Shown: piece after piece, positions 1 to 64,000 of the stretch
How positions within the stretch are numbered: the first letter of the stretch is position 1
How the letters are laid out: the number at the start of each line of letters is the position of its first letter
Source of the DNA: a virus
Direction: 5' to 3' (one strand)
DNA: 64,000 bases
Virus record (IMG/VR): IMGVR_UViG_3300009093_000034
Span: 30,632 to 94,631 of that record
Notes under the pieces: generated by a model
Seen by the model: only the letters and a program-made list of their open reading frames with translations
Told to the model about the DNA's origin: nothing
Databases searched by the model: none
Made by a program: the position numbers and the translations under genes

Positions 1-1
1 G

Positions 2-802
2 AACATCAGAAAGGACATTGTTTCTTACTACAGAGACCACCCTGGAAAAAGTTTGGCCTACGACTTGACCAACCTTAACCAGAACAACAACCCAGTTACC
101 AACGCTATCGCTGATAACTTCAGGGGACAGTGGTTGAACAACATCGAGAACGACAACAACGATCCATGGTCTGCTATGTCTGGTGTTGGTATCATCTCTG
201 ACTTGAGTGTTAACTGTTCTGCAGCCGGAAGAACAAGAAGCTTTGACGAAGAGTACAAGCTTCATGCTGTTCCAGAGCTTGCTAAGAAAGCTGTTGCAAG
301 GATTCTTGATCAAGATCCTACTCTTGCATCAGAAGGTAGATTAGATCACATCATTGGTTGGAGCTTCTTGAAGCCAGCCAAACCTGAGTATGTAGTTGAA
401 GACTTCACTCTTAAGAACTTAAGAGAAAAGTTTGTAAAGTATGGAACCCTGGACACTCTAGCAAGTTATGAGTTCTTGGTTCCACAATATATCGATCAAG
501 ATCAAGACTTGGTCGGAGTCAGAACGGTCTCAAACCGAGGTCTCAGAGAGGCTAGAGTTCATCAGATCGTTATCGTTTCTGGATTTAATTTGGTAGATCA
601 GTTTAAAGCTGTCGACGCACACCTCTACGCATACAACAACTTTGAAACTGACATCGCGACGATCAAAGATCATTATGACTTTGATATCTTCATGGAACAG
701 ATCTTCAGTTTCATCATCGCGGTTGTTTTCTTCATCTGTTTTGGTGCAGTTTACTCTTTGGAAGGTACGCTAGAAGACAAGCTTCGCTCATCTGACGAAT
801 AA
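2..802 (+). CDS. hypothetical protein, 5'-partial at window edge; C-terminal hydrophobic (TM) segment
   Basis: Open frame runs from position 2 with no upstream stop. The ORF track start at 53 is a TTG. The C-terminus IFSFIIAVVFFICFGAVY is hydrophobic. Confidence 0.45.
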   Translation, partial: NIRKDIVSYYRDHPGKSLAYDLTNLNQNNNPVTNAIADNFRGQWLNNIENDNNDPWSAMSGVGIISDLSVNCSAAGRTRSFDEEYKLHAVPELAKKAVARILDQDPTLASEGRLDHIIGWSFLKPAKPEYVVEDFTLKNLREKFVKYGTLDTLASYEFLVPQYIDQDQDLVGVRTVSNRGLREARVHQIVIVSGFNLVDQFKAVDAHLYAYNNFETDIATIKDHYDFDIFMEQIFSFIIAVVFFICFGAVYSLEGTLEDKLRSSDE

Positions 803-809
803 CTAATTT

Positions 810-1163
810 TTGCTTGAGGTGAGCAGTATGATAAATCTTGATAGTTTCCTACAGAGTTTTTTGTGCGTTATGTTCACCTTGGCTGGAATTGTCATTCGAG
901 ACTTTTTTCTAAAGTCTAGCAGAAAGAAACACTGGCGCCACAAGATGGTTCTTAGTTTTGTTCTAGGCCTTCTTCTTTTTTTCGGAAAGAGCTTGATGTT
1001 CCCTCAAGTTAAGGATGAGTTTGCCATAGCTTTTGTTGCTGTGCTCGTAGGTCTAATTGGAGATATGCTCTTCTTAACCTTCCTTAACAAACCTTTCAAG
1101 TTCTTTGAGTTGATGAAAGGGATGAAGGAGCTCTCGAAAGACGAAGATGAAAAGAAGAAATGA
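810..1163 (+). CDS. small membrane protein
   Basis: 117 aa with multiple hydrophobic helices. The alternative ATG at 828 follows a GAGGTGAG RBS-like element. Confidence 0.4.
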   Translation: MLEVSSMINLDSFLQSFLCVMFTLAGIVIRDFFLKSSRKKHWRHKMVLSFVLGLLLFFGKSLMFPQVKDEFAIAFVAVLVGLIGDMLFLTFLNKPFKFFELMKGMKELSKDEDEKKK

Positions 1164-1915
1164 CCCTTTTAGAAATAACAGAACCTGTCGTCACAGCAGC
1201 CACCACAACCAACACCGACGTTAACTCGGCTCTCACCTCTATCTGGAATGGGTTCAGTGCCCTTTACAATTCTAGTCCAGCCTTTCAAACCATCATTCTC
1301 GCGAGTTTTTGGGGTATAGTTCTACTCATCTTGTTAGGTGTTATCTCGAAAAAAGACAAGGATAAGAAAACAGCTTCTGGTCCAACAGATCCTAAGAACA
1401 TCTACTGGAAGAACAAGAAAGACCTATACGACAAGCTAAGAAAGACCACAAGAGATTTTGGAAACTCTTATAGTACTTTGTTGAACTCTGAGTTTTACAG
1501 ACGAGCTCTTGAGGTTGGGGTTCCATCCAAGTATCTCTTCTCGTGGGAAGAAGCAAAAGACTGGAACTCCTTTTTCTCTGCTCTTGGAACAAGGGTCTTG
1601 ACCCAACTCTTTGATGATATCGAGAACAATGGCTTCGAGACCATAGCTGATGAAGAGGTTGAAAGTTTCCTGTCGCATAAGGTAGCTCTTCAACGAGGAA
1701 AGATCTACCAAGCTGTGACCGAAGAGTTTCAACAGGAGATCTTTCACAGAGGGCCTCAAGGCGACTTCTACTCAAGAACAAGGATCATGACTTACGGAGA
1801 GATCTCATTGATCATAGAGAAAGCCATGTCTTTTCTTGAACTTGAGGTCAGAAAGATCTATAAGACAGCCATCGACGAGGCCAAAAAGGTCCAAAGACTG
1901 ATCGAAGAAGACTAA
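1160..1915 (+). CDS. hypothetical protein with N-terminal TM helix
   Basis: 251 aa ORF with ATGA start/stop overlap to the upstream gene. It has a hydrophobic stretch ILASFWGIVLLILLGVI. Confidence 0.45.
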   Translation: MTLLEITEPVVTAATTTNTDVNSALTSIWNGFSALYNSSPAFQTIILASFWGIVLLILLGVISKKDKDKKTASGPTDPKNIYWKNKKDLYDKLRKTTRDFGNSYSTLLNSEFYRRALEVGVPSKYLFSWEEAKDWNSFFSALGTRVLTQLFDDIENNGFETIADEEVESFLSHKVALQRGKIYQAVTEEFQQEIFHRGPQGDFYSRTRIMTYGEISLIIEKAMSFLELEVRKIYKTAIDEAKKVQRLIEED

Positions 1916-2151
1916 GCACTTTTTGATCATTTGACACTAATTGAACATCTTAAGGTAAGCGCTTTAGTCCTTAAGAAATCTTGGAAAATATGCCGAATAT
2001 GCCAAACCTAAATGAAGAGGCCAATGGTGCTGGCCAAACGTCTCGACCCTTATATGTTGAGCAAAAACCAAGCAACTCCGTATGGTGTTGCATACACTTT
2101 CATCGTCCTCTAATCTTATAAGCGCAAAAGATCAAGACACAAGGGAAACTA

Positions 2152-3402
2152 ATGAGTTTCAACGTAAAAGAATTTAAGGAGCGCGCAAAGGCCGCTGCTC
2201 TTAAGGAAGCTGCTGCCGCTGGCAGAGCTCCAGCACAGGCTCCTGCTCCTGCAGCAAAGCCTACTAACGACAAGATCGCTTCTCTCAAAGAAAAGATCCA
2301 GACCAAGCTCGCTGAGAAGAAGGCTGCTCAAGCCGCTGCACCAGCAGGAGATGCTGATCGACAAGCTAGACTCAAGGCTTTCAAGGAAAACTTGATTACT
2401 AAGAGGAGAGCCGCTAAGCTCCAAGAGAATCGTGTTGCAAGAAACACCGCAGCCAAGGAAACCGGACGCAACCTCAAGGAAGAGACTCTTCTTCTTAAGA
2501 AGAGAGTTCAGAACTTGAAGAACTGGTTCAAGGAGAACGAAGGAGTTCTCGGAGCCGGTGTAGATCCTTACGCAGCAGGAACCATCCCAGGTCAAGCTGT
2601 TCCAGGTCTAGAACCTTCCATGGATCCTAACGCTCCAGCTCAACCTCCTGTTCAGCTTCCTCCAGAAGTCGTTGCAGAGATTCAGAGCATCGCAACCGCA
2701 GCAGAGTCTTTGGCTCAGCTCGCCGGTATCGAACCTGCTACCAACCTCGGTGCAGAACCTGGTTCTGATGTTCCAGCAACCACTGCAGATGGAGAAGGCG
2801 GAGCTCTTCCTCAGGCACAACCTGGTGTAAACCCTGTTCTTGAGTCCATCAGGAAGAGAAAGATCGACTCTATCAAGGAGAAGCTTGCTGCTCGTAAGGC
2901 AGAGAGCCTCGCTGAGAAGAAGACCACTGAAGATGACGAGATCGCCGCTCTTCAGGAAAAGGCTGCAAAGCGCAGAGCTGCTCTTCAAGAGCTTCGTGCT
3001 AAGGTCATGGCAGAGTCTTTCAATGATCAAGAAGCAACTGATGACCTCGTTCAGGCTCTTGAGATCAACCCTTCTTACCCTTACCCTACCGCTCCAAAGT
3101 ACACCGACCGCTCTGAAGTTCTTCCAACCGCAGGAACTAAGAGAGGCAACGAGACAGGTTCCTTTACCCCCGGTAAGAACACTCTCAAGCCTGGTCATGT
3201 CTGGAAGCCTGGCACCTTGAAGGTCTCTGGTTCTACCAAGGAACTTCAGATCCACAACCAATCCGCAGACGCTCCTGAGGGAACCGCTCTTCGTGAAGAT
3301 GGTCAGTTGGATCCTGAGAACTGGGCAGATCGCCACGTTCTTAAGATGACTGAGAGCAAGGTTGACTTCCAAGCTCTTCTTAAGAAGGGACTTCTCGGTT
3401 AA
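2152..3402 (+). CDS. Ala/Lys-rich coiled-coil protein, scaffold/core-like (head module)
   Basis: 416 aa of low complexity, Ala/Lys/Glu rich. A strong terminator hairpin lies downstream at 3425-3458. It sits upstream of the capsid gene cluster. Confidence 0.5.
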   Translation: MSFNVKEFKERAKAAALKEAAAAGRAPAQAPAPAAKPTNDKIASLKEKIQTKLAEKKAAQAAAPAGDADRQARLKAFKENLITKRRAAKLQENRVARNTAAKETGRNLKEETLLLKKRVQNLKNWFKENEGVLGAGVDPYAAGTIPGQAVPGLEPSMDPNAPAQPPVQLPPEVVAEIQSIATAAESLAQLAGIEPATNLGAEPGSDVPATTADGEGGALPQAQPGVNPVLESIRKRKIDSIKEKLAARKAESLAEKKTTEDDEIAALQEKAAKRRAALQELRAKVMAESFNDQEATDDLVQALEINPSYPYPTAPKYTDRSEVLPTAGTKRGNETGSFTPGKNTLKPGHVWKPGTLKVSGSTKELQIHNQSADAPEGTALREDGQLDPENWADRHVLKMTESKVDFQALLKKGLLG

Positions 3403-3424
3403 TCAATCGTTAGTCTGATGTTAA

Positions 3425-3458
3425 AACCTCCACCCTAGGGTGGAGGTTTTCTTTTTTC
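3425..3458 (+). terminator. rho-independent terminator
   Basis: CCTCCACCC-TA-GGGTGGAGG hairpin followed by TTTTCTTTTTT. Confidence 0.75.
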
Positions 3459-3487
3459 AAAGCACTAACTAAGAATAAGGAATCATT

Positions 3488-5479
3488 ATGGGACAACTTC
3501 AGAGATTTAGAGAATCCTTCACCATGCAACAAGGTCAATTCGAAAGAATTCCTTTGACCGAAGCTCTCCAAGAAAAGTATCACATTCCTGAGACCGTCAA
3601 GAGACTTACTGAATCTACCAAATATCAAGAGGCTACGACTAGACTTGTTGAAAAGGCTTTCAAAGACCTTGAGGAATCAGGTACTTCAGTAGAACTTATC
3701 TCTAGATTACGAGAAGCTCTAAAAGTAACACTTCCTGAAAACAGGAACCTTTACAAGTTTCCAGTCTCAAAGTACGACAACCTAAACATCAACAAGCGCC
3801 GATACCCAAAGAAACTTTGGGAAAGAGTTATTCATGATCAAGAAGATCGTTGGAAAGGACTCTCAGGTCTTGCTGACCACCCATCTGACGATTCTGATGG
3901 AGAGTTCAAGAACTCATCTATCGTTTGGTTGGACATGGAGATCGACCCAAAAACTAACCTAGTTTGGGGTGTGGGTGTTTTTGTTGGTCCTTACGGAAGA
4001 CTTGCACAAGAGATCATTGACGTTGGTGGACGTGTTGGATTCAGCTCTTCAGGTTTTGGAGAGCTTGGTTATGACGGTGAGACCGTTGATCCAGAGTCCT
4101 ACATCATCGAGCGTGTTGCAGACCTAGTTCTAAACCCTTCTCAAGGTGTTTATGGTGCTTCTGACAACAACTTGAATGTAGAGTACTCGTCTCAGAAACC
4201 TGTTAAAGAAAATTCTACTAATTCTCTAGAAACCCTTTCTCGGGTGGAGGAAAAACACCGAATGTCTGAACAAACTAAACCTGCTATTAGCAAGATCGAG
4301 GAGAAGAAGTTCCGAAGAGACGTTGAGTCTCTCTTGAACGACGCTTCTAAGTTAGCCGACCCTCAGGTTCGTCTTGTAGAACTCACAGAGATCCTCGACG
4401 CCTTTGAGGAAGGAATTGCTCCTGATCTTAGAGAAAAGGTTGAGACCGAGATCTTAGCTGAGAAGCTCAAGATCGAGACCATGCTTCGTGAAACAAGCGA
4501 GACCCTTTCCGCTTTTGGAGCTACTAGCCCTGATGCTATCAAGGCCGGAGTTGCTCTTCTTGCCGAAGAGGTTAACCTAGTCGCTGCTGAGGCAAAAGAC
4601 TGGGAGAAGATCGCTATTGCCCTAAGAGACAGCAACAAGTCTCTTAAGGAAGAGAACCAGAAGCTCTCTGCAGAGCTTTCTATCCGTCCTTCTGTTGATG
4701 CTTTCGGAAAACTCACTGAGAAGGTCAAGGTTCTTGAAGAACAAAAGCACAAGTTCGCTACTAAGTATCTTCAGGAAGCTGAAGAAGAGAACGAAACATC
4801 AGAAGAGATGGAAAAGAAGATGGAGTCTCTTAACAATGAGATCTCTGGTCTTAAGTCCAAGATTCTTGAGTTCGTCTCCCAAGAGAAGAAGTTCGCTTCT
4901 GCTCATGCTGCCGAGATCACCGAGTCCAAGAAAGAAGTTGAGTCAGCTAAGAAGTTGGCCGAGGAATCTAAGCTTGCTCTAGAAGAAGCCGAGACCACCA
5001 TCGACCTTCAGGAACAACAGATCACCAGACTTCAGAACAGTCTCAAGGAAACTAGAGTCGCTGCTCAGAAGCTTGAGGAAGAATACGTAAACTTCCAGAA
5101 TCAAGTTAAGCTTGAGAGTGCACCTCCTAAGATCGTTCCTCGCTTTGAGGAGAGAGTCAATGGACTCTTGAACTTCAGAGAGAACAACGGTGTTGAAGTT
5201 GAAGCTCTTTGGCAGACCTTGACCGATCGTCACGGTTCTGCTATTAAGCCTTTTGAGAAGAACATCAGAGGAGCCAAGACCATCAGAGAGGCTACCTCAG
5301 CTTACTACCGAGCACTTCCTGAGTTTGAAGAGAACAACATCGCTCTTCACGAAGCTGAACTTCCAGATTCTACCTCTGTTACCAGACAAGAAAGAGTTGA
5401 GATGTTCGAGCGCCAAGGTGTTAAGTTTGGTGGAAAGACCTTGATCGACAGAGTCCTTGAGAGAAAGGGCTACCAGTAA
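3488..5479 (+). CDS. coiled-coil scaffold-like protein (possible prohead protease-scaffold fusion)
   Basis: 663 aa. The C-terminal ~400 aa are heptad-rich and Glu/Lys-rich, resembling phage scaffolding proteins. A globular N-terminal domain carries the GFSSSGFG motif. The gene is positioned just before the capsid gene. Confidence 0.5.
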   Translation: MGQLQRFRESFTMQQGQFERIPLTEALQEKYHIPETVKRLTESTKYQEATTRLVEKAFKDLEESGTSVELISRLREALKVTLPENRNLYKFPVSKYDNLNINKRRYPKKLWERVIHDQEDRWKGLSGLADHPSDDSDGEFKNSSIVWLDMEIDPKTNLVWGVGVFVGPYGRLAQEIIDVGGRVGFSSSGFGELGYDGETVDPESYIIERVADLVLNPSQGVYGASDNNLNVEYSSQKPVKENSTNSLETLSRVEEKHRMSEQTKPAISKIEEKKFRRDVESLLNDASKLADPQVRLVELTEILDAFEEGIAPDLREKVETEILAEKLKIETMLRETSETLSAFGATSPDAIKAGVALLAEEVNLVAAEAKDWEKIAIALRDSNKSLKEENQKLSAELSIRPSVDAFGKLTEKVKVLEEQKHKFATKYLQEAEEENETSEEMEKKMESLNNEISGLKSKILEFVSQEKKFASAHAAEITESKKEVESAKKLAEESKLALEEAETTIDLQEQQITRLQNSLKETRVAAQKLEEEYVNFQNQVKLESAPPKIVPRFEERVNGLLNFRENNGVEVEALWQTLTDRHGSAIKPFEKNIRGAKTIREATSAYYRALPEFEENNIALHEAELPDSTSVTRQERVEMFERQGVKFGGKTLIDRVLERKGYQ

Positions 5480-5510
5480 TAGATAAAAGAGACAGCGCCC
5501 AAGTCGTCTC

Positions 5511-5541
5511 GAGCCTTCTCGTAAGAGAAGGCTTTTTTTTT
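5511..5541 (+). terminator. rho-independent terminator
   Basis: GCCTTCTC-GTAA-GAGAAGGC hairpin followed by a T9 run. Confidence 0.75.
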
Positions 5542-5568
5542 GCTCTTAACTAATTACCTAAAGGAACA

Positions 5569-7083
5569 ATGATGCAAAAGAAAGCTTCATCATTCGATGA
5601 ACTCTGGGACAGGGTTTACTCACAGTACCAAGAAGACGCTGCCATAGAGCTCGGACACAACCCTCAAGCAAAACCTGGGGATGAAGAAGCTACCGCTTGG
5701 TTCAGAAACACGAAGAACGGGCAGTATGACATCCCAAGCTCTGAGAACTACATCAAGACCGTTGCCAATCAATTGAAGATGGGTCCAACCCCTTTGCCAC
5801 AAGACTTTGTGGCCTTTCTTAACTCTGCTGTCAAGCAATTTGGTCCTCAGATGCCTGATGTCATTGTTTATGACCAGTTAGACCAAAAGACCATCAACAA
5901 CATCAACTCAAGATTCCCTAATTTCTTCATCACAAGTGTCGTTCAGATCAAGGACCATAACACAGGAAAACCTGTTGGTGTTTGGGGAGTCTTCAAACCT
6001 TCTAGCAACGCTACCGCAGCTTATGACAACACTAGAGTCATGAAAAGACTTGACACCATGAAAGAAGCCGGAGGCCCTTTGAGCATTGGAAACAGCTTCT
6101 TAGGTTCACTCTATGGTGCAGCAGGAAACATGATCACCAAAGGTGTTGGAAAGCTCTTCAATAAAGACGCAAGCAAGCCAACCACTCCAGTCAGTCCTCA
6201 ACCTCAACAAGTCTCTACTGCTCAACAAACCGACAACCCAGCTTCTCCTAACAGACCTGGTATCTCCGTCCAAGGTGTGACCGCTGGTCCTGAAGAGTAC
6301 CAGAAGGTTGATCAACTTGTTCAAGCTTTGATCAAGACCTTTGGTTCTCAACCAAAGAAAGAAGACTTGTCCTCTGAAGCCAGAGAGTTCATCAAGGCTT
6401 ATGGTCTTGAAAAGATGTTTGAAGCAGACCTTCGTTCTGGTCTTCAAAGTGTCCAGACCTTCTTAAGAACCCTTCAGGGAAAAGGAAGCTCTCAAAAGTG
6501 GGGACTTCAAGATTTCCAGAACCTCTCCACTCTTCTTGATGATCCAGATGTTCAAGCTCTTCTAAAACAAAAGAAGATCGTCTCAAACTTGAACAAAGCT
6601 GACTTCCAGATCTTGATTCAAACTGTTGAACAAAAGACCGGTAAAGATCAAGGCAACAAACAGAACCAAGCCATCAAAACAAGCTCAGACCCTAGAGTTG
6701 TGGCAGCTGGATACACGGATCTCTTCAAGAAACTCGCTATGGATCCAAAAGCCAAAGGTGAAGCCGTCAATCTTTGGAGAGCTAACCACCAATCTACAGA
6801 TTTAACCACTTGGTCTGTTAATGACCTCAAGACAATCGACAACTTAGCTGCAACCTTCTTAGGTCCTAACATGGTGATCAACGCTAATCTAGTTAAGAAC
6901 TCTGAGAACCCATCTTTGACTCTTGGTGGAAAACAAGTTCAATCAGCACCTGTTCCACAAGCAACTCCAGGAGCAAATAAAGCTACAGTTGATGCCATTA
7001 CTAAATACATGAATACACATAAGATGATAGCTGCAGACAAAGAAGCCTTTTCTAGAGTTCTTAGATTGTTGAAATCTAATTAA
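5569..7083 (+). CDS. hypothetical head-module protein
   Basis: 504 aa ORF between the scaffold-like and capsid genes. It has a Pro/Gln-rich linker and no recognisable catalytic motifs. Confidence 0.45.
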   Translation: MMQKKASSFDELWDRVYSQYQEDAAIELGHNPQAKPGDEEATAWFRNTKNGQYDIPSSENYIKTVANQLKMGPTPLPQDFVAFLNSAVKQFGPQMPDVIVYDQLDQKTINNINSRFPNFFITSVVQIKDHNTGKPVGVWGVFKPSSNATAAYDNTRVMKRLDTMKEAGGPLSIGNSFLGSLYGAAGNMITKGVGKLFNKDASKPTTPVSPQPQQVSTAQQTDNPASPNRPGISVQGVTAGPEEYQKVDQLVQALIKTFGSQPKKEDLSSEAREFIKAYGLEKMFEADLRSGLQSVQTFLRTLQGKGSSQKWGLQDFQNLSTLLDDPDVQALLKQKKIVSNLNKADFQILIQTVEQKTGKDQGNKQNQAIKTSSDPRVVAAGYTDLFKKLAMDPKAKGEAVNLWRANHQSTDLTTWSVNDLKTIDNLAATFLGPNMVINANLVKNSENPSLTLGGKQVQSAPVPQATPGANKATVDAITKYMNTHKMIAADKEAFSRVLRLLKSN

Positions 7084-7315
7084 AATAGAAGAGTTTTTAT
7101 CTTTTTCGAAAGCTGCTACTAACTTATCAGGATTAGCGATACTAACTAAATCGTAAGCTAATAATTCGGCTTTATATGCCGAGAATTGATAATGGGATAC
7201 CTTAAACTGCCCAACAACGGATCTGTCAACAACATATGGACAACGAGAATTGCCGGATGTGCTTCGAGTCACTTTTACTCAGACGTTTTTACAATACACG
7301 CAAAAGGAAAACATT

Positions 7316-9094
7316 ATGTCAGGTGGAATCACCGGAAGAATGAACAGCGAATTGCGCGAAGCTATCACTGATAAGCTTTACCGCGATGAGCGCTCCTACC
7401 GCGACGACAAGCTCGTTGAAAAGTGGAACAGAATTCCCGAGGTAGGAAAGAATATTAAGAAGCTCGACGAAGGAACCGCAAGGCTCTTGGCTCGTCACTT
7501 GGAAAACCAAGCTCGCTTCATGGGTCGCTTGACTGAGGCCCAACTCTCTAGCGGATTCCAGGGTTTCTCCCCTGAGAACATGCTTCGTTTGGTTCGTTTG
7601 GCATACCCAAACACCATCAGAAACAAGCTCTTCACCGAGTTCGCAATGGAATCCGCAAAGGACTCCATCAAGTATATCCGCCCTGTCTACACCACCACCG
7701 CTAACGGTCAGAACTTGAACGATCGTACCTTCGGTGTTCCTGGTTGGTCAAACGCTGGCGATGCCTACGATCCTGCCGATCCTTGGAACCTTAACGGTTC
7801 GAACGACATCAACAACAGCGACTACCGCAGAGCAATGTACGAAACCAACGAAGATCGTTACACCAACCCAATGGCTAACGCTCTTGTTGCAACTTTCGAC
7901 GGAACTCACACTTGGACCGTTTACGACTCTGTTAAGGCAGTTCAGACGTTCTCTGCCGTTACCGACACATCAGCTGTTGCTAACGTTGGTGGAACCACTC
8001 TAACCCTTAACACCACCGGAACTTGGGTCATCTATGGTACTCTTACCATCGGTACCACCCACGCCGCAGTCGGTTCTTCTGCCTTCTCTCTCGGCTACGT
8101 CGATGGATACGCTTCTCTCTTCACTGCAGCAGACAGCTATCCTCCTTCCGCCGGAACTGGTTGGCACCTTCAGGAGCAGAACGTCATCGCTACTCAGAAC
8201 AAGACTGGCGCTGCTCTCTCCGTTAACGGATCTTGGATGATCAAGTCTGGATCCACTCTCACCATCACCGCAACCTCCCTCGTTGGTGTGTTCGCTCTCG
8301 GTGGTGCAGATGCCGCAAACGTCCGCGGTGGTTATGGCCGTTTTAACCCAGAAGGTGACTTCCAGGGTAACTTCCTTGGTGAAGTTGAGTTGATCATGAC
8401 CGACTACTGGTTCAGACCACAGCCAACTACCATTGGTGTTACGTGGAGCCAGTTGACCGAGCTTGTTCTCGACACCTCCTTCGGAGTTGCCGCTGAGGAG
8501 CTCTTGGTTGACTACGCTGGCCAGGAAATCAAGAGATCTCTCGACGTTCGCGCCGTAAAGATCGCTTACCAAGCCGCCAAGATGAACCCAAGCTACTACA
8601 CGATCACCTTTGATGCATCCTCTGGAAATAGCACGGACGACTCTTACCTCTCTACCGCTCAGACCTTCACTCAGGCTATCGCCCGTGTTGCAGACGTTCA
8701 ATTGAACGATATCAACCGTGGTGGAGTTAGCCGAATGGTTGGTGGACCTGCAGCAATGACTTACCTCCGCATGGTCGGTGGTTTCTCTGCTAAGGGCCAG
8801 ATGACCCCAGTCGGTGGTCACCAGATTGGAGAGCTTCAGGGCATTCCATTGTTCAAGGTTCCTTCTAACGTCATCCCTGATGACGAGATCCTTTGTGTTT
8901 GGAAGAACGACGAGAACGAGGCAGACGTTGCAGTTGCCTTCGGTACCTTGGTTCCTTTCTTCAGCACTGGTATCATCCAGAGGAAGAACTTCTACAAGGA
9001 AGCAGGTCTTTCGACCTACGGTGACTGGAACGTTCTAAACAGACGTTACCTTGGTCTTATCAAGATCACCGGTCTCCGCCAGCTCCAGAACTAA
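7316..9094 (+). CDS. major capsid protein, T4 gp23-like
   Basis: 593 aa. An ATG with an AAAAGGAAAA RBS lies inside the longer tracked ORF. The N-terminal region LVRLAYPNTIRNKLFTEF parallels T4 gp23 MVRRAIPNLIAFDI. ENQ and K..L.A.Y blocks are also shared with gp23. A strong terminator follows the gene. Confidence 0.7.
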   Translation: MSGGITGRMNSELREAITDKLYRDERSYRDDKLVEKWNRIPEVGKNIKKLDEGTARLLARHLENQARFMGRLTEAQLSSGFQGFSPENMLRLVRLAYPNTIRNKLFTEFAMESAKDSIKYIRPVYTTTANGQNLNDRTFGVPGWSNAGDAYDPADPWNLNGSNDINNSDYRRAMYETNEDRYTNPMANALVATFDGTHTWTVYDSVKAVQTFSAVTDTSAVANVGGTTLTLNTTGTWVIYGTLTIGTTHAAVGSSAFSLGYVDGYASLFTAADSYPPSAGTGWHLQEQNVIATQNKTGAALSVNGSWMIKSGSTLTITATSLVGVFALGGADAANVRGGYGRFNPEGDFQGNFLGEVELIMTDYWFRPQPTTIGVTWSQLTELVLDTSFGVAAEELLVDYAGQEIKRSLDVRAVKIAYQAAKMNPSYYTITFDASSGNSTDDSYLSTAQTFTQAIARVADVQLNDINRGGVSRMVGGPAAMTYLRMVGGFSAKGQMTPVGGHQIGELQGIPLFKVPSNVIPDDEILCVWKNDENEADVAVAFGTLVPFFSTGIIQRKNFYKEAGLSTYGDWNVLNRRYLGLIKITGLRQLQN

Positions 9095-9120
9095 TCTAGA
9101 CTAGATTCTTAAGTCAAGAA

Positions 9121-9150
9121 AAACCCTCTCGAAAGAGAGGGTTTTTTATT
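9121..9150 (+). terminator. rho-independent terminator after capsid gene
   Basis: ACCCTCTC-GAAA-GAGAGGGT hairpin followed by TTTTTTATTTT. Confidence 0.8.
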
Positions 9151-9176
9151 TTATACTTAGACATAAGGAAAACTAT

Positions 9177-9707
9177 ATGACACACTACTTCAGCACAGAA
9201 GATCTAGAACGACTCATGATGAATCAGATCCAATACCAAAAGGATCTAGATGAAGAATTTAAGGTTCCTCTTCTTGACATTGGTTCAACTCTTGAACGTC
9301 ACCTTCGAAGCATTGAGATCCCATCGGATAGAGTCAAGATCTTGGTGATGAACACCTCTGTTGAGAAGTTCACCATCAACAACACTGAGGTGATCATCCA
9401 TGCAAAGCCGATCCCAACTCTGGAGTCAAAGGATCTCGAGTTCTTTCCAGAGCAAAAGAGATACATTGAAGAAAACATTCAAGACGTGTTTGATACTCTG
9501 ACAGAGTTCGACTTCTTGGTCTTCGGTCTTTTCATCCCATATGTGTTGAATGGAACCATGACTTGGAACACTGACATCAATGAACAACCTAACGCTCTTA
9601 AGACCTCAGCCTTCTTGGGAGGTTACATGGTCTTAACCACAAAGACATCTCCTTACTCGTTGGATGCTTACTCCAAGGAATGGAGAAAGATGCTTGACAA
9701 TAGTTAG
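9177..9707 (+). CDS. short capsid-termini-like paralog 1
   Basis: 176 aa. The N-terminus NQIQYQKDLDE and the C-terminal LVFGLFIPYVLNG motif echo the MCP termini. It has an RBS AAGGAAAA. Confidence 0.5.
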   Translation: MTHYFSTEDLERLMMNQIQYQKDLDEEFKVPLLDIGSTLERHLRSIEIPSDRVKILVMNTSVEKFTINNTEVIIHAKPIPTLESKDLEFFPEQKRYIEENIQDVFDTLTEFDFLVFGLFIPYVLNGTMTWNTDINEQPNALKTSAFLGGYMVLTTKTSPYSLDAYSKEWRKMLDNS

Positions 9708-9736
9708 GTTTATACTATGTTGATTAGGAGATCCTT

Positions 9737-10279
9737 ATGATCGAAGTTCCAGAAACAGAACTCTATGGAATGTTTCAAAACCAACTTAAGTTCCAAGAAA
9801 GACTTCCTGAGACTAACACTTTTCTAAAGTTCCTTCCTCCGATCGATGTGGGAACTAAGATTAGAAAGGTCTTTGGAACTCTAAATGTTCCTGAGAATAC
9901 TAAAATCATCTCTTTGGATACAGCCAAAGCTGCCTATTCTTACAAAAAAGATGCTCTAGATAAAGCTCTTTTCTTTCCAGAAGAAGGAGATTCTGTCTAC
10001 TACTTCAGAGTTAGACCAATCTCCTTACTAGGTGAAGTTTACACCCATCCTTCAGATCAAGAAAGAGACTTTTTCTTAGATTTCAAGAACAATCTAGAAA
10101 ACTTCATTAACGAGATCTCAAACAAAACAAATGATCCTTCTAAAAAGATAGTTCTAGGAATTCTAGTTCCATTCTTCCTTACTGGAGCTATTCAAAGAGA
10201 GAACTTCTTCAAGGACTCTCAATTGGCTCTGTATGGGGATTGGACCACTATTGATGTTCAGGTAAAATCAGATGATTGA
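9737..10279 (+). CDS. short capsid-termini-like paralog 2
   Basis: 180 aa. The C-terminus LGILVPFFLTGAIQRENFFKDSQLALYGDW is nearly identical in pattern to the MCP C-terminus FGTLVPFFSTGIIQRKNFYKEAGLSTYGDW. Confidence 0.55.
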   Translation: MIEVPETELYGMFQNQLKFQERLPETNTFLKFLPPIDVGTKIRKVFGTLNVPENTKIISLDTAKAAYSYKKDALDKALFFPEEGDSVYYFRVRPISLLGEVYTHPSDQERDFFLDFKNNLENFINEISNKTNDPSKKIVLGILVPFFLTGAIQRENFFKDSQLALYGDWTTIDVQVKSDD

Positions 10280-10778
10280 AGAGACTTTGATAAAGGTGAT
10301 CTCCCAATCTCAGCTTGATCAACTTTACGAGAACCAAAAAAACTATTACTACACCCTAAACGACCATCATCCTTTGGTAGATGCTCTCCCTCTCTATAAG
10401 GTCAAAGAAGCCTTGGAACAAGTCTTTCAAGGTCTCAATGTTCCAAATAATGTTGATTTTCATGTTGTAAGTAACCCAAACGGATTGAATGATCCAGGAG
10501 ATTGGTACAACTATGATAGGTTTACCGATGAAGGAGAGAAGGTCTCAGTTCAATATTGGTTTAGACTTTATCCTGGAAAGGTCATAGTAGAGTTGACTCC
10601 ATCGTTCTTAGATGATTACAAGAAAGAGTTTCAGAACTACATCAACAAGAACTTAGCAGAGATTAAGAGATGGCATCCTAGAAAAAAGATGGTCATGACG
10701 ATTGCCATTTGGATTCCTTTCTGGTTTAACACTTCAAGTAGAAATGTGAACTTGTTCGGCGACCATCTCATTCATTAA
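10272..10778 (+). CDS. short capsid-termini-like paralog 3
   Basis: 168 aa. It carries an N-terminal ENQ motif and a C-terminal IWIPFWFNTSSRNVNLFGD motif. Confidence 0.5.
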   Translation: MIEETLIKVISQSQLDQLYENQKNYYYTLNDHHPLVDALPLYKVKEALEQVFQGLNVPNNVDFHVVSNPNGLNDPGDWYNYDRFTDEGEKVSVQYWFRLYPGKVIVELTPSFLDDYKKEFQNYINKNLAEIKRWHPRKKMVMTIAIWIPFWFNTSSRNVNLFGDHLIH

Positions 10779-10787
10779 GGAAAAAGT

Positions 10788-11741
10788 ATGAAACTATCTT
10801 ATGAACAAAAGATTCAAATCTTAATTGATAATCAACTAAAGTACATGAAAACTCTTAAAGACGAAGACAAGAAACGTTTTCCCTTTAAAGAAGAACATGT
10901 AGAAAAGATGGTAAGAACCATCTTCAAAGAAGATGGTGTGATCAATCAAATGTTTGATTGGACAACTTCTCCTGTAGGAGAACCATTAACCACAGATTAC
11001 CTGGTAACATCTATGTCTGGTCCAGAAGATGGGATTCCAGAAGTTACTCTTGATATAAAAACCCATACGTTCACAAAGGGTCATCATTCTTATCTAGTAA
11101 CATCGTCATCTAAACTTGACGAGATTAAAGAAAGTATGAAAATATGGGGAGAAGAAGTTCTTATTCAGATTGTAGCTGAAGCACTACGAAACAGTTTAGG
11201 GTCTCGTTTCATCAAAGAGATTCAAAAAATCATTGAGTTGAATCCTTATTACAAAAGCCTATTTGATATACCTTTCTCTATAGAAGAGACAGAGGGAAGA
11301 TCGTTTGTTAAATCGGTAGACGTTTCATTCGTTCAAAATTATGTTCATGCTGAAGCAAGTATGTACAGACAACTCACTAGAGGTGGAGTTACTCATATTT
11401 TATCAGGTGTTTTAATGGATTCTTATTGGAGAGTCCACCAGCAATTTGATTGGAGATCTGCTACTCAACCAGTTTTTATTCATAGAACGGGATCTATCCA
11501 AGGAATCCAGATGTGGAGAGGCCCAAAACATCTTATTGAAGAAAGTTCTGGTTATTTTCTTTGGAAAAATCCAGATATAGAAGAAGATAAGCTAATGACT
11601 CTCGCTATTCAAACCCCTTTTATTTTAAGTAACAGATCAAACGATTTCTCTTCTAACGAGTTCTTCTTTGACGGAGACTTAGTAGTCTTTCAACCAGGAT
11701 ACGTAAGAGAGATTAAACTCTTAGGTTTGCCATCCATCTAA
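10788..11741 (+). CDS. capsid-termini-like paralog 4 (longer)
   Basis: 317 aa. The N-terminus has IDNQLKYMKTL and the C-terminus has LAIQTPFILSNRSNDFSSNEFFFDGD. Confidence 0.5.
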   Translation: MKLSYEQKIQILIDNQLKYMKTLKDEDKKRFPFKEEHVEKMVRTIFKEDGVINQMFDWTTSPVGEPLTTDYLVTSMSGPEDGIPEVTLDIKTHTFTKGHHSYLVTSSSKLDEIKESMKIWGEEVLIQIVAEALRNSLGSRFIKEIQKIIELNPYYKSLFDIPFSIEETEGRSFVKSVDVSFVQNYVHAEASMYRQLTRGGVTHILSGVLMDSYWRVHQQFDWRSATQPVFIHRTGSIQGIQMWRGPKHLIEESSGYFLWKNPDIEEDKLMTLAIQTPFILSNRSNDFSSNEFFFDGDLVVFQPGYVREIKLLGLPSI

Positions 11742-11758
11742 CTATTAACTAATTTAAC

Positions 11759-12010
11759 ATGCCACTAAAACCTCGAATCGGTGTCCACTACGAAAGCATC
11801 AGGCCACAAGAAACCGCTGAGATGGCCATTCAACGACTTAAGATCAGACCTAAGGATTGGGTCATTCTTCCTATCATCAAACTTTCTGGATCTCAAAAGA
11901 TCCTTCCACTTAAGTTCTCAGGTATCTCAGACTCGATGACTAAGATCGAAGGACCTGGTTTTATCATTGAAAAAATGTACGATCTTTTGACTAAATCCCA
12001 AATCTCTTAA
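11759..12010 (+). CDS. hypothetical protein
   Basis: 83 aa ORF in the + strand array. Confidence 0.4.
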   Translation: MPLKPRIGVHYESIRPQETAEMAIQRLKIRPKDWVILPIIKLSGSQKILPLKFSGISDSMTKIEGPGFIIEKMYDLLTKSQIS

Positions 12011-12021
12011 GATATTGTAAG
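12008..12021 (+). promoter_or_regulatory. conserved promoter-like motif TAAGATATTGTAAG (copy 1)
   Basis: Member of the 8-copy GATATTGTA motif family. It lies 10-15 nt upstream of an RBS GAGAGG and the start of a membrane-protein gene. Confidence 0.55.
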
Positions 12022-12028
12022 ACGAGAG

Positions 12029-12331
12029 GTGAACATGATCGGAAAACTGATTGGTGGTGTGGTCCTCGTGATCATCGCTGCTATTCTGTTCTGGCTGATT
12101 TGGGGTCTTCTGACCCCCTGGATCGTCAATTCCATCCCCGCTGGGGAGTGGAAAGCTTTCATGGGTGTGGTGGTCACCATCGTCGTGGGTTGGTTTGGAG
12201 GAATCGTTCTTCCTCTGGTCCCCCTGATTGCTGGTATCGTCTTCATCTTCAAGTTCTTCGGTCAGGCTTTTGCCTTGGCCACCGGTTCGAACATCGGTAA
12301 GTATCGTTACCGTGGTCGTCCCTACCAGTAA
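12029..12331 (+). CDS. GC-rich membrane protein (promoter-gene-terminator cassette)
   Basis: 100 aa with three hydrophobic helices. Codon usage is markedly GC-richer than the neighbours. The likely ATG is at 12035. Confidence 0.5.
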   Translation: MNMIGKLIGGVVLVIIAAILFWLIWGLLTPWIVNSIPAGEWKAFMGVVVTIVVGWFGGIVLPLVPLIAGIVFIFKFFGQAFALATGSNIGKYRYRGRPYQ

Positions 12332-12350
12332 GAACTTTCAGTTTTGTTAA

Positions 12351-12380
12351 AGATCCTCCCGAAAGGGAGGATTTTTTATT
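12351..12380 (+). terminator. rho-independent terminator
   Basis: ATCCTCCC-GAAA-GGGAGGAT hairpin followed by TTTTTTATT. Confidence 0.8.
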
Positions 12381-12398
12381 GTCTTCTAGATATACTAC

Positions 12399-12413
12399 TG
12401 AGATATTGTAGCC
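12399..12413 (+). promoter_or_regulatory. conserved promoter-like motif TGAGATATTGTAGCC (copy 2)
   Basis: The motif ends 6 nt before the ATG at 12417, implying a leaderless or near-leaderless transcript. Confidence 0.55.
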
Positions 12414-12416
12414 ATC

Positions 12417-12641
12417 ATGGATGAACTTACTTGGGAACAGGTGAAAGACGGTAAGCACGAAGAGTGGAACGCCGTCCAGAAAGATCACGTTCAGGCTTAC
12501 ATCAAGAGACTCTCTGCTTTTCGTCTCGATGTGAAGTTTCGGAACCCGACCATTGAGGACTTTGAGTTCCTCGGTTCTTTGGGAGAAGCTAAGTCTTTGA
12601 CCCGAGAAGAACTGGCTAAGGTCGAACCCATCTCAAAGTAG
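12417..12641 (+). CDS. hypothetical protein (GC-rich cassette)
   Basis: 74 aa, with codon usage resembling the other motif-driven genes. Confidence 0.45.
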   Translation: MDELTWEQVKDGKHEEWNAVQKDHVQAYIKRLSAFRLDVKFRNPTIEDFEFLGSLGEAKSLTREELAKVEPISK

Positions 12642-12648
12642 GAATAAC

Positions 12649-12861
12649 ATGGCCGAAGTTCACGCCGAGATTGAATATATCCATCCCACCGAAGGACACT
12701 CTGTCCACAGTGACATCTGTCCTCCTGATTGTGACTCTGAAGGACTTTCTGATCTTGAGTATCGGAAGTTTCTTCATGATTGTCTTGACGAGTGGTTGGA
12801 CAAGTCCAAAGGCACTGGCATCTTCTACATCAAGAATGTCGATGCTAAGATTGATTTTTAA
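12649..12861 (+). CDS. hypothetical Cys/His-containing small protein
   Basis: 70 aa. It is preferred over the overlapping alternative frame 12671..12868 on codon usage and RBS spacing. Confidence 0.4.
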   Translation: MAEVHAEIEYIHPTEGHSVHSDICPPDCDSEGLSDLEYRKFLHDCLDEWLDKSKGTGIFYIKNVDAKIDF

Positions 12862-12881
12862 CCTGTAAAGGAACTAGAAGA

Positions 12882-13130
12882 ATGAGTCAGTATGTCAACG
12901 AAAACGTTGCCATTGAGTTTGCCCAGACGGGTACCTTGATTGGCAAGACCGAGCCTTCCAGGGAAACCAAGTGGACCTGGTGGGAAGTTTATACCAAGGA
13001 CGACAGAATCGTCGCTTGTGTTGTCGATGAAGAGAACGGAATCATCTGCGGAGAAGAGATCTCCAGGCAGGAACTCCCTGGATACGTTGACGATATCGAG
13101 AATGCCCTAGAGACCCTCGTGGAGGCCTAA
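12882..13130 (+). CDS. hypothetical protein
   Basis: 82 aa with an RBS GGAACTAGAAGAATG. Confidence 0.45.
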   Translation: MSQYVNENVAIEFAQTGTLIGKTEPSRETKWTWWEVYTKDDRIVACVVDEENGIICGEEISRQELPGYVDDIENALETLVEA

Positions 13131-13131
13131 C

Positions 13132-13413
13132 ATGCCCGCAGTTCGATTTGAGTCCAATCTGGACGTCCTGAAAGGAAAGATAGGTGGAACCTTTGATCAT
13201 TGGGAAGGAGAACTTCCTAAGGTTGGAGATCAACTAAGGATCACCACTCAGAAAGGAGAACTCAGATTCGAGATCTTGTCAAAGACATGGTTTCTTGGAT
13301 CCTCTCCTACTTGTGTCTTTTACGTGAGTGTTCCTACCGATCTCTACAAGGAAGAAGGAACTTCTAAGATGAAGACTCTTCCTAAAGAATGGACTGACGT
13401 CTACTACAAGTAA
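13132..13413 (+). CDS. hypothetical protein
   Basis: 93 aa ORF immediately following the previous stop. Confidence 0.45.
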   Translation: MPAVRFESNLDVLKGKIGGTFDHWEGELPKVGDQLRITTQKGELRFEILSKTWFLGSSPTCVFYVSVPTDLYKEEGTSKMKTLPKEWTDVYYK

Positions 13414-13422
13414 GGAGATTCT

Positions 13423-13623
13423 ATGGACTTCGGAAAGTACTTTCAGAGCATGTTGGACATCAATGCACAACGATGGAAGTTGGCTCTTACTCCTGAAGGG
13501 ATCGTAATAGACATTGCCGCAATCCTTTTGATCGTAGGAATCACACTTTGGATCAAGTGGGATGACGTTCGAGATGTCTTCAGTACTCTTAAGAAGATGA
13601 GAGATCTTAAAAAGAAAAAGTAA
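13423..13623 (+). CDS. small TM protein
   Basis: 66 aa with a hydrophobic IVIDIAAILLIVGITLWI segment. Confidence 0.4.
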   Translation: MDFGKYFQSMLDINAQRWKLALTPEGIVIDIAAILLIVGITLWIKWDDVRDVFSTLKKMRDLKKKK

Positions 13624-13630
13624 CAACATC

Positions 13631-14122
13631 ATGAAAAAATTTATCTTCCTCGATATTGACGGAGTTCTCGCAACCACTTGGCACAAACGCCTTGAGGATG
13701 GAGAGCTCTGTTTCAATGAGGCACCAGTCAGAAACTTTAACGATCTTTGTACGGCGGTACCTGATGCAAAGATCATCATCACCTCAACATGGCGTCTTGG
13801 TAGAACTGTTGATGAGTTGAGAGCTATCTTCAAGTTTAGAGGTTTTCTTTATCCTGAGAGGATCATCGATAAAACTCTCAGATTCTTCTACAACTACGAC
13901 CTCAGCGATGGAACCTCTGCATCTAAAGGAGTTCCTAGAGGTGTTGAGATCGCTCATTGGATGGATCATCATCTCATTGATGAGGATGAGATCTCCTACT
14001 TGATTCTTGATGACGACTCAGACATGATGCTCCGTCAAGGCAACCATTTCCTTCGAACCAATAGTTCTAGAGGTTTGACTTCGACAAACGTCAAAAGAGC
14101 GATTAAGATCCTAAATGGCTAG
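13631..14122 (+). CDS. HAD-like hydrolase (phosphatase/nucleotidase family)
   Basis: The N-terminal FIFLDIDGVLAT matches HAD motif I DxDG(T/V). Confidence 0.5.
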   Translation: MKKFIFLDIDGVLATTWHKRLEDGELCFNEAPVRNFNDLCTAVPDAKIIITSTWRLGRTVDELRAIFKFRGFLYPERIIDKTLRFFYNYDLSDGTSASKGVPRGVEIAHWMDHHLIDEDEISYLILDDDSDMMLRQGNHFLRTNSSRGLTSTNVKRAIKILNG

Positions 14123-14309
14123 AACGATCCTCATCACCGGAAATTTTCCTATCTACAAAAACGGTCACAAGACTGGAAAGACTGAGTTCGTTGTCTCTCA
14201 TGGAGTCAACGAAGAGACAGGAAGGAACGTGATTCTTCCCTGTGAACACCCTGCCATGCTCGGTGCAAAGTTCGACTCACAACTTCAAGAGTGGGTGTTG
14301 GAGAATTAA
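14115..14309 (+). CDS. hypothetical protein
   Basis: 64 aa. Confidence 0.35.
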   Translation: MARTILITGNFPIYKNGHKTGKTEFVVSHGVNEETGRNVILPCEHPAMLGAKFDSQLQEWVLEN

Positions 14310-14310
14310 T

Positions 14311-14505
14311 ATGCAAAGTCTCTACGATTGGTTTGATCCCAGTCTTATTACTCATCTTCGTGCTTTACGGTATGCAGATGAACATGGCCATTTTCCTGAA
14401 GATTTCATCGTAAATGGTGTTGAGGTCGGGCCTACTGACATCATTGGTATCTACGCTAAGGTAGCTCAAGCTCACCTTACCGAGAAGCTTGGACCAAGGA
14501 AATAA
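14311..14505 (+). CDS. hypothetical protein
   Basis: ATG at 14311, directly after the upstream stop. It shares the frame of the longer tracked ORF 14242..14505. Confidence 0.4.
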   Translation: MQSLYDWFDPSLITHLRALRYADEHGHFPEDFIVNGVEVGPTDIIGIYAKVAQAHLTEKLGPRK

Positions 14506-14507
14506 CC

Positions 14508-14954
14508 ATGTTCAGATTTTCAAAACCAAAAGAAGCTCCTACTCGTCACGAAGTAGAAGAAGCCCAAGAACTTTACGACAAAGATCCTGAAGGTTTGGTC
14601 TTTTTCCGTAAACTCCAGTCCATGGAGCCACCCTACACTCTTAAGAGACACTTTGGATTTTTCTTCGGCGGAAACTCTTCCATCATGTACCAAGATACCC
14701 GAATTCATACTATGCAGGACTTGAGTGCTAAGGCAACAGTTCTCATAGCCAATGGTGCTTACAGAGAAGGTATGCTCCATCAATGGAATGAGACTCGAAC
14801 CAAGGTTGATGAACTCATCTCTACTTTGAAGAAGACAGCTAAGAATCTCAAAGATGATACTTTGGTCTCAATGGCCGAAGGAATGGCCAACGAGATAATT
14901 GCCAAGACCATTGAAGAAGTGATCATTCAAGAGATCAAGAAACTTCGATCATGA
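14508..14954 (+). CDS. hypothetical protein
   Basis: 148 aa. Confidence 0.45.
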   Translation: MFRFSKPKEAPTRHEVEEAQELYDKDPEGLVFFRKLQSMEPPYTLKRHFGFFFGGNSSIMYQDTRIHTMQDLSAKATVLIANGAYREGMLHQWNETRTKVDELISTLKKTAKNLKDDTLVSMAEGMANEIIAKTIEEVIIQEIKKLRS

Positions 14955-15331
14955 TGGCTCCTGTGTTTCCTTTTTTTATGTTCGCTGGACTCTTTTCTAA
15001 AAAGAAAGAAGAGACTAAGGTACCAGAGGTTCAAACTTATCCTGATCGATTCTTCGCTTTAGATCAATCAGAGACTGAAAGACTCATGAAGGATCATGAA
15101 AATGGAGATCCTCATATCTCTTTCCGGGTCTACAAGAATCTTCAATACTACCGAAAGTTGGTAGCTAATTACAACGAAAAGTACCAGATGTCAGTAGTCA
15201 TTTCTCCTAACGAGATGAAGTTATTCAAGAAAGAAAGAGACGATGATCTAGAAGTACTCAGGGAGTACTCTCGTCAGATCATTGCTCATTTACGGGAAGA
15301 AGCTTTTACAGGATTTTATTGGAAAAAATGA
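14951..15331 (+). CDS. hypothetical protein
   Basis: 126 aa with an ATGA overlap to the upstream gene. Confidence 0.45.
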   Translation: MMAPVFPFFMFAGLFSKKKEETKVPEVQTYPDRFFALDQSETERLMKDHENGDPHISFRVYKNLQYYRKLVANYNEKYQMSVVISPNEMKLFKKERDDDLEVLREYSRQIIAHLREEAFTGFYWKK

Positions 15332-15472
15332 TGTCTAAAATTAAAACGTGTGATGAAAAAATTGTCTTTTGAACGATTTTTGCTCTTGTAGCAAGATCCA
15401 AATCTCTCCTCTTTATCTAGTTGTCATAGCAATCGGATTAGCTATAGGAATTGCTTTGATCAAGGTTTTTAT

Positions 15473-15901
15473 ATGAGATTCACTCAAGAATGGTTTAGAA
15501 ACTCACCACAAGAAGAAGTCAAGCTATTGAATGGTGAGGAAGTTTGGGTCTGCGATTACAGATTCACCTCATTAGGCAACAAGCCTATTCGAGTCATTGT
15601 TCCGACTCTTTGTATCATCCACGTCAGTTTTTACGTGGACAAGTACTATCCTAGAGGAAACCCGATTCCTGTTGTAGAACTCAAGATCAAGAAGAACGGA
15701 AAAGATCTTAAGGTAGAAGACAACACAACGGCCTACAACAACTGGCTGAAGATCTTTAACGATGAACAAGAGTGCAGAGCTTTCTTCAGAGAACAAATGA
15801 CCGAAAACCTTGATGACCTAGACGAGTGGGAAAAAGGTCAGATAGAAAGAGCTGCAGAACTCAGAGCTACAATGCACAAGCTCCTAAAGGAACACGGATG
15901 A
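15473..15901 (+). CDS. hypothetical protein
   Basis: 142 aa. A 140-nt noncoding region containing inverted repeats lies upstream. Confidence 0.45.
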   Translation: MRFTQEWFRNSPQEEVKLLNGEEVWVCDYRFTSLGNKPIRVIVPTLCIIHVSFYVDKYYPRGNPIPVVELKIKKNGKDLKVEDNTTAYNNWLKIFNDEQECRAFFREQMTENLDDLDEWEKGQIERAAELRATMHKLLKEHG

Positions 15902-16698
15902 GCAACAAATTTAAGAACGATTCACTTGGAACAAGGATGAAGGAGAACTATGAGAACAGATCAAAGATCTTTCTCCCTCGTAGAACCTACATCATCCTTC
16001 GTGTGGATGGCAAAGCTTTTCACACATACACGCGTGGTCTATTAAGGCCTTTCGACCAGGGTTTGGTCGAAGACATGGACGCTACGGCAATCTACCTTTG
16101 CAAGAACATCATGGGTGCTCAGTTCGCCTATGTACAGTCTGACGAGATCTCTATTCTTCTCACAGACTTTGACACCAACGAGACCCAATCTTGGTTTGAC
16201 AACAATGTCCAGAAGCTTGCCTCAGTCTCTGCTTCTATGGCAACCTCAGCTTTCAACAAGGCCAGGATTTCAAGGTTCATGGCTACTACGACAGCAGTTC
16301 CTCTCGAGGATGCTGTGGACAAATTGACTTGGGCAGAGTTTGACTCTCGTGCCTTCCAGATCCCTCAGAAAGTTGAAGTAGAGAACTACTTCATCTGGCG
16401 TCAGCAGGATGCTACAAGAAACGCCATCTCCAGTGCTGCTCAATCTGTCTACTCCCACAAAGAACTTGAGGGAAAGTCTGGAGATGAGAAGCAAGAGATG
16501 ATGTTTCAGAGAGGCATCAACTTCAACGACTATGATCCTAAGTACAAAAGAGGTCGTTTGATCGTTACAGAAACTTTTCCAAGTATCTCAGTTACATCAG
16601 GTGACATGGCAATTAGAACAAAATGGGTCTCCACGGCCGCTCCTATCTTCACTCAAGATAGAGATGATCTCTCTGATAGAATTCCAGAAAGTAGGTAA
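15898..16698 (+). CDS. Thg1-like protein (tRNA-His guanylyltransferase family, 3'-5' nucleotidyltransferase)
   Basis: YIILRVDGKAFHTYT and YVQSDEISILL match the Thg1 hallmark blocks RIDGRxFHRF and QSDEYSF. The ATG at 15898 overlaps the upstream stop. Confidence 0.7.
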   Translation: MSNKFKNDSLGTRMKENYENRSKIFLPRRTYIILRVDGKAFHTYTRGLLRPFDQGLVEDMDATAIYLCKNIMGAQFAYVQSDEISILLTDFDTNETQSWFDNNVQKLASVSASMATSAFNKARISRFMATTTAVPLEDAVDKLTWAEFDSRAFQIPQKVEVENYFIWRQQDATRNAISSAAQSVYSHKELEGKSGDEKQEMMFQRGINFNDYDPKYKRGRLIVTETFPSISVTSGDMAIRTKWVSTAAPIFTQDRDDLSDRIPESR

Positions 16699-16701
16699 GA
16701 C

Positions 16702-17031
16702 ATGGAACGAGACACAGGTCCATTTAGGATCGAAGACGAAGAAGAACCAGACCTCGGACCAACCTCTGAGATTGAAGTAGTTGAAGGAGCTAGTTCTTCT
16801 GCTGAAGATAGCGAAGATTACTCCCCAAATGTCAAGATCTTCATTGACAAGGACTACTCTGGAGCCCTTTGGGTTCCTGAGAGAGATCTTCTTGAGAACA
16901 TGAGTGTGGACCAGTTGGTTCTTTATTGGAGTGATCCTTATGCTCCTATCGAAGTTCCTGCTCATGTGGTAGCTCAGCTTAAAGCCAAGGCTCACAGCCA
17001 GCTAGGATACTTGAACAAGAAACGAAGGTAA
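16702..17031 (+). CDS. hypothetical acidic protein
   Basis: 109 aa. Confidence 0.4.
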   Translation: MERDTGPFRIEDEEEPDLGPTSEIEVVEGASSSAEDSEDYSPNVKIFIDKDYSGALWVPERDLLENMSVDQLVLYWSDPYAPIEVPAHVVAQLKAKAHSQLGYLNKKRR

Positions 17032-17035
17032 GAAC

Positions 17036-17269
17036 ATGAGCTGTTTAGTTTGTGGCCAAAATGCGTTTGATAGGATTGACATCACTATCCCTGGAGTTCC
17101 CAGAGTATATTTGAAATCCTCTAGAGGAGAAGTTGATCTTTCATTTTGCACGATCTGCGGAACTGTCAAAGCTGACGTGCCCTTCCCATCTACAACTAGA
17201 GCTGCTTTGTTAGAAGATAGATATAAAAAGATCTTAGAAAGAAACAGTGGTTTGTCCACAGATCCTTGA
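17036..17269 (+). CDS. zinc-ribbon protein
   Basis: CLVCGQ...CTICG Cys pairs. Confidence 0.4.
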   Translation: MSCLVCGQNAFDRIDITIPGVPRVYLKSSRGEVDLSFCTICGTVKADVPFPSTTRAALLEDRYKKILERNSGLSTDP

Positions 17270-17281
17270 GATATTGTAGTC
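17267..17281 (+). promoter_or_regulatory. conserved promoter-like motif TGAGATATTGTAGTC (copy 3)
   Basis: It lies 20 nt upstream of the ATG at 17301, with an AGGAGG RBS between. Confidence 0.55.
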
Positions 17282-17300
17282 AACTCAAGGAGGTTTCATC

Positions 17301-17531
17301 ATGCCCGCTATTTCGGATATGGTCGAGAAGTACAAGGAACGAGTGATCGTTCTGGAACGGAAGATCTCGAACGCTGGTTACGGTGGATCCTCTGACTACA
17401 CGTCGGAGACTGAACGTGAGACCTTGATTGAGGTCATCAATGATCTCGAGGCCATGTCTGGTCTCGAAAGAACCATCTTCCCTGAACCCTTCAAGGAAGG
17501 TTGGCACGGAATGATTGGAGGTCCGAACTAA
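17301..17531 (+). CDS. hypothetical protein (GC-rich cassette)
   Basis: 76 aa with a strong RBS. Confidence 0.45.
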   Translation: MPAISDMVEKYKERVIVLERKISNAGYGGSSDYTSETERETLIEVINDLEAMSGLERTIFPEPFKEGWHGMIGGPN

Positions 17532-17915
17532 ATGGACGACACTGCTAAGGCATTTTCAGGACTTGCGATTCTTCTTCTGCTCATCTTGTGGTGTTGTGGA
17601 AGTTGCATCGGGACGGTCAGCAATCAGGCTGACATGACCGCTACTGTTATCAAAGCAGAACGGATTAACAATAGGTCCAACAACGGATCTCGTTACTTGG
17701 TCTTTACCAAGGACGTGAAGAGTCTGAGCGGAGACAGCTCTGCAACTGAAGAGGTCTTCGAAGACACCGATGAGTGGGTCTTCGGAAAGTTCAACTCTTC
17801 GGATCTGTACGGAAGCCTGACTCCCGGTACTCGTTATCAGTTCCACGTGTCTGGTGTTCGTAACCAGATGTTCTCGTGGTATCGCAACATCATCAAAGCT
17901 GAAGAGGTGAAGTAA
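17532..17915 (+). CDS. secreted/lipoprotein-like protein
   Basis: N-terminal signal-like LAILLLLILWCCGSC. Confidence 0.45.
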   Translation: MDDTAKAFSGLAILLLLILWCCGSCIGTVSNQADMTATVIKAERINNRSNNGSRYLVFTKDVKSLSGDSSATEEVFEDTDEWVFGKFNSSDLYGSLTPGTRYQFHVSGVRNQMFSWYRNIIKAEEVK

Positions 17916-17916
17916 C

Positions 17917-18375
17917 ATGTCCAAGACTCCTGCTGAACAACTTTCCATTGCGATCTCGATCGCTTCGAAGGGCCATGAAGGGGTCTTGGATAAGGGCGGC
18001 TCGCCCTACATCCTTCATCCTCTTCACGTGATGAACGCTGTTGCCCATCTTGGCTATCTGTGCATGGCTGCTGGTGTTCTTCATGACACTATTGAAGACA
18101 CTGACACCACTGCTCAGAATCTGCGTGACGCTGGTCTCGAAGAGAACGTGGTCATGACTGTCTTGGCCGTCTCTCGCCCTAATGGAGTTCTCTATGATGA
18201 CTTCATCAAGGCGATTGGAGCTACCCCCGGTATCGTAGGAACTTGGGCTCGGGCCATCAAGTTGGCTGACATCGAACACAACTCTACCGTCACTCGCCTC
18301 AAGGGTGTGGCTAAGAAGGACTTCGATCGTCTTCAGAAGTATGTCTATGCATACCAGTATCTGAAGGAAGTGTAA
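17917..18375 (+). CDS. small alarmone hydrolase (RelA/SpoT-type HD domain, (p)ppGpp hydrolase-like)
   Basis: KGHEGVLDKGGSPYILHPLHV...AAGVLHDTIEDT matches the SpoT HD-domain signature H..R.SGEPYI.HP...LLHDV.EDT. Confidence 0.65.
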   Translation: MSKTPAEQLSIAISIASKGHEGVLDKGGSPYILHPLHVMNAVAHLGYLCMAAGVLHDTIEDTDTTAQNLRDAGLEENVVMTVLAVSRPNGVLYDDFIKAIGATPGIVGTWARAIKLADIEHNSTVTRLKGVAKKDFDRLQKYVYAYQYLKEV

Positions 18376-18376
18376 G

Positions 18377-18559
18377 ATGAGTTTCAACTCTGTGGTTACT
18401 GCTGTTACTCCTACCTCTCCTCTCAACAAGAAGAACAAGACCAACTTTGGTTTGGAATTCTGGAAGAAGCTAGCTTCCAAACAGAAGGAAGCAGATCCTG
18501 AACGTCACGAATCCAAAGAATACCTTCAGCAACACACCGAAGGATGGGAGGATCTCTAA
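18377..18559 (+). CDS. hypothetical protein
   Basis: 60 aa. Confidence 0.35.
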   Translation: MSFNSVVTAVTPTSPLNKKNKTNFGLEFWKKLASKQKEADPERHESKEYLQQHTEGWEDL

Positions 18560-18801
18560 TGAGTAAAGGTACTCTTTTCATCCAAGGTAGTGTTGGCCAG
18601 GTCTCTGATGCTGATAAGGCTTGGGACCTCGTGGTCAAGGCTGGCGAAGAGAAGATGGATTTAGCTGATCGTCTTATTGGCTACAAAGAAAAGTCCATCA
18701 TGTATGGCTTTGCTTTGAAAGAGATCCGTAAGCTCATCGCTGGTAAGAAAGATACTACCTCGATGGCCATCCGAAAGATCATCCTAGAAATTCAATCATG
18801 A
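18544..18801 (+). CDS. hypothetical protein
   Basis: 85 aa. Confidence 0.4.
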   Translation: MGGSLMSKGTLFIQGSVGQVSDADKAWDLVVKAGEEKMDLADRLIGYKEKSIMYGFALKEIRKLIAGKKDTTSMAIRKIILEIQS

Positions 18802-19109
18802 GTTCTGCTACTATTGACGTAGATCCTAAAGATTTGAAAGTCATGAACTCTCATGGCTATGACAACGTTTTCTTCTGGGATGAAATTCCTTGTACGTGCG
18901 ACGCCTGTCGACATGTGGTCTCACGTAAGACTCTTGTGAGATCCCAAGAACAAGGGGTCTTTCTTTTGATCCACCCTACGAAGTACAGTGAGTACAGCAC
19001 CATTGTGAACTCCATCTTTCTCAACAGAGTTTTCACTGGAAATGAGATCTGGTTAAGATCTGAGTGCAAACGATATGGGATCAAGATCCTCAAAGAGATT
19101 CGACTATGA
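18798..19109 (+). CDS. hypothetical Cys-rich protein
   Basis: 103 aa with a CTCDAC motif. Confidence 0.4.
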   Translation: MSSATIDVDPKDLKVMNSHGYDNVFFWDEIPCTCDACRHVVSRKTLVRSQEQGVFLLIHPTKYSEYSTIVNSIFLNRVFTGNEIWLRSECKRYGIKILKEIRL

Positions 19110-19438
19110 CAAACAAAAAGAAAAGTATCAAAGATCAAATGAATGATTTGATTTTATCAGACTCTAACACCATTCAAGGAAAGTTCAAGATCATCAAAAG
19201 CATCAATTGGGATAAATTCCAAGATCATCTTCGACTTGGAATCTTTATCTTTTTGGGAGTTTGGTGTGTCTTTTCTTTTGTCTGGTGGTGCTTTCACATT
19301 CATGGTTGGGGACAAGACCGATCCTTCTTTGGGTTTGCTTGGGCCATTACAGTCAGCATGGAAGGCGTAATAGCTGGAATTGGAGCATTCGTTCTTTTTG
19401 TCATGTTTGTTCTGTGGCTATTTAAGGTAAACAAATGA
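19106..19438 (+). CDS. membrane protein
   Basis: The ATG at 19106 overlaps the upstream stop (ATGA). It has two hydrophobic helices. Confidence 0.4.
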   Translation: MTNKKKSIKDQMNDLILSDSNTIQGKFKIIKSINWDKFQDHLRLGIFIFLGVWCVFSFVWWCFHIHGWGQDRSFFGFAWAITVSMEGVIAGIGAFVLFVMFVLWLFKVNK

Positions 19439-19911
19439 AGATTGCAGAAGCCCGTGAAAAAGTCAAAGATCTCATCTGGAACCAAGCTAATGTCTATGGT
19501 GACCAGATCATGAGTCGAGATACTCTCGACGCCATTCGTGCTGTTTTGAAAGACAGCCAGAGAAACGCAAAGAAGACTCCCAAGATTGTCAAGACTCCTA
19601 ATTTCATGGTAGGTCTTCCTAAGTTTGAAGGAAAGATCGGTGAAGAGATTCCTGTAAAGTTTGGAAACAAAGTTTACAAGACTAGAATCGACCACATGGG
19701 AACTCAAAGATTTCTCCCCATCCCCGGCTACGAAAAGTACGCTGAAGACTTCATGATCGATGGTGGACCTAACGAGTGGATAGCCCGTATGTACAAGGGA
19801 GAACTTACTAGTCAGGAAGTTTTCAATCGTAGAATCGGTGGTTATAGTATCAGTGGTTTCTGTGATTGCTACCCTAGCTACCAGTGCATCAATCCTCTTT
19901 GGGAGACCTGA
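19435..19911 (+). CDS. hypothetical protein
   Basis: 158 aa. Confidence 0.45.
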   Translation: MKIAEAREKVKDLIWNQANVYGDQIMSRDTLDAIRAVLKDSQRNAKKTPKIVKTPNFMVGLPKFEGKIGEEIPVKFGNKVYKTRIDHMGTQRFLPIPGYEKYAEDFMIDGGPNEWIARMYKGELTSQEVFNRRIGGYSISGFCDCYPSYQCINPLWET

Positions 19912-19917
19912 AGTTCA

Positions 19918-20160
19918 ATGAGAATCAAACCTCCTGTTCCAGACCCTTACGAACACATTCATGGAAAGTTCGTCCCCTTCTTCTACAGAACTTGTTTAGA
20001 TTGTAAAGACAAGGTTAAGGGAGAACCTGTGTGGCAGGTTATCATCCATGAGTTCCACGGTTTCGAAGATCCTCGTGTACCAAAGACAAAGTACATTTGC
20101 TTTCAATGTGCTCCTGACATTGCCAAAGCTAATAAAATAAGAAAGGAACATAGCAGATGA
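19918..20160 (+). CDS. zinc-finger protein
   Basis: CLDCKD...CFQC. Confidence 0.4.
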   Translation: MRIKPPVPDPYEHIHGKFVPFFYRTCLDCKDKVKGEPVWQVIIHEFHGFEDPRVPKTKYICFQCAPDIAKANKIRKEHSR

Positions 20161-20360
20161 AAGATCTTATCGAAGCTCTCCAGATTTTCCTAAAGTACAG
20201 TGATACAGACTACCCAACTAACTGTACTCATGATTGTCTTTATGTCGATGTGGATCCTGAACTTGTATCAGATGAAGACAAAGTTCATCTTAGCGAACTA
20301 AGCTTTGATCCTGATGAGGATAGTCCAGGATTTTACTCTTATCGTTTTGGGTCTTGCTAA
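20157..20360 (+). CDS. hypothetical protein
   Basis: 67 aa. Confidence 0.35.
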   Translation: MKDLIEALQIFLKYSDTDYPTNCTHDCLYVDVDPELVSDEDKVHLSELSFDPDEDSPGFYSYRFGSC

Positions 20361-20795
20361 ATGACTTTAGTTTGGAAGGACCTAGGTCCCATCGATGATC
20401 GTAAACCTAACGCTGTAGATCGTTGGGATGCTACTAAGGTTTATACTCTTGGTAACATCGTAAACTATCAAGCTCACTTCTACAAAGTAAAGTACTTTAT
20501 GGAAGGAGAGGAAGAACCTCCTGAAGCTACAGTTGTCCAAGTAGGTCTTCCTCCTGGAACTAAGATAGAGAAAGGTCCTCTTCTTGGACTATTAGAGAAG
20601 ATGAGAGCCGAGGCCATGAACTCCTTAACTTCGAGTTCCAAAGTGCTAGAACGTCTCACTTCTACCAATCTCAACTTTCCTAGACTTGGTGCGATCAACG
20701 ACATAATGATTGAACGAAGTAATGTCTTGGAAAGAATCAGAACCATCGATGAGATTGTCATCGAGGCACAATACTTAGGATTGATCAAAATATGA
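20361..20795 (+). CDS. hypothetical protein
   Basis: 144 aa. Confidence 0.45.
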   Translation: MTLVWKDLGPIDDRKPNAVDRWDATKVYTLGNIVNYQAHFYKVKYFMEGEEEPPEATVVQVGLPPGTKIEKGPLLGLLEKMRAEAMNSLTSSSKVLERLTSTNLNFPRLGAINDIMIERSNVLERIRTIDEIVIEAQYLGLIKI

Positions 20796-21091
20796 AAGCA
20801 CTAGATCAAAATTCAGAAGAACTTAATCCTGGAGACAGGATCGCTTGGGCCTCTCAGCATGGTCACACTTGCTATCTCAAGATTGGCAAGATCATCTCTG
20901 TCGAGATGAAGAAGGTTAATGAGTGGTCTGATCGGGTCAAGTGCGTGATCAAGGCCGAGACCACAATGGTTGAACCTTGGACCTGGAATGGTCAAGACCA
21001 ACGTAAGACTTACGTTGGAAGAGTGGAGAGCACTCGACTTATTTCTGACGATAGCTCAGACTATTACTTTGCACAGGCGGTGAAACTATGA
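20792..21091 (+). CDS. hypothetical protein
   Basis: 99 aa. Confidence 0.4.
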   Translation: MKALDQNSEELNPGDRIAWASQHGHTCYLKIGKIISVEMKKVNEWSDRVKCVIKAETTMVEPWTWNGQDQRKTYVGRVESTRLISDDSSDYYFAQAVKL

Positions 21092-21477
21092 AGAAGATTC
21101 TCTTAGCTCTTGCTGTCTTTCTTTTGGTCTCTTTTCAAGCTACGGCTTCTATTGCTCCGCCTGAGAAGTTGACCAATCCAAACCCAGATCCACAAACAGA
21201 AGCTCCTGAACCTCAAGTTCAAGGAGAAGATGATCAACAAGTTCCGGATGACGGAATAGAAGATCTTGTGGTTATCTGGGCAGAGAAGCTTGAAGATCTT
21301 AAGGACATGGTCCATGAGTTCTTCGACAAAGGTTATGTCGCTATCGACACGATAAAAGAAGCCATGATGGCTGAACGAGACGAGAATGGCAATATGACAG
21401 GAAACGTTCTGTACGTGTACATTCAAAAGATGGTGAAGTTCAAGACTCCACCTCAAACCCCTCCTGAGGTAGATTAA
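21088..21477 (+). CDS. secreted acidic protein
   Basis: Signal peptide MKKILLALAVFLLVSFQATA. Confidence 0.45.
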   Translation: MKKILLALAVFLLVSFQATASIAPPEKLTNPNPDPQTEAPEPQVQGEDDQQVPDDGIEDLVVIWAEKLEDLKDMVHEFFDKGYVAIDTIKEAMMAERDENGNMTGNVLYVYIQKMVKFKTPPQTPPEVD

Positions 21478-21478
21478 G

Positions 21479-21817
21479 ATGGATCCTTCTGAAAAGTTCA
21501 TCGATGAGTTCAAGTCTAATGCTCAAGACATCGTAAGGAAGTGGCTTCCTGGCCAGAGCTATGGTTACAACGAAGTTGTCATTGAACTCGAAGAGATCCT
21601 TAGGATCACTATCGACAACATCGCTGGAGTTTGGCGCGTTGAAGATGACACCATCAAGTCAAAGCGTCGTGATATGGTCAAGATTCTTGCTCACTACTCT
21701 CAAAGAGATATGGACGTTGGTTTCTTTAACCAAGGACCACATGAATTGGCTAGAAAGGCCAAAGCTCTTGTAGATGAAGTGTACAAGATCACCGACCAAA
21801 AGTCTAAGCTAACTTAA
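21479..21817 (+). CDS. hypothetical protein
   Basis: 112 aa. Confidence 0.45.
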   Translation: MDPSEKFIDEFKSNAQDIVRKWLPGQSYGYNEVVIELEEILRITIDNIAGVWRVEDDTIKSKRRDMVKILAHYSQRDMDVGFFNQGPHELARKAKALVDEVYKITDQKSKLT

Positions 21818-21846
21818 CTCAGTTTACAAATTCTAACTAAGTTAAG

Positions 21847-22494
21847 ATGAGATTTACTATGAAAAAGCTATTCATCACAGTGATGATCTCTCTTTTCTTG
21901 TGGGGTTGTACGGTAACCAAGACCGTTGAGGTCTCTCCTACACCTACACCAGATCCTATCGCAGTACAACCTCCAACTTTCATTCCTCAAACCATCGAGA
22001 TGCCCTTGGAGTTTCAACTTCCCATGAAGGACCCTATCGTTACAAGCCGTTTTGGATATCGAAATGACTTGAAGAAAGGTCCAATGGGTGGTGGAGACTC
22101 TATTCACATGGGACTCGACATGATCCCGAAGAATAGAAAGTTGATCCATGCTCCTATCTTGGCAGCAGCGGATGGAGAGGTTGTTATTGTTTATCCTCCT
22201 CCGAGCAAGAAGTTCAAAGGTCATGTCGTTTTTGGTGGTTGTATTCAGATCAAGAGTGACTCCGGCTGGAGAACCAAGTCTGGAAAGATCATTTGGGCGT
22301 ACACCTTGTACGGACACATGAGTGATGTTTGGATGACAGAAGGCACCATGGTCAAAGCTGGTCAAGTCATAGGTCTGATGGGAAACACAGGACAAGCTGA
22401 AGGCTATCACCTCCACTTCGAGGTCTCATTTGACCCTGAAGACTTTCTTCCAGAGCTTGATGCTCTTCCTACTCTACGAAAGGCTCAAGACTAA
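21847..22494 (+). CDS. M23 family metallopeptidase (LytM-like), secreted/lipoprotein; candidate lysin
   Basis: HMGLDM (HxxxD) and GNTGQAEGYHLHFE (HxH) are M23 signatures. It has an N-terminal signal peptide with LWGC. Confidence 0.7.
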   Translation: MRFTMKKLFITVMISLFLWGCTVTKTVEVSPTPTPDPIAVQPPTFIPQTIEMPLEFQLPMKDPIVTSRFGYRNDLKKGPMGGGDSIHMGLDMIPKNRKLIHAPILAAADGEVVIVYPPPSKKFKGHVVFGGCIQIKSDSGWRTKSGKIIWAYTLYGHMSDVWMTEGTMVKAGQVIGLMGNTGQAEGYHLHFEVSFDPEDFLPELDALPTLRKAQD

Positions 22495-22495
22495 C

Positions 22496-22990
22496 ATGTC
22501 AGACGAAAAGAAAGTCTACGAAGAAAAGAGAGTTTACATCTACGTCCAAGAACCTGGTCAATATTGCATGAGATGCCCAGAGTGTCATGAAGAACATGAT
22601 CTTCTTTGGTCGGAGTTCAAGAGCTCTATCTGGTGTAACAAGTGCCAGAAGGATCAGTATCTTCCATTGGACTCTACAGATAGTGGAGTCTTCTCTGGTC
22701 CGATCATGCTTCATACCTCTGAGCTCTTAGGCATGCGATTTGATCGTCTCTACATTGAACAAGACAAGATCCTTGTTCAAGAGGTCTACATCGACATGAC
22801 AGACTCAGAGGATGAGATCGTAGAGAAGATCAAGAAGGGAGAGATCGAACTTCTTGATGGACCACAGTACCTTGAGTACTTGGACAAACGAAGAAAACAT
22901 CTTGAGAGCCAAATGTCTACTGGACTGAAGGCTGAGATCAAGGATACTAGGGAACAACAAAATGACACCGATGATTCAAAAGTTGATTGA
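22496..22990 (+). CDS. zinc-binding protein
   Basis: ATG at 22496 just after the M23 stop. It has CMRCPEC...CNKC motifs. Confidence 0.45.
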   Translation: MSDEKKVYEEKRVYIYVQEPGQYCMRCPECHEEHDLLWSEFKSSIWCNKCQKDQYLPLDSTDSGVFSGPIMLHTSELLGMRFDRLYIEQDKILVQEVYIDMTDSEDEIVEKIKKGEIELLDGPQYLEYLDKRRKHLESQMSTGLKAEIKDTREQQNDTDDSKVD

Positions 22991-23273
22991 GAAAAGAGAT
23001 CGTCAACTCCAACAAAAGAAAGACAAAGATAAGAAAGACAAGCAAAAGGGAACCATCAAGGTTATCAAGATGATTGAGAAGATCATCCGAAAAGGACGAT
23101 TTCCACTACCTGATTGGAACCCAAATTACTTGGGTGGGTTCGATCTTTCTAATCTTCCTAAGTTTAGTTTGAAGAAGGTTCAGGAAAAGTTTCCTGATCT
23201 TAATCTTTCATGGAACTCTAATGAGACTAGTAGTGACGAGTATTCTTTAGACATCTATTTGAAGAGAGTCTAA
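22962..23273 (+). CDS. hypothetical basic protein
   Basis: 103 aa, Lys-rich. Confidence 0.4.
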   Translation: MTPMIQKLIEKRDRQLQQKKDKDKKDKQKGTIKVIKMIEKIIRKGRFPLPDWNPNYLGGFDLSNLPKFSLKKVQEKFPDLNLSWNSNETSSDEYSLDIYLKRV

Positions 23274-23451
23274 ATGAAAAAACCAAAAGAACAAAAACCT
23301 AAAGTTGAAGTTGAAGAACATGTAACTGGATCCGTGTTCTCTTTCCAGTTACCAGACTCTTTCTATGAGTCTGAGATCTACAAGAACAACTCTGGTGGTA
23401 CAATGACCACAGAACAGTGTCAAAGAGCCAGAGAGAACTATCGTTGGTAAC

Positions 23452-23781
23452 ATGAAAAAACTTTATCACAGAATCAAAAAAGTCTATGGTGTTTTTCCCA
23501 AGTATGATCTTCACACCTTTCAATTTGAAGGTTCAGAAACTACTATTTTTTTCAGAGTAGTTTCTGATAGTCCTAGAGTCAATGGAATTTTCACTTTCTT
23601 AGATTTTCTCCAAAAGAATGGAGATCTTTTGGTGATTGAAGAGATCACCAAGAAAAAGTTCAAACCTCTTCCTGATCATCTTTGCGATGGTTGTGGGGAA
23701 GAACGAAAATATCACCATGCTGGAACTTTGTGTAGTGATAACAACGGTGGTTTCACTCTTAAAGAAGAAGATATGATATGA
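23452..23781 (+). CDS. hypothetical protein
   Basis: 109 aa. Confidence 0.4.
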   Translation: MKKLYHRIKKVYGVFPKYDLHTFQFEGSETTIFFRVVSDSPRVNGIFTFLDFLQKNGDLLVIEEITKKKFKPLPDHLCDGCGEERKYHHAGTLCSDNNGGFTLKEEDMI

Positions 23782-24044
23782 GTGGTCCAGCTCCAAAGCA
23801 TGGACAACCTACCCACCATGAAGCTGTTCATCACGTTTATCTTACTGTAGAACAGATGGAGAAGATGACAACTCAACGTCTTCTAGCTTACTTCAAGAAA
23901 CACTTGATGCATGATCCATTCTATCCTTCCAGTGAAAAAGAAAAACATGACGAGTGGGAGATGGTTAGAGCTAAAGCTCAAAGTATACTATCAAGTAGAG
24001 AACATGTTCCTTCTAAGAGGGAACTCCAAAAGAGAAAGAAATGA
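23778..24044 (+). CDS. hypothetical protein
   Basis: 88 aa. Confidence 0.4.
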   Translation: MSGPAPKHGQPTHHEAVHHVYLTVEQMEKMTTQRLLAYFKKHLMHDPFYPSSEKEKHDEWEMVRAKAQSILSSREHVPSKRELQKRKK

Positions 24045-24463
24045 CACGATACGTTTTAGGTTTTCTTTTTGATGACGAAAAGAACACGGTCGTCTTGATC
24101 AAGAAAAACAAGCCTGTTTGGCAAAAAGGTCTCTTGAACGGTGTTGGTGGGAAGATCGAAGAAGGTGAACTTCCTATAGTCGCTATGGTAAGAGAGTTTG
24201 AAGAGGAAACGTCTGTGAAAACAGACAACCTTGATTGGAAGCACTTTGCTGGTGTTGAAGGCGAAGGTTACTCCATCGCTTGTTTCTACACCATCAGTTC
24301 TGACTACATGAAAAACGTCAAGACCATGGAAGAAGAAGTGATCGAGATTCGTAGGATTCGAGATCTTCAAGATCTTCCTATAGTCTCCAATCTTCTTTGG
24401 TTGGTTCACCTTGCAAAAGATGAAAACAATGGTAACCATCCTACTGTTCAAGTAAAGTACTAA
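24041..24463 (+). CDS. Nudix hydrolase
   Basis: GGKIEEGELPIVAMVREFEEETSV fits the Nudix box Gx5Ex7REUxEExGU almost perfectly. Confidence 0.65.
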   Translation: MTRYVLGFLFDDEKNTVVLIKKNKPVWQKGLLNGVGGKIEEGELPIVAMVREFEEETSVKTDNLDWKHFAGVEGEGYSIACFYTISSDYMKNVKTMEEEVIEIRRIRDLQDLPIVSNLLWLVHLAKDENNGNHPTVQVKY

Positions 24464-24491
24464 ATGACTGTTATTCTTCTGTGTGTACTAA

Positions 24492-24959
24492 TTGTACATG
24501 AGAAGAACCTATAGAATAGAAAAGTCTTTAGATATTGAGGAGTTCATTAGAATAACTAATGAATCGTTAACCATGAAACAAGCTGCTGTGAAACTTGGTC
24601 TTCATTTTAATAGTTTCAGAAGAATAGCAGTAAAGTATGGAGTTTATCGACCTAATCGTGGAGGCAAAGGAACCCATAAGCATAAAGAAAATGGGACTAC
24701 ACCTCTTACTGAAATTTTGGAAGGAAACCATCCATCATATCAAACGTTTAGATTAAAACTTAGATTAATTTCAGAAGGAATTTTTATTCCAGAATGTTCT
24801 GAATGCAAAAATACTCAATGGAATAAAAAAGAAATTCCTTTAGAGTTAGATCACATAGATGGAAATTCTTCTAACCATCTTTTAGACAACTTACGATTGT
24901 TATGTCCAAATTGTCATGCACAAACTGAGACGTATAGAGGAAAAAACAAAAAGTTTTGA
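24492..24959 (+). CDS. HNH homing endonuclease with N-terminal HTH
   Basis: CSECKN...LDHIDGNSSNHLLDNLRLLCPNCH is an HNH motif. Its AT-rich codon usage is distinct from the flanks. Confidence 0.7.
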   Translation: MYMRRTYRIEKSLDIEEFIRITNESLTMKQAAVKLGLHFNSFRRIAVKYGVYRPNRGGKGTHKHKENGTTPLTEILEGNHPSYQTFRLKLRLISEGIFIPECSECKNTQWNKKEIPLELDHIDGNSSNHLLDNLRLLCPNCHAQTETYRGKNKKF

Positions 24960-24969
24960 GATATTACTC
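24954..24969 (+). promoter_or_regulatory. promoter-like motif variant TTTTGAGATATTACTC (copy 4) upstream of tRNA
   Basis: Variant of the TGAGATATTGTAG family, ending about 10 nt before the tRNA 5' end. Confidence 0.45.
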
Positions 24970-24979
24970 AAGCAAGTGA

Positions 24980-25090
24980 GCGGGAGTGGAGAAATGGTGA
25001 GACTCAGCGGACTTATGAATGCATTCTAACTAGTGCATTGAATAAATCCGCTGCTTAAGAGGCGTGCCGGTTCGAGTCCGGTCTCCCGCA
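24980..25090 (+). tRNA. tRNA-like gene (111 nt) with long variable arm and apparent 28-nt insertion in the anticodon loop; candidate anticodon UAU
   Basis: 7-bp acceptor GCGGGAG/CTCCCGC with discriminator A. U8, A14, GG and A21 are present in the D-arm. The T-arm is GCCGG-TTCGAGT-CCGGT. The anticodon stem GCGGA/UCCGC encloses 35 nt instead of 7. The variable arm is GCTT-AAG-AGGC. Confidence 0.55.
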
Positions 25091-25138
25091 GAAGTTGGAC
25101 CGTAGAGTTCAACGATTTCCCAAAGAGGAGGATAACCA

Positions 25139-25591
25139 ATGAGTTATCTCACTGCTACTACTCAGGACATTCAGGACGTCGCTAAGACCCTGATTTATGC
25201 CACTGACAAGACCACGTCCCGCGACATTCTGGAGAAGATGCGCGCCGACAATTACTGGATCAACCAGACCGAGGTCGCTGCTGCGCTTCGTGATCTTCTG
25301 GCCACGGATCCTTCCTACGTTCGGACCTTTCAGCCCGATGCCTCGGTTCCTACCGGTGGCTACTTCATCTACGGCCTTGCGAGCGTGATCAAGACCACGG
25401 CCTCTGCCCCTGTCTACCCTGCGAAGGTGAAGAAGGTTCAGACTGTTGGTGACTACGAAGCTCGTGACAAGAACGATCCCAACTGGACCCTCGTTCGTTA
25501 CGACAACGTCACCGAGAACCAGGCCAAGCATCTCTTCTCCGAAGAGTACGGCGTCGCCTACACTGACGTTCGCGTCAAGAAGGCTGTCTAA
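25139..25591 (+). CDS. hypothetical protein (GC-rich island)
   Basis: 150 aa with a strong RBS AGAGGAGG. Its GC-rich codon usage differs from the phage backbone. Confidence 0.5.
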   Translation: MSYLTATTQDIQDVAKTLIYATDKTTSRDILEKMRADNYWINQTEVAAALRDLLATDPSYVRTFQPDASVPTGGYFIYGLASVIKTTASAPVYPAKVKKVQTVGDYEARDKNDPNWTLVRYDNVTENQAKHLFSEEYGVAYTDVRVKKAV

Positions 25592-25619
25592 GAAAAAAGT
25601 TTCTCTTGAAAAGAGAGGC

Positions 25620-25634
25620 TGAGATATTGTATAC
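25620..25634 (+). promoter_or_regulatory. conserved promoter-like motif TGAGATATTGTATAC (copy 5)
   Basis: No ORF follows it. A terminator lies 150 nt downstream. Confidence 0.5.
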
Positions 25635-25800
25635 GTAATGACCTAGAGCTTGAGCATAGGTTAAGCCAAACGGTAAAGTAAAGGCCGCCAAATAGCAAAA
25701 GGGAGGGTTTCTATCTTCTAAAGATCTAAACCACTATATTTTGTTTTTTTAATAGATTGTTTTTCGAAAAGGGAACCTGTTGGTTCCCTTTTCCTTTTTG
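25635..25800 (+). ncRNA. candidate small non-coding RNA (promoter-to-terminator unit without ORF)
   Basis: Bounded by motif copy 5 and the strong terminator at 25767-25800. The only ORF inside is ATG-ACC-TAG. Confidence 0.35.
25767..25800 (+). terminator. rho-independent terminator
   Basis: GGGAACC-TGTT-GGTTCCC hairpin followed by TTTTCCTTTTT. Confidence 0.8.
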
Positions 25801-25809
25801 TGAAGAGAA

Positions 25810-25824
25810 TGAGATATTGTAGAC
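25810..25824 (+). promoter_or_regulatory. conserved promoter-like motif TGAGATATTGTAGAC (copy 6) upstream of PARP-like gene
   Basis: 26 nt upstream of the ATG at 25850. Confidence 0.55.
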
Positions 25825-25849
25825 AACTTATAGTTCATGGAGACTACAG

Positions 25850-27061
25850 ATGGCCCGTATTGAAAAGCTGATCATGGTGACCGGTGAAGAGAATCACAAC
25901 AAGGTCTATGAGCTGATCGACAACGAGAACGGTACTTGTACCGCCAAGTGGGGTCGGGTTGGCGCTGCTCTTCAGGAGTGCAACTACCCCATCAGCGAGT
26001 TTGAAAAGAAGCTCAAGGAAAAGGTCAAGAAGGGCTATCGCGTGATCACCGATCTTCTGTCTGTCGAGAAAAGTGATGGTAAGACCACCACTACGGACGA
26101 CGAAGAGGTAAAGATCCAGAACATGTCCCGTGAGGCCATGGAGTTGATCAACTTCCTCCAGAGTTGTGCTAAGGGCATCGTCAAGCAGAACTACACCGTC
26201 AAAGTTGCCGACGTTACTCAGAAGCAGATCGACGCTGCTCAGGCCATCCTGGACGGACTGGTTGCTCTGTCCAACCAGAACTGGTCTCGTGAAGAGGCCA
26301 ACAAGATCCTTTTGGATCTTTACAACACCATCCCCCGGAAGATGAGCAACACCAAGAACTTCCTCATCCAGATCGACAACATCACGAAGAAGCGCCTTCA
26401 GGAGTTGATCTCCAGTGAAGCCGATCTTCTTGACGTTATGCGCGGTCAGGTTCAGACCACGAACGTTGCTCCCAAGTCTTCCACTGGCGAAGTCAAGTTG
26501 GATATTGAGATTCGTCTCGCTACTCCCGATGAGATCGATGAGATCTCCAAGAAGACTGACTTTGATGTTCGTAGTGCTGCAAGGATCTATCGGGTGGAGA
26601 ACACCAAGACCAAGAATCGCTACGAAAGTATCAACAAGCAGAATGAACAGCTTCTCTACCACGGTTCTCGCAGCCAGAACTGGTGGTCGATCATCAACGG
26701 CGGTTTGAAGATTCGTCCGACCAACGCCGTTCACACTGGCTCGATGTTCTCCGATGGTATCTACGCTGCTGACAAAGCTCAGAAGTCTCTCGGTTACACC
26801 GACGGTGGTTATTGGACTGGTAGCAGTGGTTCCTCGAAGAGGTTCCTCGGCATCTACAGTTTCAACCTCGGTCGTCAGTGGGATCTGTTCGCTGGTGGTC
26901 AGCGTCATGCCAGCTGGATGATGCAGCTCAACCTGAAGAAGATCAACGACAAGGGTTTTGACTCTCTGTTCGCTAAGGGTGGAGCAGATCTTCGCAACAA
27001 TGAGATGATCGTGTTCGAAGAGGCTCGCTGCACCATCAAGTATCTGATCGAGATGCGTTAA
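25850..27061 (+). CDS. PARP-like ADP-ribosyltransferase (WGR domain + helical domain + ART catalytic domain)
   Basis: The N-terminal WGRVG is a WGR motif. The C-terminal LYHGSRSQNWWSIINGG, GIYAADKAQKS and NEMIVFEEARCTIKYLIE blocks supply the H-Y-E triad of PARP catalytic domains. Confidence 0.75.
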   Translation: MARIEKLIMVTGEENHNKVYELIDNENGTCTAKWGRVGAALQECNYPISEFEKKLKEKVKKGYRVITDLLSVEKSDGKTTTTDDEEVKIQNMSREAMELINFLQSCAKGIVKQNYTVKVADVTQKQIDAAQAILDGLVALSNQNWSREEANKILLDLYNTIPRKMSNTKNFLIQIDNITKKRLQELISSEADLLDVMRGQVQTTNVAPKSSTGEVKLDIEIRLATPDEIDEISKKTDFDVRSAARIYRVENTKTKNRYESINKQNEQLLYHGSRSQNWWSIINGGLKIRPTNAVHTGSMFSDGIYAADKAQKSLGYTDGGYWTGSSGSSKRFLGIYSFNLGRQWDLFAGGQRHASWMMQLNLKKINDKGFDSLFAKGGADLRNNEMIVFEEARCTIKYLIEMR

Positions 27062-27063
27062 CC

Positions 27064-27300
27064 ATGTCAAAGTTTGAGATCTCCATCGAAGCTGGTCTCC
27101 TTATGAAAGGTCAGGTTAGACGTCTCCTTGAAAAAACCAAGAGAGATCTTCTTTGGAACAATCCTCAAGCTTACGTTGAGATCTACGAAGAATCATACTT
27201 TCTTGAATCTGAATTTACCTTCAGGGTCAAGAACATCAACGAAGTCGAACGTCTTGCTCTTCTGAAGTATTTTCAGAAGATCGACCAGGAGACCTTATGA
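27064..27300 (+). CDS. hypothetical protein
   Basis: 78 aa immediately downstream of the PARP-like gene. Confidence 0.4.
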   Translation: MSKFEISIEAGLLMKGQVRRLLEKTKRDLLWNNPQAYVEIYEESYFLESEFTFRVKNINEVERLALLKYFQKIDQETL

Positions 27301-27408
27301 GAACTTCTTGGCAAAGAGGCTACGATGCCTATTGGGACTATCCTGAGATGGTTCCTGATTTGAGCTCTCCTAGAGAGTTCAGAATGGGCTGGTGGGCAGC
27401 CTACGACG

Positions 27409-27708
27409 ATGATCATGATTGGGGAGTTTGGTATGCCTACTGAAAAGATCTCTCATTTCCTTGTCTTCCACCAAGAAGACGAACACTTCGGTATCTATGG
27501 AGTGTTTAACTCCATGGAAGACATCTTCGTCTCCATCAACAAAGAATCTCCGATGACCAAAGTTCGTTTGATCCACATGGGCCGAATCCATGAGATGGAA
27601 GGTACCGAGATCGTTGATGAGATCTACATCGACGAGGTGAAAGAGTTCATCGATGTTGGTCTTGAAGAACTCACCATTGCTCAAGAGAATGGGATGGAGG
27701 AGATCTGA
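27409..27708 (+). CDS. hypothetical acidic protein
   Basis: 99 aa. Confidence 0.35.
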   Translation: MIMIGEFGMPTEKISHFLVFHQEDEHFGIYGVFNSMEDIFVSINKESPMTKVRLIHMGRIHEMEGTEIVDEIYIDEVKEFIDVGLEELTIAQENGMEEI

Positions 27709-27929
27709 TGATCAAGATTGAGATTGAAGGTTACGAACCTAACTCGGTTGAGTTCCTTCGTAAGGAACATGGTCTCTACCATCATCTGAGAGATCTTTTC
27801 AACAAAGGTGAGCTCACCATTTGGGAGATGAACACGGTCGACAAGATCATGAATGGTCATCTCAGAGACATCAAGAGAGGCCTCATTGAAAGAGGTCTCA
27901 TGACCGAAAAAGAAGTAGAAAAGGTTTAA
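27708..27929 (+). CDS. hypothetical protein
   Basis: 73 aa with an ATGA overlap. Confidence 0.35.
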   Translation: MIKIEIEGYEPNSVEFLRKEHGLYHHLRDLFNKGELTIWEMNTVDKIMNGHLRDIKRGLIERGLMTEKEVEKV

Positions 27930-27931
27930 CC

Positions 27932-28171
27932 ATGCCTCTTGTTTTTGTTTACGTTCCGATCTTTCCTCATCCAATGTATCGAAGTGGAGGTGGAGGCGAT
28001 CCTAGGATCGTATTTGTTTGCCTTGGAGCTATTCTTCTTTCTGTTGTACTTTGTCTTTTGGCCAAATGGGCCTTTGACACGTACGAAAAAATGAAAGACA
28101 ACAGAAAGTTCCGAAGGTTCTCTCCTCCTAAAAGGAACAACAAGAGAGTTCCTAGAAAGTGGTTGAGTTAA
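27932..28171 (+). CDS. small TM protein
   Basis: Hydrophobic LGAILLSVVLCLLAKWAF. Confidence 0.35.
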   Translation: MPLVFVYVPIFPHPMYRSGGGGDPRIVFVCLGAILLSVVLCLLAKWAFDTYEKMKDNRKFRRFSPPKRNNKRVPRKWLS

Positions 28172-28183
28172 GGAAGTTTTGAA

Positions 28184-28516
28184 ATGAGTCTTTTTCTTTC
28201 AGACAGTCGATCATCTTTTGATGAAAATTCTCCTGTCCAAGCCAACACCTACTCTCCCCGCCTTGGAAAGAAACTTAGCGGAAAGGTTCATGTTGGAAAC
28301 CTGGAGATTGACAACAGCGATTTTTGCGAGTTGGTCCTTTACTTTTTGACCAACACAGACCTTGATCCTGAACATGATTCCAGAGAGTCTCTTTTGAAGA
28401 CTCTCAAAGAGTTGAATATCACGGAACACGGCTACAATCAGGGCTATCGAAGGATCATCTGGAACCCAACCAACGATCCTAACGCCGGTAAATGGGTCGA
28501 CAACGAGAACCAGTAG
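28184..28516 (+). CDS. hypothetical protein
   Basis: 110 aa. Confidence 0.4.
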   Translation: MSLFLSDSRSSFDENSPVQANTYSPRLGKKLSGKVHVGNLEIDNSDFCELVLYFLTNTDLDPEHDSRESLLKTLKELNITEHGYNQGYRRIIWNPTNDPNAGKWVDNENQ

Positions 28517-28522
28517 TATACT

Positions 28523-29095
28523 ATGACCATGGAATTTTACGAAGCAAACTACCAAATCCAGATGGACCCAGTGTTCCTAGAGAACATCAAATGGGGAAAG
28601 CCCAGGTCTGGTCACGATGAAGGAACCATTCACGCTCACATCGACGAACTTTGTCGAAACCTTGAGAAAGTAGAGAAGATCTCTGATCTGGAGAAGAACA
28701 AGCTTCTCTTCATGATCCTTGTTCACGACACTTTTAAGAAGGATGCCACTCCGGACTCTGCGATTGAGGATCCTAACTCTCATGCCTCTTTGGCTGTCCA
28801 GTACGCCAAGAAGTTCACAGATGACAAGGATGTTTTGACGATCCTTCAGTACCACGATCTGAACTTCTCTTTGTCCAAGTCTTTCCAGAAGACAGGCTCC
28901 TACAACGTAGGAAGGCTCTACAACCTTATTGGAAAGTTAACAGATGATGGAGTCAAGCTTCTTATCATCTTCACCTACATTGATGGGTGGACCAAAGGTA
29001 AGGACCATAGCAAACTTCCTTGGTTCAAGGATGAGATCCTGAACAAGAGGGCCATTCACTGGTCAGAACAATGGATCGAACAATTTAAGGACTAA
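28523..29095 (+). CDS. possible HD-domain hydrolase
   Basis: The order H...HD...H...HD...D (GHDEGTIHAHIDEL, ILVHDTFK, ILQYHD) suggests an HD domain. The assignment is weak. Confidence 0.4.
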   Translation: MTMEFYEANYQIQMDPVFLENIKWGKPRSGHDEGTIHAHIDELCRNLEKVEKISDLEKNKLLFMILVHDTFKKDATPDSAIEDPNSHASLAVQYAKKFTDDKDVLTILQYHDLNFSLSKSFQKTGSYNVGRLYNLIGKLTDDGVKLLIIFTYIDGWTKGKDHSKLPWFKDEILNKRAIHWSEQWIEQFKD

Positions 29096-29097
29096 CA

Positions 29098-29589
29098 ATG
29101 AAAACTGTAGCAGAATATACGAAGATTCGATTTAAGAACCCAATGGTTCCAGCATACGGAGACGTCATCTCTGTAGTCTTGTCAGATGCTAAGAACATCG
29201 CCATCGCTGACGGTAAACGAGAGGTCAGCAACAACGATCTTCTTGTTGCTGCTAGGAAGTATCTCATTGATCTCTATGAGACTTGCCTCTCTATCTCTGT
29301 TGCCACTGGTCATCACGGAGCTCTTGGTCCTTCTGTTCCTGATGAACTAAAGTCCAAGATCGCAGTTGCCTATCATGTGTTCTTTCCTGACGTGAAGACG
29401 CCTGACGAGACCAACAAACTTGTGGAGTCTTACATGGCCTCCAATGGTCTCTCTTATGAGATCAAGAATCTCAACCAGATCAAGAACGCTTTTGCTCTTG
29501 ATGAAACCCTAGACTGGGTGGCCTTTAGACTTTGGACTAGCGCTAACCTCGCTATCCCTGAAAAGAAAGACAAAAAGAAAAAGGAATAA
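29098..29589 (+). CDS. hypothetical protein
   Basis: 163 aa. Confidence 0.45.
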   Translation: MKTVAEYTKIRFKNPMVPAYGDVISVVLSDAKNIAIADGKREVSNNDLLVAARKYLIDLYETCLSISVATGHHGALGPSVPDELKSKIAVAYHVFFPDVKTPDETNKLVESYMASNGLSYEIKNLNQIKNAFALDETLDWVAFRLWTSANLAIPEKKDKKKKE

Positions 29590-29592
29590 AGT

Positions 29593-29829
29593 ATGGAAGT
29601 TAAGATCAAGCTCCTAGACGGTACAGACGTTACCTACGCTATCCCCGACGAAGGAAAGGGAACCCCAAATTGTCAAGGTATCTGTGTGATCCTCACACCT
29701 GATGACAAGAAGAACATTGAGGCCATGCCTGCCGAATCAAGGAAGTATCTTCTGTTTGACAATGAGAAGATGACCGAAGATGAAGCAAGAACTTTCATCG
29801 GTTCTGCCGGCTTCACAGAACTCGTATGA
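29593..29829 (+). CDS. hypothetical protein
   Basis: 78 aa. Confidence 0.4.
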   Translation: MEVKIKLLDGTDVTYAIPDEGKGTPNCQGICVILTPDDKKNIEAMPAESRKYLLFDNEKMTEDEARTFIGSAGFTELV

Positions 29830-29995
29830 CACATCTTGTCTGCCCAGCATGTGAAGCACTAGTAGAAGAAAAAGATTGGATTAAGGTTGAGATCAAAAAT
29901 GCTCAGTATGAAAATTATAGTGACGTAGGTCCTATAGTTGCATGTCCAATCTGTGGGAGTATCAAACTAAAGTTCCTCCCAGATAGGAAACAGAA

Positions 29996-30925
29996 ATGAG
30001 TGACGCAGTAGAAAAGAAAGAACCCACGTATGATGAGATCGTCAAAAGCGCTAAAGAGTACTTTGAAGAACTCAAAGCCAAGATCAAGGTCTCTAACGAT
30101 GAGCTTCTTGACCAGATCTCCACAAACTCAGCTCAGCTCTTTGCTCAGCTAGAGAGAACTGGACAGATTCAGGCCATGAAGAAACTTGTGGCTCACATTG
30201 CCTTGATTGAAAAGGAACACGAGATCATCAAGTCTGGGATCAACACCTTTGTGACCACAGATGAGATCAAAGAGTTCATTGACAAGGTTGATGGACGTGT
30301 GGTGAATCTCATTGAGCTGCATAAGTATGAGCGTGAGGTTCCTGAGAACGTGATCCAGAAGTACGAGAAGGTCAAACATCTTTTCACCACCTTCTTCGTT
30401 CTTTTCACTGACTACACAAAAGAACACGCCAAAAAGATCGCCAAGGAAAGAGATCCTATTCTCTTTGGTATGCTTCAAGACGCTGGAACCAAGGCCACGA
30501 CTCAGCGTATGTATGTGATCGGTGACTGGGAAGATGAGTATTGTGATCTTACTTTGGACCGACTTGTGTCCGAAGCCGCTGGTCTCTTTGACAGACCGAT
30601 CGCTATTCAGTTCAGAGATCCTTTGTCCCTTGACGAGATGAGAGCTAAGCTCAAGATGTTGGATGGAGAGTCCAAATCTGATAACTCTAGATGGGCAATG
30701 AACAATGTCGTGGTTACCGGAACCACTGCTTCCATGCAAAACATCTACGTTCCTGTAGTTCCATCAGAACAGGATTTTAAAGATAAGAGCATTCCTGATG
30801 AAGTTCAAGAAGTCGCAAAAGACGTTGTTGAAGAGGAAGAAACTCGAAGTCTTCTCACTAAAGATTCTGAGATTGACACCATGATTCTCCAAGAGACCAA
30901 GAAGCCTTGGTGGAAGTTCTGGTAA
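29996..30925 (+). CDS. hypothetical protein
   Basis: 309 aa. Confidence 0.5.
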   Translation: MSDAVEKKEPTYDEIVKSAKEYFEELKAKIKVSNDELLDQISTNSAQLFAQLERTGQIQAMKKLVAHIALIEKEHEIIKSGINTFVTTDEIKEFIDKVDGRVVNLIELHKYEREVPENVIQKYEKVKHLFTTFFVLFTDYTKEHAKKIAKERDPILFGMLQDAGTKATTQRMYVIGDWEDEYCDLTLDRLVSEAAGLFDRPIAIQFRDPLSLDEMRAKLKMLDGESKSDNSRWAMNNVVVTGTTASMQNIYVPVVPSEQDFKDKSIPDEVQEVAKDVVEEEETRSLLTKDSEIDTMILQETKKPWWKFW

Positions 30926-30928
30926 ACT

Positions 30929-31345
30929 ATGCTCTCAGACGTAGACCTGACCAGAGATAGAATCTTAGGTCAAGAACCTACATCAGCAAAGGACAACTTC
31001 ATACAGATCTTAGAAGGGCCTTCTAGACATAGACTTTCAATTGGAAGAAAACATGCCTCAGTCCTTTTTTACGATCTTATTGGAGAAGAGCTCCCTAAAG
31101 AACAAGATCACTTTAGAACTGATGAAAAGTTTGGGGATTGGTGGCAAGGTGGAACTTACAAAGACATCTTGAAAAGACGCGTTGATCCGTTCCATGAACA
31201 GAAAGACGATAGTTGTTACCGATGTGGAACCACGTTACTCCTATGGGAGAAACACTCAGAACTTTGTCCAGAGTGTGAACGGACCATGTCCATTCAACCC
31301 AGAAGTTCTGATGAGACTATTGAAGGGATCTTAGGTTTAAGATAA
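30929..31345 (+). CDS. zinc-ribbon protein
   Basis: CYRCG...CPEC. Confidence 0.45.
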   Translation: MLSDVDLTRDRILGQEPTSAKDNFIQILEGPSRHRLSIGRKHASVLFYDLIGEELPKEQDHFRTDEKFGDWWQGGTYKDILKRRVDPFHEQKDDSCYRCGTTLLLWEKHSELCPECERTMSIQPRSSDETIEGILGLR

Positions 31346-31355
31346 GGAGAAGACT

Positions 31356-31568
31356 ATGTTCTTCAAGATACTTTGTGCAGTGTTTCTTAACATTGCTCTA
31401 GGAATTGCTTTCTATGGCGTGGCTGTTCCGTATGCAGTCAATGAGCTTCCAGGAGGCTCTGGTTTCATCTTGGTCGGAGTAGGAATCATCCTACAGCTCT
31501 GGATCAACTGGACCATTTTCAAGAAGCCTCTCAAGGCTCTTGGTGAAAAGATTAAGGAGGACTTCTAA
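31356..31568 (+). CDS. small membrane protein (possible SPFH partner)
   Basis: 70 aa with two TM helices, directly upstream of the SPFH gene. Confidence 0.4.
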   Translation: MFFKILCAVFLNIALGIAFYGVAVPYAVNELPGGSGFILVGVGIILQLWINWTIFKKPLKALGEKIKEDF

Positions 31569-31571
31569 AAT

Positions 31572-32435
31572 ATGAGAAGTTTCAAGTTCATTTCGTTGCT
31601 GGCAGTTGTTCTGTTGGCACTGGCAAGCTGTTCTCAGCTCCAGGTTAAGGCAGGTCACGTTGGTATCATCGTTGACCAGTACGGATCTGGTTCTGGTGTT
31701 GAACAGCAGGTCGTAGGTGTAGGTTATCACAGTCTTGGCTGGAATCAGCAAGGATATGACTACCCGATCTATAAGATCCAGTACCAGTTCAAGAACAATG
31801 GCAAAGAAGGAGTGGATGAATCGATCCCCTTCCAATCTAAGGAAGGTGTGAAGTGCTCGGCTGATGTGGCCATTCAGGTCCAGGTCGAGAACGATAACAA
31901 GTCGATCATCAACTTGTTCACCAGTTACCGAGAGGACATCGAGACCGTCGTCCATACCCAGGTTCATAATCGACTTCGTGACTACATGGGTCTCTACGCA
32001 TCCAAGATGACCGTAGATGATCTGTATGGAAACAAGCGCTTTGACATGTTGATTGATGTTACCAAGGCCCTAGCGGACGAGTTCTCCAAGCAAGGTCTGA
32101 TCATTGACAACCTTAGCTTCTTGGGTGTTGTTGAGTTCCCTGAGACTATCAAGTCTGCCATTGATGCAAAGATGGCTGCTACTCAAAAGGCTCAGCAGAG
32201 AGACAACGAGATCGCGACTGCTCAGGCAAGTGCTGCTATCCAGGTCACCCAGGCTAAAGGTGAGGCCGATTCTAACCGAATCTTGGCTGCTTCGATCAGT
32301 CCTGAGATCCTGAAGCTCAAGGAGCTCCAGAACCAAGAGAAGTTCATCGAGGCTCTTTCCACAGGAAAGGCTACGATGCCTACCACGTATGTGGCAGGTG
32401 GTTCTAACTCCCAGACCTTCATTCCTTTGAAGTAA
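31572..32435 (+). CDS. SPFH/band-7 domain lipoprotein (HflK/C-stomatin-like)
   Basis: It has a lipobox LASC. The SPFH-like core is followed by an Ala/Gln-rich coiled coil AATQKAQQRDNEIATAQASAAIQVTQAKGEADSNRILAAS typical of HflK/C. Confidence 0.65.
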   Translation: MRSFKFISLLAVVLLALASCSQLQVKAGHVGIIVDQYGSGSGVEQQVVGVGYHSLGWNQQGYDYPIYKIQYQFKNNGKEGVDESIPFQSKEGVKCSADVAIQVQVENDNKSIINLFTSYREDIETVVHTQVHNRLRDYMGLYASKMTVDDLYGNKRFDMLIDVTKALADEFSKQGLIIDNLSFLGVVEFPETIKSAIDAKMAATQKAQQRDNEIATAQASAAIQVTQAKGEADSNRILAASISPEILKLKELQNQEKFIEALSTGKATMPTTYVAGGSNSQTFIPLK

Positions 32436-32454
32436 GTCATTTGATTTACTGATC

Positions 32455-32481
32455 AAGGCCCTCGTAAGAGGGCCTTTTTAT
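32455..32481 (+). terminator. rho-independent terminator
   Basis: AGGCCCTC-GTAA-GAGGGCCT hairpin followed by TTTTTATTT. Confidence 0.75.
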
Positions 32482-32488
32482 TTACTAA

Positions 32489-32833
32489 TTGATCATGCCA
32501 TTCAAGAAATCTTTAGACGTTCCTATCATCATTCGAAGAGCAACCTCGCTTTATCATCAGATCTCTGAGAAATTTCCAAATGAGTCCGGAGTCTACAGCA
32601 CAGCCTTCTTTCAATATGGTCTTCAAGTAGATGTGATGTTTGAGCCAGCTGAAGGTAAAGACTCTCCTGCAATTGAAGCTTGGGGAATTTATACTGTAAA
32701 GAGAAAGAATGGAAAAGGTTACACGTCTGGGACCTTCCCCATCTTCTATCCTGAAGCTTACAAGCTAGGTATAGTTCCAAGAGACGAGGCAGTAAATGTC
32801 CATGAACAGCTCCCTGTGGGAGCACACAGCTAA
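32489..32833 (+). CDS. hypothetical protein
   Basis: 114 aa. Confidence 0.4.
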   Translation: MIMPFKKSLDVPIIIRRATSLYHQISEKFPNESGVYSTAFFQYGLQVDVMFEPAEGKDSPAIEAWGIYTVKRKNGKGYTSGTFPIFYPEAYKLGIVPRDEAVNVHEQLPVGAHS

Positions 32834-32834
32834 A

Positions 32835-33263
32835 ATGAAAAAAGCTGCCGATAAATGGGCAGCTAAACAAAAACCCCAATGGGGTGATGAAAAATGGCAA
32901 AGAGATCTAGACGAGTTTGGTGGTCTTGGTTACGATATCGTTCAAGACATAGTAGATGATCTAGATCGGAAGCACCAAAAGAGTGAAGACAACAAGAAGA
33001 GCATCTTCTACGAGTCTAAGTTGATCCACAAACTTGATGATAGTTTGTTCTGGGCTTTAGATAATAAATTACCTGTTGGATGGGTAGAAGTCTCACCTGA
33101 TGTTTGGGATGGTTTACAACTAAGTCCTAACTTTGTTAGGCTTGATTCAACCATGGCCAATTATAGAGGCTTTGTCATTTACAGAGTGAATGAAGGAAAA
33201 GAGCTTTGTTCTCTTCATCCTGGAGATGAAGCTCCCCCAGGATTTCAATTACAGAAACAGTGA
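32835..33263 (+). CDS. hypothetical protein
   Basis: ATG at 32835 just after the upstream stop. The tracked longer ORF from 32796 overlaps the previous gene. Confidence 0.4.
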   Translation: MKKAADKWAAKQKPQWGDEKWQRDLDEFGGLGYDIVQDIVDDLDRKHQKSEDNKKSIFYESKLIHKLDDSLFWALDNKLPVGWVEVSPDVWDGLQLSPNFVRLDSTMANYRGFVIYRVNEGKELCSLHPGDEAPPGFQLQKQ

Positions 33264-33503
33264 TTACCTACTGAAACTTCTAGCTAGAACATCTACGAAC
33301 CAATCGCAAGCTTGTTCATACTCACGTTCGTTAGAAACTTTATCTAGTCTCATTCTTAGTTGAGGAACTATGTTAGAGTCGATAGCGTAGACAGTATCTA
33401 AAATAACTCTGATGACTTCTTCATTGACCTCGTTTGAATCAAATCCTTCGAGTTGATCAAGGTCTTCTTCTAATTTCTTCAAAGTCTGAATGGGATCTTT
33501 CAT
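33264..33503 (-). CDS. hypothetical acidic protein
   Basis: 79 aa, the last gene of the minus-strand block. Confidence 0.4.
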   Translation of the reverse strand: MKDPIQTLKKLEEDLDQLEGFDSNEVNEEVIRVILDTVYAIDSNIVPQLRMRLDKVSNEREYEQACDWFVDVLARSFSR

Positions 33504-33505
33504 TC

Positions 33506-34897
33506 TTATAATACCTCTAATTGATCAGCAATGGTTCTAAAAAATTGTTTCAAAGTTGATATGTACTTGTCTCTTGGTTCATTTTTAACCGTAAGAACAT
33601 CACTACCCTCATAATGAAGATCAATGAACTCTTCAGCATCTTTGTCGTATTCTTCTTTGAAGAAGTTAAAAAAGGAACCTTGAGGATCATCAGAAGCCTT
33701 TTCTGCGGCAGAAACTAATACCTTTAGAATATTTACACCTGCCCAAACTTCACCATCTCCCATCATGTCTCTAGCATTTTCTAGAGGCAGTAATATAGAA
33801 ACGTTCTCTTCATCAAAAAGTGCTGGAGTATCTCCTTTCTCAGGATCTTCAATGATGTTTCCCTTTGTAGTTGCTTTGGATACATCATAGTCTACTCTAT
33901 TAAGAACTTCATCCAATCTGTTCAGTACGTTAATCATCTTGTTCATTTTGCTTTCCTTTAGGTATGGGTTATCTTTAACCTTTGTAGCCATGTCCTCAAT
34001 CTCTTCATCAGACATCCAGTCTGCCCAAAAGACCTTAGAGTTTACATCTTTGATGATCTCAGGAATAGAAGTTCCTCTTCTGACTTCATCGGCGATGAAC
34101 TTTTGAAGTCTGTCTAGATTTTCAGTAACATCTTTTTTGAAGTCTTCACTCTCAAAATCCATGTAGTCGATAGTCTTTCCTAGGATCTTCTTAAGCTCTG
34201 AGCGAGAAAACTTGTACTTCTTCTCAAGACGATCAAGGATATCTTCTCGTGGAAAACCTTCATCAATCAAACCTTCGAACTCATCTTCAATTTGACCGTT
34301 CGTGATCTCTTTGTTCTTTGGATCACGATCATTTAACCAATCATTGTAAGCTTCCATAGCACTAGACATCTCAGAACCCATGAGATCTTGTAGAGCGATA
34401 AGCATGTCCTCTCTATCGTAACCACCACGCTTCATATCGTCGAGGATCTCGTTTAGTTCGTCTTGATAAGTCATACTTTCCTCCAGTTTAGAGTTCTCTT
34501 TAAGAGAAGAATTCCACGTAGAACTACCTTCTTTCTTCCAAGACCAATCAATTTTTCCAGTGGTCTCGTTTTGAATTCCTCTGTAGATGAAGTCACATAG
34601 ACTGTAGAACTCGATACCTTTGATACTTGGAAGTTTAGTGGTTCTTGGGCTATCAGGAGCCTTATCCATTATATCCCGATAAGGATCATCATTGTTGTAG
34701 TAGTGGATGAAGTTAGGGTGTTCTTCAATACCTGCGCAGTCTCCCCCTGAGATCAACTTATCTGCTTTTTTTGCAGATATATAGTACTTGGTGAGAATCC
34801 TATAAGTAAATTCAGGAAAACCGTCTCCATGAGAATAGATAGATTTATAACTATCCCAATCTTTCAGTTTTAAGAAGATCGCTGCTCTTGTTGCCAT
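33506..34897 (-). CDS. hypothetical acidic protein (structural module?)
   Basis: 463 aa, Asp/Glu-rich. Confidence 0.5.
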   Translation of the reverse strand: MATRAAIFLKLKDWDSYKSIYSHGDGFPEFTYRILTKYYISAKKADKLISGGDCAGIEEHPNFIHYYNNDDPYRDIMDKAPDSPRTTKLPSIKGIEFYSLCDFIYRGIQNETTGKIDWSWKKEGSSTWNSSLKENSKLEESMTYQDELNEILDDMKRGGYDREDMLIALQDLMGSEMSSAMEAYNDWLNDRDPKNKEITNGQIEDEFEGLIDEGFPREDILDRLEKKYKFSRSELKKILGKTIDYMDFESEDFKKDVTENLDRLQKFIADEVRRGTSIPEIIKDVNSKVFWADWMSDEEIEDMATKVKDNPYLKESKMNKMINVLNRLDEVLNRVDYDVSKATTKGNIIEDPEKGDTPALFDEENVSILLPLENARDMMGDGEVWAGVNILKVLVSAAEKASDDPQGSFFNFFKEEYDKDAEEFIDLHYEGSDVLTVKNEPRDKYISTLKQFFRTIADQLEVL

Positions 34898-36372
34898 TAT
34901 TCAGTTCCTTCTGGGTTTTGAATATAGTTCTCAAGAATGTTTCTAGTGTAAGAGTCTCCGCCTATTGTTTCAACGAACTCTTGGTTCTCTTGGAAGGTCT
35001 TAAGATCTTTCTCATAAGAGATGAAAGCTCTTTCCAAAGACTCTTTGTACTCTTTGGACTCCATCTTCTCACCACAATCTGGGCAAACGTAAGTTCCGCC
35101 ACCTTCATTCAAGAAGTCTTGAAGAAGTCCGGCACAACCTGGGCAAGCACCTTCATTCTTGAAAAACTTGGTGTCGTGATTGAAGACCTTATCTTCTGGA
35201 GCAGATGGATAATGTGGATCATCCCAATGAGACTTAGACTTGAGAAGTTTTTCATTCAACTTGCTCTTTTTGGCTTGACTAAGAACTGATTCTGCGAAGG
35301 ACACGTCATCTGCATCCCAAAGTACCAAACTTGGTTCAAACTCTTTGGTGATGAACTCAGAGGCCTTAGTAGCTGGCCAACCAAGACCATTCATAAGAAG
35401 TTGCTTGGCTCTTTCAATCACGATGTCCACATCTTCAGGAGAGACTTTCAAAGCTTCTGTTAAAGAAACAGATTCGTTGATCTCGTTTACTTTTTTAGCA
35501 AGATTCTTGATGACCTTGTTTCTACCTTGAGCAGAAACATATCGTTGAATATAAAAAGGGTTGTATTCTTTCTTCAAAGAATCTTCTAACTTGTTAGCTA
35601 GATCCCCTGTAACTCCAAGTTCATTCAAGATTCCTTGAATGATCTCCTCATATAACTTTTGTGTCTTCTCGTCTGCTTTGATTGTTTCGGTAATAGGACC
35701 ATGAGTTTCTGGATAGTTGATCTCAGCTAATCCTCCTGGAGAGTTCCAGGGATCACTGTTAGTGTCTTCTCTGTCTTGTAATTTTTCTTTAACAGATTCA
35801 ACCCAATCGTTGATCTGATAAACAACATCTTCAAAGGATGCGTTAAAACTTTCTGGGTATCCTTCATTTAAGATGTTATTAATACCGTCGCCTAAGGATC
35901 CTTCAGCAGTATCAAAAGCAAGTGAAGCCCAGAATCCGTTGACCTCAAAAGCAGCAGAAGCAAAATTTTCTAAAGCTTCAACCAATTCAGGAATTCTTTC
36001 TTTATCAAATATGTCAAACGAGGGATTAAAACTAGATTCCTTAAGAGGACTTTTCTTTTTACTTCCCTGGTACTCATCGTACCAAGAGAGAACACCTTCA
36101 AGGATTTTGTAAGGAGACTTCTTAGCCTCTTCGTTCAAGTTCACTCGAACAGGCATCTTGTCGTTGGTGATCCAAGAGCTAACAGCTTCTAAAACCTTAT
36201 CTAGGTCCGTCTCTGTCTTACTAGCTTTCTCAACAACCTTGATTAGAGAAGCAACACCTCTCCAATCCATTCCCCACTCTTTGAACTTTCCTAGATCTTT
36301 ACCTGAGTTCTTAAACTCAAAGGTGAGACCGTTGATCTTGTCTACTAAAATATTTCCGCTATCACTTGGCAT
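34897..36372 (-). CDS. hypothetical protein with C-terminal Cys cluster
   Basis: 491 aa with CPGCAG...CPDCG near the C-terminus. It has an RBS GGAGGAATGAATCCATG. Confidence 0.5.
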   Translation of the reverse strand: MPSDSGNILVDKINGLTFEFKNSGKDLGKFKEWGMDWRGVASLIKVVEKASKTETDLDKVLEAVSSWITNDKMPVRVNLNEEAKKSPYKILEGVLSWYDEYQGSKKKSPLKESSFNPSFDIFDKERIPELVEALENFASAAFEVNGFWASLAFDTAEGSLGDGINNILNEGYPESFNASFEDVVYQINDWVESVKEKLQDREDTNSDPWNSPGGLAEINYPETHGPITETIKADEKTQKLYEEIIQGILNELGVTGDLANKLEDSLKKEYNPFYIQRYVSAQGRNKVIKNLAKKVNEINESVSLTEALKVSPEDVDIVIERAKQLLMNGLGWPATKASEFITKEFEPSLVLWDADDVSFAESVLSQAKKSKLNEKLLKSKSHWDDPHYPSAPEDKVFNHDTKFFKNEGACPGCAGLLQDFLNEGGGTYVCPDCGEKMESKEYKESLERAFISYEKDLKTFQENQEFVETIGGDSYTRNILENYIQNPEGTE

Positions 36373-36436
36373 GGATTCATTCCTCCGAGATTCTTTATCA
36401 ATTAGTGCAAATAACTCGTAAGTTTATAGGAACGCA

Positions 36437-36466
36437 TAAAAAAAGCACCCCGAAGGGTGCTTTTTC
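36437..36466. terminator. bidirectional rho-independent terminator
   Basis: AAAAAAAGCACCCC-GAAG-GGGTGCTTTTT is a symmetric hairpin with T-runs on both strands. It ends the minus-strand fibre operon. Confidence 0.75.
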
Positions 36467-36482
36467 AATCGAAAGAGATTGA

Positions 36483-37013
36483 TTAGATCTCAAGAGCGGT
36501 TGCGGTAACTCCGGTGACGGTAACCGTACCACCCGTAACAGCGAGCTGAGAGAAGTCGAACCAGTAAGAGGTACCTGGAACAACGGTAGCAAAACCGTGA
36601 AGAACGAATCCGACGGTTTGAGCAGCGACGGCCTCGACGAAGGTCTGAGCAATACCAACCAAGGTACCAGCGACTGCGGCACCGTTAGCAGGAGCAGCAC
36701 CAGTTCCAATTCTGGCATCAAGAGTTGCACCATCAGAGATGGTTCCGTTCTTAACAACACCAGTGATGGTGATCTCTACCTGAGTAGAGAAAGCTGGGGT
36801 GATGGATCCTGCAAGTCCACCCATGACTGCGGTAGCAGAGGTAGTTCCGGCTGGTGAAGCTGCGGTTACCTGAGCTGCGACTCTTCCGGAAGCTGGACCA
36901 AAGGCTGGTGACCATCTACCAACCTCGCCACCTTGGTTCTGCAAGAACATACCAATGTGGAGATCACTTGCTGCCTCAACAACTGTTGGGACTAAAGACT
37001 GTACTTGTGACAT
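36483..37013 (-). CDS. GC-rich Ala/Gly/Thr-rich protein (fibre-operon terminal gene)
   Basis: 176 aa with an RBS TAAGGAG. Its codon usage is the GC-richest in the block. Confidence 0.5.
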   Translation of the reverse strand: MSQVQSLVPTVVEAASDLHIGMFLQNQGGEVGRWSPAFGPASGRVAAQVTAASPAGTTSATAVMGGLAGSITPAFSTQVEITITGVVKNGTISDGATLDARIGTGAAPANGAAVAGTLVGIAQTFVEAVAAQTVGFVLHGFATVVPGTSYWFDFSQLAVTGGTVTVTGVTATALEI

Positions 37014-37062
37014 AAAGACTCCTTAGAAAATCTCCATGTTACTCATGGGTTTTCTACCCTAG

Positions 37063-37263
37063 TTAGTGGGAAGGGGTCACTACGGTTCGGTCTAAAAACT
37101 CGCTTCTAGCAGTTTGCATAAGAATATTCACTTCACCTTCGTCATAAAAACGATTCTTCTTGGCATAGGTCTTAACCCAAGAGTAAACCGTCCAATAATA
37201 CACGAAAGGTTGTTGGTGAAATTCTTTGATAAAGAGATCGATCTGATCTTTTGAGACACTCAT
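37063..37263 (-). CDS. hypothetical small protein
   Basis: 66 aa. Confidence 0.4.
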   Translation of the reverse strand: MSVSKDQIDLFIKEFHQQPFVYYWTVYSWVKTYAKKNRFYDEGEVNILMQTARSEFLDRTVVTPSH

Positions 37264-37269
37264 GATAAG

Positions 37270-39267
37270 TTAGTTTCCTAGTCTAGTGATTTGAGCCCAG
37301 TCGTTAGATCCACCACCATTTGTTCCGGTGATGTCCCTAAATTGGATTGCATCTCCTGCTAAGAGCTGGAGTTTTATTGCACTGTGGTAAGTTCCAGTGG
37401 TTGGAGGACTCATCATAACTCTTAAGTTAGATCCATTCTTCACAAGCTCAATAACGTGGTTAGTAGTAGTTCCGTTCACAATGGAACATTCATATAATCC
37501 TGAGACCGGTATGGTAAAAGTACCGGCGCTATACATGTTATGAGTATCTACTACTTTGGTAGTATACAAGATCGGGTTGTTAATCGTTGCAGCAGAAGAC
37601 CCAATGTAGTCTGCATGAACAAGAGCTGGTTGTTCTGCTGTGTTTCCATTAGAGATCTTTCTGATTCTCCAGAGAAAAGTTGAGAAAGTTGACCAATCGT
37701 CTCCTGCTCCACCATAAGCAGCACCAGAAGCAGGTCTTGCATAACGAGCAAAGCCAACTGTGACGTCAGTTCCTGTGATTCCGTTGAACCTAGTTCCAAA
37801 GTCAACCGTGTTTTGTCTCAAGTAATAAAGACCTAAGTTTCCTCTATCAGCACTGACCCAAGTTTTTCCAGAGTCAACAGAGTACTCAAAGGTTAGAATG
37901 TCACTAGGTTGAACATTTCTTTGAAATCTAACCACTTTGCTTCTAGCAACTGTCAATGTTACAGGGAACAAAGATCCTGCTGGACCAGGAACTGATGTAG
38001 AAACTGTTGCGTCAGAGTCAGCAGTAGCTGAGTTAGATGCGTACTCAGTAAAGTCTGTGTAAAGATTTATATTGACTGGCCAAGTAGAGATAGGTATGGT
38101 ACACTCAAGAGAAACTCGAATCACAGTAGTTGATAGCGCAAAGTTTGCACTGTTCCAATAACCAAGACCAACAGCAGACCCGTTTGTGTTAAGATCGGAG
38201 ATCAACAATCTTGTTGAATCAAAAGCGCTAACTGAACCACTTCCGTAAGACGTACCATTGAAGATCTTAACAGCTCCAAGAACTGTACCGTTAAAGTTTA
38301 CACCATCATCCAACACAATGTTTGTGGTGTCTATCGTGTATCCAGAAGGAAGAGAGATGAGATAAACACCTGAACCTGCAGAGCCTGCTGCTGTTTGATT
38401 CAAAGTCCAGAACAATCTCATTTTAGAACCAATTCGACTCCAAGAAGCTTTTTGAGTGTTTGTTCCAAGAGTAGGGTTGCTTGTTACTCCTGTGAGAGTT
38501 GGAGTGTAAGTACTTTCTGATCCAATGGCAGCAGCTTGAATTTGAACGTAAGAGCTAACCTGGATCTTAGCTAAGTTCACTGTATAAGCTAAAGCAGAGG
38601 TTGAGGCCACATGGAAGATAACACGATAACTTAAAGAAGATGATGCAAAGAACGAACAAGAGAACTTAGCTGGTTGAGTAGCTGTGCTAGGTAGAGATGA
38701 CAATGAAAGAGGAATTAAGACTGAGTTTGTGATGTCATATAAAAAGACGGCCATGTCATTGTCAGCATAATTTGAAGAGGTCTTGTAAGACAATGTGAAG
38801 GTAAGTTGTTGACCTCTATCTGAGTTTGAGATTTGGAAGGTCTCAGAGACACCTTGACCTTGACGATTCGCCGCATCTTTAGTAAAGAGAAAATCACTTG
38901 TGAGATCTAGAGGAGTTGTGGTGTTGACAGCCACTGTCACGTTTGGAGAACCACCGGTACCATCAACTGGAGAAGTCGATGCAGCGTCGGCGTAAGTTGA
39001 GACGTTTGTTAAACCTTGACCACCTGAAGGGTTTGAAATGTATCCAGTTGATCCTGATCCACTTGAGACTGTGGTCCAATAAGTTTGAGAGGTATCTAAG
39101 AGAGGGTCTTGTCCTGTGTTTGCTTGAACAGCTTCGAACAAAGATCCGTTTCTGTTGACAATGGCTTGAATTGGATAAGGAACTCCAGCGGACCAGAGAG
39201 CAACTTGAATGTCTGATTGCCTGATAGCAGGAGAAAGGGCAATTGGCCAACCTAAGGATCTTGACAT
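37270..39267 (-). CDS. tail fibre protein with CBM-like module and C1q-like C-terminal domain
   Basis: 665 aa. It shares an N-terminal jelly-roll-like module (FTKDAANRQGQG...) with the 1472-aa fibre. It shares a C-terminal ~110-aa domain (VDTH..G.F..P..GLY...KNGS...GD.I...ITRLG) with the two upstream ORFs. Confidence 0.65.
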   Translation of the reverse strand: MSRSLGWPIALSPAIRQSDIQVALWSAGVPYPIQAIVNRNGSLFEAVQANTGQDPLLDTSQTYWTTVSSGSGSTGYISNPSGGQGLTNVSTYADAASTSPVDGTGGSPNVTVAVNTTTPLDLTSDFLFTKDAANRQGQGVSETFQISNSDRGQQLTFTLSYKTSSNYADNDMAVFLYDITNSVLIPLSLSSLPSTATQPAKFSCSFFASSSLSYRVIFHVASTSALAYTVNLAKIQVSSYVQIQAAAIGSESTYTPTLTGVTSNPTLGTNTQKASWSRIGSKMRLFWTLNQTAAGSAGSGVYLISLPSGYTIDTTNIVLDDGVNFNGTVLGAVKIFNGTSYGSGSVSAFDSTRLLISDLNTNGSAVGLGYWNSANFALSTTVIRVSLECTIPISTWPVNINLYTDFTEYASNSATADSDATVSTSVPGPAGSLFPVTLTVARSKVVRFQRNVQPSDILTFEYSVDSGKTWVSADRGNLGLYYLRQNTVDFGTRFNGITGTDVTVGFARYARPASGAAYGGAGDDWSTFSTFLWRIRKISNGNTAEQPALVHADYIGSSAATINNPILYTTKVVDTHNMYSAGTFTIPVSGLYECSIVNGTTTNHVIELVKNGSNLRVMMSPPTTGTYHSAIKLQLLAGDAIQFRDITGTNGGGSNDWAQITRLGN

Positions 39268-39662
39268 TATGAACCTATCCTAGTGATCTGAATATAGCTG
39301 GCCGTAGGACTGCTTGACGCAGTTCCTGTAGTGTCACGCACATCGATAGTATCATTGACTGCCAGACGAACAGTCGTCACCAATTGTACACGACCTGAAC
39401 TACTACCGTCAGAGCCTTGCTTGAATGCACTACCATTTTTGTAAAGAGTCACAATATGACCTGACGATACTATGCAAAGAGCTGTGATTTGATACACACC
39501 AGCTTTAGGCGCGGTAAACTTCCAGGTACCTGTACCTGTGGTTACACATGAATCTGTATCTTCAACGAGTGTGGACCAGTTGATCGGAGTGTTAATTGTT
39601 GCTGCATCTGAGTTTGAATACTCAGCACGAATGAGGGATGTTTCCATCCATAGTTTAGCCAT
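39267..39662 (-). CDS. stand-alone C1q/TNF-like domain protein (fibre tip paralog)
   Basis: 131 aa. GTWKFTAPKAGVYQI...LYKNGSAF...VNDTIDV...IQITRIGS matches the C-terminal domains of both fibre proteins. Confidence 0.6.
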   Translation of the reverse strand: MAKLWMETSLIRAEYSNSDAATINTPINWSTLVEDTDSCVTTGTGTWKFTAPKAGVYQITALCIVSSGHIVTLYKNGSAFKQGSDGSSSGRVQLVTTVRLAVNDTIDVRDTTGTASSSPTASYIQITRIGS

Positions 39663-42600
39663 TAGCTACCGATCCTTGTGATCTGGATCCACACGTTAAC
39701 GTCTGATGGTTGAGAAGCAGCACTGTCGTTTTGAAGCCAGATCTGATCTCCTACTACCAATCGAAGAGTGATGTTTGAAGAACCAGAGGTTGCTGTTACT
39801 GGAGTGGTACCAAAGTACCTCCATCTAGAACCATTCTTAAAGATCTGACAGTTACCTGCTGTTCCTGTGGTATAGGAGTTGGTTTCTACCAAATAGAGTC
39901 CAGCAACTGGACAAACGAACTTCCAGCTTGCTCCTGTTGTGACAGCACTGTGAGTATCTTCCACTTTCGTTTGAAAGTTAAGAACTACGTTAGTTGCCGT
40001 GGAAGGAACAGAGATGTACTCAGCTCTAACCATGGATGGTTGTTCAGCCATGTTTCCATTGCTGACTTTTCTAACTCGCCACTTAACAGTAGAAAACGCA
40101 CTCCAAGCTGAACCGTTATTGGTTCCATAAGTTGATCCAGGATAAATACCGCTGTTTCCTATTTCTACTAGAGCTCGTTTCTTGTTGGTTGTGTCTCGTC
40201 TTACTTGAACACCATATCTGGCGTTACCTTGAACAGCAAATTCCATAAAAGCATAAAGAGGTCCCCAACCTATTCCGTTATCGTTTATCTCTAGAATAAG
40301 TTGGTCTGTAGATTGAATCTCTCTAGCAAAGTCAACAGCGTACTTTGTGGAGAATCCGTTAGAGAAGTCTGTACTGACAACAGCAACAAAAGCACTTCCA
40401 TCTTGACCAGTTTTTTGTCCTGTGGTAAAGGTGGTGTTGGTAGTTGTTCCTCCAGATCCATCGTTAGATGCATACTCTGTGAAATCGCTTGCTAGGTTTA
40501 CATTTGACGACCATTGAGAGATCTTAGCCTGGAAGTAAACTGTGATGACGTCTGTAGACGCCCATGTGATTGGGGTGGTTGCTGTCCATGCTGTAGCTCC
40601 GTTACCACCAAAGGGGTAACGATACTCCAAGTTAAATCCGATTCCTCCGCCTAGAAGACCAGGAGATAAATCACCACCATAACGTGAAGATGAGTGGGTT
40701 CCTATTGCATATCCAACAGGCCTGAAGGTTGAGGTTAATCCTGAAGGGAAAAGAACGTTGATCTGACCAGTAACTGCTCCAGATAAGGTGATAGCTATGA
40801 CACCTTCCAAAAGATCGCCTTTACGCCAAACGTGAGAGTTTGCTAGGTCGATAGTTCCAGGAACGTTTTGGAAAGACATTTGACCGGCGTACTCTCCACC
40901 AATTGCTGCTCCAAGAACTGGAATGAATGGAGTGATAGTAACTTGATCGATGTTCATGGTCCAAGCAAGAGCGTTTGTTGTGGCAACATGGAAAACCAAA
41001 CGATAACTTGTTGATGTCGAAGCTGGCCAGAAGGTAGCTGAGAAATAGGTTCCAGCTGAAGCAGTTGGAAGAGAGTTTATTGAGATCGGAATGAAGTTCG
41101 AGTTTGTCTTATCATATAGATAGGCTAGAATGTCTCCTGCAGCGTAGTTTGTTGATGTCTTGAAGTAGAAGGACAAACCTAGAGTGGAACCTAGAACAGC
41201 CGGATCCAAGGTAAAGTCATATGAGATTCCTTGACCTTGTCTGTTGGCAGCATCTTTGGTAATTAGACCATCGCCTGTTCCAATGAGAGGTGTTGTTCCA
41301 TTTCTAGCTAGAGTAAGGACAGCTGTTCCACCAGTTCCATCAACTGGCGTTGCTGAAGCTCCATCGTTGTATGTTGCCCAGCCAGAGATATCACTCTCAA
41401 ATGTTCCATTAGAAATGTAGTTCAATCCACTGGACGGGTTGGTGAAGATGACGCTAGGGTTGTTCAACAAAACTGTATCAGGGAAAGCTTGAACTGTCCA
41501 AAAAGAGATCACTGTTCCAGTTGAGTCTTTTACACTTAAAGAGGAAAGATCTGGAATGTTAAAGGTGGTTGAACCATCTCCAACTCCATAAGAAGTTCCC
41601 CACAATGAGAACAACTGAGAATAAAAAGATCTACCAACAGCAGCTCCGTTCAATTGTAAGAGGTTTCCTGGAAGAGATCCAACAGAACCTGTCCAAAGAG
41701 TTGTTCTTCCAAGTCCTACAAGAGCCGTTGTTCCTGTGATGACTTGAACAGGCTCACCAATGGTGATCAAGAGGTCGGTGGCGTTGACAGCGATACCGAT
41801 AGCAACTCTGAAGCTTCCAATGGTGATGGTGTTAGGATCTGTGATGACTTGGCCATTTGTACCAAGATAGTAAAAGGTTCCAGGTGTCATTCCTGATCCG
41901 AAACCAACCATGATCGAGCCAGAGGCTTGCCAAACAATGGTAGCTGCAGAAGCTCCTCCATTGAAAGCTATTCCAATAGCAGTAGCTGTTGTCTCGGTGT
42001 CGTTGCTAGCGTGTTGAAGTGTTCCAGAGGACGTGATGTAGACCACTCTCTTGGTGGTGACTGCGTTTGTTCCTACGGTTCCTGTAGATGAAGCAGAACC
42101 TCCAACAGGAGTCCAGTTTGCGTGGGTTGTGTCTGTTGATGGATCGTGGTTTAGGTTACCGTTGGCGTTAGAAGAATAGGCAACACCTAATCTGTTGATG
42201 ATCGCGTATTGGGTGTAGGTAACGTTTGATTGCCAAAGAGGAAGAGACGAGATTCTAAAAGCTTCTTTGACTGAAGCTTGAGAAGGCGGTTGAGTAGTGG
42301 AGTTTGATGCGAAGGTAGCATCATCTATGGCAGCAAGACCAGACAAAGCTGAACTGAGACCCGTGACATTAGCTATGACTACGTTAGCAAACACTCCTGA
42401 AGCTGATAAAAATTTACCTGCTGCAGTATCACCAGAAGCTGGTGCAGGAACCACACCTTGAGTTCCACCAGATCCTGAATCTCCTATGAAAGTAGGAAGA
42501 TGAACCATAACTGAAGAAGGACTGTTAGCTTGAGGAATAGCAGAACTTCCTGAAAAGTTACTGAGGATAGCATTGTTTGGTATGCTAGCCATCTTAGTAA

Positions 42601-44080
42601 GAGTTACTGCTCCGTTTGAGATCGTTGTAGAAAGAGATCCGGCAGAGTTTGTTACATCTCCAGTTAAGGCAGGAAACTGAGCAGCCTGTAAGGTTCCTGA
42701 TACATCAGAGCTAAGAGAGATAGACAAGAGGGTCTTAACTTGAGAAGGCGTTAATGCGGCTGGAGTGGCTGGAGATCCCGTGTTGTTTCCGATGATAGAG
42801 TTGGCTGCCAGGTTTGCCATCTTGGAAAGACCAACTGCTCCAGCAGAGATGGTAACAGACAATGAGCCTGATGTTGTGGTAGCATCTCCTGTTAAGGCCG
42901 GAAATTGAGCAGCTTGAAGAGTTCCAGAGACATCTGTAGAAAGAGAGATCGCTAGTAAGGTTTTAACTTGAGTTGAGGTCAACTCAGATGGTGCTGCTGA
43001 AGAACCTGAAACGTTGCCTAAGATCGATGAGTTGGAGATGTTAGCCAACATTGACAAGGTGACTTGACTAGCTCCGATTGAGAACTGAGTTCCAGTAAGT
43101 GTTAAACCAGAGCCTGCTGTGTAACTAGGAACAGCGGAGAACTGGACGAAAGTGATGTTTGTGGTTCCTACGGTCAAACCTGAAGTAGGTGTTGTACAAA
43201 CCCATCCTGTTGAAGCATTTATTGTACCAGAAAGAACTAGAGAGAAAGCACCGAAGAACTCCGTAGGAGCATCCATACCAACAGATCTTGTAAGAACTAC
43301 AAAGAGTCCAGCTCCACCGGCGTTGGTGACTGTATAAAGACCATTGTGAGGTTGATTTCCTCCTGTCTCGTTCTTAACTAGAACAACATCGCCTAACGAA
43401 AGAACAACGCCATCTATGGTTAAGGTTCCACTTCCGTTCATGGTGATCGTAGCACCGACTCCTGAGGTTCCGTTGGAGTAGGTGTTGGAAGGAAGAGCCG
43501 TTGTTGTGGCTACTTTAGCAGAAGATTTGACAGACAAGCCTTGAGCTGTCATGTCAACGTAGTTCTTGGTAGCGATGTCTTGAGCAGCAGAAGGATCAAC
43601 GACTTGAGCTCGGCCAGATCCATCTCTTAGAACTGGTTGGTTTACTGTTGCTGAAGAGGTTCCTACTACCACCCAAGTTCCACCAGCTGATAAGAACTTA
43701 TGACTAGAGAAATCTCCAGAGGCTGGAGCTGGAACTAGACCAGCTGTTCCTCCAGAACCTGAGTCTCCAACCAAGATAGAAAGGTAAGCTGTGATGGCTG
43801 AGATCGCTGTAGCGACAGGTATTGCTGGAGACCCTGTGACGTTGGCTAGAACAGTGTGAGACGCTATGTTTCCTAGACCACCTGCTGCTAAAGCATCTTC
43901 TAGGTCTGGGATATCTGAGATCTGAGGATAAGGTTGGTTGTCTCTCTTGATCCCGTTCTCAGGATCAAACTCCATGGACCTACCATTCTGAGAAATGGTG
44001 ATCTTAGCTCCGGCCGTGATCTGTCCGGTTGTTTTGAGAGTACCGGTAAGGATGGATGGAACTAGGAGAGGATTTGCCAT
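39662..44080 (-). CDS. large tail fibre protein (1472 aa) with internal tandem repeats
   Basis: GDSGSGGTxGxVPAPASGD..KFLSAxG(T/V)W occurs twice. About 75-aa repeats (SQVKTLLxISLSxDVSGTLQAAQFPALTGD) occur about 2.5 times. It also has a CBM-like module and a C1q-like C-terminus. Confidence 0.75.
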   Translation of the reverse strand: MANPLLVPSILTGTLKTTGQITAGAKITISQNGRSMEFDPENGIKRDNQPYPQISDIPDLEDALAAGGLGNIASHTVLANVTGSPAIPVATAISAITAYLSILVGDSGSGGTAGLVPAPASGDFSSHKFLSAGGTWVVVGTSSATVNQPVLRDGSGRAQVVDPSAAQDIATKNYVDMTAQGLSVKSSAKVATTTALPSNTYSNGTSGVGATITMNGSGTLTIDGVVLSLGDVVLVKNETGGNQPHNGLYTVTNAGGAGLFVVLTRSVGMDAPTEFFGAFSLVLSGTINASTGWVCTTPTSGLTVGTTNITFVQFSAVPSYTAGSGLTLTGTQFSIGASQVTLSMLANISNSSILGNVSGSSAAPSELTSTQVKTLLAISLSTDVSGTLQAAQFPALTGDATTTSGSLSVTISAGAVGLSKMANLAANSIIGNNTGSPATPAALTPSQVKTLLSISLSSDVSGTLQAAQFPALTGDVTNSAGSLSTTISNGAVTLTKMASIPNNAILSNFSGSSAIPQANSPSSVMVHLPTFIGDSGSGGTQGVVPAPASGDTAAGKFLSASGVFANVVIANVTGLSSALSGLAAIDDATFASNSTTQPPSQASVKEAFRISSLPLWQSNVTYTQYAIINRLGVAYSSNANGNLNHDPSTDTTHANWTPVGGSASSTGTVGTNAVTTKRVVYITSSGTLQHASNDTETTATAIGIAFNGGASAATIVWQASGSIMVGFGSGMTPGTFYYLGTNGQVITDPNTITIGSFRVAIGIAVNATDLLITIGEPVQVITGTTALVGLGRTTLWTGSVGSLPGNLLQLNGAAVGRSFYSQLFSLWGTSYGVGDGSTTFNIPDLSSLSVKDSTGTVISFWTVQAFPDTVLLNNPSVIFTNPSSGLNYISNGTFESDISGWATYNDGASATPVDGTGGTAVLTLARNGTTPLIGTGDGLITKDAANRQGQGISYDFTLDPAVLGSTLGLSFYFKTSTNYAAGDILAYLYDKTNSNFIPISINSLPTASAGTYFSATFWPASTSTSYRLVFHVATTNALAWTMNIDQVTITPFIPVLGAAIGGEYAGQMSFQNVPGTIDLANSHVWRKGDLLEGVIAITLSGAVTGQINVLFPSGLTSTFRPVGYAIGTHSSSRYGGDLSPGLLGGGIGFNLEYRYPFGGNGATAWTATTPITWASTDVITVYFQAKISQWSSNVNLASDFTEYASNDGSGGTTTNTTFTTGQKTGQDGSAFVAVVSTDFSNGFSTKYAVDFAREIQSTDQLILEINDNGIGWGPLYAFMEFAVQGNARYGVQVRRDTTNKKRALVEIGNSGIYPGSTYGTNNGSAWSAFSTVKWRVRKVSNGNMAEQPSMVRAEYISVPSTATNVVLNFQTKVEDTHSAVTTGASWKFVCPVAGLYLVETNSYTTGTAGNCQIFKNGSRWRYFGTTPVTATSGSSNITLRLVVGDQIWLQNDSAASQPSDVNVWIQITRIGS
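42520..43110 (-). repeat. tandem ~225-nt coding repeats within tail fibre gene
   Basis: Protein residues ~325-520 form about 2.5 near-identical units. The repeat is visible at nucleotide level. Confidence 0.6.
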
Positions 44081-44104
44081 AACTTTGATAATTAGTCAAA
44101 TTTT

Positions 44105-44119
44105 TGAGATATTTTAGAC
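44105..44119 (+). promoter_or_regulatory. promoter-like motif TGAGATATTTTAGAC (copy 7)
   Basis: 17 nt upstream of the ATG at 44136, with an AAGAGG RBS between. It lies in the divergent region opposite the fibre operon. Confidence 0.5.
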
Positions 44120-44135
44120 GAAAGAGGTACGCTAA

Positions 44136-44471
44136 ATGATCCGTACTGAGCGCGAGCTCTGCTCATACATCCACAATGAGATGAACTTTAATCTCAATGC
44201 CCAGTTCGGTGACTTCAAGAGAGTCGTCCTTCAGAAGGATCACTCTATTGATGACAACGAGATCAAGATCACGTACTCATCCAATGACTCCAAGACCAAG
44301 AGAACCATCGATACTCTGATCGCCAAGAAGAAACCTTACGGAGAGTACATTCTCCAGATCAAGGATCTTCCGTCGGCGATTTACTTCCTCAGCTGCATCA
44401 ACGAGTTTGATACTCTTGATGAAAAGCATCGGGTGAGCATGATCGACCAGCTCTTTAGGAGCGTTCAATGA
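44136..44471 (+). CDS. hypothetical protein (tandem paralog A)
   Basis: 111 aa. It shares the MI(R/Q)xExxLCxxI N-terminus and the FLxxxN...LF(R/E)SV C-terminus with the next ORF. Confidence 0.45.
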   Translation: MIRTERELCSYIHNEMNFNLNAQFGDFKRVVLQKDHSIDDNEIKITYSSNDSKTKRTIDTLIAKKKPYGEYILQIKDLPSAIYFLSCINEFDTLDEKHRVSMIDQLFRSVQ

Positions 44472-44815
44472 TTCAATCAGAAGCTGACCTTTGCCGGTTT
44501 ATCCGTTTCGGTCAGATGCCTTCTTGGCCTGCTGGACGCTTTCAAACCTATTTTGAAAGCAATAATCTTTTGATCGTAACTTACCATCCTTACCATCCTC
44601 AGGCAAGTTCAGATCTTATTAAAGTACTATCTATCGAGTATTTTCCAAGCGAGTTTGCTTCTGGAATCCTTGGTGGTTGTCGTCTCTCTGTTCATGACAA
44701 AGCCAGTGCTATGATCTTCTTGACTCAAGTGAATTCAATGCAAGAGCCTCTTTACCTGGAAGAAGAAATCAAGCGTCTTAAGGACATCTCTGATCTTTTT
44801 GAGAGTGTAAAATGA
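44468..44815 (+). CDS. hypothetical protein (tandem paralog B)
   Basis: 115 aa, paralogous to 44136..44471. Confidence 0.45.
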   Translation: MIQSEADLCRFIRFGQMPSWPAGRFQTYFESNNLLIVTYHPYHPQASSDLIKVLSIEYFPSEFASGILGGCRLSVHDKASAMIFLTQVNSMQEPLYLEEEIKRLKDISDLFESVK

Positions 44816-45591
44816 GCTCAGAACTTGCTAACCTCGCAGTCTATAACGCTGGCATGAAGAAGTCGATGATGGACAAGATGTTCTTCATCGACAAAGTCGA
44901 TGCCCATGTTTTCATCGACTATGGCTGTGCCGACGGAACTCTCATTCACTTTCTTCGAGGTCTCTTTCCTGAGTTCATCTACTATGGCTTTGACATCTCT
45001 GAAGACATGATCCAGGAAGCCAAGAAGAAGAACCCTGAGATCGCTCACAACTTCACCTCCGACTGGAGTTACATCTCTGACAGAATTCCTTCTCTTAGAG
45101 GAGAGGGAAAGATCTCTGTTCTCTTGTCCTCGATCATCCACGAGGTCTACAGCTACGGAACCGGAAACGATGTTGAGACTTTCTGGGATCGAATCTTCAA
45201 TGATGGTTTTGACTACATCGTTATCAGAGACATGATGCCCAGCACGAGTATGAACCGCCAGGCTGACATCAACGACGTAGCCAAGATCTACCGTAAGGCT
45301 GATAAAGAAAAGCTCTACGAGTTCCAGCAGACTTGGGGTTCTATCGAGAACAACAAGAGCATGATCCACTGGTTCCTCAAGTATCGTTACGACGACAACT
45401 GGGAACGTGAAGTCAAAGAGAACTATCTCCCTTTGAATCGGGAACAGTTCTTGAGCATGCTTCCAGACAACTACGACATCACCTTTCATGAGCACTTCAT
45501 TCTTCCTTACCTCCTCACTCAGGTTCAGAAAGACTTTGGAGTCGTGATCAAGGATAACACTCACTTGAAATTGATCTTAAGGAAAGCATGA
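44812..45591 (+). CDS. class I SAM-dependent methyltransferase
   Basis: VFIDYGCADGT is motif I. An acidic FDISEDM forms motif II. SSIIHEV forms motif IV. Confidence 0.6.
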   Translation: MSSELANLAVYNAGMKKSMMDKMFFIDKVDAHVFIDYGCADGTLIHFLRGLFPEFIYYGFDISEDMIQEAKKKNPEIAHNFTSDWSYISDRIPSLRGEGKISVLLSSIIHEVYSYGTGNDVETFWDRIFNDGFDYIVIRDMMPSTSMNRQADINDVAKIYRKADKEKLYEFQQTWGSIENNKSMIHWFLKYRYDDNWEREVKENYLPLNREQFLSMLPDNYDITFHEHFILPYLLTQVQKDFGVVIKDNTHLKLILRKA

Positions 45592-45893
45592 TGGAAGTAG
45601 GAATTTTCATAGTGATCTTGTCTGCGGCTTTCCTAGTTTGTGTTCTTCTTTGCGTTGTTGCCACGTGCTCAGGTAACATCAAAAAATTTTATGAAAAAGA
45701 AGAAAAAGAACTTAAGGATAAGATTCTACTTTTATTGTCCTCTGGTCTAAAAGAAGAAGCTTTCCAAAAGTTCTGGTGGGATAGTCCGGAATGTATGGTG
45801 TTGAGTCCGGACATTTACAACCCCACTGACAAGATCTCAGAAGATGAAGCTAAAGAACTCTTTTTCCAAAAGTACAATGTGAGATTTTCGTGA
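45588..45893 (+). CDS. small TM protein
   Basis: Hydrophobic N-terminus VGIFIVILSAAFLVCVLLCVVATC. Confidence 0.4.
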   Translation: MMEVGIFIVILSAAFLVCVLLCVVATCSGNIKKFYEKEEKELKDKILLLLSSGLKEEAFQKFWWDSPECMVLSPDIYNPTDKISEDEAKELFFQKYNVRFS

Positions 45894-46141
45894 AGAACAA
45901 TGATGAACTCTTGAGACTTTTGATGTCTGCCAACCAAGGCTTAGGCGGACAAATCTTTGAAAAAGCTATCGTCAACATTCAGGTAGGACTTTGTCCTACT
46001 TGTGGAGAAGCTTACAAAGGTTTTAGAGATCGAGCATCTATTGAAGAGTACAGAATCAGTAGAATGTGTCAGGATTGTCAAGACTCCGTTTTCAAAGAGC
46101 CTGACGATGACGAAATGTTTTACGATCCTCCGGAAAATTAA
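45890..46141 (+). CDS. zinc-ribbon protein
   Basis: CPTCGE...CQDCQ. Confidence 0.4.
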   Translation: MKNNDELLRLLMSANQGLGGQIFEKAIVNIQVGLCPTCGEAYKGFRDRASIEEYRISRMCQDCQDSVFKEPDDDEMFYDPPEN

Positions 46142-46142
46142 G

Positions 46143-46574
46143 ATGGTTACAAGAAAAATTTGGCGTTTTGAAAACGAAAAAGGTGAAGGTCCTTATAACG
46201 GACACCCTAGTCCAAAATTTCTCTTTAAGTCTACTCATGACGGAGAGTCTAAGAAACATCCTCATCCCAAGTATGACTTTAAGAACTCTAAGATCATTAG
46301 ATTCTTAAACAACATGAACACTAAAGATCACTTTAGATGTGGATTTTCTACAAAGAAACAGGCATTTGAGTGGTTTACTGAACGAGAAAGAAAGATCTTG
46401 AAAAATAATGGCTACAATTTAGTCCGTAAAAATGCAGATAGAATCTTTAAAGGAAACAAACAAGTTATCTATATTCGTGAAGGTCATTTAGAAGAACTTG
46501 TTAAAGTTTTTCGTTTTGATCATTCTGTTCCAAAAACATTAACATCAATATATTCAATCAGGAGCTCAACATGA
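46143..46574 (+). CDS. hypothetical basic protein
   Basis: ATG at 46143 just after the upstream stop, in frame with the longer tracked ORF. Confidence 0.4.
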   Translation: MVTRKIWRFENEKGEGPYNGHPSPKFLFKSTHDGESKKHPHPKYDFKNSKIIRFLNNMNTKDHFRCGFSTKKQAFEWFTERERKILKNNGYNLVRKNADRIFKGNKQVIYIREGHLEELVKVFRFDHSVPKTLTSIYSIRSST

Positions 46575-47122
46575 TGCTACAGACCATTGAAGGAAACCTA
46601 ATCACTCTCGCCCTTGAAGGCAAGTTCGACATGATCGCTCATGGTTGTAACTGCTTCCATACCATGGGAGGAGGGATCGCCAAGTCTATTTCTGAGACTT
46701 TTCCTGAAGCTCTTCAAGCCGACAGGGTCTTTGGAGAAAGAGGAAACGTTTGGAAGCTTGGTCAGGCTTCCAAGGCTACGATCTTTCGTGGAGACACTCA
46801 GTTTGTTGTGGTGAACCTCTATACTCAGTTTGAGCCTGGAGCCAACTTTGAATACTTGGCCTTGATCAACTCTTTAGAGCATCTCAAGAAATACTTGGAT
46901 ATTCATCTCTACGATCGAGTGTCCGATAAACCTTACCGTCTTGGTTTTCCCAAGATCGGAGCTGGTATTGGTGGTGGAGATTGGGACCAGATCTACCAGA
47001 TCATTGACCAGTCTCTTGACGAGAAGTATCGTGAGGAACAGGGAGTCGAAATCACGGTTGTCGAGTTCATTCCTCCTAATCCTCTTCAGGAGATCGTTGT
47101 TCGTTCTCTTCAGAAGAAGTAA
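46571..47122 (+). CDS. macrodomain protein (Poa1-like ADP-ribose processing)
   Basis: MIAHGCNCFHTMGGGIAKSI matches the Poa1/macro signature iaHqcNc.g.MGaGIA. Confidence 0.6.
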   Translation: MMLQTIEGNLITLALEGKFDMIAHGCNCFHTMGGGIAKSISETFPEALQADRVFGERGNVWKLGQASKATIFRGDTQFVVVNLYTQFEPGANFEYLALINSLEHLKKYLDIHLYDRVSDKPYRLGFPKIGAGIGGGDWDQIYQIIDQSLDEKYREEQGVEITVVEFIPPNPLQEIVVRSLQKK

Positions 47123-47286
47123 GCCATGGAAACAATAGAAGAACAGATTGAAAATATGCTCATCATGGCCTCGGCTATGAGAGTTTCCAATCTTCCTATC
47201 TCAATCAAGATTGCAGCACTCGAAGTTGAAGTAGCCCTTAGAAAATTAGGGCTAGAGATTCTCAAAGCAAAGGTAGAAGAACCTGT

Positions 47287-47592
47287 ATGAAAAAGATCAT
47301 TACTCTTTTGATCCTCTTGGTAGGACTCACTCTCTCCGTTGGAGCTGAAAAGGCTGATATCAGTGGAACTGTGTCTAGACCTGGATATAGTTCTTACGAC
47401 TATCATCTAGATATTACTCAGGTTCCTCAGGCTCCTGCTGAGTACAAGCTCGTAGAAGCCAAGGATGCTGCTGAGCTCACTCATTTGATCACCGAGATGG
47501 TGAAGATCGGTTGGGTTCCTCTTGGTCAGGCGTTTATGAGCAACACTGGAAACCACTTTTACCAGACCATGGTGAAGTACGGAAGGTACTAA
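47287..47592 (+). CDS. secreted protein
   Basis: Signal peptide MKKIITLLILLVGLTLSVGA. Confidence 0.4.
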   Translation: MKKIITLLILLVGLTLSVGAEKADISGTVSRPGYSSYDYHLDITQVPQAPAEYKLVEAKDAAELTHLITEMVKIGWVPLGQAFMSNTGNHFYQTMVKYGRY

Positions 47593-47593
47593 C

Positions 47594-47887
47594 ATGCCCC
47601 CAGAATTCGATTCAATCAAAAGGTACTCCGAGATCGAAGATGGTATCGTAGATAGAATGGCCGTCTCAGCTTTTGGAGAAGCCACAACTCGAATGGAGAA
47701 AGATGGAGACGATGCCTCAGAGTGGCTCGCTCTTGATCTTTCAGATTCTCTACTCTATCTTCTCAAGTCTGACTCGATCCTCAAGAAACTTAAGAAGGCT
47801 CTCGGGACTCCTTTCAATGAAGAGCTTTATCTTGATCAGTTAGAAGCCATCAGAGACCAGGTGAGACAATTTTACGAGATCATGTAA
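47594..47887 (+). CDS. hypothetical acidic protein
   Basis: 97 aa. Confidence 0.4.
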   Translation: MPPEFDSIKRYSEIEDGIVDRMAVSAFGEATTRMEKDGDDASEWLALDLSDSLLYLLKSDSILKKLKKALGTPFNEELYLDQLEAIRDQVRQFYEIM

Positions 47888-48135
47888 TGTCCACCGAAAA
47901 AGAGTTCTCCGACATCATCAAGAAGACTCAAGAAGACGAAGCGACTTACCAATTTTTGAAGTCAAGAAATAAGGCTCAAAGGATCTACGTTTGGAACTGG
48001 ATCTATCGAGGTTTTTGTTTTCTTCCACTTCAAGCTGTTGCTCCTTTCATGTTTTGGTTTGTCTTTTTATCAAATCATGGAATGTTTCAAAACCCTGAAG
48101 ACATAAATTGGTTCGGGCCGTTCTCATGCTCTTGA
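47887..48135 (+). CDS. hypothetical protein
   Basis: 82 aa with a hydrophobic C-terminal half. Confidence 0.3.
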   Translation: MSTEKEFSDIIKKTQEDEATYQFLKSRNKAQRIYVWNWIYRGFCFLPLQAVAPFMFWFVFLSNHGMFQNPEDINWFGPFSCS

Positions 48136-48647
48136 TGTTAGGTGTTTTAGCTTTCTTTGTCGGATGGATGTGTATCGATGGCCTTCGTAAGATCATGATG
48201 GACTCTTTCTTGGAAAGATTCGATGACGTTGATGACGATGATGATGTCGAGGATGCAGATTTTGTTTGGCCAGACTATAAAGCTCCTGATAGAAAAGTTT
48301 CTTTCTTGGGAAAACAGTTCTCAGCTACAAATGCCATGCTTTGGTTGACAGCTAGACAAGAAAGAATTCCAGCTGAAAAACGTCAAAGACAGATTGAACG
48401 AGATGTCAAGAGAAACCAAAGAAATGCAGAGCTCATGCGAAAGCAGGAGTTGTTGAGTGCTAAACAAAAGGTCCGAAATGAAGAGAAAAGAATCTTCAAA
48501 ACCTCTAGAAAACGAAAAGCTGTTCTTGAGTGGATCAAAGAAGTCGGTGCTATCAACGATCCTGAGATCTACAAGAAAGTTATCAATGATCTAAAGATCG
48601 CTTTGAACGAAGGAAAAGAAAATGTGGGTCAAACAAGTCAGTCCTGA
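48108..48647 (+). CDS. membrane-anchored basic protein
   Basis: N-terminal TM followed by a Lys/Arg/Glu-rich segment. Confidence 0.4.
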   Translation: MVRAVLMLLMLGVLAFFVGWMCIDGLRKIMMDSFLERFDDVDDDDDVEDADFVWPDYKAPDRKVSFLGKQFSATNAMLWLTARQERIPAEKRQRQIERDVKRNQRNAELMRKQELLSAKQKVRNEEKRIFKTSRKRKAVLEWIKEVGAINDPEIYKKVINDLKIALNEGKENVGQTSQS

Positions 48648-48834
48648 TCCGAAACTAGTGTTGTATCACGGAATCTGTGATTACTGCGGTGATCCTAACG
48701 CTCAGGTCTATCGAGCACATGTTTCTGCTGGAGGGCCTTTAAGGTACGACTCATCTAACCACGATGATATCAAAAGATGCCTTCATTATCTCAAGAAAAG
48801 AGTAGAGTCTTTAGAGAAAAATCAAAAAGACTAA
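48622..48834 (+). CDS. hypothetical Cys-containing protein
   Basis: 70 aa with CDYCGD. Confidence 0.35.
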   Translation: MWVKQVSPDPKLVLYHGICDYCGDPNAQVYRAHVSAGGPLRYDSSNHDDIKRCLHYLKKRVESLEKNQKD

Positions 48835-48840
48835 TTCCTT

Positions 48841-49536
48841 ATGCACCAAAATCTTAGCTATCTCAAATGGTGGTTCAAGTACCGTCCGAGCGTCTTCTGG
48901 TTTAGCATCAGGGACGCTTTCAAGTATCCAAAACATACCATAAGAAATCTTATCACCTTCTTCTCAAACGATGGAGTCCGTCACTCAGATTCTTGGAGTC
49001 CATACTCTGCTCTGTCTGAGAAATTCTTGAGGATGACCAAGACTTTTAGACAAAAAGTTCATGGGTACCCTGGAATCGAAGGTGACTCAAACTGTGATAC
49101 TTACGAGCACTGGCAAGACACCATCAAGAAGATCAGACTTGCACACTTTTGGATTTGGTGGCAGGACAACGATCCATCTTGGATGATCGAGTCTTCTGAA
49201 GATCGTAAGAATGTCTATCTCTGGTTAAAGAAAAAGTACCCTTTTGCTGCAGAGTTCATAACTCCAAGGTTCTTGAAAAGATGGCACACCGATGTGCATC
49301 TTGAGTGGAACTTGGAGATCGATTGGAACGAGATAGAAGATCACACGGTTGAAGGCACTTATTATCACTCTGATTTTAAGTTTATCAACAAGAAAACTGG
49401 TGAGATCTTTCCTTGCGTCAATGCTCTAGATGAACCTGATGGTTGGGGAAACAACGAACTTCGTCAAGAGATGGAGAAAAAGTACTTAGAAGGGAGTGAT
49501 CTCTTTCATAAGTACTACAGGAACCTTTGGGACTAA
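48841..49536 (+). CDS. hypothetical Trp-rich protein
   Basis: 231 aa. Confidence 0.45.
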   Translation: MHQNLSYLKWWFKYRPSVFWFSIRDAFKYPKHTIRNLITFFSNDGVRHSDSWSPYSALSEKFLRMTKTFRQKVHGYPGIEGDSNCDTYEHWQDTIKKIRLAHFWIWWQDNDPSWMIESSEDRKNVYLWLKKKYPFAAEFITPRFLKRWHTDVHLEWNLEIDWNEIEDHTVEGTYYHSDFKFINKKTGEIFPCVNALDEPDGWGNNELRQEMEKKYLEGSDLFHKYYRNLWD

Positions 49537-49542
49537 CTTTCA

Positions 49543-50130
49543 ATGGGAAAGACTGCAGTTTTTACATTTGCAAGAATGAATCCTCCAACTTTAGGTCATG
49601 AACTATTGCTCTCAGAACTTGTCATTCAAGCCTTAGAAAAGAAAGCTGATCCATTTCTTTTCCTTTCCCACACAGAAGACTCTAAGAAAAACCCTATTCC
49701 TTACGGGAACAAAGTTAAATTTGTCAAAGAACTTTTCAAAGATAAGTTCCCTGAACTCCATATCTACTCAGGAGAGAGCTGCAAGAACCCTAGAGAAGCT
49801 CTCTCTTTCCTTTACAATCTTGACGATTACTCTGAGGTGATTGGAGTCTTTGGTAGTGATCGAGTGGATGACATGTACGATCTTATGACCAGAGGAAACG
49901 GAAAAGAAGGTCTTTCATCTGGTTTCTATCTCTTCAACAAACTCTCTGTCACATCAGCCGGAGAACGAGACCCAGAACAAGATGGAGTTGAAGGTGTTTC
50001 TGCCACTAAACTCCGTGAGTACGCTCTAGAAAATGACTTTGAGTCCTTCAAAAAAGGTCTTCCAGAGGCTGACGAAACACTAATTAATAACATCTTTCTA
50101 ACGACCCAACGAGGACTTGAACGTGCCTGA
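49543..50130 (+). CDS. nicotinamide/nicotinate mononucleotide adenylyltransferase-like (HxGH nucleotidyltransferase)
   Basis: FARMNPPTLGHELL is the (T/H)xGH motif. VSATKLRE is the ISSTxIR motif of the NadD/NadM family. Confidence 0.6.
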   Translation: MGKTAVFTFARMNPPTLGHELLLSELVIQALEKKADPFLFLSHTEDSKKNPIPYGNKVKFVKELFKDKFPELHIYSGESCKNPREALSFLYNLDDYSEVIGVFGSDRVDDMYDLMTRGNGKEGLSSGFYLFNKLSVTSAGERDPEQDGVEGVSATKLREYALENDFESFKKGLPEADETLINNIFLTTQRGLERA

Positions 50131-52261
50131 AAAAACTATCCCTAACTCTGGAGCGGTCTCTTCTGATCGAATCCTTCAAAAGAACGTTTTTCCAACCATT
50201 GAGGTCTTTGTTGATAAGATCTTGAACTTGGTTCCTCACCAGAAGTATGGCGTGATCGGATCTACTGGAAAGAAACAAGACAACGGAGATATCGACCTAG
50301 GCCTTGAAACCTCTTTGACCTTAGATCAAGTGAGTGCTGTCCTAAACGACCTTGACGTTGATCATGTGGTTCAAAAAGGACTTAATGAGATCAATTGTCG
50401 ATTTCCTCAGTATGAGAACGGAGCTCACAAGTTAGATCTTTGGGTTCAGGTTGACTTGATGTTAGGAAATTTGGATTGGTTGGAGTTCGTGTTCTACGTG
50501 GACAAGGACACCAAGTACAAGCCGATGGCTAGAACTGGTCTTCTCTTCGGTCTACTCAAAGTAGCTGCTATGCCTATCGCTGGCCAAAACACACCTCAAG
50601 GTCCATCTAATGAAGTTTGGTCTTTTGCTCCTACTCGTGGTATGTTCACCAAGGTTGGAACCAAAAGAACTAACAGAAAAGGTGAAGAAGTCATCGATTG
50701 GACCAACTCGTCTTCTTATACCCCTGACCCAAACAAGTTTTGTGAGATCGCCTTTGAACAAGCTAGGCGCGCTGTAAAACCCTCTGAACTAGAAACTTCC
50801 TTTGAAGGTTGTTGGAAGGTTATGACAGACGTTTTCTCTAACAACCCTACTCTCTTAGGTCAACTCGCAGAGTATGTCATGAACTTCTGTAAGGACAAGG
50901 GAGTCTCACCGGTTCCTGAGCTTGAACAATGGACCAAAGCCTTGAAGGTTCAAGAGTCTATTGAACAACTTCTTGAATACGTTGAGTACATCAAGGGTCA
51001 CAAAAACTCCTCTGGAGAATCTGCTCCTTGGGTCATCAAACAACATAACACTGGAAAGATCCTCTCAAGCCACTCCTCTGAGGCCAAGGCTAAGGCTCAC
51101 CTCGGTCAGATGGAGATGCACAAACATCTGGAAGAAAAGTATGACACTAGGGATGACGGAAGTGAGCTCGCTAGTTTCCTTCTTGATCCTCGTGTCATCC
51201 AAGAACTTCGTAGATCATCAGAGCCTTTGAGAACTTTGGTGGTCGACGGACTCAGACAATTTGGTATCTCTGTCAAAGACTCTACTAAGAGTGAAGACTC
51301 CGACTTTATCTACCCAGACGTAGGTATTGAAGGCGGAGTGATGTATCCTAATGGAAAACTTCAGATCATCATTGACGTTGATCAAGTTGAGGAAATTCTT
51401 GCTGGTCTTAGGTTTGATGGTCTAGATCAATACAAGAAGTTCATTAGGTATCTAGCAGCTGTCTACGCTCATGAAAAGATTCATGATGCCCAGTACAAAG
51501 CATCAGGTGAAGAATATACTTTGAGAAAAAAAGATCTCTTATCTCTCACAGGAGACGACAGAGATTATCTCTCGAACGAAAGAGAGATTCATGCTCAGGC
51601 TTCCAGTGCAGTAGATGAATGGATAGCCGAAGGTTATGCTCCAGAACAAATTAGAAAATGGTTAACTAACACAGTTGAGTTGATCCGTCATGCTAAAGAT
51701 GCTCCTGCTATTATGGACTATTGGAAAGGTTTTGGCATCTACAAGAGTGAAGAAAGTCAAAAGGTCTGGCGACAGTTCTTGAAGCAGGTTTATGACTTTA
51801 CTCAACAAAAGATGATCAAAGAATCCACAGATAGTGACAAGATCGCAATGTTCATCAACAGGCCTTCTGAAGCCATCAAAGAAGGAAAGTTCTATTGGCA
51901 AGATCCTACCAACGATGAGATCCACGGTGGAAAGATCATTAGTGTTGATGCTCCTGACTTCATCGTTGAGGTCGAGTGTGAACTCTGTGGAAAGACTTGT
52001 TACACAGACAACTTCAGAGACTCACAAGATAAAGAATGGTGGATCAAAGCTCAAAAGCTCTTAGAAGGTGTTTCTCAAAGTGCTATTCAAGCTTATCAAC
52101 AGCAAAAGAACTCCCCTGAGAAACATAAGGTAGATATTGTCTCAACTGAGATGGCAGCTCCAGAGAACGGGGTGAACTTCTTGGCTGGAGGTGGAAGACC
52201 TCAAGATCTTCAACCTGCCACGGTTAGGTATGACTCAAATGGAAAACTCAGAAACGAATGA
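50117..52261 (+). CDS. Pol-beta-superfamily nucleotidyltransferase domain protein with C-terminal HExxH region (714 aa)
   Basis: YGVIGSTGKKQDNGDIDLGLE is the hG[GS]...D.D NTase signature. YAHEKIHDAQ is an HExxH motif. The start is non-ATG (TTG at 50117 or GTG at 50123). Confidence 0.5.
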   Translation: MNVPEKTIPNSGAVSSDRILQKNVFPTIEVFVDKILNLVPHQKYGVIGSTGKKQDNGDIDLGLETSLTLDQVSAVLNDLDVDHVVQKGLNEINCRFPQYENGAHKLDLWVQVDLMLGNLDWLEFVFYVDKDTKYKPMARTGLLFGLLKVAAMPIAGQNTPQGPSNEVWSFAPTRGMFTKVGTKRTNRKGEEVIDWTNSSSYTPDPNKFCEIAFEQARRAVKPSELETSFEGCWKVMTDVFSNNPTLLGQLAEYVMNFCKDKGVSPVPELEQWTKALKVQESIEQLLEYVEYIKGHKNSSGESAPWVIKQHNTGKILSSHSSEAKAKAHLGQMEMHKHLEEKYDTRDDGSELASFLLDPRVIQELRRSSEPLRTLVVDGLRQFGISVKDSTKSEDSDFIYPDVGIEGGVMYPNGKLQIIIDVDQVEEILAGLRFDGLDQYKKFIRYLAAVYAHEKIHDAQYKASGEEYTLRKKDLLSLTGDDRDYLSNEREIHAQASSAVDEWIAEGYAPEQIRKWLTNTVELIRHAKDAPAIMDYWKGFGIYKSEESQKVWRQFLKQVYDFTQQKMIKESTDSDKIAMFINRPSEAIKEGKFYWQDPTNDEIHGGKIISVDAPDFIVEVECELCGKTCYTDNFRDSQDKEWWIKAQKLLEGVSQSAIQAYQQQKNSPEKHKVDIVSTEMAAPENGVNFLAGGGRPQDLQPATVRYDSNGKLRNE

Positions 52262-52800
52262 GCATGTCCAACTGGTTAAGAGGAAATGCTTTTCAAGAGA
52301 AAGACGAATACTATACGCCTAAAATTTTAGTAGATATAATTGTTCCTTATGTGCCTGCTGGATCAACAGTATGGCTCCCATTTGATACTGAAGACTCCGA
52401 GTTTGTTCATGCGTTTAAGCACACACATGAGGTAGTCTTCTCTCACATCTGGGAAGGAAAAGACTTCTTTGATTTCATTCCAGACAAAGTTGACTACGTC
52501 ATCAGTAATCCTCCCTATTCTAGAAAGATGGATGTTTTGAAGAGACTCTATGACTTAGATTTTCCTTTCGCTATGGTTCTCCCTCTTCCTTGTTTAAACT
52601 ATCAAGAGGTTGGAAAGTTCTTTTTAGATCGAGAACTTCAGCTCTTGATCCCAGACAAGAAAGTCTCTTTTAATGGAAACACAGCGTCTTTCAACAGTAC
52701 CTTCTTTTGTCACAAACTTCTACCTTCCAACTTGATGTTTGCTCACTTAGAACACAACAATACTGGGAAGAACTTTGTTGGAAGTAGAATGATCTCTTAA
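52258..52800 (+). CDS. putative DNA N6-adenine methyltransferase (small phage Dam-like)
   Basis: YYTP and VISNPPYS are (D/N)PPY catalytic motifs. Confidence 0.5.
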   Translation: MSMSNWLRGNAFQEKDEYYTPKILVDIIVPYVPAGSTVWLPFDTEDSEFVHAFKHTHEVVFSHIWEGKDFFDFIPDKVDYVISNPPYSRKMDVLKRLYDLDFPFAMVLPLPCLNYQEVGKFFLDRELQLLIPDKKVSFNGNTASFNSTFFCHKLLPSNLMFAHLEHNNTGKNFVGSRMIS

Positions 52801-52831
52801 ATTTCTAAGATATATTATCAGTAGGTTCAAT

Positions 52832-54043
52832 ATGCCAAACACAGACAAAAATCACTCCACTCACATTGAAGACTCTGTCCTACAAGGTCCGAAGAAGATC
52901 CAAATGGCGATCCTCTTCTTTGAAGGTCTTCTCAACAACTCGTCTAGTCTAACCAAGAGTCTCAAGATCGACGGAGCTCCCGTTGTCTTGGCAGGTTCCA
53001 ACGCTGTTGGGATCACCAGGCCTTTTGTTGCAGCCAAGTCCTTCTTGAACAACGGTAAGGTCGCGACCAACGAGGATGAGATCCAAGAGCTCTTTGGAGA
53101 TCGTCCTGGTCTTGCTTCCAAGATGAAGAAGCTTCTTGAGCTCCTTCCAGAACTTCAGATCCCTGAAGGAGAGATTTGGAGAGGAGACTTGCTCTTCTCT
53201 AAAGACACTCTTCAAAACGAAGGTGGAAACAACTACTTCCACCCTAACACTCTTGTTTATGCTCCAAACTCCCAATCTGAGATTGATGCTGTCAATCAAG
53301 CAGACATCGGAATCATCTGGCACACCTACTACACAGGGGAGACACTTACGTCTCTCACAGCTCATGCCGATCTCGATGTCTACCGATTGAAACCTTCTAC
53401 ATCTGTTTTTACTCTGAGTCCTCTCTTCAAACAAGAAGAGCTCTCCATTGAGGAAACCTTCTTGATCAAGAGTACATTGGCAACAGTCAAGGAAAGATTC
53501 AGAGGTCTGATGGCTGGTTCTGTTGGAGCTACGTACGCCGAAGTTCTTAAGAACAAGGTGTTTCTTGAACACCTCACAACCTACCTCAATCACTTGATCA
53601 GACAAGGAAAAGGAATCTACCAGTTCTCTCCTACGGATCTTGCTTACAGCTGGATCCCTCAACGATATGAGCAAAAGATCGAAGGTCTTAAGACTGAGAA
53701 GTTCAAGACCAAGTGGAAGAACGAACGAGACTCCTACATCGATGCTGCTAGGTTCATTGAACCTGTCCTTGGTCAGATGATCTCCTTGATGAAAGCCCTT
53801 GTTCACGTCAAGGCTTTGTTCATCCAAAACTTCAACTCTTTGAAAGATCTTCCTTTCATGACCTTCTACAAAAAGAAGATCGATGATCGGGCTGTGTTGG
53901 TCAAGACTGCTCATGAAGGCTTTGTCATCACGGACAAGAAAGGAAACTCTTTTAAGCTTGTTGACCGAGAAGAGTTCACGAAGATCAACTTTGGAGTTGA
54001 TACTGTTCGCGGATGGAAGGAAGAGTCGAAACAAGTCCAATGA
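52832..54043 (+). CDS. putative nucleotidyltransferase/ligase-like protein
   Basis: LKIDGAPV is a KxDG motif-I-like block. The C-terminal HEGFVITDKKGNSFKLVD resembles ligase motifs IV/V. The assignment is tentative because the motif spacing is unusually long. Confidence 0.4.
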   Translation: MPNTDKNHSTHIEDSVLQGPKKIQMAILFFEGLLNNSSSLTKSLKIDGAPVVLAGSNAVGITRPFVAAKSFLNNGKVATNEDEIQELFGDRPGLASKMKKLLELLPELQIPEGEIWRGDLLFSKDTLQNEGGNNYFHPNTLVYAPNSQSEIDAVNQADIGIIWHTYYTGETLTSLTAHADLDVYRLKPSTSVFTLSPLFKQEELSIEETFLIKSTLATVKERFRGLMAGSVGATYAEVLKNKVFLEHLTTYLNHLIRQGKGIYQFSPTDLAYSWIPQRYEQKIEGLKTEKFKTKWKNERDSYIDAARFIEPVLGQMISLMKALVHVKALFIQNFNSLKDLPFMTFYKKKIDDRAVLVKTAHEGFVITDKKGNSFKLVDREEFTKINFGVDTVRGWKEESKQVQ

Positions 54044-54053
54044 CTAATTGGGC

Positions 54054-56240
54054 ATGAGCACTAACAGCCTCCAGTTCTTAGGACCATGGGATCCCACCTC
54101 TGGTGCCTTTCCAATCATTCCCAGCAACGCAACGAGTGCTTACTACTTCGTTGACCATGCTGGTACTTTTAACTCTTTCAACTTTGAAGTAGGAGATTGG
54201 CTTCTCTTCATAGAAGATTCTGTTGGAAACGGAACGTGGTACCAAACAACTGGTGGTGTCATCCAGATCGCTCTAAGTCATAGCGATTTCCATGGACACT
54301 CTTACACTCACGGACCTGTTGATCCTGTAGGCCAAACCATAGGCGGAGTTGTTCTTCCTAACCTACAAGTTGAGATCAAGCAAGCTCTTGGAACCTTGTT
54401 CCAAAATCCTTCTGGAAACCCAGTTGTTTTCACGTATGATCCTGTAGCTAACACAGTTGTTGCTACGGTCAAACACGATGACACTCTAGATATAACAAAT
54501 GCAGGACAACTTAGAGTTGTTTCTTCTGGCGGTTCTTCTCAACCTAGTGAGATCACACCTGACGACATCGTTGGTTTTGATGCAGCTGTCATTGCTGCTG
54601 TCGGTGCCAACCAATTTGCTTCTCCCTCCTCTAAAGCAGTTCAGTTCGCTTTTGACCCAAATACTAGTTCGGTCTCTGCTGATGTCAAGATCGACGGCAG
54701 CTCAATCACCAAGAACAATCTTGGACAACTCCAGTCTAATCCTGTAGGAGCTCAACTTGCTGCTCCTCAACAGATCATAGGCCTTCCAACCTCTGGAAAT
54801 TATGACGATGGAGCCGAGAACTTGGCTAACATGAAGATCGTCGATGCTGTTGCTACATTGAACAGATTGATCAAAGTCATGGAAGCTGCACTAGATGTTG
54901 CTGAAGCTGCTCCTTCTTTGAACCTTGGGGACTACACCTTAACCTTTGCAGGAACCACAGTTACCGCTAAAGCAGTTTCTGATGGAACTGACATTCAAGT
55001 TTACACGATAGCTCCTACTGTTCCTCAAGTTGGTCCATTCAAGAGAGTCAATGGAAACCTCAATGTTTTCTTAGACAGTACTCTTGTAGGAACTCTTGTT
55101 ATTGACACAGCTGACTTAACCGGTCAAGTCAATGGGGACTTGACCGTTGTCCATGACACTGACCTTTACGAAGACATTCCTTTCTTCTTCGGAAGATACA
55201 AGGTCTTGGATGCTTTGGTCACCATCCTAGATTCCTTAACTGAAGGGACTCACGAGATCATCCTTCAGAGTACCGGAGATAACCAGTCTGTTTCGAACGT
55301 CTTCAATTTTGCTGATACAAACGTTACAGGTTCCATTGATGAAGAGAGTTCAACTATCATCACCTTCGGTGCTGGTGAACATCTCTCCGGAGTTCCAGTT
55401 CTTTCTACTCCAAACGTTTTGGTCGGGCCTCTTTTCGTAGATAACGTAGCTAAGCAGTTCTATCAAGGAACAGACATTGTTGAGCTGGCAAGCCCATCAC
55501 TTCACTTTGACGTAGCTACTCCTACTTCTGAACCTACAGAGGATAACTTCACCGTTCTTGAGACCAACTCTTTGAGTGGAACTCTTCCTGGTTCCTTCTT
55601 CAGTTCTGTCTCTTTGGACTTCACGATCTTTACAATAGGACACAAGAATGTAGGAACTCAGAATGTCACCATTCCTAAGAGATGGGACGCTTCTATTGTT
55701 CTTGAAACTTCAGGAAATCCAATAGCAAGAATTGATTCAGGAAGCGGAGATTTTGATTTCACTGGTTCAGACTATGATTCTACAGTAAGTCTTGTGGACA
55801 ACACAGAACTTCAGATTGAGAACAGAAAGATCAAGTTCCCTACTCAAGACTATACCACTTTGAGTGGACCAGATTACTCTGGTATCGTCCAAGGTTCTGC
55901 TTTTAGATATTGTACCTTGGTAGAAACTTCAGGGGTCACTAGTGCTACAGGTTTTGACTTGGATCTCAGAGGACTCACCACCATCAATGGATCTAATCCT
56001 CTCAAGGTTCTCATCAAGGTTGGTTCCAACCCAGTTGTAGATGCTACACTTCCGTACAACTCAGGAAACACTTGGCAAGATGGAGTTCCTGGTTGGGACC
56101 AAACTGCCACAGGACTTCCTGCTAATGTTAGAAGAATCACCTTCGGTTCTCACACCTTGACCGGTCCTCTTTACATCAAGGTCGCATACAAGGGAGCAGA
56201 TTACGAGTTAACTGTTCCTACTTCTTGGATCTTTATCTAA
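54054..56240 (+). CDS. structural protein, fibre/baseplate-like
   Basis: 729 aa from the ATG at 54054; the tracked TTG at 54048 would add 2 aa. It is Thr/Ser/Gly/Val-rich and beta-rich, with no enzymatic motifs. Confidence 0.5.
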   Translation: MSTNSLQFLGPWDPTSGAFPIIPSNATSAYYFVDHAGTFNSFNFEVGDWLLFIEDSVGNGTWYQTTGGVIQIALSHSDFHGHSYTHGPVDPVGQTIGGVVLPNLQVEIKQALGTLFQNPSGNPVVFTYDPVANTVVATVKHDDTLDITNAGQLRVVSSGGSSQPSEITPDDIVGFDAAVIAAVGANQFASPSSKAVQFAFDPNTSSVSADVKIDGSSITKNNLGQLQSNPVGAQLAAPQQIIGLPTSGNYDDGAENLANMKIVDAVATLNRLIKVMEAALDVAEAAPSLNLGDYTLTFAGTTVTAKAVSDGTDIQVYTIAPTVPQVGPFKRVNGNLNVFLDSTLVGTLVIDTADLTGQVNGDLTVVHDTDLYEDIPFFFGRYKVLDALVTILDSLTEGTHEIILQSTGDNQSVSNVFNFADTNVTGSIDEESSTIITFGAGEHLSGVPVLSTPNVLVGPLFVDNVAKQFYQGTDIVELASPSLHFDVATPTSEPTEDNFTVLETNSLSGTLPGSFFSSVSLDFTIFTIGHKNVGTQNVTIPKRWDASIVLETSGNPIARIDSGSGDFDFTGSDYDSTVSLVDNTELQIENRKIKFPTQDYTTLSGPDYSGIVQGSAFRYCTLVETSGVTSATGFDLDLRGLTTINGSNPLKVLIKVGSNPVVDATLPYNSGNTWQDGVPGWDQTATGLPANVRRITFGSHTLTGPLYIKVAYKGADYELTVPTSWIFI

Positions 56241-56257
56241 CAATTGTAAAATCTTTT

Positions 56258-56272
56258 GAGATATTGTAGATA
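56258..56272 (+). promoter_or_regulatory. conserved promoter-like motif TGAGATATTGTAGAT (copy 8), part of palindrome TGAGATAT-TGTAG-ATATCTCA
   Basis: 16 nt upstream of the ATG at 56288, with an AGGAGAG RBS. Confidence 0.55.
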
Positions 56273-56287
56273 TCTCAGGAGAGTATC

Positions 56288-56488
56288 ATGATTCAGACCC
56301 TAGCTGGCATCTGGCTGTTTGGTTGGATGCTTGCAGTTGCTACGGTTCTTCTAGACTACCCTAAGAAGGGAGCTCTGAAAGGCTGGCAGGAAACAGTCTC
56401 CATCCTTCTCTACTGTCTGGTTTTGATCCTTCTTTGGCCTCGTCGTGTTTACTGGCTTGGCAAGCAGATCTTGAAAGGTAACCCCTAA
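56288..56488 (+). CDS. small GC-rich membrane protein
   Basis: 66 aa with two TM helices. Confidence 0.4.
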   Translation: MIQTLAGIWLFGWMLAVATVLLDYPKKGALKGWQETVSILLYCLVLILLWPRRVYWLGKQILKGNP

Positions 56489-56489
56489 A

Positions 56490-57587
56490 ATGCAGAACCT
56501 TCTCGTCCTCAAGTTCATTCAGGAACATCCCAACGATTGGGAGCAGATCCTCTCTGCTGAGCCTTACCACATGTCAGTCAAGCACTACGATGGTAAGGAA
56601 CTCATCAACCAGAACTTGGTGATGCTCTCCTACAACCAGATCTTCTCCGACTTCCACAACCCGATCGTTCGTGAGTGCCGAGGTATCATCATCGACAAGG
56701 TCACCATGAAGGCTGTCTGTGTTCCGTTCTTCAAGTTCGGAAACCAGGGAGAGAGCTATGCTGACAAGATCGATTGGTCCACAGCTCATGTTCTCCAGAA
56801 GATCGATGGTTCTCTGATCAAGCTCTATTTCTACAATGGAACCTGGCGAATCGCCACCAATGGAACCATCAACGCTCTCGAGTGTGATCTTCCTTCGGAC
56901 CTTGGTCCTTCGAAGACCTTCGGTGAGTTGTTCTTGAACAACATCCCTGTGGACAGCTTCCTCGACATCGCCGACAAAGACTACACTTACATGTTTGAGA
57001 TCTGCTCTCCTTGGAACCGGGTGGTAACTCCCTGGCAGACCACCGAGATCTTCTTCTTGGGCATGCGTCACAACGAGACCCTTCAGGAAACTCTTCCTGA
57101 TGACCGGTTCATGCCGATCCTTCCTCCGAAGATGTATCCTCTGACCTCTTTGGCTGAGGTCGAAGCTGCTTCCAAAGAGCTTCCCTTCCAGGATGAAGGT
57201 TATGTCGTCGTTGACGCTGACTTCAAGCGTGTCAAGATCAAGGGTCCGGCTTACGTCAAGATCCACCATCTCCGTTCTGAAGGGCCCTTCACCATGAAGC
57301 GTGCCTTCGAGTTGGTTCAGGCCAATGAAGTTGGTGAGTTTCTTTCGTACTATCCCGAGTATACTAACGTTGTAGAAGGTGTTCGTTCCAAATTGGACGT
57401 CATCAAGGAAGCTCTGAAGGAACAGGAAACTCTTGTTTTCTCCCAGAACTTCCTTAGCCGAAAGGACTACGCTCTCTTTGTCAAGGACTTCCAGTACAAG
57501 TCTTACTTCTTCTCGAAGTTGGATGGCAAGGTGTCTGGCATCGACGAGTACGTTTCTAAACTCAAGTTCGATCAGGTTCAACTGTGA
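56490..57587 (+). CDS. RNA ligase 1 (T4 RnlA-like)
   Basis: VLQKIDGSLIKLYF is nucleotidyltransferase motif I KxDG(S/T). Its 365-aa length is comparable to T4 Rnl1. Confidence 0.7.
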   Translation: MQNLLVLKFIQEHPNDWEQILSAEPYHMSVKHYDGKELINQNLVMLSYNQIFSDFHNPIVRECRGIIIDKVTMKAVCVPFFKFGNQGESYADKIDWSTAHVLQKIDGSLIKLYFYNGTWRIATNGTINALECDLPSDLGPSKTFGELFLNNIPVDSFLDIADKDYTYMFEICSPWNRVVTPWQTTEIFFLGMRHNETLQETLPDDRFMPILPPKMYPLTSLAEVEAASKELPFQDEGYVVVDADFKRVKIKGPAYVKIHHLRSEGPFTMKRAFELVQANEVGEFLSYYPEYTNVVEGVRSKLDVIKEALKEQETLVFSQNFLSRKDYALFVKDFQYKSYFFSKLDGKVSGIDEYVSKLKFDQVQL

Positions 57588-57817
57588 AAAAAGAAAAGCC
57601 TTTATATCGAATCCTAGAAAAACACAGTAAGTTCTACCCTCAATGGCGAGGGTGGTTTTTCTGGAATTATTTTGAAGCAGATCCTGACACCGGAGAAGTT
57701 AAAGTTTGGAAAGAAACTTTAACTGCTGCCAAGCAGTACATCAAGTTCCACATTCAAGCTGTAAAAGAAGTTGAAGAAATGTGGAACCCTAAGATCGTGA
57801 TCCATAGTTTTGAATAG
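57584..57817 (+). CDS. hypothetical protein
   Basis: 77 aa. Confidence 0.4.
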   Translation: MKKEKPLYRILEKHSKFYPQWRGWFFWNYFEADPDTGEVKVWKETLTAAKQYIKFHIQAVKEVEEMWNPKIVIHSFE

Positions 57818-57834
57818 GAGTACATCATAAGAGT

Positions 57835-58347
57835 ATGAACAAAATTTTCACAAATGCAAACGTCTCAGCAATGGCCTCGGGCTTATCCTTAGTGGAAAAT
57901 CCTGAGGCTATTTCTATTGTGGTCCAAAAGGATCCGTCATCTTTTCATCGATCTTCTGAGTTCTTGGAGTTTACCAAGAAAGCCTTTCAGATGATGGTTG
58001 ACTCTGAAGTCCCAGTCCTTTCCTCTGTTGAGGTTAGTGAGTTTCCGGTTGAGGGAAATAATGGAGACTGGTTTCTCTGGTGGCACAAGACCCGCCAGCC
58101 TATCGTCTGTCTTAGTCCTACCTTCTACATCACCAAGAGAGTCTCAAGGTCCAACAAGCACATTCGTTGGGATCGCGCTGCCCACAATGCCTTCAGTGGC
58201 ATCAATGGTTACGCTCCTAGCATCAGAGCTGTTTGGTACGAGTTCGATGTTGATGGAAAGTTGGTCAAGTCTTTCAAGGATCTTGTCAAGGATGAAGCAG
58301 CAGACTTCCAAAGAGGAACTCTTCTTCTTAGAGGAAAGCTAAAGTGA
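57835..58347 (+). CDS. hypothetical protein
   Basis: 170 aa. Confidence 0.45.
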   Translation: MNKIFTNANVSAMASGLSLVENPEAISIVVQKDPSSFHRSSEFLEFTKKAFQMMVDSEVPVLSSVEVSEFPVEGNNGDWFLWWHKTRQPIVCLSPTFYITKRVSRSNKHIRWDRAAHNAFSGINGYAPSIRAVWYEFDVDGKLVKSFKDLVKDEAADFQRGTLLLRGKLK

Positions 58348-58553
58348 TCACCACAATCTCTTTCCTTTGGCTGATGGGATTCCTTGGTTGTCTAGTTCAT
58401 TTCACTTTGGAAAAGATCAAGTTCGTTAGGTTCGACGAGTTTGGATGGGAGTGGTTTCACTCTGCTCACTGGCTAGTTTGTTCTGTTGTCTTGTTCTTTA
58501 TCTGGCCAGCTTATGGCTTGATCCCAAAGTTTCGTCTCATCAGTAAAATGTAA
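58344..58553 (+). CDS. small TM protein
   Basis: 69 aa with two hydrophobic helices. Confidence 0.4.
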   Translation: MITTISFLWLMGFLGCLVHFTLEKIKFVRFDEFGWEWFHSAHWLVCSVVLFFIWPAYGLIPKFRLISKM

Positions 58554-58919
58554 ATAAAGGGAACTCTGTTTCAGCGTAACAACCGAAGTTAGCGCCGACA
58601 AAATGAGATGATGCGAAAGGCCTTGGGGAGCACAAGGTACCAACGAGTAGCTACCATCTCACGTACTGTCTCTCATGCCCCTGAGAGAACTTCCGTTTTA
58701 AGAAGCGACCACGAATTGCTTCCCAGGTTGCGGAAGAACAAATAGTTCCCGAGCAAAGTAGTGTAACGGTTTCGCACGACCAGTGTCTACTGGTTAGTTC
58801 TAGGATCATCCCCTAGACTTTGCTATTGCTCTTGAATTCCACGTAAAGGAGGTTAACCATTCACATGAATTCCAAGGACAACTTTCACACTTCACACATC
58901 ATAAGGTCTTCTCACGAAA

Positions 58920-59594
58920 ATGAAAACTATCGAAAGCAGTCCGCTCAACGACCGAGACTTGATCTACGAGATCAAGAACAACCAGGAAACATCTAGTAAA
59001 AACAGGTGGATCCTTTTCAAACGCTATGAGAATCTGATACATAAGCACTGGCATGGACTTAGAAATACTCTAGACAACTCTAGGTATGTCCAAGACGTCA
59101 AAGACGACTTTTACAGTGATGCCTTCATCACCTTCTGTAGCGCGTTGGATGCTATCAATCTCGACAAGGTTCGAGACAACAAGTGGAAGTTCCTAGGGTA
59201 CTTTGGCTGGTACCTTTCAAATCAAAGGAACTCTTCAGCCAGACGAATCATCAAGAAGCACCAGAAAGAAACTGCGATTGAGATTGCAGTTGAGAACCCA
59301 AGATCTTCTAGACCAAAGAACATCTATATCACAGATAGTTTCGATCATCTGTCTTCTCTTTCTACAGAGGAAGAAGTGATCAAGAACGATGAGTCACAGA
59401 GATTTTGGACGGCTTTGAACAGGTGCAAGACCAAGATTTGGTCTTCAGTAGAATCTGAGATCTTCGATCGAAGAGAGAAAGGAGAATCGATCGGAACCAT
59501 CGGACAGTCGATGAAGTTGTCAACTCCCATCATTAGAAAAACGTTATCTTCCATGCTATCAACTCTTAAGGTGGAAGCAGAGAAATCATTCTAA
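58920..59594 (+). CDS. sigma-70 family RNA polymerase sigma factor (phage-encoded)
   Basis: DDFYSDAFITF...KFLGYFGWYLSNQRN resembles sigma region 2 (FSTYATWWIRQ). The C-terminal ESIGTIGQSMKLSTPIIRKTLSS is a region-4-like HTH. Confidence 0.55.
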   Translation: MKTIESSPLNDRDLIYEIKNNQETSSKNRWILFKRYENLIHKHWHGLRNTLDNSRYVQDVKDDFYSDAFITFCSALDAINLDKVRDNKWKFLGYFGWYLSNQRNSSARRIIKKHQKETAIEIAVENPRSSRPKNIYITDSFDHLSSLSTEEEVIKNDESQRFWTALNRCKTKIWSSVESEIFDRREKGESIGTIGQSMKLSTPIIRKTLSSMLSTLKVEAEKSF

Positions 59595-59638
59595 CCAGAA
59601 ACGATCTTGCGTTAAAGCAAGGGATCTGAGTCCCAAAG

Positions 59639-59670
59639 AAAAAGCCCTCTTTCGAGGGCTTTTTTATTTT
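59639..59670. terminator. bidirectional rho-independent terminator
   Basis: AGCCCTC-TTTC-GAGGGCT is flanked by A-run and T-run. It serves the + sigma gene and the - RHH gene. Confidence 0.75.
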
Positions 59671-59879
59671 CTGATGATTTGAACTTGTTTACCATCAGGT
59701 TTTTCAATCAAGATCTTTGATCCTTTTTGTTCTTGTCTGATCAAGTATTGACAGTACTCAAGATCTTTTCTAAAGATCTCAGAGACAGCCAAGTTCACAC
59801 TCTGATTTGATTCTTTAAGTCTTCTCATAAGACTTCGTGGCAAGGTCACGACAACCGTGACCCTATCAGGATCTTCCAT
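59664..59879 (-). CDS. ribbon-helix-helix (Arc/CopG-like) DNA-binding protein
   Basis: RVTVVVTLPRSLMRRLKESNQSVNLAVSEIF fits the RHH beta-strand/helix pattern. It has an RBS AGGAGAG. Confidence 0.5.
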   Translation of the reverse strand: MEDPDRVTVVVTLPRSLMRRLKESNQSVNLAVSEIFRKDLEYCQYLIRQEQKGSKILIEKPDGKQVQIIRK

Positions 59880-59890
59880 TGTTCTCTCCT

Positions 59891-61972
59891 TTATGCAAAA
59901 ACCAACTCATCTTCAGGCTTGAGAGAGTAAGCGGGTTTGACTCCCTTGGTGGTCTTCACAGGATCAAAGGTGTTGAACGTGTAGGTTTTTCCTGTGGTTT
60001 CATCTAACACCTCGTAAAGAACTGGTAGGTCCAACTCTTTTCCTAGAGCGAAGACGTTGAAGGCAGTGAGACTGTGAAGGTCTGCTCCCATCTTTGGGTC
60101 TGTGTAAACTCCATACAAGGTTCTATCTCTACCAGCATTGTTCAAGCTTGTGTCGATAGCTGCAATTCTTGCTTGAAGAGAAGCGTAGTCAACCGTGGCC
60201 AACAGATAGTCTTCTGTGTTTGGAGACGTGATACATCTCTTAACCAGTTCAGCCAAGTCTCCGTGAGCAGGGATGTTTTGAAGGTTTGGGTTACTGCATC
60301 GGCCTCGGCCAGACTCAGTCAACATGACACCGTAGTTAGGATGCATTCTGAAACTGTTGTCTTCAGGATGGTACTTGATGTACTGCTCCCAACCCTTTTC
60401 ACTATCTTCTGAGCTTGAGATAAACGCCTTGAGGATTGTTTTCAACGATCTGAGCTCTTGAAGTTCTTCAGCTCCAGCTCTTCCTTTTTGCTTCCAACGT
60501 TCTAGACAAGCATCGTCCGTGATGTACAGACCAACCTTGGTTCTACCGAGCTCTTCCCAACCCATGGACTCAAAAAGTCGACCTAGAGCATGAGTACTGT
60601 TGAAGTCAAAGTCTCTAGTGATGTTCCAAAGTCCAGCCAACTTGGCCTCTAGTCTTTCAACCTCACCAAGAATTCTTGCTCTTGAACTTTGAAGCTCCGT
60701 CTTATTGACGTAGACACCTCGGTACTCTATCTCAGCGAACACTCGGTAAGCTGGCATCATGATCTCGTTGTAGTAACGTTCCATAGACCATGAAGGATCT
60801 TTCTCGTTTGGATATCTTTCATCCAACTCTCTGAGTTGGGACAATTGAGCAAAGTACACTCTGAATGCCAGGATGGCGTCTTTTGTAGCATAAGGAAAAC
60901 AAATGTGCTTTGGGATCAACGAGTAGTCTTCAACTCCAGTCTTCTCTTTGTAAAGGTCCAACTCTCTGTCATACCCTCCGAATGGGGTGTAGTAGTAAGT
61001 GGAAGGTTTAAGACCATTGTATCTCTGTTCATTGATGACGTGGCCGAGCTCGACAGTATCCCCGTAAACACAAGCAAAGGGAACTCCCTCTTGCCAAAGC
61101 CACTTAACGTCGAACTTGAGGTTAGCACCGATCTGTCTCTTCTTCTTGAGAAGTCTGTTCAGTGTTGGTTTATCAACTAGATGCCAAGGAACATAGTAAC
61201 CAGTCTCTCCGTCAAATGAGAACGTAAAACAAACAATTTTGTTTCCAAAGAAACTAAGACTGTTGGTTTCCAAGTCCCAAGAGAGGAAGGGATATCGATC
61301 ATCGTCTTCATATCTTTCACAGATCTCAATGAACTCTTCCGTAGTTTGAATATCAACTAGCTTCAGTTCAGGAATATCAGGAGGAGAGAGATCATAGTCT
61401 TGAGCCCAACTGAACTGATACTCAGCGAACCTTGTCTTGTACGTATCAACAGGAAACTCAGGATTTGATGGGACATTGTTCTTCCTCATGACTGGAACAA
61501 AGATCTCAAGGAAGGAGTCTAGAGGAAAGACCCACGTGTTAGCATCTGGAGACCAAAAGTAAGTCTTATTGAAAATGATGTCTCTAAAACAATCGATGGT
61601 GATGTCTGCACTTTTGTTGATAGCATAAAGAGCAGAACCTACTGCAAAGATAGCACGAGCACCTTCTGAGTACTTTTTCCAATTGGTTTGATTTGACCTA
61701 TAAAACTTAGCCAAACCTCCAGTGATCTCCTCTTTTTTAACGTCTACGTTCAAACTATACAAAATCTTGAAGCTTCTAATTCCATTCTTGAGAACAAACT
61801 TCTCGATCCTCTTAAGTTTCACAGGGGAGTAAAGTTCATCCAATAGAATGACATAAAAAGGTTCGTCTGGTTGAATATGATCAAGTGCTAATGCATCATG
61901 AACCATGTCAGCAGCAAGAACTTTCTTTGTTGCAGATGTGTTAAGTCCACCAAAACTAAAACTAAAACTCAT
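59891..61972 (-). CDS. family A DNA polymerase, N-terminal portion (3'-5' exonuclease + palm up to motif A); C-terminal motifs B/C not encoded here
   Basis: FLSWDLETNSL is Exo I. CSNPNLQNIPA is the Pol I-type NPNLQNIP block. LLATVDYASLQARIAA is motif A (DYSQIELR). The ORF ends before motif B (RxxxKxxxFGxxYG) and motif C (HDE). Confidence 0.7.
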   Translation of the reverse strand: MSFSFSFGGLNTSATKKVLAADMVHDALALDHIQPDEPFYVILLDELYSPVKLKRIEKFVLKNGIRSFKILYSLNVDVKKEEITGGLAKFYRSNQTNWKKYSEGARAIFAVGSALYAINKSADITIDCFRDIIFNKTYFWSPDANTWVFPLDSFLEIFVPVMRKNNVPSNPEFPVDTYKTRFAEYQFSWAQDYDLSPPDIPELKLVDIQTTEEFIEICERYEDDDRYPFLSWDLETNSLSFFGNKIVCFTFSFDGETGYYVPWHLVDKPTLNRLLKKKRQIGANLKFDVKWLWQEGVPFACVYGDTVELGHVINEQRYNGLKPSTYYYTPFGGYDRELDLYKEKTGVEDYSLIPKHICFPYATKDAILAFRVYFAQLSQLRELDERYPNEKDPSWSMERYYNEIMMPAYRVFAEIEYRGVYVNKTELQSSRARILGEVERLEAKLAGLWNITRDFDFNSTHALGRLFESMGWEELGRTKVGLYITDDACLERWKQKGRAGAEELQELRSLKTILKAFISSSEDSEKGWEQYIKYHPEDNSFRMHPNYGVMLTESGRGRCSNPNLQNIPAHGDLAELVKRCITSPNTEDYLLATVDYASLQARIAAIDTSLNNAGRDRTLYGVYTDPKMGADLHSLTAFNVFALGKELDLPVLYEVLDETTGKTYTFNTFDPVKTTKGVKPAYSLKPEDELVFA

Positions 61973-62210
61973 TATTTTCCTTCTTTATCAAAAGTAATAT
62001 ATAGACTAATGTGCAAATTTACTCACCAATGCAAATAAGAAAAAGTTAATATGGATTCCTAGATTGTTCATTTTGAACAGTGTGTAAAATGAGCAGCATA
62101 TATAAGAATCTAACATAATAAGAATCTTAGTACTTAGGGTCAAACCCGGATCAACAAGAGGTTGATTGGAGTTCATGAAGTTTTTACTGGACCATGTTAT
62201 ACTTGTTTGT

Positions 62211-63854
62211 ATGGCAAAAGAACTCCGATACTCAAACGATTCCAGACAACGCATGTTCAAGGGAGTTGACAAGCTTGCAAAAGCTGTCATGACGACTCTT
62301 GGCCCAAGAGGACGAACAGTCATCATTCAAAAGACCTTCGGGTCTCCTTTGATCACAAAGGACGGTGTGACCGTCGCTAGAGAAATAGAACTTCCAGATC
62401 CTTATGAGAACCTAGGTGCTCAGTTGATCAAGGAAGCTGCGATCAGAACTAATGATCTCGCAGGAGACGGTACCACAACGGCAACAACGTTGGCCTACTC
62501 CTTGATCAATCAAGGTCTTAAGAAGATCTCCGAGGGTTTTGACCCGATTGAGATCAAGAAAGGAATGGAAGAAGCTACTCTTAGAGCTCAGAAACACCTT
62601 CAGTCTTTTAAGATGGATGTTCAGGATACCAAAGACATCAGGCATGTTGCAACCATCTCAGCCAACAACGATGCAGAACTTGGTGGCCTTCTGGCTGAAG
62701 CCTTTGATCACATTGGAAATGACGGAATTGTGACAGTAGAGGATTCTCCAAATCGACAGACCTTTGTCTCATATTCCGAAGGACTCGAGTATGATGAAGG
62801 ATACGCAACTCCGTTCATTATCAACGACCCTAGAGGAATTGTTACTTATCAGAACCCAAGGTTCTTGCTCATTGATAGTGAGCTGAACAGCTTTCACATC
62901 ATAGTCAAGATACTCGAGAAGTGGACGAGAGACGGTTGTAAGTATCCTTTCGTCATTGTTGCTACTGGGTTTTCTAACGAAGTTCTGACGACTATCGGTC
63001 AGAATGTTCAAGGTGGAAAAAGACCTATAGCTTGTTTCAAAGCTCCAGGTTTTGGAGAGAAGAAACAGGTTTACTTGAAGGACTTGGCTGCTGCTTTGGG
63101 AGCATCCATCTTTACACAACAAGAGGTTGGTCTTCAACTAGCTCAGTTCCAAGAAGAACACCTTGGAAAAGCTGGTTCCTTGAAGCTTACCTCAAACAGA
63201 ACAACCATCGTTGATCCTAAGGGAGACGGAGAGGCATTTGAAAAACATGTTCAAGAACTTAGAGAGATGGAAGCAGAGTCTACTTCAGGCTTTGAAAAAG
63301 AACTTCTCCAAGAGCGACTCGCTAAACTCGCTGGTGGAGTTGCTGTGGTTCACGTTGGTGCTTCAACCGAAGTTGAACTCAAGGAAAAGAAACACAGGGT
63401 TGAAGACGCTCTGAATGCAACTAGAGCTGCTCTAGAAGAAGGTATTGTCATCGGTGGAGGAAACACACTCCTTAGAGTGGCAAAGCTTCTTTCTCAAAAC
63501 ATCAAGAACCTTGGATCACCAGGTTTTATGGCTGGTTACAACGCAGTGGTAAGAGGTCTTAGAGAACCATTCTATCAGATCGCTTATAACGCTGGAAAGT
63601 CTCTAGAAGATATCGTCGAAGCCGTTCCAATCATTACCAAGACTGGAAGCACCAACATGGGTTGGAACGCTTTGACTGATACCTTTGGAGACCTATATGA
63701 AGAGGGAGTTATCGACCCCATCAAGGTCACTCGATATGCCTTAGAACACGCAGCTTCTGTTGCTGCTATCTTCATGGTGGTTGAGTGTGCTATCATCGAT
63801 CAAGGAAACATCCGTGTCGTACCTAATGGCTCGGAGTTAATGGGAGAATTCTAA
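62211..63854 (+). CDS. groEL: GroEL/Cpn60 chaperonin homolog
   Basis: From the internal ATG at 62211: MAKELRYSNDSRQRMFKGVDKLAKAVMTTLGPRGRTVII...ITKDGVTVAREIEL...NDLAGDGTTTATTLA matches the GroEL N-terminus and the ATP-binding DGTTTAT block. Confidence 0.85.
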   Translation: MAKELRYSNDSRQRMFKGVDKLAKAVMTTLGPRGRTVIIQKTFGSPLITKDGVTVAREIELPDPYENLGAQLIKEAAIRTNDLAGDGTTTATTLAYSLINQGLKKISEGFDPIEIKKGMEEATLRAQKHLQSFKMDVQDTKDIRHVATISANNDAELGGLLAEAFDHIGNDGIVTVEDSPNRQTFVSYSEGLEYDEGYATPFIINDPRGIVTYQNPRFLLIDSELNSFHIIVKILEKWTRDGCKYPFVIVATGFSNEVLTTIGQNVQGGKRPIACFKAPGFGEKKQVYLKDLAAALGASIFTQQEVGLQLAQFQEEHLGKAGSLKLTSNRTTIVDPKGDGEAFEKHVQELREMEAESTSGFEKELLQERLAKLAGGVAVVHVGASTEVELKEKKHRVEDALNATRAALEEGIVIGGGNTLLRVAKLLSQNIKNLGSPGFMAGYNAVVRGLREPFYQIAYNAGKSLEDIVEAVPIITKTGSTNMGWNALTDTFGDLYEEGVIDPIKVTRYALEHAASVAAIFMVVECAIIDQGNIRVVPNGSELMGEF

Positions 63855-63855
63855 A

Positions 63856-64000
63856 ATGGCAAAAGACGTGATTGAGACTAGAGGTCTCTTTCAAGTAAGA
63901 ATCACACCTACCCTCAAGTGGCCGTTCAAGACCATGCCTATTTTTTATGATTCTAGGCACGTGTTCTTGAACACCAAAGACGCTGAGGCTTATAAGCCCT
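63856..64000 (+). CDS. hypothetical protein, 3'-partial at window edge
   Basis: ATG at 63856 directly after the groEL stop. The frame is open to the window end. Confidence 0.3.
   Translation, partial: MAKDVIETRGLFQVRITPTLKWPFKTMPIFYDSRHVFLNTKDAEAYKP

Follow-up and report, generated by a model that had tools for sequence, protein, structure and literature searches.

A winged-helix and PARP-like gene pair among motif-started units beside a putative homing-endonuclease insertion in a 306-kb phage genome

Results

Overview and composition of the locus

The locus studied here is probably a junction between an inserted HNH endonuclease gene and three resident phage units, each preceded by its own copy of a promoter-like motif, in which a winged-helix (wH) gene and a PARP-like gene form one module with an expression-linked bias at third codon positions. 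It occupies positions 24492-27300 of the window (the whole 64-kb stretch of DNA that was analysed), which is part of a phage genome of 306 kb. All features of the interval are on the + strand. The HNH gene, a tRNA gene, a 150-aa gene and the PARP-like gene, which an earlier note on this DNA had named, were all recovered by open reading frame, profile and Rfam evidence.

GC content was calculated in windows of 450 nt across the 64 kb (mean 0.435, sd 0.040). The step in composition that the earlier note described is real: the HNH gene lies in the lowest-GC window of the whole stretch (0.316) and the 150-aa gene in the second highest (0.551). The GC-rich part was not, as had been proposed, unbroken from 25139 to 27300. 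It consists of two genes (25139-25591, GC 0.552; 25850-27061, GC 0.509) separated by an AT-rich spacer (25592-25849, GC 0.357); a 78-aa ORF (27064-27300) follows directly 3′ of the PARP-like gene. This ORF falls outside the GC-rich class because its composition is ordinary (GC 0.405, GC3 0.47); it gave no match in Pfam or PHROG searches and probably shares a transcript with the PARP-like gene. Equally GC-rich patches were found elsewhere in the window (near 2200, 7650, 12050, 17300 and 56300), and at the 1.2-kb scale four of the six highest GC peaks coincide with sites of the motif. As had been suggested, the locus is a mosaic that includes a mobile element (the HNH gene); it is a junction of unrelated parts rather than one GC-rich island.

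HNH endonuclease gene

A free-standing gene at 24498-24959 encodes a predicted HNH homing endonuclease of 153 aa from ATG, or 155 aa from a TTG at 24492. The product matched PHROG 10822 HNH (E = 1.7e-31) and Pfam HNH (22.0 bits, cut-off 21.4), and carries the HNH motif (ELDHIDGNSSNH...CPNCH). Gene GC is 0.318, and GC3 is 0.20 (z = -2.5), the lowest of 98 genes. The 3′ part of the gene has 67-81% nucleotide identity to HNH genes of unrelated phages, whose hosts are Escherichia, Klebsiella, Agrobacterium, Salicola and Rhodococcus. All three contigs bearing the locus carry the HNH gene; no close relatives of the phage were found in the collections searched. By composition, the HNH gene is the only piece of the interval that looks foreign. 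It would be a selfish element that entered the stretch between a Nudix gene and the promoter that follows.

Promoter-like motif and putative transcription units

Seven exact copies of TGAGATATT were counted in the window against 0.86 expected, a number reached in none of 100 shuffles. All seven are on the + strand, at gene ends or in intergenic sequence, just upstream of + strand genes. The three copies that had been noted in the interval were found at 24957, 25620 and 25810; three of seven sites placed at random would share a span of 853 nt with a probability of 0.017. Copy P1 (TGAGATATTACT, 24957-24968), which is similar to an extended -10 element (TGnGATATT), precedes the tRNA by 12 nt; the first 3 nt of P1 are the TGA stop codon of the HNH gene. 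P2 (25620-25631) and P3 (25810-25821), both TGAGATATTGTA, are part of a 21-nt direct repeat, and from P3 it is 28 nt to the start codon of the PARP-like gene. No conserved -35 element was detected upstream of the copies. Position and extended -10 resemblance suggest that the motif acts as a promoter. P1 would then drive a short transcription unit of the tRNA-Leu-like gene and the winged-helix gene, P2 an RNA of ~165 nt ending at a strong terminator, and P3 the PARP-like gene plus the genes after it. Every unit of the block has its own copy of this phage-specific motif, which was absent from the other phage loci fetched, bar one chance match.

The unit started at P2 (25634-25803, ~165-170 nt) is a candidate small non-coding RNA, with a clean predicted promoter-to-terminator layout and no coding potential. 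It contains no ORF of at least 40 aa and none with a Shine-Dalgarno site, in agreement with the small RNA proposed earlier. Its intrinsic terminator (25766-25793), a perfect 12-bp stem followed by a T-run, is the only canonical one in the interval. The fold of the unit has z = -2.8; it gave no Rfam match below E = 0.1, and no paralogue was found in the window. The earlier note had counted two terminators. A 10-bp hairpin after the 150-aa gene (25598-25620) follows an A-run and was not called by the terminator scan; it is not a canonical + strand terminator because no T-run follows it on that strand.

Codon usage and origin of the block

The top two GC3 values among 98 genes belong to the 150-aa gene and the PARP-like gene (PARP 0.68, rank 2). 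Their GC excess is limited to third codon positions, as GC2 is ordinary (0.41 and 0.35), and its main cause is avoidance of A-ending codons. The share of such codons is 0.01-0.05 in the interval genes, 0.10 in other genes of the motif class and 0.24 in bulk genes. First genes after a motif copy have a mean GC3 of 0.63 compared with 0.44 for the rest (Mann-Whitney p = 2e-5), and the contrast persists when both interval genes are left out (p = 3.6e-4). When a codon model was trained only on motif genes from outside the interval, the interval genes ranked 2nd and 4th of 98. The codon-usage check therefore placed both genes with the other motif-following genes, and the HNH gene alone deviated from the residents. 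In other phage loci (GC 0.33-0.55), GC3 was above the local average for PARP genes in 8 of 9 and for wH genes in 5 of 6, and it tracks the GC of each genome. Because the bias is common to motif-following genes and PARP and wH genes are GC3-rich elsewhere, composition argues for a resident expression class. The most likely reading is translational selection on strongly or early expressed genes, although avoidance of A-ending codons could have some other cause.

These data bear on the proposal that 25139-27061 is a cassette recently acquired from a GC-richer donor at a tRNA/homing-endonuclease hotspot. The sharpest composition step of the window does sit here, an HNH gene and a tRNA adjoin the block, the distribution of PARP and wH genes is patchy with differing neighbourhoods among phages, and not one flanking gene is shared with other PARP loci. 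GC-richness was not supported as a sign of recent import, since the excess is confined to third positions, is shared with resident genes after the motif and recurs in the PARP and wH genes of other phages according to genome GC. The phage's own motif stands before every unit, the best non-self PARP homologue has only 56% protein identity, and neither flanking direct repeats nor a recombinase or integrase gene was found in 24400-27400. A recent import is therefore unlikely in our judgement. What holds of the mobile PARP cassette suggested by the earlier note is a patchy accessory module with a mobile HNH gene beside it; what finds no support is GC-richness as a mark of recent import. The whole block may still be a relatively recent arrival that was later ameliorated.

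PARP-like gene and its winged-helix partner

The PARP-like gene (25850-27061) encodes a predicted ADP-ribosyltransferase of 403 aa, in which an ART catalytic domain is joined by a probable WGR domain and a probable helical regulatory domain. The ART domain scored 79 bits against Pfam PF00644 (cut-off 26.7) and matched PARP1 in the PDB (E = 5.5e-14). The WGR domain scored 17.9 bits, under the cut-off of 22, with a WGRVG motif present, and many homologues bear a precomputed PF05406 match. For the helical domain, the alignment covers PARP1 residues 118-392 of the construct. The H-Y-E triad is kept, as seen in the alignment with human PARP1 (llyHGSR/LLWHGSR, GIYaAD/GIYFAD, NEmIVf/NEYIVY), and all of 22 homologues compared keep H271, Y305 and E385. 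The homologues number more than 2,400 in total, and those from phages bear PARP annotation. In large phages, PARP genes co-occur with genes for NAD+ metabolism, ligases and RNA repair. A gene for a Macro-domain protein is present at 46571-47122.

The 150-aa gene (25139-25591) is preceded by a strong Shine-Dalgarno site (AAAGAGGAGG) and is probably co-transcribed with the tRNA from P1. Its product has two domains, a winged helix at the N-terminus and, at the C-terminus, a small alpha/beta domain whose beta-beta-alpha-beta fold is conserved with GDW and TRNQA[RK]Y motifs. Searches against Pfam and PHROG gave no significant family membership. The analysis newly assigns the gene to a winged-helix family that is paired with PARP-like genes and is rare, with 29 representatives in 1.84 billion proteins. 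A family member directly adjoins PARP in phage loci L007, L014/15, L023 and L025 and in Cellulophaga phage phi4:1; in L012 and in 13 of 80 IMG/VR PARP loci, a member and PARP are no more than 6 kb apart. No member was detected in PARP loci L006, L009 and L010/11 or in the other 67 IMG/VR loci, and the member in L024 has no PARP within 5 kb. Because wH members adjoin PARP-like genes in many unrelated large phages, wH and PARP form a conserved two-gene pair, with partial linkage. Together they constitute an accessory module of patchy distribution, whose neighbourhoods differ between phages and which often sits among tRNA genes.

The wH protein may be a nucleic-acid-binding partner, target or regulator of the PARP-like enzyme. 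The WGR-helical-ART enzyme would sense nucleic-acid ends and ADP-ribosylate using NAD+; the Macro-domain protein, whose gene lies outside this interval, might remove or read the modification.

Interrupted tRNA-Leu gene

A class II tRNA gene with a tRNA-Leu-like body and discriminator A73 was located at 24980-25090, starting 21 nt past the HNH stop codon. A 1-kb Rfam scan gave RF00005 at 42 bits (gathering score 29), and ARAGORN in intron mode identified the tRNA with a 28-nt insert in the anticodon loop, where the Rfam alignment has a gap of 31 nt. The insert spans approximately 25016-25045, with ambiguous exact borders, and forms a hairpin stacked on the anticodon stem (fold z = -4.1). No CCA is encoded. 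When the tRNA minus its insert was compared with 109 phage tRNAs, the closest seven were tRNA-Leu and the closest four tRNA-Leu(taa). The mature anticodon is probably UAA (Leu), the most parsimonious choice; other excision points would give UAU or UUA. Decoding would need removal of the insert, and otherwise the RNA would be a non-decoding tRNA-like molecule.

No bacterial pathway is known that removes a 28-nt tRNA insert, and no bacterial splicing mechanism is known for short tRNA inserts; known bacterial tRNA introns are self-splicing group I introns of at least 200 nt. This background counts towards a reading in which the element is a dead, non-decoding relic, a tRNA-Leu disrupted by a 28-nt insertion and acting as a processing or stability element 5′ on the winged-helix mRNA. 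Default ARAGORN and whole-window Rfam scans missed the tRNA, its folds lack a canonical bulge-helix-bulge motif, and pattern scans of three collections gave no relatives, whether the insert was included or left out, nor an insert-free allele that would fix the excision points. All four arms, the variable arm and A73 are nevertheless intact, with a score above the gathering score, and a promoter-like motif of its own precedes the gene by 12 nt. The insert is a neat coaxial extension of the anticodon stem, unlike random damage. Insert-bearing tRNAs (45-48 bits) also occur in other large phages that carry PARP, and the present genome encodes an Rnl1-type RNA ligase and a Thg1-like tRNA repair enzyme. 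Introns are also reported in tRNAs of Lak megaphages (Devoto et al., 2019; PMC6784885). We regard the relic as a possible but doubtful reading.

If the tRNA is instead matured by proteins, a double-strand-specific nuclease might cleave the hairpin at its base, after which the phage Rnl1-type ligase would rejoin the ends.

The short distance to the HNH gene raises the question of whether the two are one mobile unit, in which tRNA-Leu(UAA) decodes the many UUA codons of the endonuclease. TTA density in the HNH gene is indeed the highest of the 98 genes (9 of 16 Leu codons; 5.9 per 100 codons, 0.85 overall), although an AT-rich gene is expected to use much TTA anyway. The phage's own motif, overlapping the HNH stop codon, precedes the tRNA, no linked tRNA was found at the matches to HNH relatives in other phages, and the anticodon call depends on uncertain excision points. 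A joint mobile unit was accordingly judged very improbable.

Discussion

The case calls for caution in composition-based island-calling: an abrupt change of GC within a phage genome can be the sign of an internal expression class, here one with a promoter motif and avoidance of A-ending codons, and not of foreign DNA. For phage PARP biochemistry, the rare wH partner offers a concrete handle. The interrupted tRNA-Leu and the similar tRNAs of PARP-carrying phages extend the unexplained tRNA introns of megaphages. With genes for an Rnl1-type ligase and a Thg1-like enzyme in this genome, the splicing of tRNA by proteins in a bacterial virus can be put to the test. Such maturation, if true, would be a tRNA splicing pathway of a bacterial virus. 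The broadest reading, an undescribed two-component NAD+-dependent wH and PARP system of large phages linked with a protein-matured tRNA-Leu split by an insert, seems to us improbable. In it, the wH and PARP pair would mark nucleic-acid ends or a DNA-bound partner protein, as one of a set of accessory functions in RNA/DNA repair and NAD+ metabolism, and is often placed among tRNA genes.

Comparison with known systems

The HNH gene, a putative homing-endonuclease gene, is similar to the free-standing HNH genes of T4-like and jumbo phages (PHROG 10822, 14736) in motif, size, AT-richness and intergenic site. Like the intron-bearing tRNAs of Lak megaphages, the interrupted tRNA escapes bacterial-mode finders and has a short anticodon-loop insert that is not of group I. 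It differs from them in phage lineage, in its tRNA-Leu body and in that its 28-nt insert is a simple coaxial hairpin.

PARP homologues are described in the bacteria Herpetosiphon aurantiacus and Clostridioides difficile CD160 (PMC8120803, PMC5966428), and PARPs are annotated in Cellulophaga phages phi4:1 and phi17:2, Xanthomonas phage XacN1 and Klebsiella phage FBKp34 (PMC7824862; PMC11662467). The present protein resembles these in its probable WGR-helical-ART architecture, with a sub-threshold WGR score, in its H-Y-E triad and in its large-phage setting. It has only 25-36% identity to the PARPs of the matched phage records (isolates and two uncultured genomes). The wH-PARP pairing is not mentioned in the bacterial and phage PARP literature examined. 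Here and in many metagenomic phages, the enzyme has a dedicated winged-helix partner. The partner differs from PadR-, Pex- and ArgR-type winged-helix domains in adding a conserved C-terminal domain, and its genomic partner is a PARP gene rather than an operator-regulated operon. In this phage, a separate candidate small-RNA unit lies between the wH and PARP genes, both of which have a copy of the promoter-like motif to themselves.

Gene content and genomic setting

The interval at 24492-27300 breaks down into elements of known kinds. The HNH, tRNA, 150-aa, small RNA candidate and PARP-like elements listed in an earlier note all exist; the observation in that note was largely correct and its interpretation partly right. 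The interval lies within a 305,853-bp metagenomic contig (ENA ERZ27252312, k141_4393686) on which phage structural genes (head-like, tape-measure-like and tail-collar) were found, together with genes for a family A DNA polymerase and a chaperonin. Two RNA-repair genes were identified on the plus strand, one for a Thg1-like 3'-5' nucleotidyltransferase (15898-16698; Pfam, 96 bits) and one for a T4 Rnl1-family RNA ligase (56490-57587; 43 bits). The two make up a tRNA repair tool-kit, in a genome that also carries an interrupted tRNA. From its size and its structural, replication, chaperonin and RNA-repair genes, the contig was therefore assigned to a jumbo phage.

No close cultured relative was found; in DNA comparison with cultured phages, the sole match was to the HNH gene, in its 3' part. 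Scans of IMG/VR with the PARP-like protein, the 150-aa protein, and the Nudix, HD-like and M23 peptidase proteins returned no syntenic locus. The 98 called genes ended in TAA (58), TGA (37) or, rarely, TAG (3), and no sign of stop-codon reassignment was seen across them.

Promoter-like motif, composition and codon usage

Seven exact copies of TGAGATATT were found in the window, all on the plus strand, where 0.86 were expected. Three of the seven (24957, 25620 and 25810) lie inside the interval, the number counted in the earlier note. The motif resembles an extended -10 promoter (TGnGATATT) without a conserved -35 element, and its position and sequence suggest a strong promoter. It was not found in the other phage loci fetched, bar one chance match. 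The stop codon of gene 17036-17269 supplies the first motif bases at 17267, as that of the HNH gene does at 24957; both upstream genes end in TGA (17267-17269 and 24957-24959), which doubles as bases 1-3 of the promoter-like motif, a tight packing of gene end and promoter.

GC content of the 64-kb window had a mean of 0.435 (sd 0.040). The HNH gene lies in its lowest-GC 450-nt segment (0.316) and the 150-aa gene in its second-highest (0.551). The step in composition here is the sharpest in the window, and the switch described in the earlier note was real. The GC-rich stretch itself had been drawn at 25139-27300; it does contain two GC-rich genes, but these are separated by an AT-rich spacer and end at 27061, and comparably high patches are found in other parts of the window. 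Of the six top GC peaks at the 1.2-kb scale, four fall on motif sites.

GC at third codon positions (GC3) averaged 0.45 (sd 0.10) over the 98 called genes, among which the 150-aa gene ranked first (0.69), the PARP-like gene second (0.68) and the HNH gene last (0.20). GC at second positions was ordinary in the first two (0.41 and 0.35, respectively). Such GC-richness had been read as a sign of recent acquisition. The codon check did not support this, showing a bias common to resident genes that follow the motif. The first gene after a motif copy had a mean GC3 of 0.63, versus 0.44 for all others (p = 2e-5), and the gap persisted when the two interval genes were left out (p = 3.6e-4). The bias consists mainly in avoidance of A-ending codons (e.g. 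CAA to CAG, AGA to CGT, CCA to CCC, ACA to ACC): the share of third positions taken by A was 24% in bulk genes, 10% in the motif class beyond the interval, 5% in the PARP-like gene and 1% in the 150-aa gene. In a codon model trained on motif-class genes outside the interval only, the interval genes ranked second and fourth of 98. Further motif-class genes (A at third positions about 0.10, versus 0.24 in bulk) lie at 12035-12641, 17301-17531, 44136-44471 and 56288-57587, the last including the Rnl1-type RNA ligase. Motif-class genes are those behind TGAGATATTGTA, and A-ending codons are almost excluded from them.

The two genes are thus GC-rich because they share the motif-class codon bias, and the motif accounts for the pattern. 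The simplest reading is that the GC-rich pair belongs to a resident expression class and is not foreign DNA. The bias may reflect selection on expression; possible causes are the level or timing of expression, or avoidance of certain host tRNAs. In other phage loci (GC 0.33 to 0.55), the PARP gene exceeded the local GC3 average in eight of nine and the partner gene, described below, in five of six, each gene following the GC of its own genome. Of the mobile accessory cassette proposed earlier, the mosaic structure, the presumably mobile HNH gene and PARP as an accessory module stand, but GC-richness gives no indication of recent acquisition.

HNH gene

The HNH ORF (24498-24959) matched HNH PHROGs at 1.7e-31 and just passed with Pfam HNH. 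It occupies the gap between the Nudix gene and the motif copy at 24957, and was present in all three contigs with the locus. TTA codons are at their densest here, making up 9 of 16 Leu codons, and the gene is similar at the nucleotide level to HNH genes of unrelated phages. With these two features and its lowest-ranking GC3, it is the sole element of the interval with a foreign signature. A 155-aa AT-rich ORF at 46107-46574 was considered as an HNH paralogue and rejected (no similarity, no Pfam match).

The winged-helix and PARP-like gene pair

The PARP-like ORF (25850-27061; Pfam PARP, 79 bits) can be aligned with human PARP1 over its helical and catalytic domains, and the H-Y-E residues are kept. 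The 150-aa ORF (25139-25591), preceded by a strong ribosome-binding site, appeared to be an ORFan in a word-indexed search, which returned the query alone; exhaustive HMMER searching overturned this, and the protein belongs to a winged-helix family. In contigs L007 (292 kb) and L014 (111 kb), a family member and a PARP-like gene are immediate neighbours; in L023 (131 kb) and L025 (17 kb) their stop and start codons abut or overlap. In Cellulophaga phage phi4:1, gp030 is the neighbour of the annotated PARP gp031 (hhalign probability 94%), and in another fetched locus (L012) PARP is followed by a member 3.7 kb downstream. Of 80 IMG/VR PARP loci, an independent set gathered by a collection scan with a PARP alignment, 13 have a member within 6 kb, immediately upstream in some, as in the window, and downstream in others. 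None was detected in the other 67, in Klebsiella phage FBKp34 (whose gp112 was tried as a member and rejected), or in the fetched loci L006 and L010/11. The linkage is strong for so rare a family, and not obligatory. The winged-helix partner is not mentioned in PMC7824862, PMC8120803 or PMC11662467, which treat phage or bacterial PARPs.

The pair often lies inside tRNA gene clusters (21 of the 80 IMG/VR PARP loci); the fetched stretches of L023 and L025 hold 10 tRNAs (10.5 kb) and 9 tRNAs (6.8 kb). A gene for a LEM-3-type GIY-YIG nuclease is directly upstream of PARP in three unrelated contigs (L006 8840-9586, L014 5301-6047 and L023 3255-3785). Genes for ATP-dependent DNA ligase, PTH2, NAD synthase and RNA ligase recur near PARP and the winged-helix gene. 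One winged-helix family member (L024), an exception to the linkage with PARP, is instead set among NAD synthase, NMNAT-Nudix, isochorismatase and Rnl1 genes.

Nucleic-acid ends are sensed by PARP1-3 and by DNA-activated bacterial PARPs (PMC8120803). The enzyme of the window, with its probable WGR-HD-ART architecture, may likewise sense such ends and ADP-ribosylate using NAD+, with the winged-helix protein as its putative DNA-bound partner, target or regulator. A 183-aa Macro-domain protein is encoded on the plus strand at 46571-47122 (Pfam Macro, 26.6 bits; cut-off 22). A homologue (31% identity) lies 3 kb upstream of PARP in FBKp34 (L009 1064-1507). The window protein, encoded in the genome that also carries the PARP gene, may act on ADP-ribose as an eraser or a reader, and would reverse or read the mark.

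The stretch separating the paired genes holds the motif copy at 25620, about 165 nt without a credible ORF, and a terminator with a perfect 12-bp stem and T-run, followed by the copy at 25810. Two terminators had been proposed for the interval; one is canonical (25766-25793) and the other is not. Pair genes are 12-54 nt apart in phages with the same gene order, so the unit here looks like an insertion into the pair. Rfam gave chance-level matches only, and neither a paralogue nor a long antisense target was found within the window. The predicted RNA transcription unit is plausible but unproven.

Interrupted tRNA

The tRNA (24980-25090, plus strand) was missed by default ARAGORN and by Rfam on the whole window, so that standard tools find none; its existence was upheld by a 1-kb Rfam scan, where it scored 42 bits (gathering score 29) and showed an anticodon-loop insertion, and by the intron mode of ARAGORN, which gave it a 28-nt intron and the label 'tRNA-Ile(tat)'. 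The body belongs to class II and has a long variable arm, a D stem of 3 bp and A73 as discriminator. Once the insert was taken out, the seven closest of 109 phage tRNAs from the fetched loci were all tRNA-Leu and the four closest all tRNA-Leu(taa), the assumed anticodon tilting the comparison slightly toward 'taa' and not toward 'Leu'. The isoleucine label was rejected on this class II, Leu-like body. Which anticodon the mature tRNA would have, UAA (Leu), UAU or UUA, depends on where excision would occur; UAA is the most parsimonious. An ochre suppressor (UUA) is unlikely, as the standard code leaves the ORFs intact and more genes stop at TAA than at any other codon.

The insert forms a 4-bp plus 8-bp hairpin stacked on the anticodon stem (fold z = -4.1). 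A group I intron would be far longer, and the insert does not form a bulge-helix-bulge motif. Speculatively, it might be removed by a duplex-specific cut at the hairpin base and subsequent Rnl1-type ligation. An exact-pattern scan with the T-arm/acceptor 22-mer gave no match in viral or genome contigs, and the anticodon-arm pattern with a 2-32-nt gap gave one chance match, inside coding sequence, in metagenome contigs; pattern scans of the three collections thus returned no relative fixing the splice junction. Just downstream of the RNA ligase region, a 'tRNA-???' reported by ARAGORN (58752-58825, plus strand, two-base anticodon tc) had no Rfam support even in a 500-nt scan; probably the call is false or the element a degenerate, tRNA-like one.

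The interrupted tRNA-Leu and the conserved winged-helix partner of phage PARPs are the two parts worth pursuing. Insert-bearing tRNAs above the Rfam threshold were found in two other PARP-carrying large phages (L030 9944-10064, 44.9 bits; L037 1501-1628 and 1899-2026, 46.5 and 47.9 bits). Their inserts, of 40-54 nt in or near the anticodon loop, differ from that of the window in sequence, structure and position. 'Enigmatic' tRNA introns have been reported in Lak megaphages (PMC6784885), and with these cases the window tRNA is a further example of a known, unexplained phenomenon.

Follow-up and report, generated by a model that had tools for sequence, protein, structure and literature searches.

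In this analysis of a 64,000-nucleotide stretch of viral DNA (the window), we identify a genuine and unusual feature: a tRNA-Leu(UAA) gene whose anticodon is interrupted by a conserved hairpin, a putative mini-intron, and which sits beside an apparently tRNA-Leu-specific HNH gene. A splicing mechanism is plausible from the sequence, and the best reading that we can offer, at slightly less than even confidence, is that the hairpin is a mini-intron whose removal depends on proteins and that, in addition, protects its gene against the endonuclease encoded next to it. The interrupted gene of the window (24980-25090, plus strand) is labeled W throughout, and the metagenome loci with which it is compared carry L-numbers.

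The window lies within the ENA metagenome contig ERZ27252312 k141_4393686 (305,853 bp) and has the gene content of a jumbo phage, including a T4 gp23-like capsid protein, an M23 peptidase, and a tail-collar protein, together with a family A DNA polymerase, a Cpn60 chaperonin, and a sigma-factor-like protein. No close relatives of the window were found among 50,697 deposited phage genomes, and megablast and blastn searches of the same records returned no relatives of the locus itself. Downstream of W, ORF150 is an ORFan that stands by itself among 5.8 billion clusters, with weak partial matches in IMG/VR, a poor AlphaFold model (pLDDT 61.6), and no fold match; a PARP-like gene has no close relatives in IMG/VR.

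The body of W is that of a Leu-type tRNA, with a long variable arm, a 3-bp D-stem, a Leu-type D-loop, and A73, in the arrangement GCGGGAG-UG-GAG-AAAUGGUGAGA-CUC-A-GCGGA-[35 nt]-UCCGC-U-GCUU-AAG-AGGC-GU-GCCGG-UUCGAGU-CCGGU-CUCCCGC-A; the terminal CCA is not encoded. The 5' exon (24980-25015) comprises the 5' strand of the acceptor stem, the D-arm, the 5' strand of the anticodon stem (25007-25011), and C32 U33 U34 A35 (25012-25015), in a register taken from uninterrupted Leu(UAA) arms. The 28-nt insertion follows at 25016-25043, and the 3' exon (25044-25090) supplies A36 A37 A38, the 3' strand of the anticodon stem (25047-25051), the variable arm GCUU-AAG-AGGC, the T-arm, the 3' strand of the acceptor stem, and A73, all on the plus strand. 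When the 301-nt region is searched alone, the cloverleaf scores 42.0 bits against Rfam RF00005 (gathering score 29, E 7.5e-8, model positions 1-71), with 31 nt aligned in place of the 3 expected loop positions. ARAGORN detects the gene only with its intron search switched on; W is absent from the default ARAGORN output and from whole-window Rfam searches at both gathering and E-value thresholds, the latter because of speed filters.

Much of this had been proposed by the initial annotation, which described a type II tRNA gene with a 28-nt hairpin-forming insertion in the anticodon loop. Its acceptor stem, D-arm, T-arm (GGUUCGAGUCC), discriminator A, and 4-bp variable arm are as claimed, its anticodon stem GCGGA/UCCGC does enclose a loop of 35 nt instead of 7, and the check that it suggested, ARAGORN with intron detection, does find the gene. 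Its view that such an insertion is unusual for a phage is likewise supported. The promoter-motif variant that it assigned to the gene fared less well: neither a sigma-70-like promoter nor a terminator was found there, and the motif in the 20-nt spacer upstream is unique in the window.

The register of the insertion, and with it the identity of the tRNA, is fixed by what its removal leaves behind. Eight contiguous 28-nt deletions are possible from the 35-nt loop, and only that of 25016-25043 yields the loop CUUAAAA and the arm AGCGGACUUAAAAUCCGCUG, an exact match to the phage tRNA-Leu(UAA) anticodon arm. Because this deletion is the sole one to give a Leu loop, the insertion is placed between anticodon nucleotides 35 and 36, and W is, as far as sequence can tell, a tRNA-Leu(UAA) gene whose anticodon loop is present only after the 28 nt are taken out. 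Two comparisons point the same way. We scanned IMG/VR for AGCGGACTT-N(3-33)-ATCCGCTG, of which the uninterrupted form is AGCGGACTT-NNN-ATCCGCTG; 45 of the 54 uninterrupted matches are called tRNA-Leu(taa), three Lys, and one Arg, and none of the 64 longer-gap matches is a tRNA. The 83-nt product, W minus its insertion, is 60-76% identical to 35 different phage tRNA-Leu(taa) genes in alignments that span the whole product. Both the initial annotation and ARAGORN had taken CUUAUGA, the first seven loop bases, as the loop; the UAU anticodon of the former has to give way to UAA, the anticodon of the de-inserted arm, and its placement of the insertion behind position 37 to a site at 35/36 that splits the anticodon. 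The ARAGORN labels Ile-tat, Lys-ttt, and Pro-agg are register artefacts. We also rejected the terminal loop of the insertion, CUAACU, which contains UAA, as the anticodon: the sequence of this loop is not conserved in the relatives described below (GAUAUGAGC, ACCCCGUGUG, and CUACGC).

Interrupted genes of the same kind occur elsewhere. JGI metagenome contigs were scanned with AGACNNAGCGGACTT-N(10-40)-ATCCGCTG, and five of the 14 loci recovered are Leu-type tRNA genes with insertions of 28-32 nt. L125, L132, and L137 have one 31-nt insertion in common, and L137 lies 3 nt from a tRNA-Trp; L135 has a 32-nt insertion and lies within a nine-gene tRNA array; the insertion of L124, on a GC-rich contig of 1,585 bp, is 28 nt long. 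Together with W, this makes four independent insertion types, and since the pattern with which all were found fixes the anticodon-stem sequence, the family may well extend far beyond these members, all of which retain an intact tRNA body. Phage-like DNA surrounds at least four of the five interrupted relatives (L124 is outside that count), with neighbors that include DUF2786, NUDIX, an AAA_33 kinase, a metallophosphatase, and a collagen-like protein; a NUDIX synteny between W and L137 was considered and discarded, the similarity being at family level only (30% over 61 residues). The 3' halves of the interrupted relatives match annotated phage tRNA-Leu genes, and blast against the phage records returned matches to exon halves only. 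The pattern found no interrupted tRNAs in 185,579 bacterial and archaeal species (one genome each) or in IMG/VR, and IMG/VR scans with either tRNA half, with the whole interrupted arm, or with the helix of the W and L125 types gave no matches. L125 and L132 are identical over 31 of 31 positions of the insertion, as opposed to 68 of 86 in the exons (18 differ; Fisher p = 0.003), and their hairpin thus appears to be under selection, to have been recently transferred, or both.

The hairpin is conserved and covaries across the insertion types. In W, where the insertion reads UG-AAUGCAUU-CUAACU-AGUGCAUU-GAAU and is unique within the window, the predicted arm is an irregular hairpin of ~17 bp that extends the anticodon stem: these 5 bp are followed by C32 mismatched with A38, by a helix of 4 bp in which U33-A35 take part, by an internal loop (G x GA), by an upper helix of 8 bp (25018-25025 with 25032-25039), and by a 6-nt loop (25026-25031). 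The 5-bp hairpin that had been noticed earlier within the insertion does form, as one of 8 bp (AAUGCAUU/AGUGCAUU). The whole W RNA folds better than all 200 shuffles (z = -4.1), and the anticodon arm alone gives z = -5.5. All four insertion types adopt a common fold: above the 5-bp anticodon stem, C32 is bulged or stands opposite A38; in a lower helix of 4-5 bp, U33 to nucleotide 35 or 36 pair with A36-A38 and the 3' end of the insertion; and a mismatch of a purine with G, which in W is G x GA, leads into an 8-bp upper helix capped by a loop of 6-10 nt of free sequence. The upper helices (AAUGCAUU/AGUGCAUU in W, AAUACAUU/AGUGUAUU in L125, AGCGCAUG/CGUGCGUU in L135, and GUUGCUCU/AGAGCAAC in L124) hold standard pairs in all 32 of their cells, and RNAalifold over the four types predicts 18 pairs, eight of them with compensatory double changes. 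W and L125 have the architecture in common and, in addition, 7 of the 8 upper-helix pairs. The existence of such homologous, covarying insertions in other contigs weakens the pseudo-tRNA that the initial annotation had entertained as an alternative.

From these features we infer that the W insertion is excised and the exons are ligated. In the mechanism that we propose, a structure-specific endonuclease would sever the lower helix on both strands, each cut being placed at a set distance from the upper helix (2 nt on its 5' side and 4 nt on its 3' side), and an RNA ligase would rejoin the tRNA halves into the 7-nt loop CUUAAAA. The argument for such a ruler comes from a shift between insertion types. 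The exon/insertion boundary lies at 35/36 in W and at 36/37 in L125 and L135, and the upper helix is flanked by 6 nt before and 7 nt after in W, and by 7 before and 6 after in L125 and L135. Removing 2 nt, the hairpin, and 4 nt joins CUUA to AAA in W and CUUAA to AA in L125/L132/L137 and L135, giving CUUAAAA in three of the four types. The same loop despite a 1-nt boundary shift would result from a fixed, helix-measured ruler together with selection on the product, a coupling that neither a permanent hairpin nor a dead gene explains. The phage may also have a need for the product, as UUA and UUG make up 31% of the Leu codons in its large genes.

The geometry of the predicted cuts suggests what kind of enzyme could make them. 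In L125, L135, and L124, they would leave 2-nt 3' overhangs ~10-12 rungs from the loop, a stagger like that left by RNase III; in W the predicted stagger is 1 nt, not 2, owing to the 1x2 internal loop, which counts against splicing. Overhangs of 2 nt at the 3' end and at such a distance are the geometry of RNase III products, whose 5'-P and 3'-OH ends are substrates of Rnl1-type ligases. Homologues of RNase III, RtcB, and EndA were not detected by Pfam, PHROGs, or NCBIfam among the ~70 window ORFs searched. We know of no bacterial enzyme that splices such an intron, and our literature search found no description of such hairpin introns or of tRNA splicing by RNase III and a ligase.

For the sealing step, the phage's own T4 Rnl1-family RNA ligase (56490-57587, plus strand) would be the obvious candidate for joining the cut anticodon loop. 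The protein scores 43.1 bits against PF09511 (cut-off 28.3), matches phrog_562 in a full-length similarity of the gp63 kind (E 1.1e-50, positions 31-359 of 377), and resembles the T4 Rnl1 structures 2c5u and 5tt6 (E ~1e-14); its match to TIGR02308 (E 1.2e-16, 60.8 bits) falls under the equivalog cut-off of 242, and by these scores it is a distant member of the Rnl1 family and not an equivalog. Should the ends need healing, a HAD phosphatase of the 'Swiss Army Knife' RNA-repair type is at hand as a candidate 3'-end healer (13631-14122, plus strand; PF18143 HAD_SAK_2, E 1.4e-25, 90.7 bits). A Thg1-like protein, from a family of 3'-5' nucleotidyl transferases acting on tRNA 5' ends, would belong to the same phage set for tRNA repair and maturation (15826-16698, plus strand; PF04446, E 2.1e-27, with Thg1C; phrog_4717, E 3.8e-80).

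The fourth insertion type departs from the ruler and leads to the strongest competing explanation. Applied to L124, the same rule gives CUUCCAA (UCC, a Gly anticodon) on a Leu-type body, and no contiguous deletion produces a Leu anticodon; its positions 35-36 (C-C) have changed jointly with their pairing partners, which suggests selection on pairing and not on decoding. This is what one would expect if the RNA were never spliced and acted as a functional tRNA-like molecule, with the Leu-type body kept and the loop permanently replaced by a long hairpin. Its role would be other than decoding: it might serve as a leucyl donor, or it might draw off tRNA-binding factors or the tRNA-targeting nucleases of the host as a decoy or sponge. 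Bacterial LeuRS recognizes the Leu-type body without reading the anticodon, as in E. coli. The visible selection on hairpin pairing, the freely varying terminal loop, the intact body of every member, and the failure to detect a splicing enzyme among the ~70 ORFs all suit this explanation. It leaves aside the retention of all seven CUUAAAA nucleotides in three of the four types despite the boundary shift, and the position of L135 within an ordinary tRNA array as the sole Leu(UAA) candidate there; neither a precedent nor a specific target is known for such an RNA. On balance we judge an unspliced RNA unlikely.

The second half of the preferred reading, a mini-intron that also protects its gene, concerns the neighboring endonuclease. 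A free-standing HNH homing endonuclease gene (24492-24959, plus strand) ends 20 nt upstream of W, and the earlier call of this gene is confirmed by PF01844 (22 bits, above the cut-off of 21.4) and phrog_10822 (E 1.7e-31). Its motif CxxC...DHxDG...NH...N...CPNCH is intact, and 46 of 46 family-invariant residues are kept. Homologues number 2,356 at E <= 1e-5, and the closest, at 62-63% identity, are those of L165-L172, where the HNH is encoded within a group I intron (RF00028, 57 bits) and this intron divides a tRNA-Leu(UAA) gene between U34 and A35 (...GGACUU / intron / AAAAUCC...), which we take to be the classic group I intron site of these genes. The same intron-encoded arrangement in tRNA-Leu(UAA) recurs in L146-L148 and L152-L156 (L146, RF00028, 57 bits). 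In L149/150, L157/158, and L159/160, a free-standing HNH gene ends 2-3 nt before an intact tRNA-Leu(taa), and L162-164 have a tRNA-Leu(taa) 58 nt upstream of the HNH gene. L161, on a Bacteroidota-like chromosome, is the only context examined without a Leu gene. Across eight independent contexts, W included, family members adjoin or interrupt tRNA-Leu(UAA) in seven, two being intron-encoded at 34/35 and five free-standing within 2-58 nt; W's HNH thus appears to be a member of a homing endonuclease family dedicated to tRNA-Leu(UAA).

The expected target of the intron-encoded members is the intron-less DNA of the anticodon arm. In W, the 28 bp fall within the core GGACTTAAAATCC, a single nucleotide away from where group I introns that encode the HNH's closest relatives are inserted, and at that distance the insertion probably destroys the target of the endonuclease and makes the resident tRNA gene immune. 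Immunity by insertion would explain how the intron and a free-standing endonuclease gene come to travel together. Other genomes have the HNH gene beside an uninterrupted tRNA-Leu(UAA), so the insertion is not required for coexistence, and the case for immunity is limited further by the other interrupted tRNAs, whose available flanks contain no HNH gene.

Protection of the DNA could also have been bought at the cost of the tRNA, in which case the 28 bp would be a scar or shield against the adjacent HNH at the DNA level, and the RNA of an inactivated gene would have no role. The 1-nt distance from the intron site fits this explanation, as does composition: GC is 32% in the insertion and 32% in the HNH gene, as opposed to ~60% in the tRNA exons and 43.6% in the window. 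In addition, ARAGORN makes just one further tRNA call in the window, at 58752-58825, and Rfam does not support it, so this region of the phage shows no obvious dependence on its own tRNAs. An inactivated gene is nevertheless hard to reconcile with a flawless cloverleaf that scores 42 bits even with the insertion, or with homologous insertions in at least four diverged lineages with compensatory substitutions in an RNA helix, which a role confined to DNA does not predict. No HNH gene was found near the other interrupted tRNAs in the flanking sequence available, and we regard inactivation as quite improbable.

Two kinds of known intron can be set aside with more assurance. An intron of the archaeal/eukaryal type, which the initial annotation had suggested, would be a bulge-helix-bulge (BHB) element cut by a splicing endonuclease and joined by RtcB; in the known BHB systems, EndA/TSEN acts with RtcB or Trl1. 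W resembles these introns in being short, in lying in the anticodon loop with anticodon bases paired to intron bases, and in depending, in concept, on proteins. Its position is wrong (35/36, or 36/37 in relatives, and not 37/38), and where the BHB motif has two 3-nt bulges flanking a 4-bp helix, the minimum-free-energy and consensus folds show a helix of 4-5 bp with a C x A mismatch or a bulge of 1 nt on one side and a mismatch of 1x1 or 1x2 on the other. The setting is moreover that of a bacterial phage, with an M23 peptidase, a T4-like capsid protein, a sigma-factor-like gene, and Shine-Dalgarno sites, and neither EndA nor RtcB was seen among the ~70 ORFs searched; we consider this origin very remote.

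An equally slight chance attaches to a relic of a group I intron or a new RNA that cleaves or splices itself, for although tRNA-Leu(UAA) is a classic group I host (such introns occur in cyanobacteria and plastids), the interrupted loop is the same, and relatives of W's HNH are encoded in such introns, the W insertion is 28 nt instead of >200 nt and too short for the group I core, lacks the ribozyme and could not self-splice, lies at 35/36 and not 34/35, has the HNH gene outside it, is unlike the ends of the L165/L146-type introns in sequence, and gives no RF00028 (Intron_gpI) hit at E <= 10 in 24900-25200, the positive controls L165 and L146 scoring 57 bits in the same kind of search; its near-match to the hammerhead CUGAUGA box is missing in relatives. 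A hammerhead-like reading of CUUAUGA...GAA was discarded, as a third stem is lacking and the motif does not recur in relatives.

Several other systems resemble W in part. Bacterial 23S rRNA intervening sequences are excised by RNase III, and the fragments are not religated. Like W, they place an extended hairpin where a terminal loop belongs, and the staggered double-strand cut that we propose is the same; W would differ in requiring religation to function, and a part for RNase III in it is suggested by geometry. The Pnkp/Rnl1 pathway of T4 offers the complementary half, since the phage of the window, by its sequence, likewise has genes for an Rnl1-family ligase and for end-healing enzymes, a set that could mend a break in the anticodon loop. 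The break in T4 is damage done by a host anticodon nuclease, whereas that in W would be a programmed step of maturation. The proposed mechanism would thus most resemble that of RNase III-excised rRNA intervening sequences combined with T4-style anticodon-loop ligation.

At the DNA level, W recalls the collaborative homing of cyanophage psbA/F-CphI and of T4 mobE/I-TevIII (PMC3984707, PMC6083498, PMC2790892), where a free-standing endonuclease gene is likewise found with a presumed target interrupted by an ORF-less intron; in W, the 'intron' is no ribozyme, and the endonuclease target is a presumed one. The nearest published phenomenon to the W insertion is found in the tRNAs of Lak megaphages, whose Tyr, Phe, Thr, and Gly tRNAs carry 'enigmatic' introns of 79-114 nt with a tRNA-like T-arm (Devoto et al. 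2019, PMC6784885). Neither kind is a group I intron, both interrupt the anticodon loop in tRNA genes of very large phages, and in both an intron sequence can be identical across diverged genomes; the family of W consists of a simple 28-32-nt hairpin in tRNA-Leu (PMC6784885 for the Lak introns).

The most specific form of the proposal is a new class of tRNA intron: a 28-32-nt hairpin, neither self-splicing nor of the BHB type, that would be removed by an RNase III-like ruler cut measured from the upper helix, religated by a phage Rnl1-type enzyme, and that as DNA would make the tRNA-Leu(UAA) gene immune to a dedicated homing endonuclease. Taken with all of its parts, we hold this tentatively and think it somewhat unlikely.

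To our knowledge, bacteria and phages are thought to have only self-splicing tRNA introns, and splicing by proteins is regarded as a feature of archaeal and eukaryal tRNAs. The hairpin of 28-32 nt, conserved and covarying in the anticodon of phage tRNA-Leu genes, together with an anticodon-loop ligase encoded by the phage of the window, provides a case in which enzyme-dependent tRNA splicing in a bacterial setting can be tested. If spliced, the hairpin would represent a type of tRNA intron new to bacteria and their phages, and demonstration of enzyme-dependent splicing in a bacterial host would establish a new category of such introns. A T4-style tRNA repair kit would then have been turned into a splicing machine, and phage RNA ligases would gain a physiological substrate beyond damage repair. 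There is also a practical side, in that genes of this kind escape default tRNA finders and filtered Rfam scans. The HNH family, with more than 2,000 members, is found both inside a classic group I intron and free-standing beside tRNA-Leu(UAA), in seven of the eight contexts examined, and the presence of both arrangements in one system offers a way to study how introns and homing endonucleases join. Finally, the hairpin mini-intron may serve as a simpler model for the unexplained tRNA introns of the Lak megaphages.

The 28-nt insertion in the tRNA-Leu(UAA) gene lies in a segment of sharply changing composition. Between window positions 24492 and 25591, GC content is 32% in the HNH endonuclease gene, ~60% in the tRNA exons and 32% in the insertion, while the ORFan downstream of the tRNA (25139-25591) reaches 55%, against 43.6% for the window as a whole; these sharp steps suggest that the segment is of mosaic origin. 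A transposase-like ORF (29996-30925; phrog_10081, E 3.3e-61) and a weak second HNH-like ORF (22430-22990; phrog_559, E 3.4e-5) both lie less than 5 kb from the tRNA locus. The locus is also surrounded by a set of NAD/ADP-ribose genes, which encode a NUDIX hydrolase (24041-24463), a protein that combines a PARP catalytic domain with a weak WGR match (25850-27061) and a protein with a Macro domain and a weak DarG-like match (46571-47122).

The phage carries its own RNA repair and maturation set, consisting of a HAD_SAK_2 phosphatase (13631-14122), a Thg1-like 3'-5' polymerase (15826-16698) and a T4 Rnl1-type ligase (56490-57587); the window ORFs that were searched yielded no polynucleotide kinase. 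The ligase gene is located 1.2 kb upstream of a second ARAGORN call, a 'tRNA-???' at 58752-58825 (+). Its acceptor stem has 8 bp, its anticodon loop only 6 nt (tc), and its T-loop is non-canonical; Rfam returned no tRNA match here even when the search was narrowed to 351 nt. The call is probably either spurious or a highly degenerate tRNA-like element. Sub-threshold Rfam matches to the rnk leader or RNAI at 3396-3457 (+), 9112-9218 (-) and 36436-36498 (-) were rejected, as each consists of a GC-rich hairpin followed by a U-run; all three are ordinary intrinsic terminators.

Homologues of the HNH endonuclease occur in other tRNA-Leu(UAA) settings. In two groups of survey loci, L165-L172 (e.g., L165 915-1650; RF00028, 57 bits) and L146-L148 with L152-L156 (e.g., L146 2440-3200; RF00028, 57 bits), a group I intron encoding an HNH ORF interrupts the gene at U34/A35, and in L165 a tmRNA gene directly follows the split tRNA (RF00023, 71.8 bits). 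Contigs bearing P0008 are mostly under 2 kb in length, a hint that assemblies break at this locus. In the 11-gene tRNA array of L149 (1521-5073), found on a very AT-rich contig, an HNH homologue sits between Leu(aag) and Leu(taa), and the Leu tRNAs measure just 74-76 nt and have no long variable arm.

Two loci, L127 and L139, hold the 5' part of tRNA-Leu(UAA) through CTTAAAA, with AATCCGCTG following after a stretch of unrelated DNA. This arrangement does not look like an intron but resembles the attachment-site junction of an element that has integrated into a tRNA-Leu gene. L124 (1028-1144, +), a GC-rich Leu-type tRNA with an encoded CCA and a 28-nt hairpin insertion, departs from the other members in its insertion flanks: the excision rule that restores UAA in those members would here give CUUCCAA, with the glycine anticodon UCC. 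L124 could combine a Leu tRNA body with a Gly anticodon, could remain unspliced, or could follow a different cut rule.

An ARAGORN intron search also reported insertions of 36-50 nt in the anticodon region of other phage tRNA-like genes from IMG/VR, namely L012 165-288, L071 6054-6173 (-), L086 1407-1529 (-) and L115 12402-12525. The first three share a ...CAGCAAU...-type motif, and L115 looks like a tRNA-Thr(GGU) with a 50-nt insertion at 36/37. Short insertions other than group I introns may be commoner in phage tRNAs than annotated.

What the first reader, a model, noticed from the sequence alone, without database searches (positions are those of the whole stretch)
25592..25849. Orphan promoter-terminator unit: candidate ~170-nt small RNA between the GC-rich 150-aa gene and the PARP-like gene
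Motif copy 5 (25620-25634) is followed by ~135 nt with no ORF beyond a 2-codon ATG-ACC-TAG. The unit ends at a strong intrinsic terminator (GGGAACC-TGTT-GGTTCCC + T-run, 25767-25800). Motif copy 6 follows immediately and drives the PARP-like gene. A promoter and terminator bracketing a non-coding segment is the classical signature of an sRNA gene. Alternatively it is a duplicated regulatory leader.
Basis: seen in the sequence. Interest (0 to 1): 0.6.

Follow-up and report, generated by a model that had tools for sequence, protein, structure and literature searches.

The report
Orphan promoter-terminator unit in jumbo phage
An uncultured 306-kb phage has a promoter-like motif, about 130 bases with no gene, and a strong terminator just upstream of its PARP-like gene, so it probably makes a roughly 163-nt non-coding RNA; such units are already known from jumbo-phage transcriptomes, and nothing here shows a function.

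Summary
TGAGATATTGTA sits at 25620 and 25810. A 12-bp hairpin plus T-run (25766-25799, -19 kcal/mol) lies between the two copies. The 252-nt stretch is the largest ORF-free gap in the 64-kb window.

The core TGAGATATT fits an extended -10 promoter (TGn + GATATT). It occurs 7 times on the + strand and never on the - strand (0.86 expected), always just upstream of a gene, once upstream of a tRNA. A discrete RNA of about 163 nt is therefore a reasonable prediction.

Nothing beyond the bracket supports a functional sRNA:
- There is no Rfam match.
- The body folds no better than shuffled sequence (z = -0.47).
- No homologue was found in any collection searched.
- No target stands out.

The same terminator also ends the upstream tRNA plus winged-helix-gene operon. 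The P5 and P6 promoter copies share a 21-nt repeat.

The empty-cassette and 5'-leader readings remain open. One distant phage (L010) shows the same layout: orphan promoter-terminator units between homologues of the same two genes, without sequence similarity.

Verdict: plausible but unproven; a new member of a known kind; modest interest.

The parts
24957..24965 (+). Promoter-like core TGAGATATT upstream of the tRNA. It starts the upstream operon that reads into the unit.
   Evidence: the tRNA 5' end is 15 nt downstream
24980..25090 (+). tRNA gene with a long variable arm and about 28 extra nt that extend the anticodon arm (context; same transcription unit as the 150-aa gene)
   Evidence: Rfam tRNA 42 bits, E 2.5e-7; ARAGORN with introns allowed; fold z = -4.1
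25139..25591 (+). 150-aa gene. The predicted N-terminal domain is a winged helix. Homologues are linked to PARP-like or NAD genes in three other phage contigs.
25598..25620 (+). Hairpin AGUUUCUCUUGAAAAGAGAGGCU directly after the stop codon and abutting P5. It has no U-tract.
   Evidence: -9.2 kcal/mol
25620..25631 (+). P5: promoter-like motif TGAGATATTGTA (TG at 25620-25621, -10 hexamer GATATT at 25623-25628). The inferred start is near 25635.
   Evidence: the start site is inferred from standard -10 to +1 spacing
25635..25765 (+). Non-coding body, 35% GC. It holds a 5' hairpin, an SD-like AAAGGGAGGG with no start codon after it, a GGGUUU...AAACC hairpin, and two tandem U-rich 16-mers (25736-25767).
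25766..25799 (+). Intrinsic terminator: 12-bp stem, UGUU loop, U4CCU5 tail
25810..25821 (+). P6: second copy of the motif, 28 nt upstream of the PARP-like start codon (GGAG at 25839-25842)
25850..27061 (+). PARP-like gene with WGR and PARP catalytic domains (context)
   Evidence: Pfam PF00644 E 4.5e-22, WGR weak; phrog_23333 E 6.9e-49

Best explanation
This is a short, self-contained non-coding transcription unit.

How it most likely works:
- Host RNA polymerase, with a sigma-70-family factor, recognises the extended -10 element TGAGATATT (P5) and starts near 25635.
- It stops at the intrinsic terminator at 25766-25799, giving a non-coding RNA of about 163 nt.
- The same terminator also ends the upstream tRNA plus winged-helix-gene operon, so the RNA overlaps that operon's 3' UTR. 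This is the layout of 3'-UTR sRNAs that have their own promoter.
- Any read-through continues into the PARP-like gene, which also has its own promoter (P6).

Because it carries the same promoter as the tRNA, the winged-helix gene and the PARP-like gene, the RNA should appear at the same time as they do. Its most likely role is a small phage RNA with a U-rich 3' region and a terminator hairpin, acting in trans, probably on host rather than phage transcripts.

Shown here: the motif, its enrichment and placement, the terminator, and the absence of coding capacity. Inferred: that P5 fires, the transcript ends, and any function.
For: - TGAGATATT occurs 7 times on the + strand and never on the - strand, against 0.86 expected.
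- All 7 copies are intergenic. Six sit 6-45 nt before a start codon or about 15 nt before the tRNA; the seventh is P5 itself.
- The core fits TGn + a -10 hexamer and keeps A-11 and T-7 (read from the sequence).
- P5 is an exact 12/12 copy.
- The terminator is as strong as the phage's best ones, -19.1 kcal/mol. It lies 175 nt from the stop codon, against 18-47 nt for the other six.
- This is the largest ORF-free gap in a window that is 95% ORF-covered.
- There is no ORF in the standard code or with TAG or TGA read through.
- Units in which a start site is followed closely by a termination site, with no CDS, are documented in jumbo-phage transcriptomes. Phage 201phi2-1 has 11 sRNAs, 3 intergenic and 8 from premature termination in 5' UTRs (PMC11512511). 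PA5oct has 4 ncRNAs (PMC7318152).
- In L010, the only other phage found with the same gene order, two promoter-motif copies followed by ORF-free stretches ending in a hairpin and T-run lie between the homologous genes.
Against: - No Rfam family matches the body, even at E up to 10.
- The body's MFE is ordinary, z = -0.47. The z of -2.5 for the whole unit comes from the terminator.
- No homologue was found in the window, in fetched loci, in IMG/VR, in GenBank phages or in GTDB genomes. Conservation and covariation therefore cannot be tested.
- No significant similarity exists to the L010 spacer; 25 of 500 shuffles score as well.
- The best duplex with 92 translation-initiation regions is reached by 11 of 40 shuffled RNAs.
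- P5 has no -35 element.
- The terminator is needed anyway for the upstream operon.
- There are no expression data.
Confidence: 0.4

Rival explanations
1. Empty regulatory cassette or rearrangement scar. The phage separates transcription units with terminator-promoter composites, like the PeSL elements of T4-type phages. Recombination or local duplication between such elements, or loss of a small gene, left a promoter copy and about 130 nt of spacer in front of the terminator that really belongs to the tRNA plus 150-aa operon. Any RNA made is a by-product with no selected function.
For: - Terminator followed by the motif also occurs at 12349-12376 / 12399.
- P5 and P6 share a 21-nt direct repeat, 86% identical, and their upstream flanks are the joint-best pair among the 8 copies.
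- The order of the two flanking genes differs between phages: PARP then partner in L006, partner then PARP here and in L010, and no PARP nearby in L012. The locus has therefore been rearranged.
- The body contains an SD-like AAAGGGAGGG with no start codon, as a decayed small gene would leave.
- The body shows no structure signal and no homologue.
- PeSL composites with A3-4G3-loop-C3T3-4 stems are described in PMC4122927.
Against: - The window is 95% ORF-covered, so useless DNA seems to be purged.
- P5 is an intact 12/12 copy.
- The flank similarity between P5 and P6 is tied by an unrelated pair, 44105/56257.
- No recognisable gene remnant is present.
Confidence: 0.3
2. Cis-acting 5' leader of the PARP-like gene. 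Transcripts from P5 mostly stop at the terminator (premature termination), and regulated read-through adds to PARP expression from P6. This would resemble the 5'-UTR-derived short RNAs of phage 201phi2-1, a riboswitch or attenuator, or lambda PR'-tR'.
For: - The position is directly upstream of the PARP-like gene.
- 8 of 11 short RNAs in 201phi2-1 arise by premature termination in a 5' UTR.
- Body segment 25689-25704 is 14/16 complementary to the terminator's 3' arm plus U-tract, 25785-25800.
- L010 has the same arrangement upstream of its PARP gene.
Against: - PARP has its own promoter copy after the terminator, so read-through is not needed.
- No known riboswitch or leader family matches.
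- No sequence pairs convincingly with the terminator's 5' arm. The 14/16 pairing is A-run against T-run, at the level of other chance inverted repeats in the same 600 nt.
- PARP homologues in L003, L004 and L006 have no such leader.
Confidence: 0.12
3. The motif is not a promoter. It would be, for example, an RNA-processing or protein-binding site, and the interval is simply a long 3' UTR of the 150-aa gene that ends at its terminator.
For: - No -35 element accompanies most copies.
- The 150-aa protein has a winged-helix fold and could bind DNA repeats.
- No transcript data exist.
Against: - The motif fits the extended -10 consensus.
- All copies are placed where promoters are expected, including after terminators and before a tRNA.
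- Two copies also have TTGACT or TTGATA at 17-18 nt upstream.
Confidence: 0.1
4. A hidden micro-protein or minigene. Candidates are the two-codon ATG-ACC-TAG at the predicted 5' end (compare the lambda bar minigenes) or a short peptide with a non-canonical start.
For: ATG lies at 25639, 4 nt from the inferred start. An SD-like AAAGGGAGGG lies at 25698-25707.
Against: - No SD precedes the ATG.
- After the SD-like run the only candidate frame is ATC-TTC-TAA.
- All + frames are closed within 30 codons and lack start codons.
- Minus-strand ORFs of 29-38 aa lack an SD and run against all neighbouring genes.
Confidence: 0.03

Closest known systems
Short CDS-free transcription units (start site followed closely by a termination site) found in jumbo-phage transcriptomes: the 201phi2-1 sRNAs (PMC11512511) and the PA5oct ncRNAs (PMC7318152)
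   Same: A jumbo phage; a promoter followed within 250 nt by a terminator; no CDS; located between genes or upstream of a gene; function unknown; one such unit lies near a tRNA in 201phi2-1.
   Different: Those were defined by RNA sequencing, and this one only by sequence. There is no sequence relationship. The promoter type also differs: here it looks like a host extended -10, whereas phiKZ-like phages use their own polymerases.
3'-UTR-embedded sRNAs with their own promoter that share the terminator of the upstream mRNA (type I, e.g. DapZ and MicL of enterobacteria; from general knowledge)
   Same: An internal promoter just after, or inside the end of, the upstream gene; a shared intrinsic terminator; a U-rich 3' region.
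   Different: In those cases the seed region is conserved, and Hfq dependence and targets have been shown. None of this is testable here. P5 lies after the stop codon, not inside the CDS.
PeSL composite terminator/promoter cassettes of T4-type phages (PMC2839356, PMC4122927)
   Same: A stem-loop with A-tract, G-run, loop, C-run and T-tract next to an early-type promoter, repeated at gene boundaries in a variable region. This offers a route to gene loss or gain that would leave an empty unit.
   Different: Only 2 of the 8 motif copies follow a strong terminator. No pair of closely related genomes is available to show indels at these sites.
Lambda PR'-tR' '6S' transcript (from general knowledge)
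   Same: A constitutive promoter, about 190 nt of non-coding RNA, and a strong terminator upstream of genes.
   Different: In lambda the downstream genes have no promoter of their own and depend on Q antitermination. Here P6 follows the terminator, and no Q-like factor or qut site was identified.

Membership tests
Intrinsic (Rho-independent) terminator | GC-rich stem, short loop, U-tract immediately 3' of the stem | tested here: met
   12-bp stem with a 7-bp GC-rich core, 4-nt loop, U4CCU5 tail; -19.1 kcal/mol
Sigma-70-type extended -10 promoter | TGn followed by a -10 hexamer with A at -11 and T at -7 | tested here: met
   TG-A-GATATT in all 7 copies
Sigma-70-type extended -10 promoter | Non-random, strand-specific placement upstream of genes | tested here: met
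   7 on +, 0 on -, against 0.86 expected; all intergenic, upstream of ORFs or a tRNA
Sigma-70-type extended -10 promoter | A primary transcript 5' end 6-8 nt downstream | not testable with these tools
   No transcript data are available; the host is unknown
Stand-alone bacterial or phage sRNA gene | Own promoter and terminator around a segment without coding capacity | tested here: met
Stand-alone bacterial or phage sRNA gene | Conservation of sequence or structure in relatives (covariation) | tested here: inconclusive
   No homologue was found anywhere searched. The nearest phages share only 35-56% aa identity in the flanking genes.
Stand-alone bacterial or phage sRNA gene | Thermodynamic structure beyond background | tested here: not met
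   Body z = -0.47; 61 of 200 shuffles fold at least as well
Stand-alone bacterial or phage sRNA gene | Identifiable complementary target | tested here: inconclusive
   The best duplex with 92 phage start regions is matched by 11 of 40 shuffles. Host targets could not be searched.
Any Rfam family (including riboswitches, tRNA, tmRNA, 6S, CsrB, T-box) | Covariance-model score at or near the gathering threshold | tested here: not met
   No match at the gathering threshold in the window. At E up to 10, only terminator-level hits of 18-20 bits against gathering scores of 44-56.
Riboswitch or transcription attenuator | An alternative antiterminator pairing with the 5' arm of the terminator | tested here: not met
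   No C-rich complement lies in the body. The only alternative pairing is to the 3' arm and U-tract (14/16, low complexity).
Riboswitch or transcription attenuator | The regulated gene depends on read-through | tested here: not met
   A second full promoter copy (P6) lies between the terminator and the PARP start
PeSL-type terminator/promoter cassette | A stem-loop plus early-promoter composite repeated at gene boundaries | tested here: met
   25766-25821 and 12349-12410; 2 of 8 motif copies
PeSL-type terminator/promoter cassette | Indels bounded by the cassettes between closely related genomes | not testable with these tools
   Only near-identical contigs of the same phage exist, and they are not shown separately
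Small-protein gene | An SD, a start codon and an open frame of at least about 10 codons | tested here: not met

The most novel reading that the evidence does not exclude
The RNA is a functional partner of the flanking winged-helix plus PARP-like (WGR + ADP-ribosyltransferase) module. Orphan promoter-terminator units sit between homologues of these two genes in two distant phages that appear to infect different phyla: the window phage uses Shine-Dalgarno sites, while L010 has Bacteroidetes-style signals. The 150-aa family is otherwise found next to PARP or NAD-salvage genes. The RNA could be a substrate, guide or regulator of the transferase, for instance attached to host proteins in the way T4 ModB attaches RNA chains (PMC10468400).
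Probability: 0.05. Interest if true: 0.8.

Novelty: new member of a known kind. Interest (0 to 1): 0.3.

Why it matters
If the RNA is made and functional, it would add a phage-encoded small RNA from an uncultured jumbo phage lineage, expressed together with a PARP-like ADP-ribosyltransferase module. Phage sRNAs are few, and their roles are mostly unknown. The practical value of this check is narrower:
- It defines the phage's promoter motif (TGAGATATT) and its terminator class, which helps annotate the whole 306-kb genome.
- It shows that the candidate rests on the promoter-terminator bracket alone.
- It flags a recurring, testable layout (non-coding units between the winged-helix gene and the PARP gene) in a second phage.

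Tried and rejected
- **Rfam.** Searched at the gathering threshold on the whole window and at E up to 10 on 24900-25900. Only the neighbouring tRNA and terminator-level noise appeared.
- **Homologues by DNA.** GenBank phages gave nothing. IMG/VR with two body patterns and the tRNA 3' half gave nothing. The double-motif pattern hit only repetitive giant-virus coding sequence. A GTDB genome scan with the central hairpin, run as a test of a CRISPR-repeat mimic, gave nothing. nhmmer and blastn against all loci and the rest of the window found only the shared promoter motif.
- **Homologues by synteny.** PARP relatives at 49-56% identity have no comparable spacer in L003 and L004. L006 has the two genes adjacent in the reverse order. 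The 150-aa family has only 4 members among 5.8 billion proteins. The metagenome scan returned only the L010 contig again.
- **L010 similarity.** The by-eye similarity (CAAATAGCAA..GGG) between the window body and L010 unit A is rejected. The local alignment score is reached by 25 of 500 shuffles, and the best alignment is a T-rich stretch.
- **Target search.** There is no stand-out target. A whole-window scan timed out. The 12-nt complementarity at 17210-17221 lies inside a small ORF and is at chance level.
- **Coding under alternative codes.** Rejected. TAG is rare as a stop (2 of 68), but there is no convincing sign of recoding.
- **Tandem repeats, ToxI-like arrays, retron-like repeats.** None found.
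- **NAD-cap idea.** The inferred +1 of P5 is G, unlike the A at most other copies (sequence), so there is no specific support.

Full report
**What the window is.** The window is part of a 305,853-bp metagenomic contig (ENA ERZ27252312, k141_4393686). It is phage-like: it has tail-related PHROG hits, and 95% of it is covered by ORFs, mostly on the + strand. No cultured or GenBank phage is close. The best PARP-like match is 36% aa identity, and the 150-aa protein has no match at all.

**Observation.**
The stop codon of the 150-aa gene is at 25589-25591.
- A 10-bp hairpin lies at 25598-25620 (-9.2 kcal/mol, no U-tract).
- TGAGATATTGTA (P5) lies at 25620-25631.
- About 131 nt follow with stops in all + frames and no start-codon-led frame beyond ATG-ACC-TAG.
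- The terminator GAAAAGGGAACC-UGUU-GGUUCCCUUUUC plus CUUUUUG lies at 25766-25799 (-19.1 kcal/mol).
- A second TGAGATATTGTA (P6) lies at 25810-25821, followed by GGAG and the PARP-like ATG at 25850.
- Reading TAG or TGA as sense opens no long + frame.
- The gap is the largest stretch in the window without an ORF of 40 aa or more (252 nt).

**Is the motif a promoter?**
- The 9-nt core TGAGATATT occurs 7 times, all on the + strand, against 0.86 expected; 0 of 100 shuffles reach 7.
- All copies are intergenic. Those other than P5 lie 6-45 nt before a start codon, usually with an SD between.
- One copy, at 24957, lies about 15 nt before the 5' end of a tRNA gene at 24980-25090 (Rfam 42 bits). That argues against a translational signal.
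- The core reads TG-n-GATATT, an extended -10 element that keeps the two key positions, A-11 and T-7. Two copies also have TTGACT or TTGATA at 17-18 nt upstream.
- I therefore accept it as a promoter, probably for host polymerase. This is an inference from sequence. The inferred start for P5 is near 25635.

**Is the terminator special?**
- Seven strong + strand terminators in the window share one design: A-tract, GC core, 4-6-nt loop and U-tract, at -12.5 to -19.4 kcal/mol.
- The other six lie 18-47 nt after a stop codon. This one lies 175 nt after the stop, with a promoter copy in between.
- The promoter at 24957 has no terminator before 25766. The tRNA plus 150-aa operon must therefore also end here, so the terminator alone does not define a separate gene. 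P5 is the only evidence for an independent unit.

**Does the RNA look functional?**
- No Rfam family matches the body. At E up to 10 there are only terminator-level hits.
- The 131-nt body folds no better than shuffles (z = -0.47). The whole unit's z of -2.5 is due to the terminator.
- There is no paralogue in the window and no homologue in any fetched locus, in IMG/VR, in GenBank phages or in GTDB genomes.
- The best predicted duplex with 92 phage start regions is matched by 11 of 40 shuffled RNAs.
- Features worth recording, none of which is evidence by itself:
  - an SD-like AAAGGGAGGG (25698-25707) with no start codon after it;
  - a GGGUUU...AAACC hairpin;
  - two tandem U-rich 16-mers just before the terminator;
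  - a 14/16 low-complexity complementarity between 25689-25704 and the terminator's 3' arm and U-tract.

**Context.**
- The 150-aa protein has only three relatives among 5.8 billion proteins.
- Its model (pLDDT 81.6) has an N-terminal winged helix. The top PDB matches are PadR, Fur, TFE and Z-alpha domains, with probability about 1 but weak E-values of 0.02-0.1.
- The relatives are always next to NAD-related genes:
  - In L006 the homologue lies directly downstream of PARP, in one operon.
  - In L010 it lies upstream of PARP.
  - In L012 it lies among NAD synthase, NMN adenylyltransferase-Nudix and isochorismatase genes, followed by a tRNA-like element.
- In L010 the two genes are separated by about 985 nt with no + strand ORF of 60 aa or more. 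That phage has its own promoter/leader motif, ATTGTTAGTAACTTTTT, found 5 times against 0.02 expected.
  - Three copies precede ORFs.
  - Two copies precede ORF-free stretches that end in a hairpin plus T-run. One is GC-rich and structured (z = -2.6); the other is about 90 nt.
- The layout 'partner gene, orphan promoter-terminator unit(s), promoter, PARP' therefore recurs once, in a phage with different expression signals. There is no sequence similarity, and the sample is two phages. PARP relatives in L003 and L004 have no such spacer.

**Explanations.**
- *Best (0.4).* P5 fires, and a non-coding RNA of about 163 nt ends at the shared terminator. It is a phage small RNA of the kind found by transcriptomics in jumbo phages. 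201phi2-1 has 11 short CDS-free units (PMC11512511), and PA5oct has 4 ncRNAs (PMC7318152).
- *Empty cassette or rearrangement scar (0.3).* Terminator-promoter composites recur here (also at 12349-12410) and resemble PeSL elements (PMC4122927). P5 and P6 share a 21-nt repeat at 86% identity. Gene order at this locus differs between phages.
- *Cis-acting leader with premature termination (0.12).* This is weakened by P6 lying after the terminator and by the lack of an antiterminator.
- *The motif is not a promoter (0.1).*
- *Micro-ORF (0.03).*

**Novelty and score.** If real, this is a new, unrelated member of a known kind: a phage small non-coding transcription unit, or a 3'-UTR-embedded sRNA with its own promoter. 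It is not surprising to a specialist, and it cannot be settled without transcript data or closer relatives. The most novel reading not excluded is an RNA partner of the winged-helix plus PARP-like module, for example in the manner of ModB RNAylation (PMC10468400). It rests on one positional parallel, and I give it about 5%.

Noticed in passing
window 24980-25090 (+): A tRNA gene that default ARAGORN misses. It has a long variable arm (type II) and about 28 extra nt that extend the anticodon arm into a long hairpin (Rfam tRNA 42 bits; fold z = -4.1). With introns allowed, ARAGORN calls Ile(UAU) with a 28-nt intron at 38/39; other intron placements would give Leu(UAA) or UUA. The insert is too short for a group I intron. 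It lies between an HNH endonuclease gene and the 150-aa gene and has its own copy of the promoter core at 24957.
   Followed up: partly
window 58752-58825 (+): ARAGORN calls a tRNA of unknown identity with a 6-nt anticodon loop (UGUCUA), reported as a 2-base anticodon. Both odd tRNA-like genes carry CUA in the apical loop. TAG ends only 2 of 68 long ORFs (35 TAA, 31 TGA). No clear sign of TAG recoding was found.
   Followed up: partly
window 28184-28516 and 28523-29095 (+): The 110-aa ORF ends in TAG and is followed in the same frame by the 190-aa ORF. TAG read-through would fuse them into 307 codons. This may be chance.
   Followed up: no
window 25139-25591 and 25850-27061: The 150-aa gene and the PARP-like gene are GC-rich islands (50-58% GC in 200-nt windows) in a 43.6% GC window, and the spacer between them is 35% GC. 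The two gene families are linked in other phage contigs (L006, L010), and the 150-aa family sits among NAD-salvage genes in L012. The 150-aa protein is predicted to have a winged-helix N-terminal domain.
   Followed up: partly
L010 4320-5304: About 985 nt without a + strand ORF of 60 aa or more lie between the 275-aa homologue and the PARP-like gene. The stretch holds three hairpin-plus-T-run sites and three copies of an approximately 85-nt conserved promoter/leader (ATTGTTAGTAACTTTTT...TAnnTTTG). Unit B (about 4675-5045) is 50% GC in a 35.5% GC locus, folds with z = -2.6 and matches no Rfam family at E up to 0.1. Unit A (4344-4589) gives only a weak CsrC-like hit (22 bits against a gathering score of 61). 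With TGA read as sense, a 128-codon open frame covers unit B.
   Followed up: partly
L012 5470-5580: A tRNA-like element (acceptor TGGAGTT/AACTCCA, T arm GAGGG-TTCGAAT-CCCTC) with an irregular interior lies directly downstream of the 142-aa homologue. The only Rfam signal is a weak tmRNA-clan hit (18 bits).
   Followed up: partly
window 3423-3450, 5511-5534, 9118-9147, 12349-12376, 25766-25793, 57634-57655, 59638-59665 (+): A family of strong + strand intrinsic terminators of one design (A-tract, GC core, 4-6-nt loop, U-tract), all intergenic. Together with the 8 motif copies they outline the transcription units of this part of the genome.
   Followed up: partly
window 12399-12419: The motif copy at 12399 is followed by an ATG only 6 nt after the 12-mer. 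The 74-aa ORF 12417-12641 would therefore be translated from a leaderless or nearly leaderless mRNA if the inferred start site is right.
   Followed up: no
window 24900-24952: The 3' end of the HNH endonuclease gene is the only part of the 2.2-kb query with DNA similarity to GenBank phages (87-91% over 44-53 nt, to Klebsiella jumbo phages Muenster and KP13-7). This suggests a mobile HNH gene.
   Followed up: no
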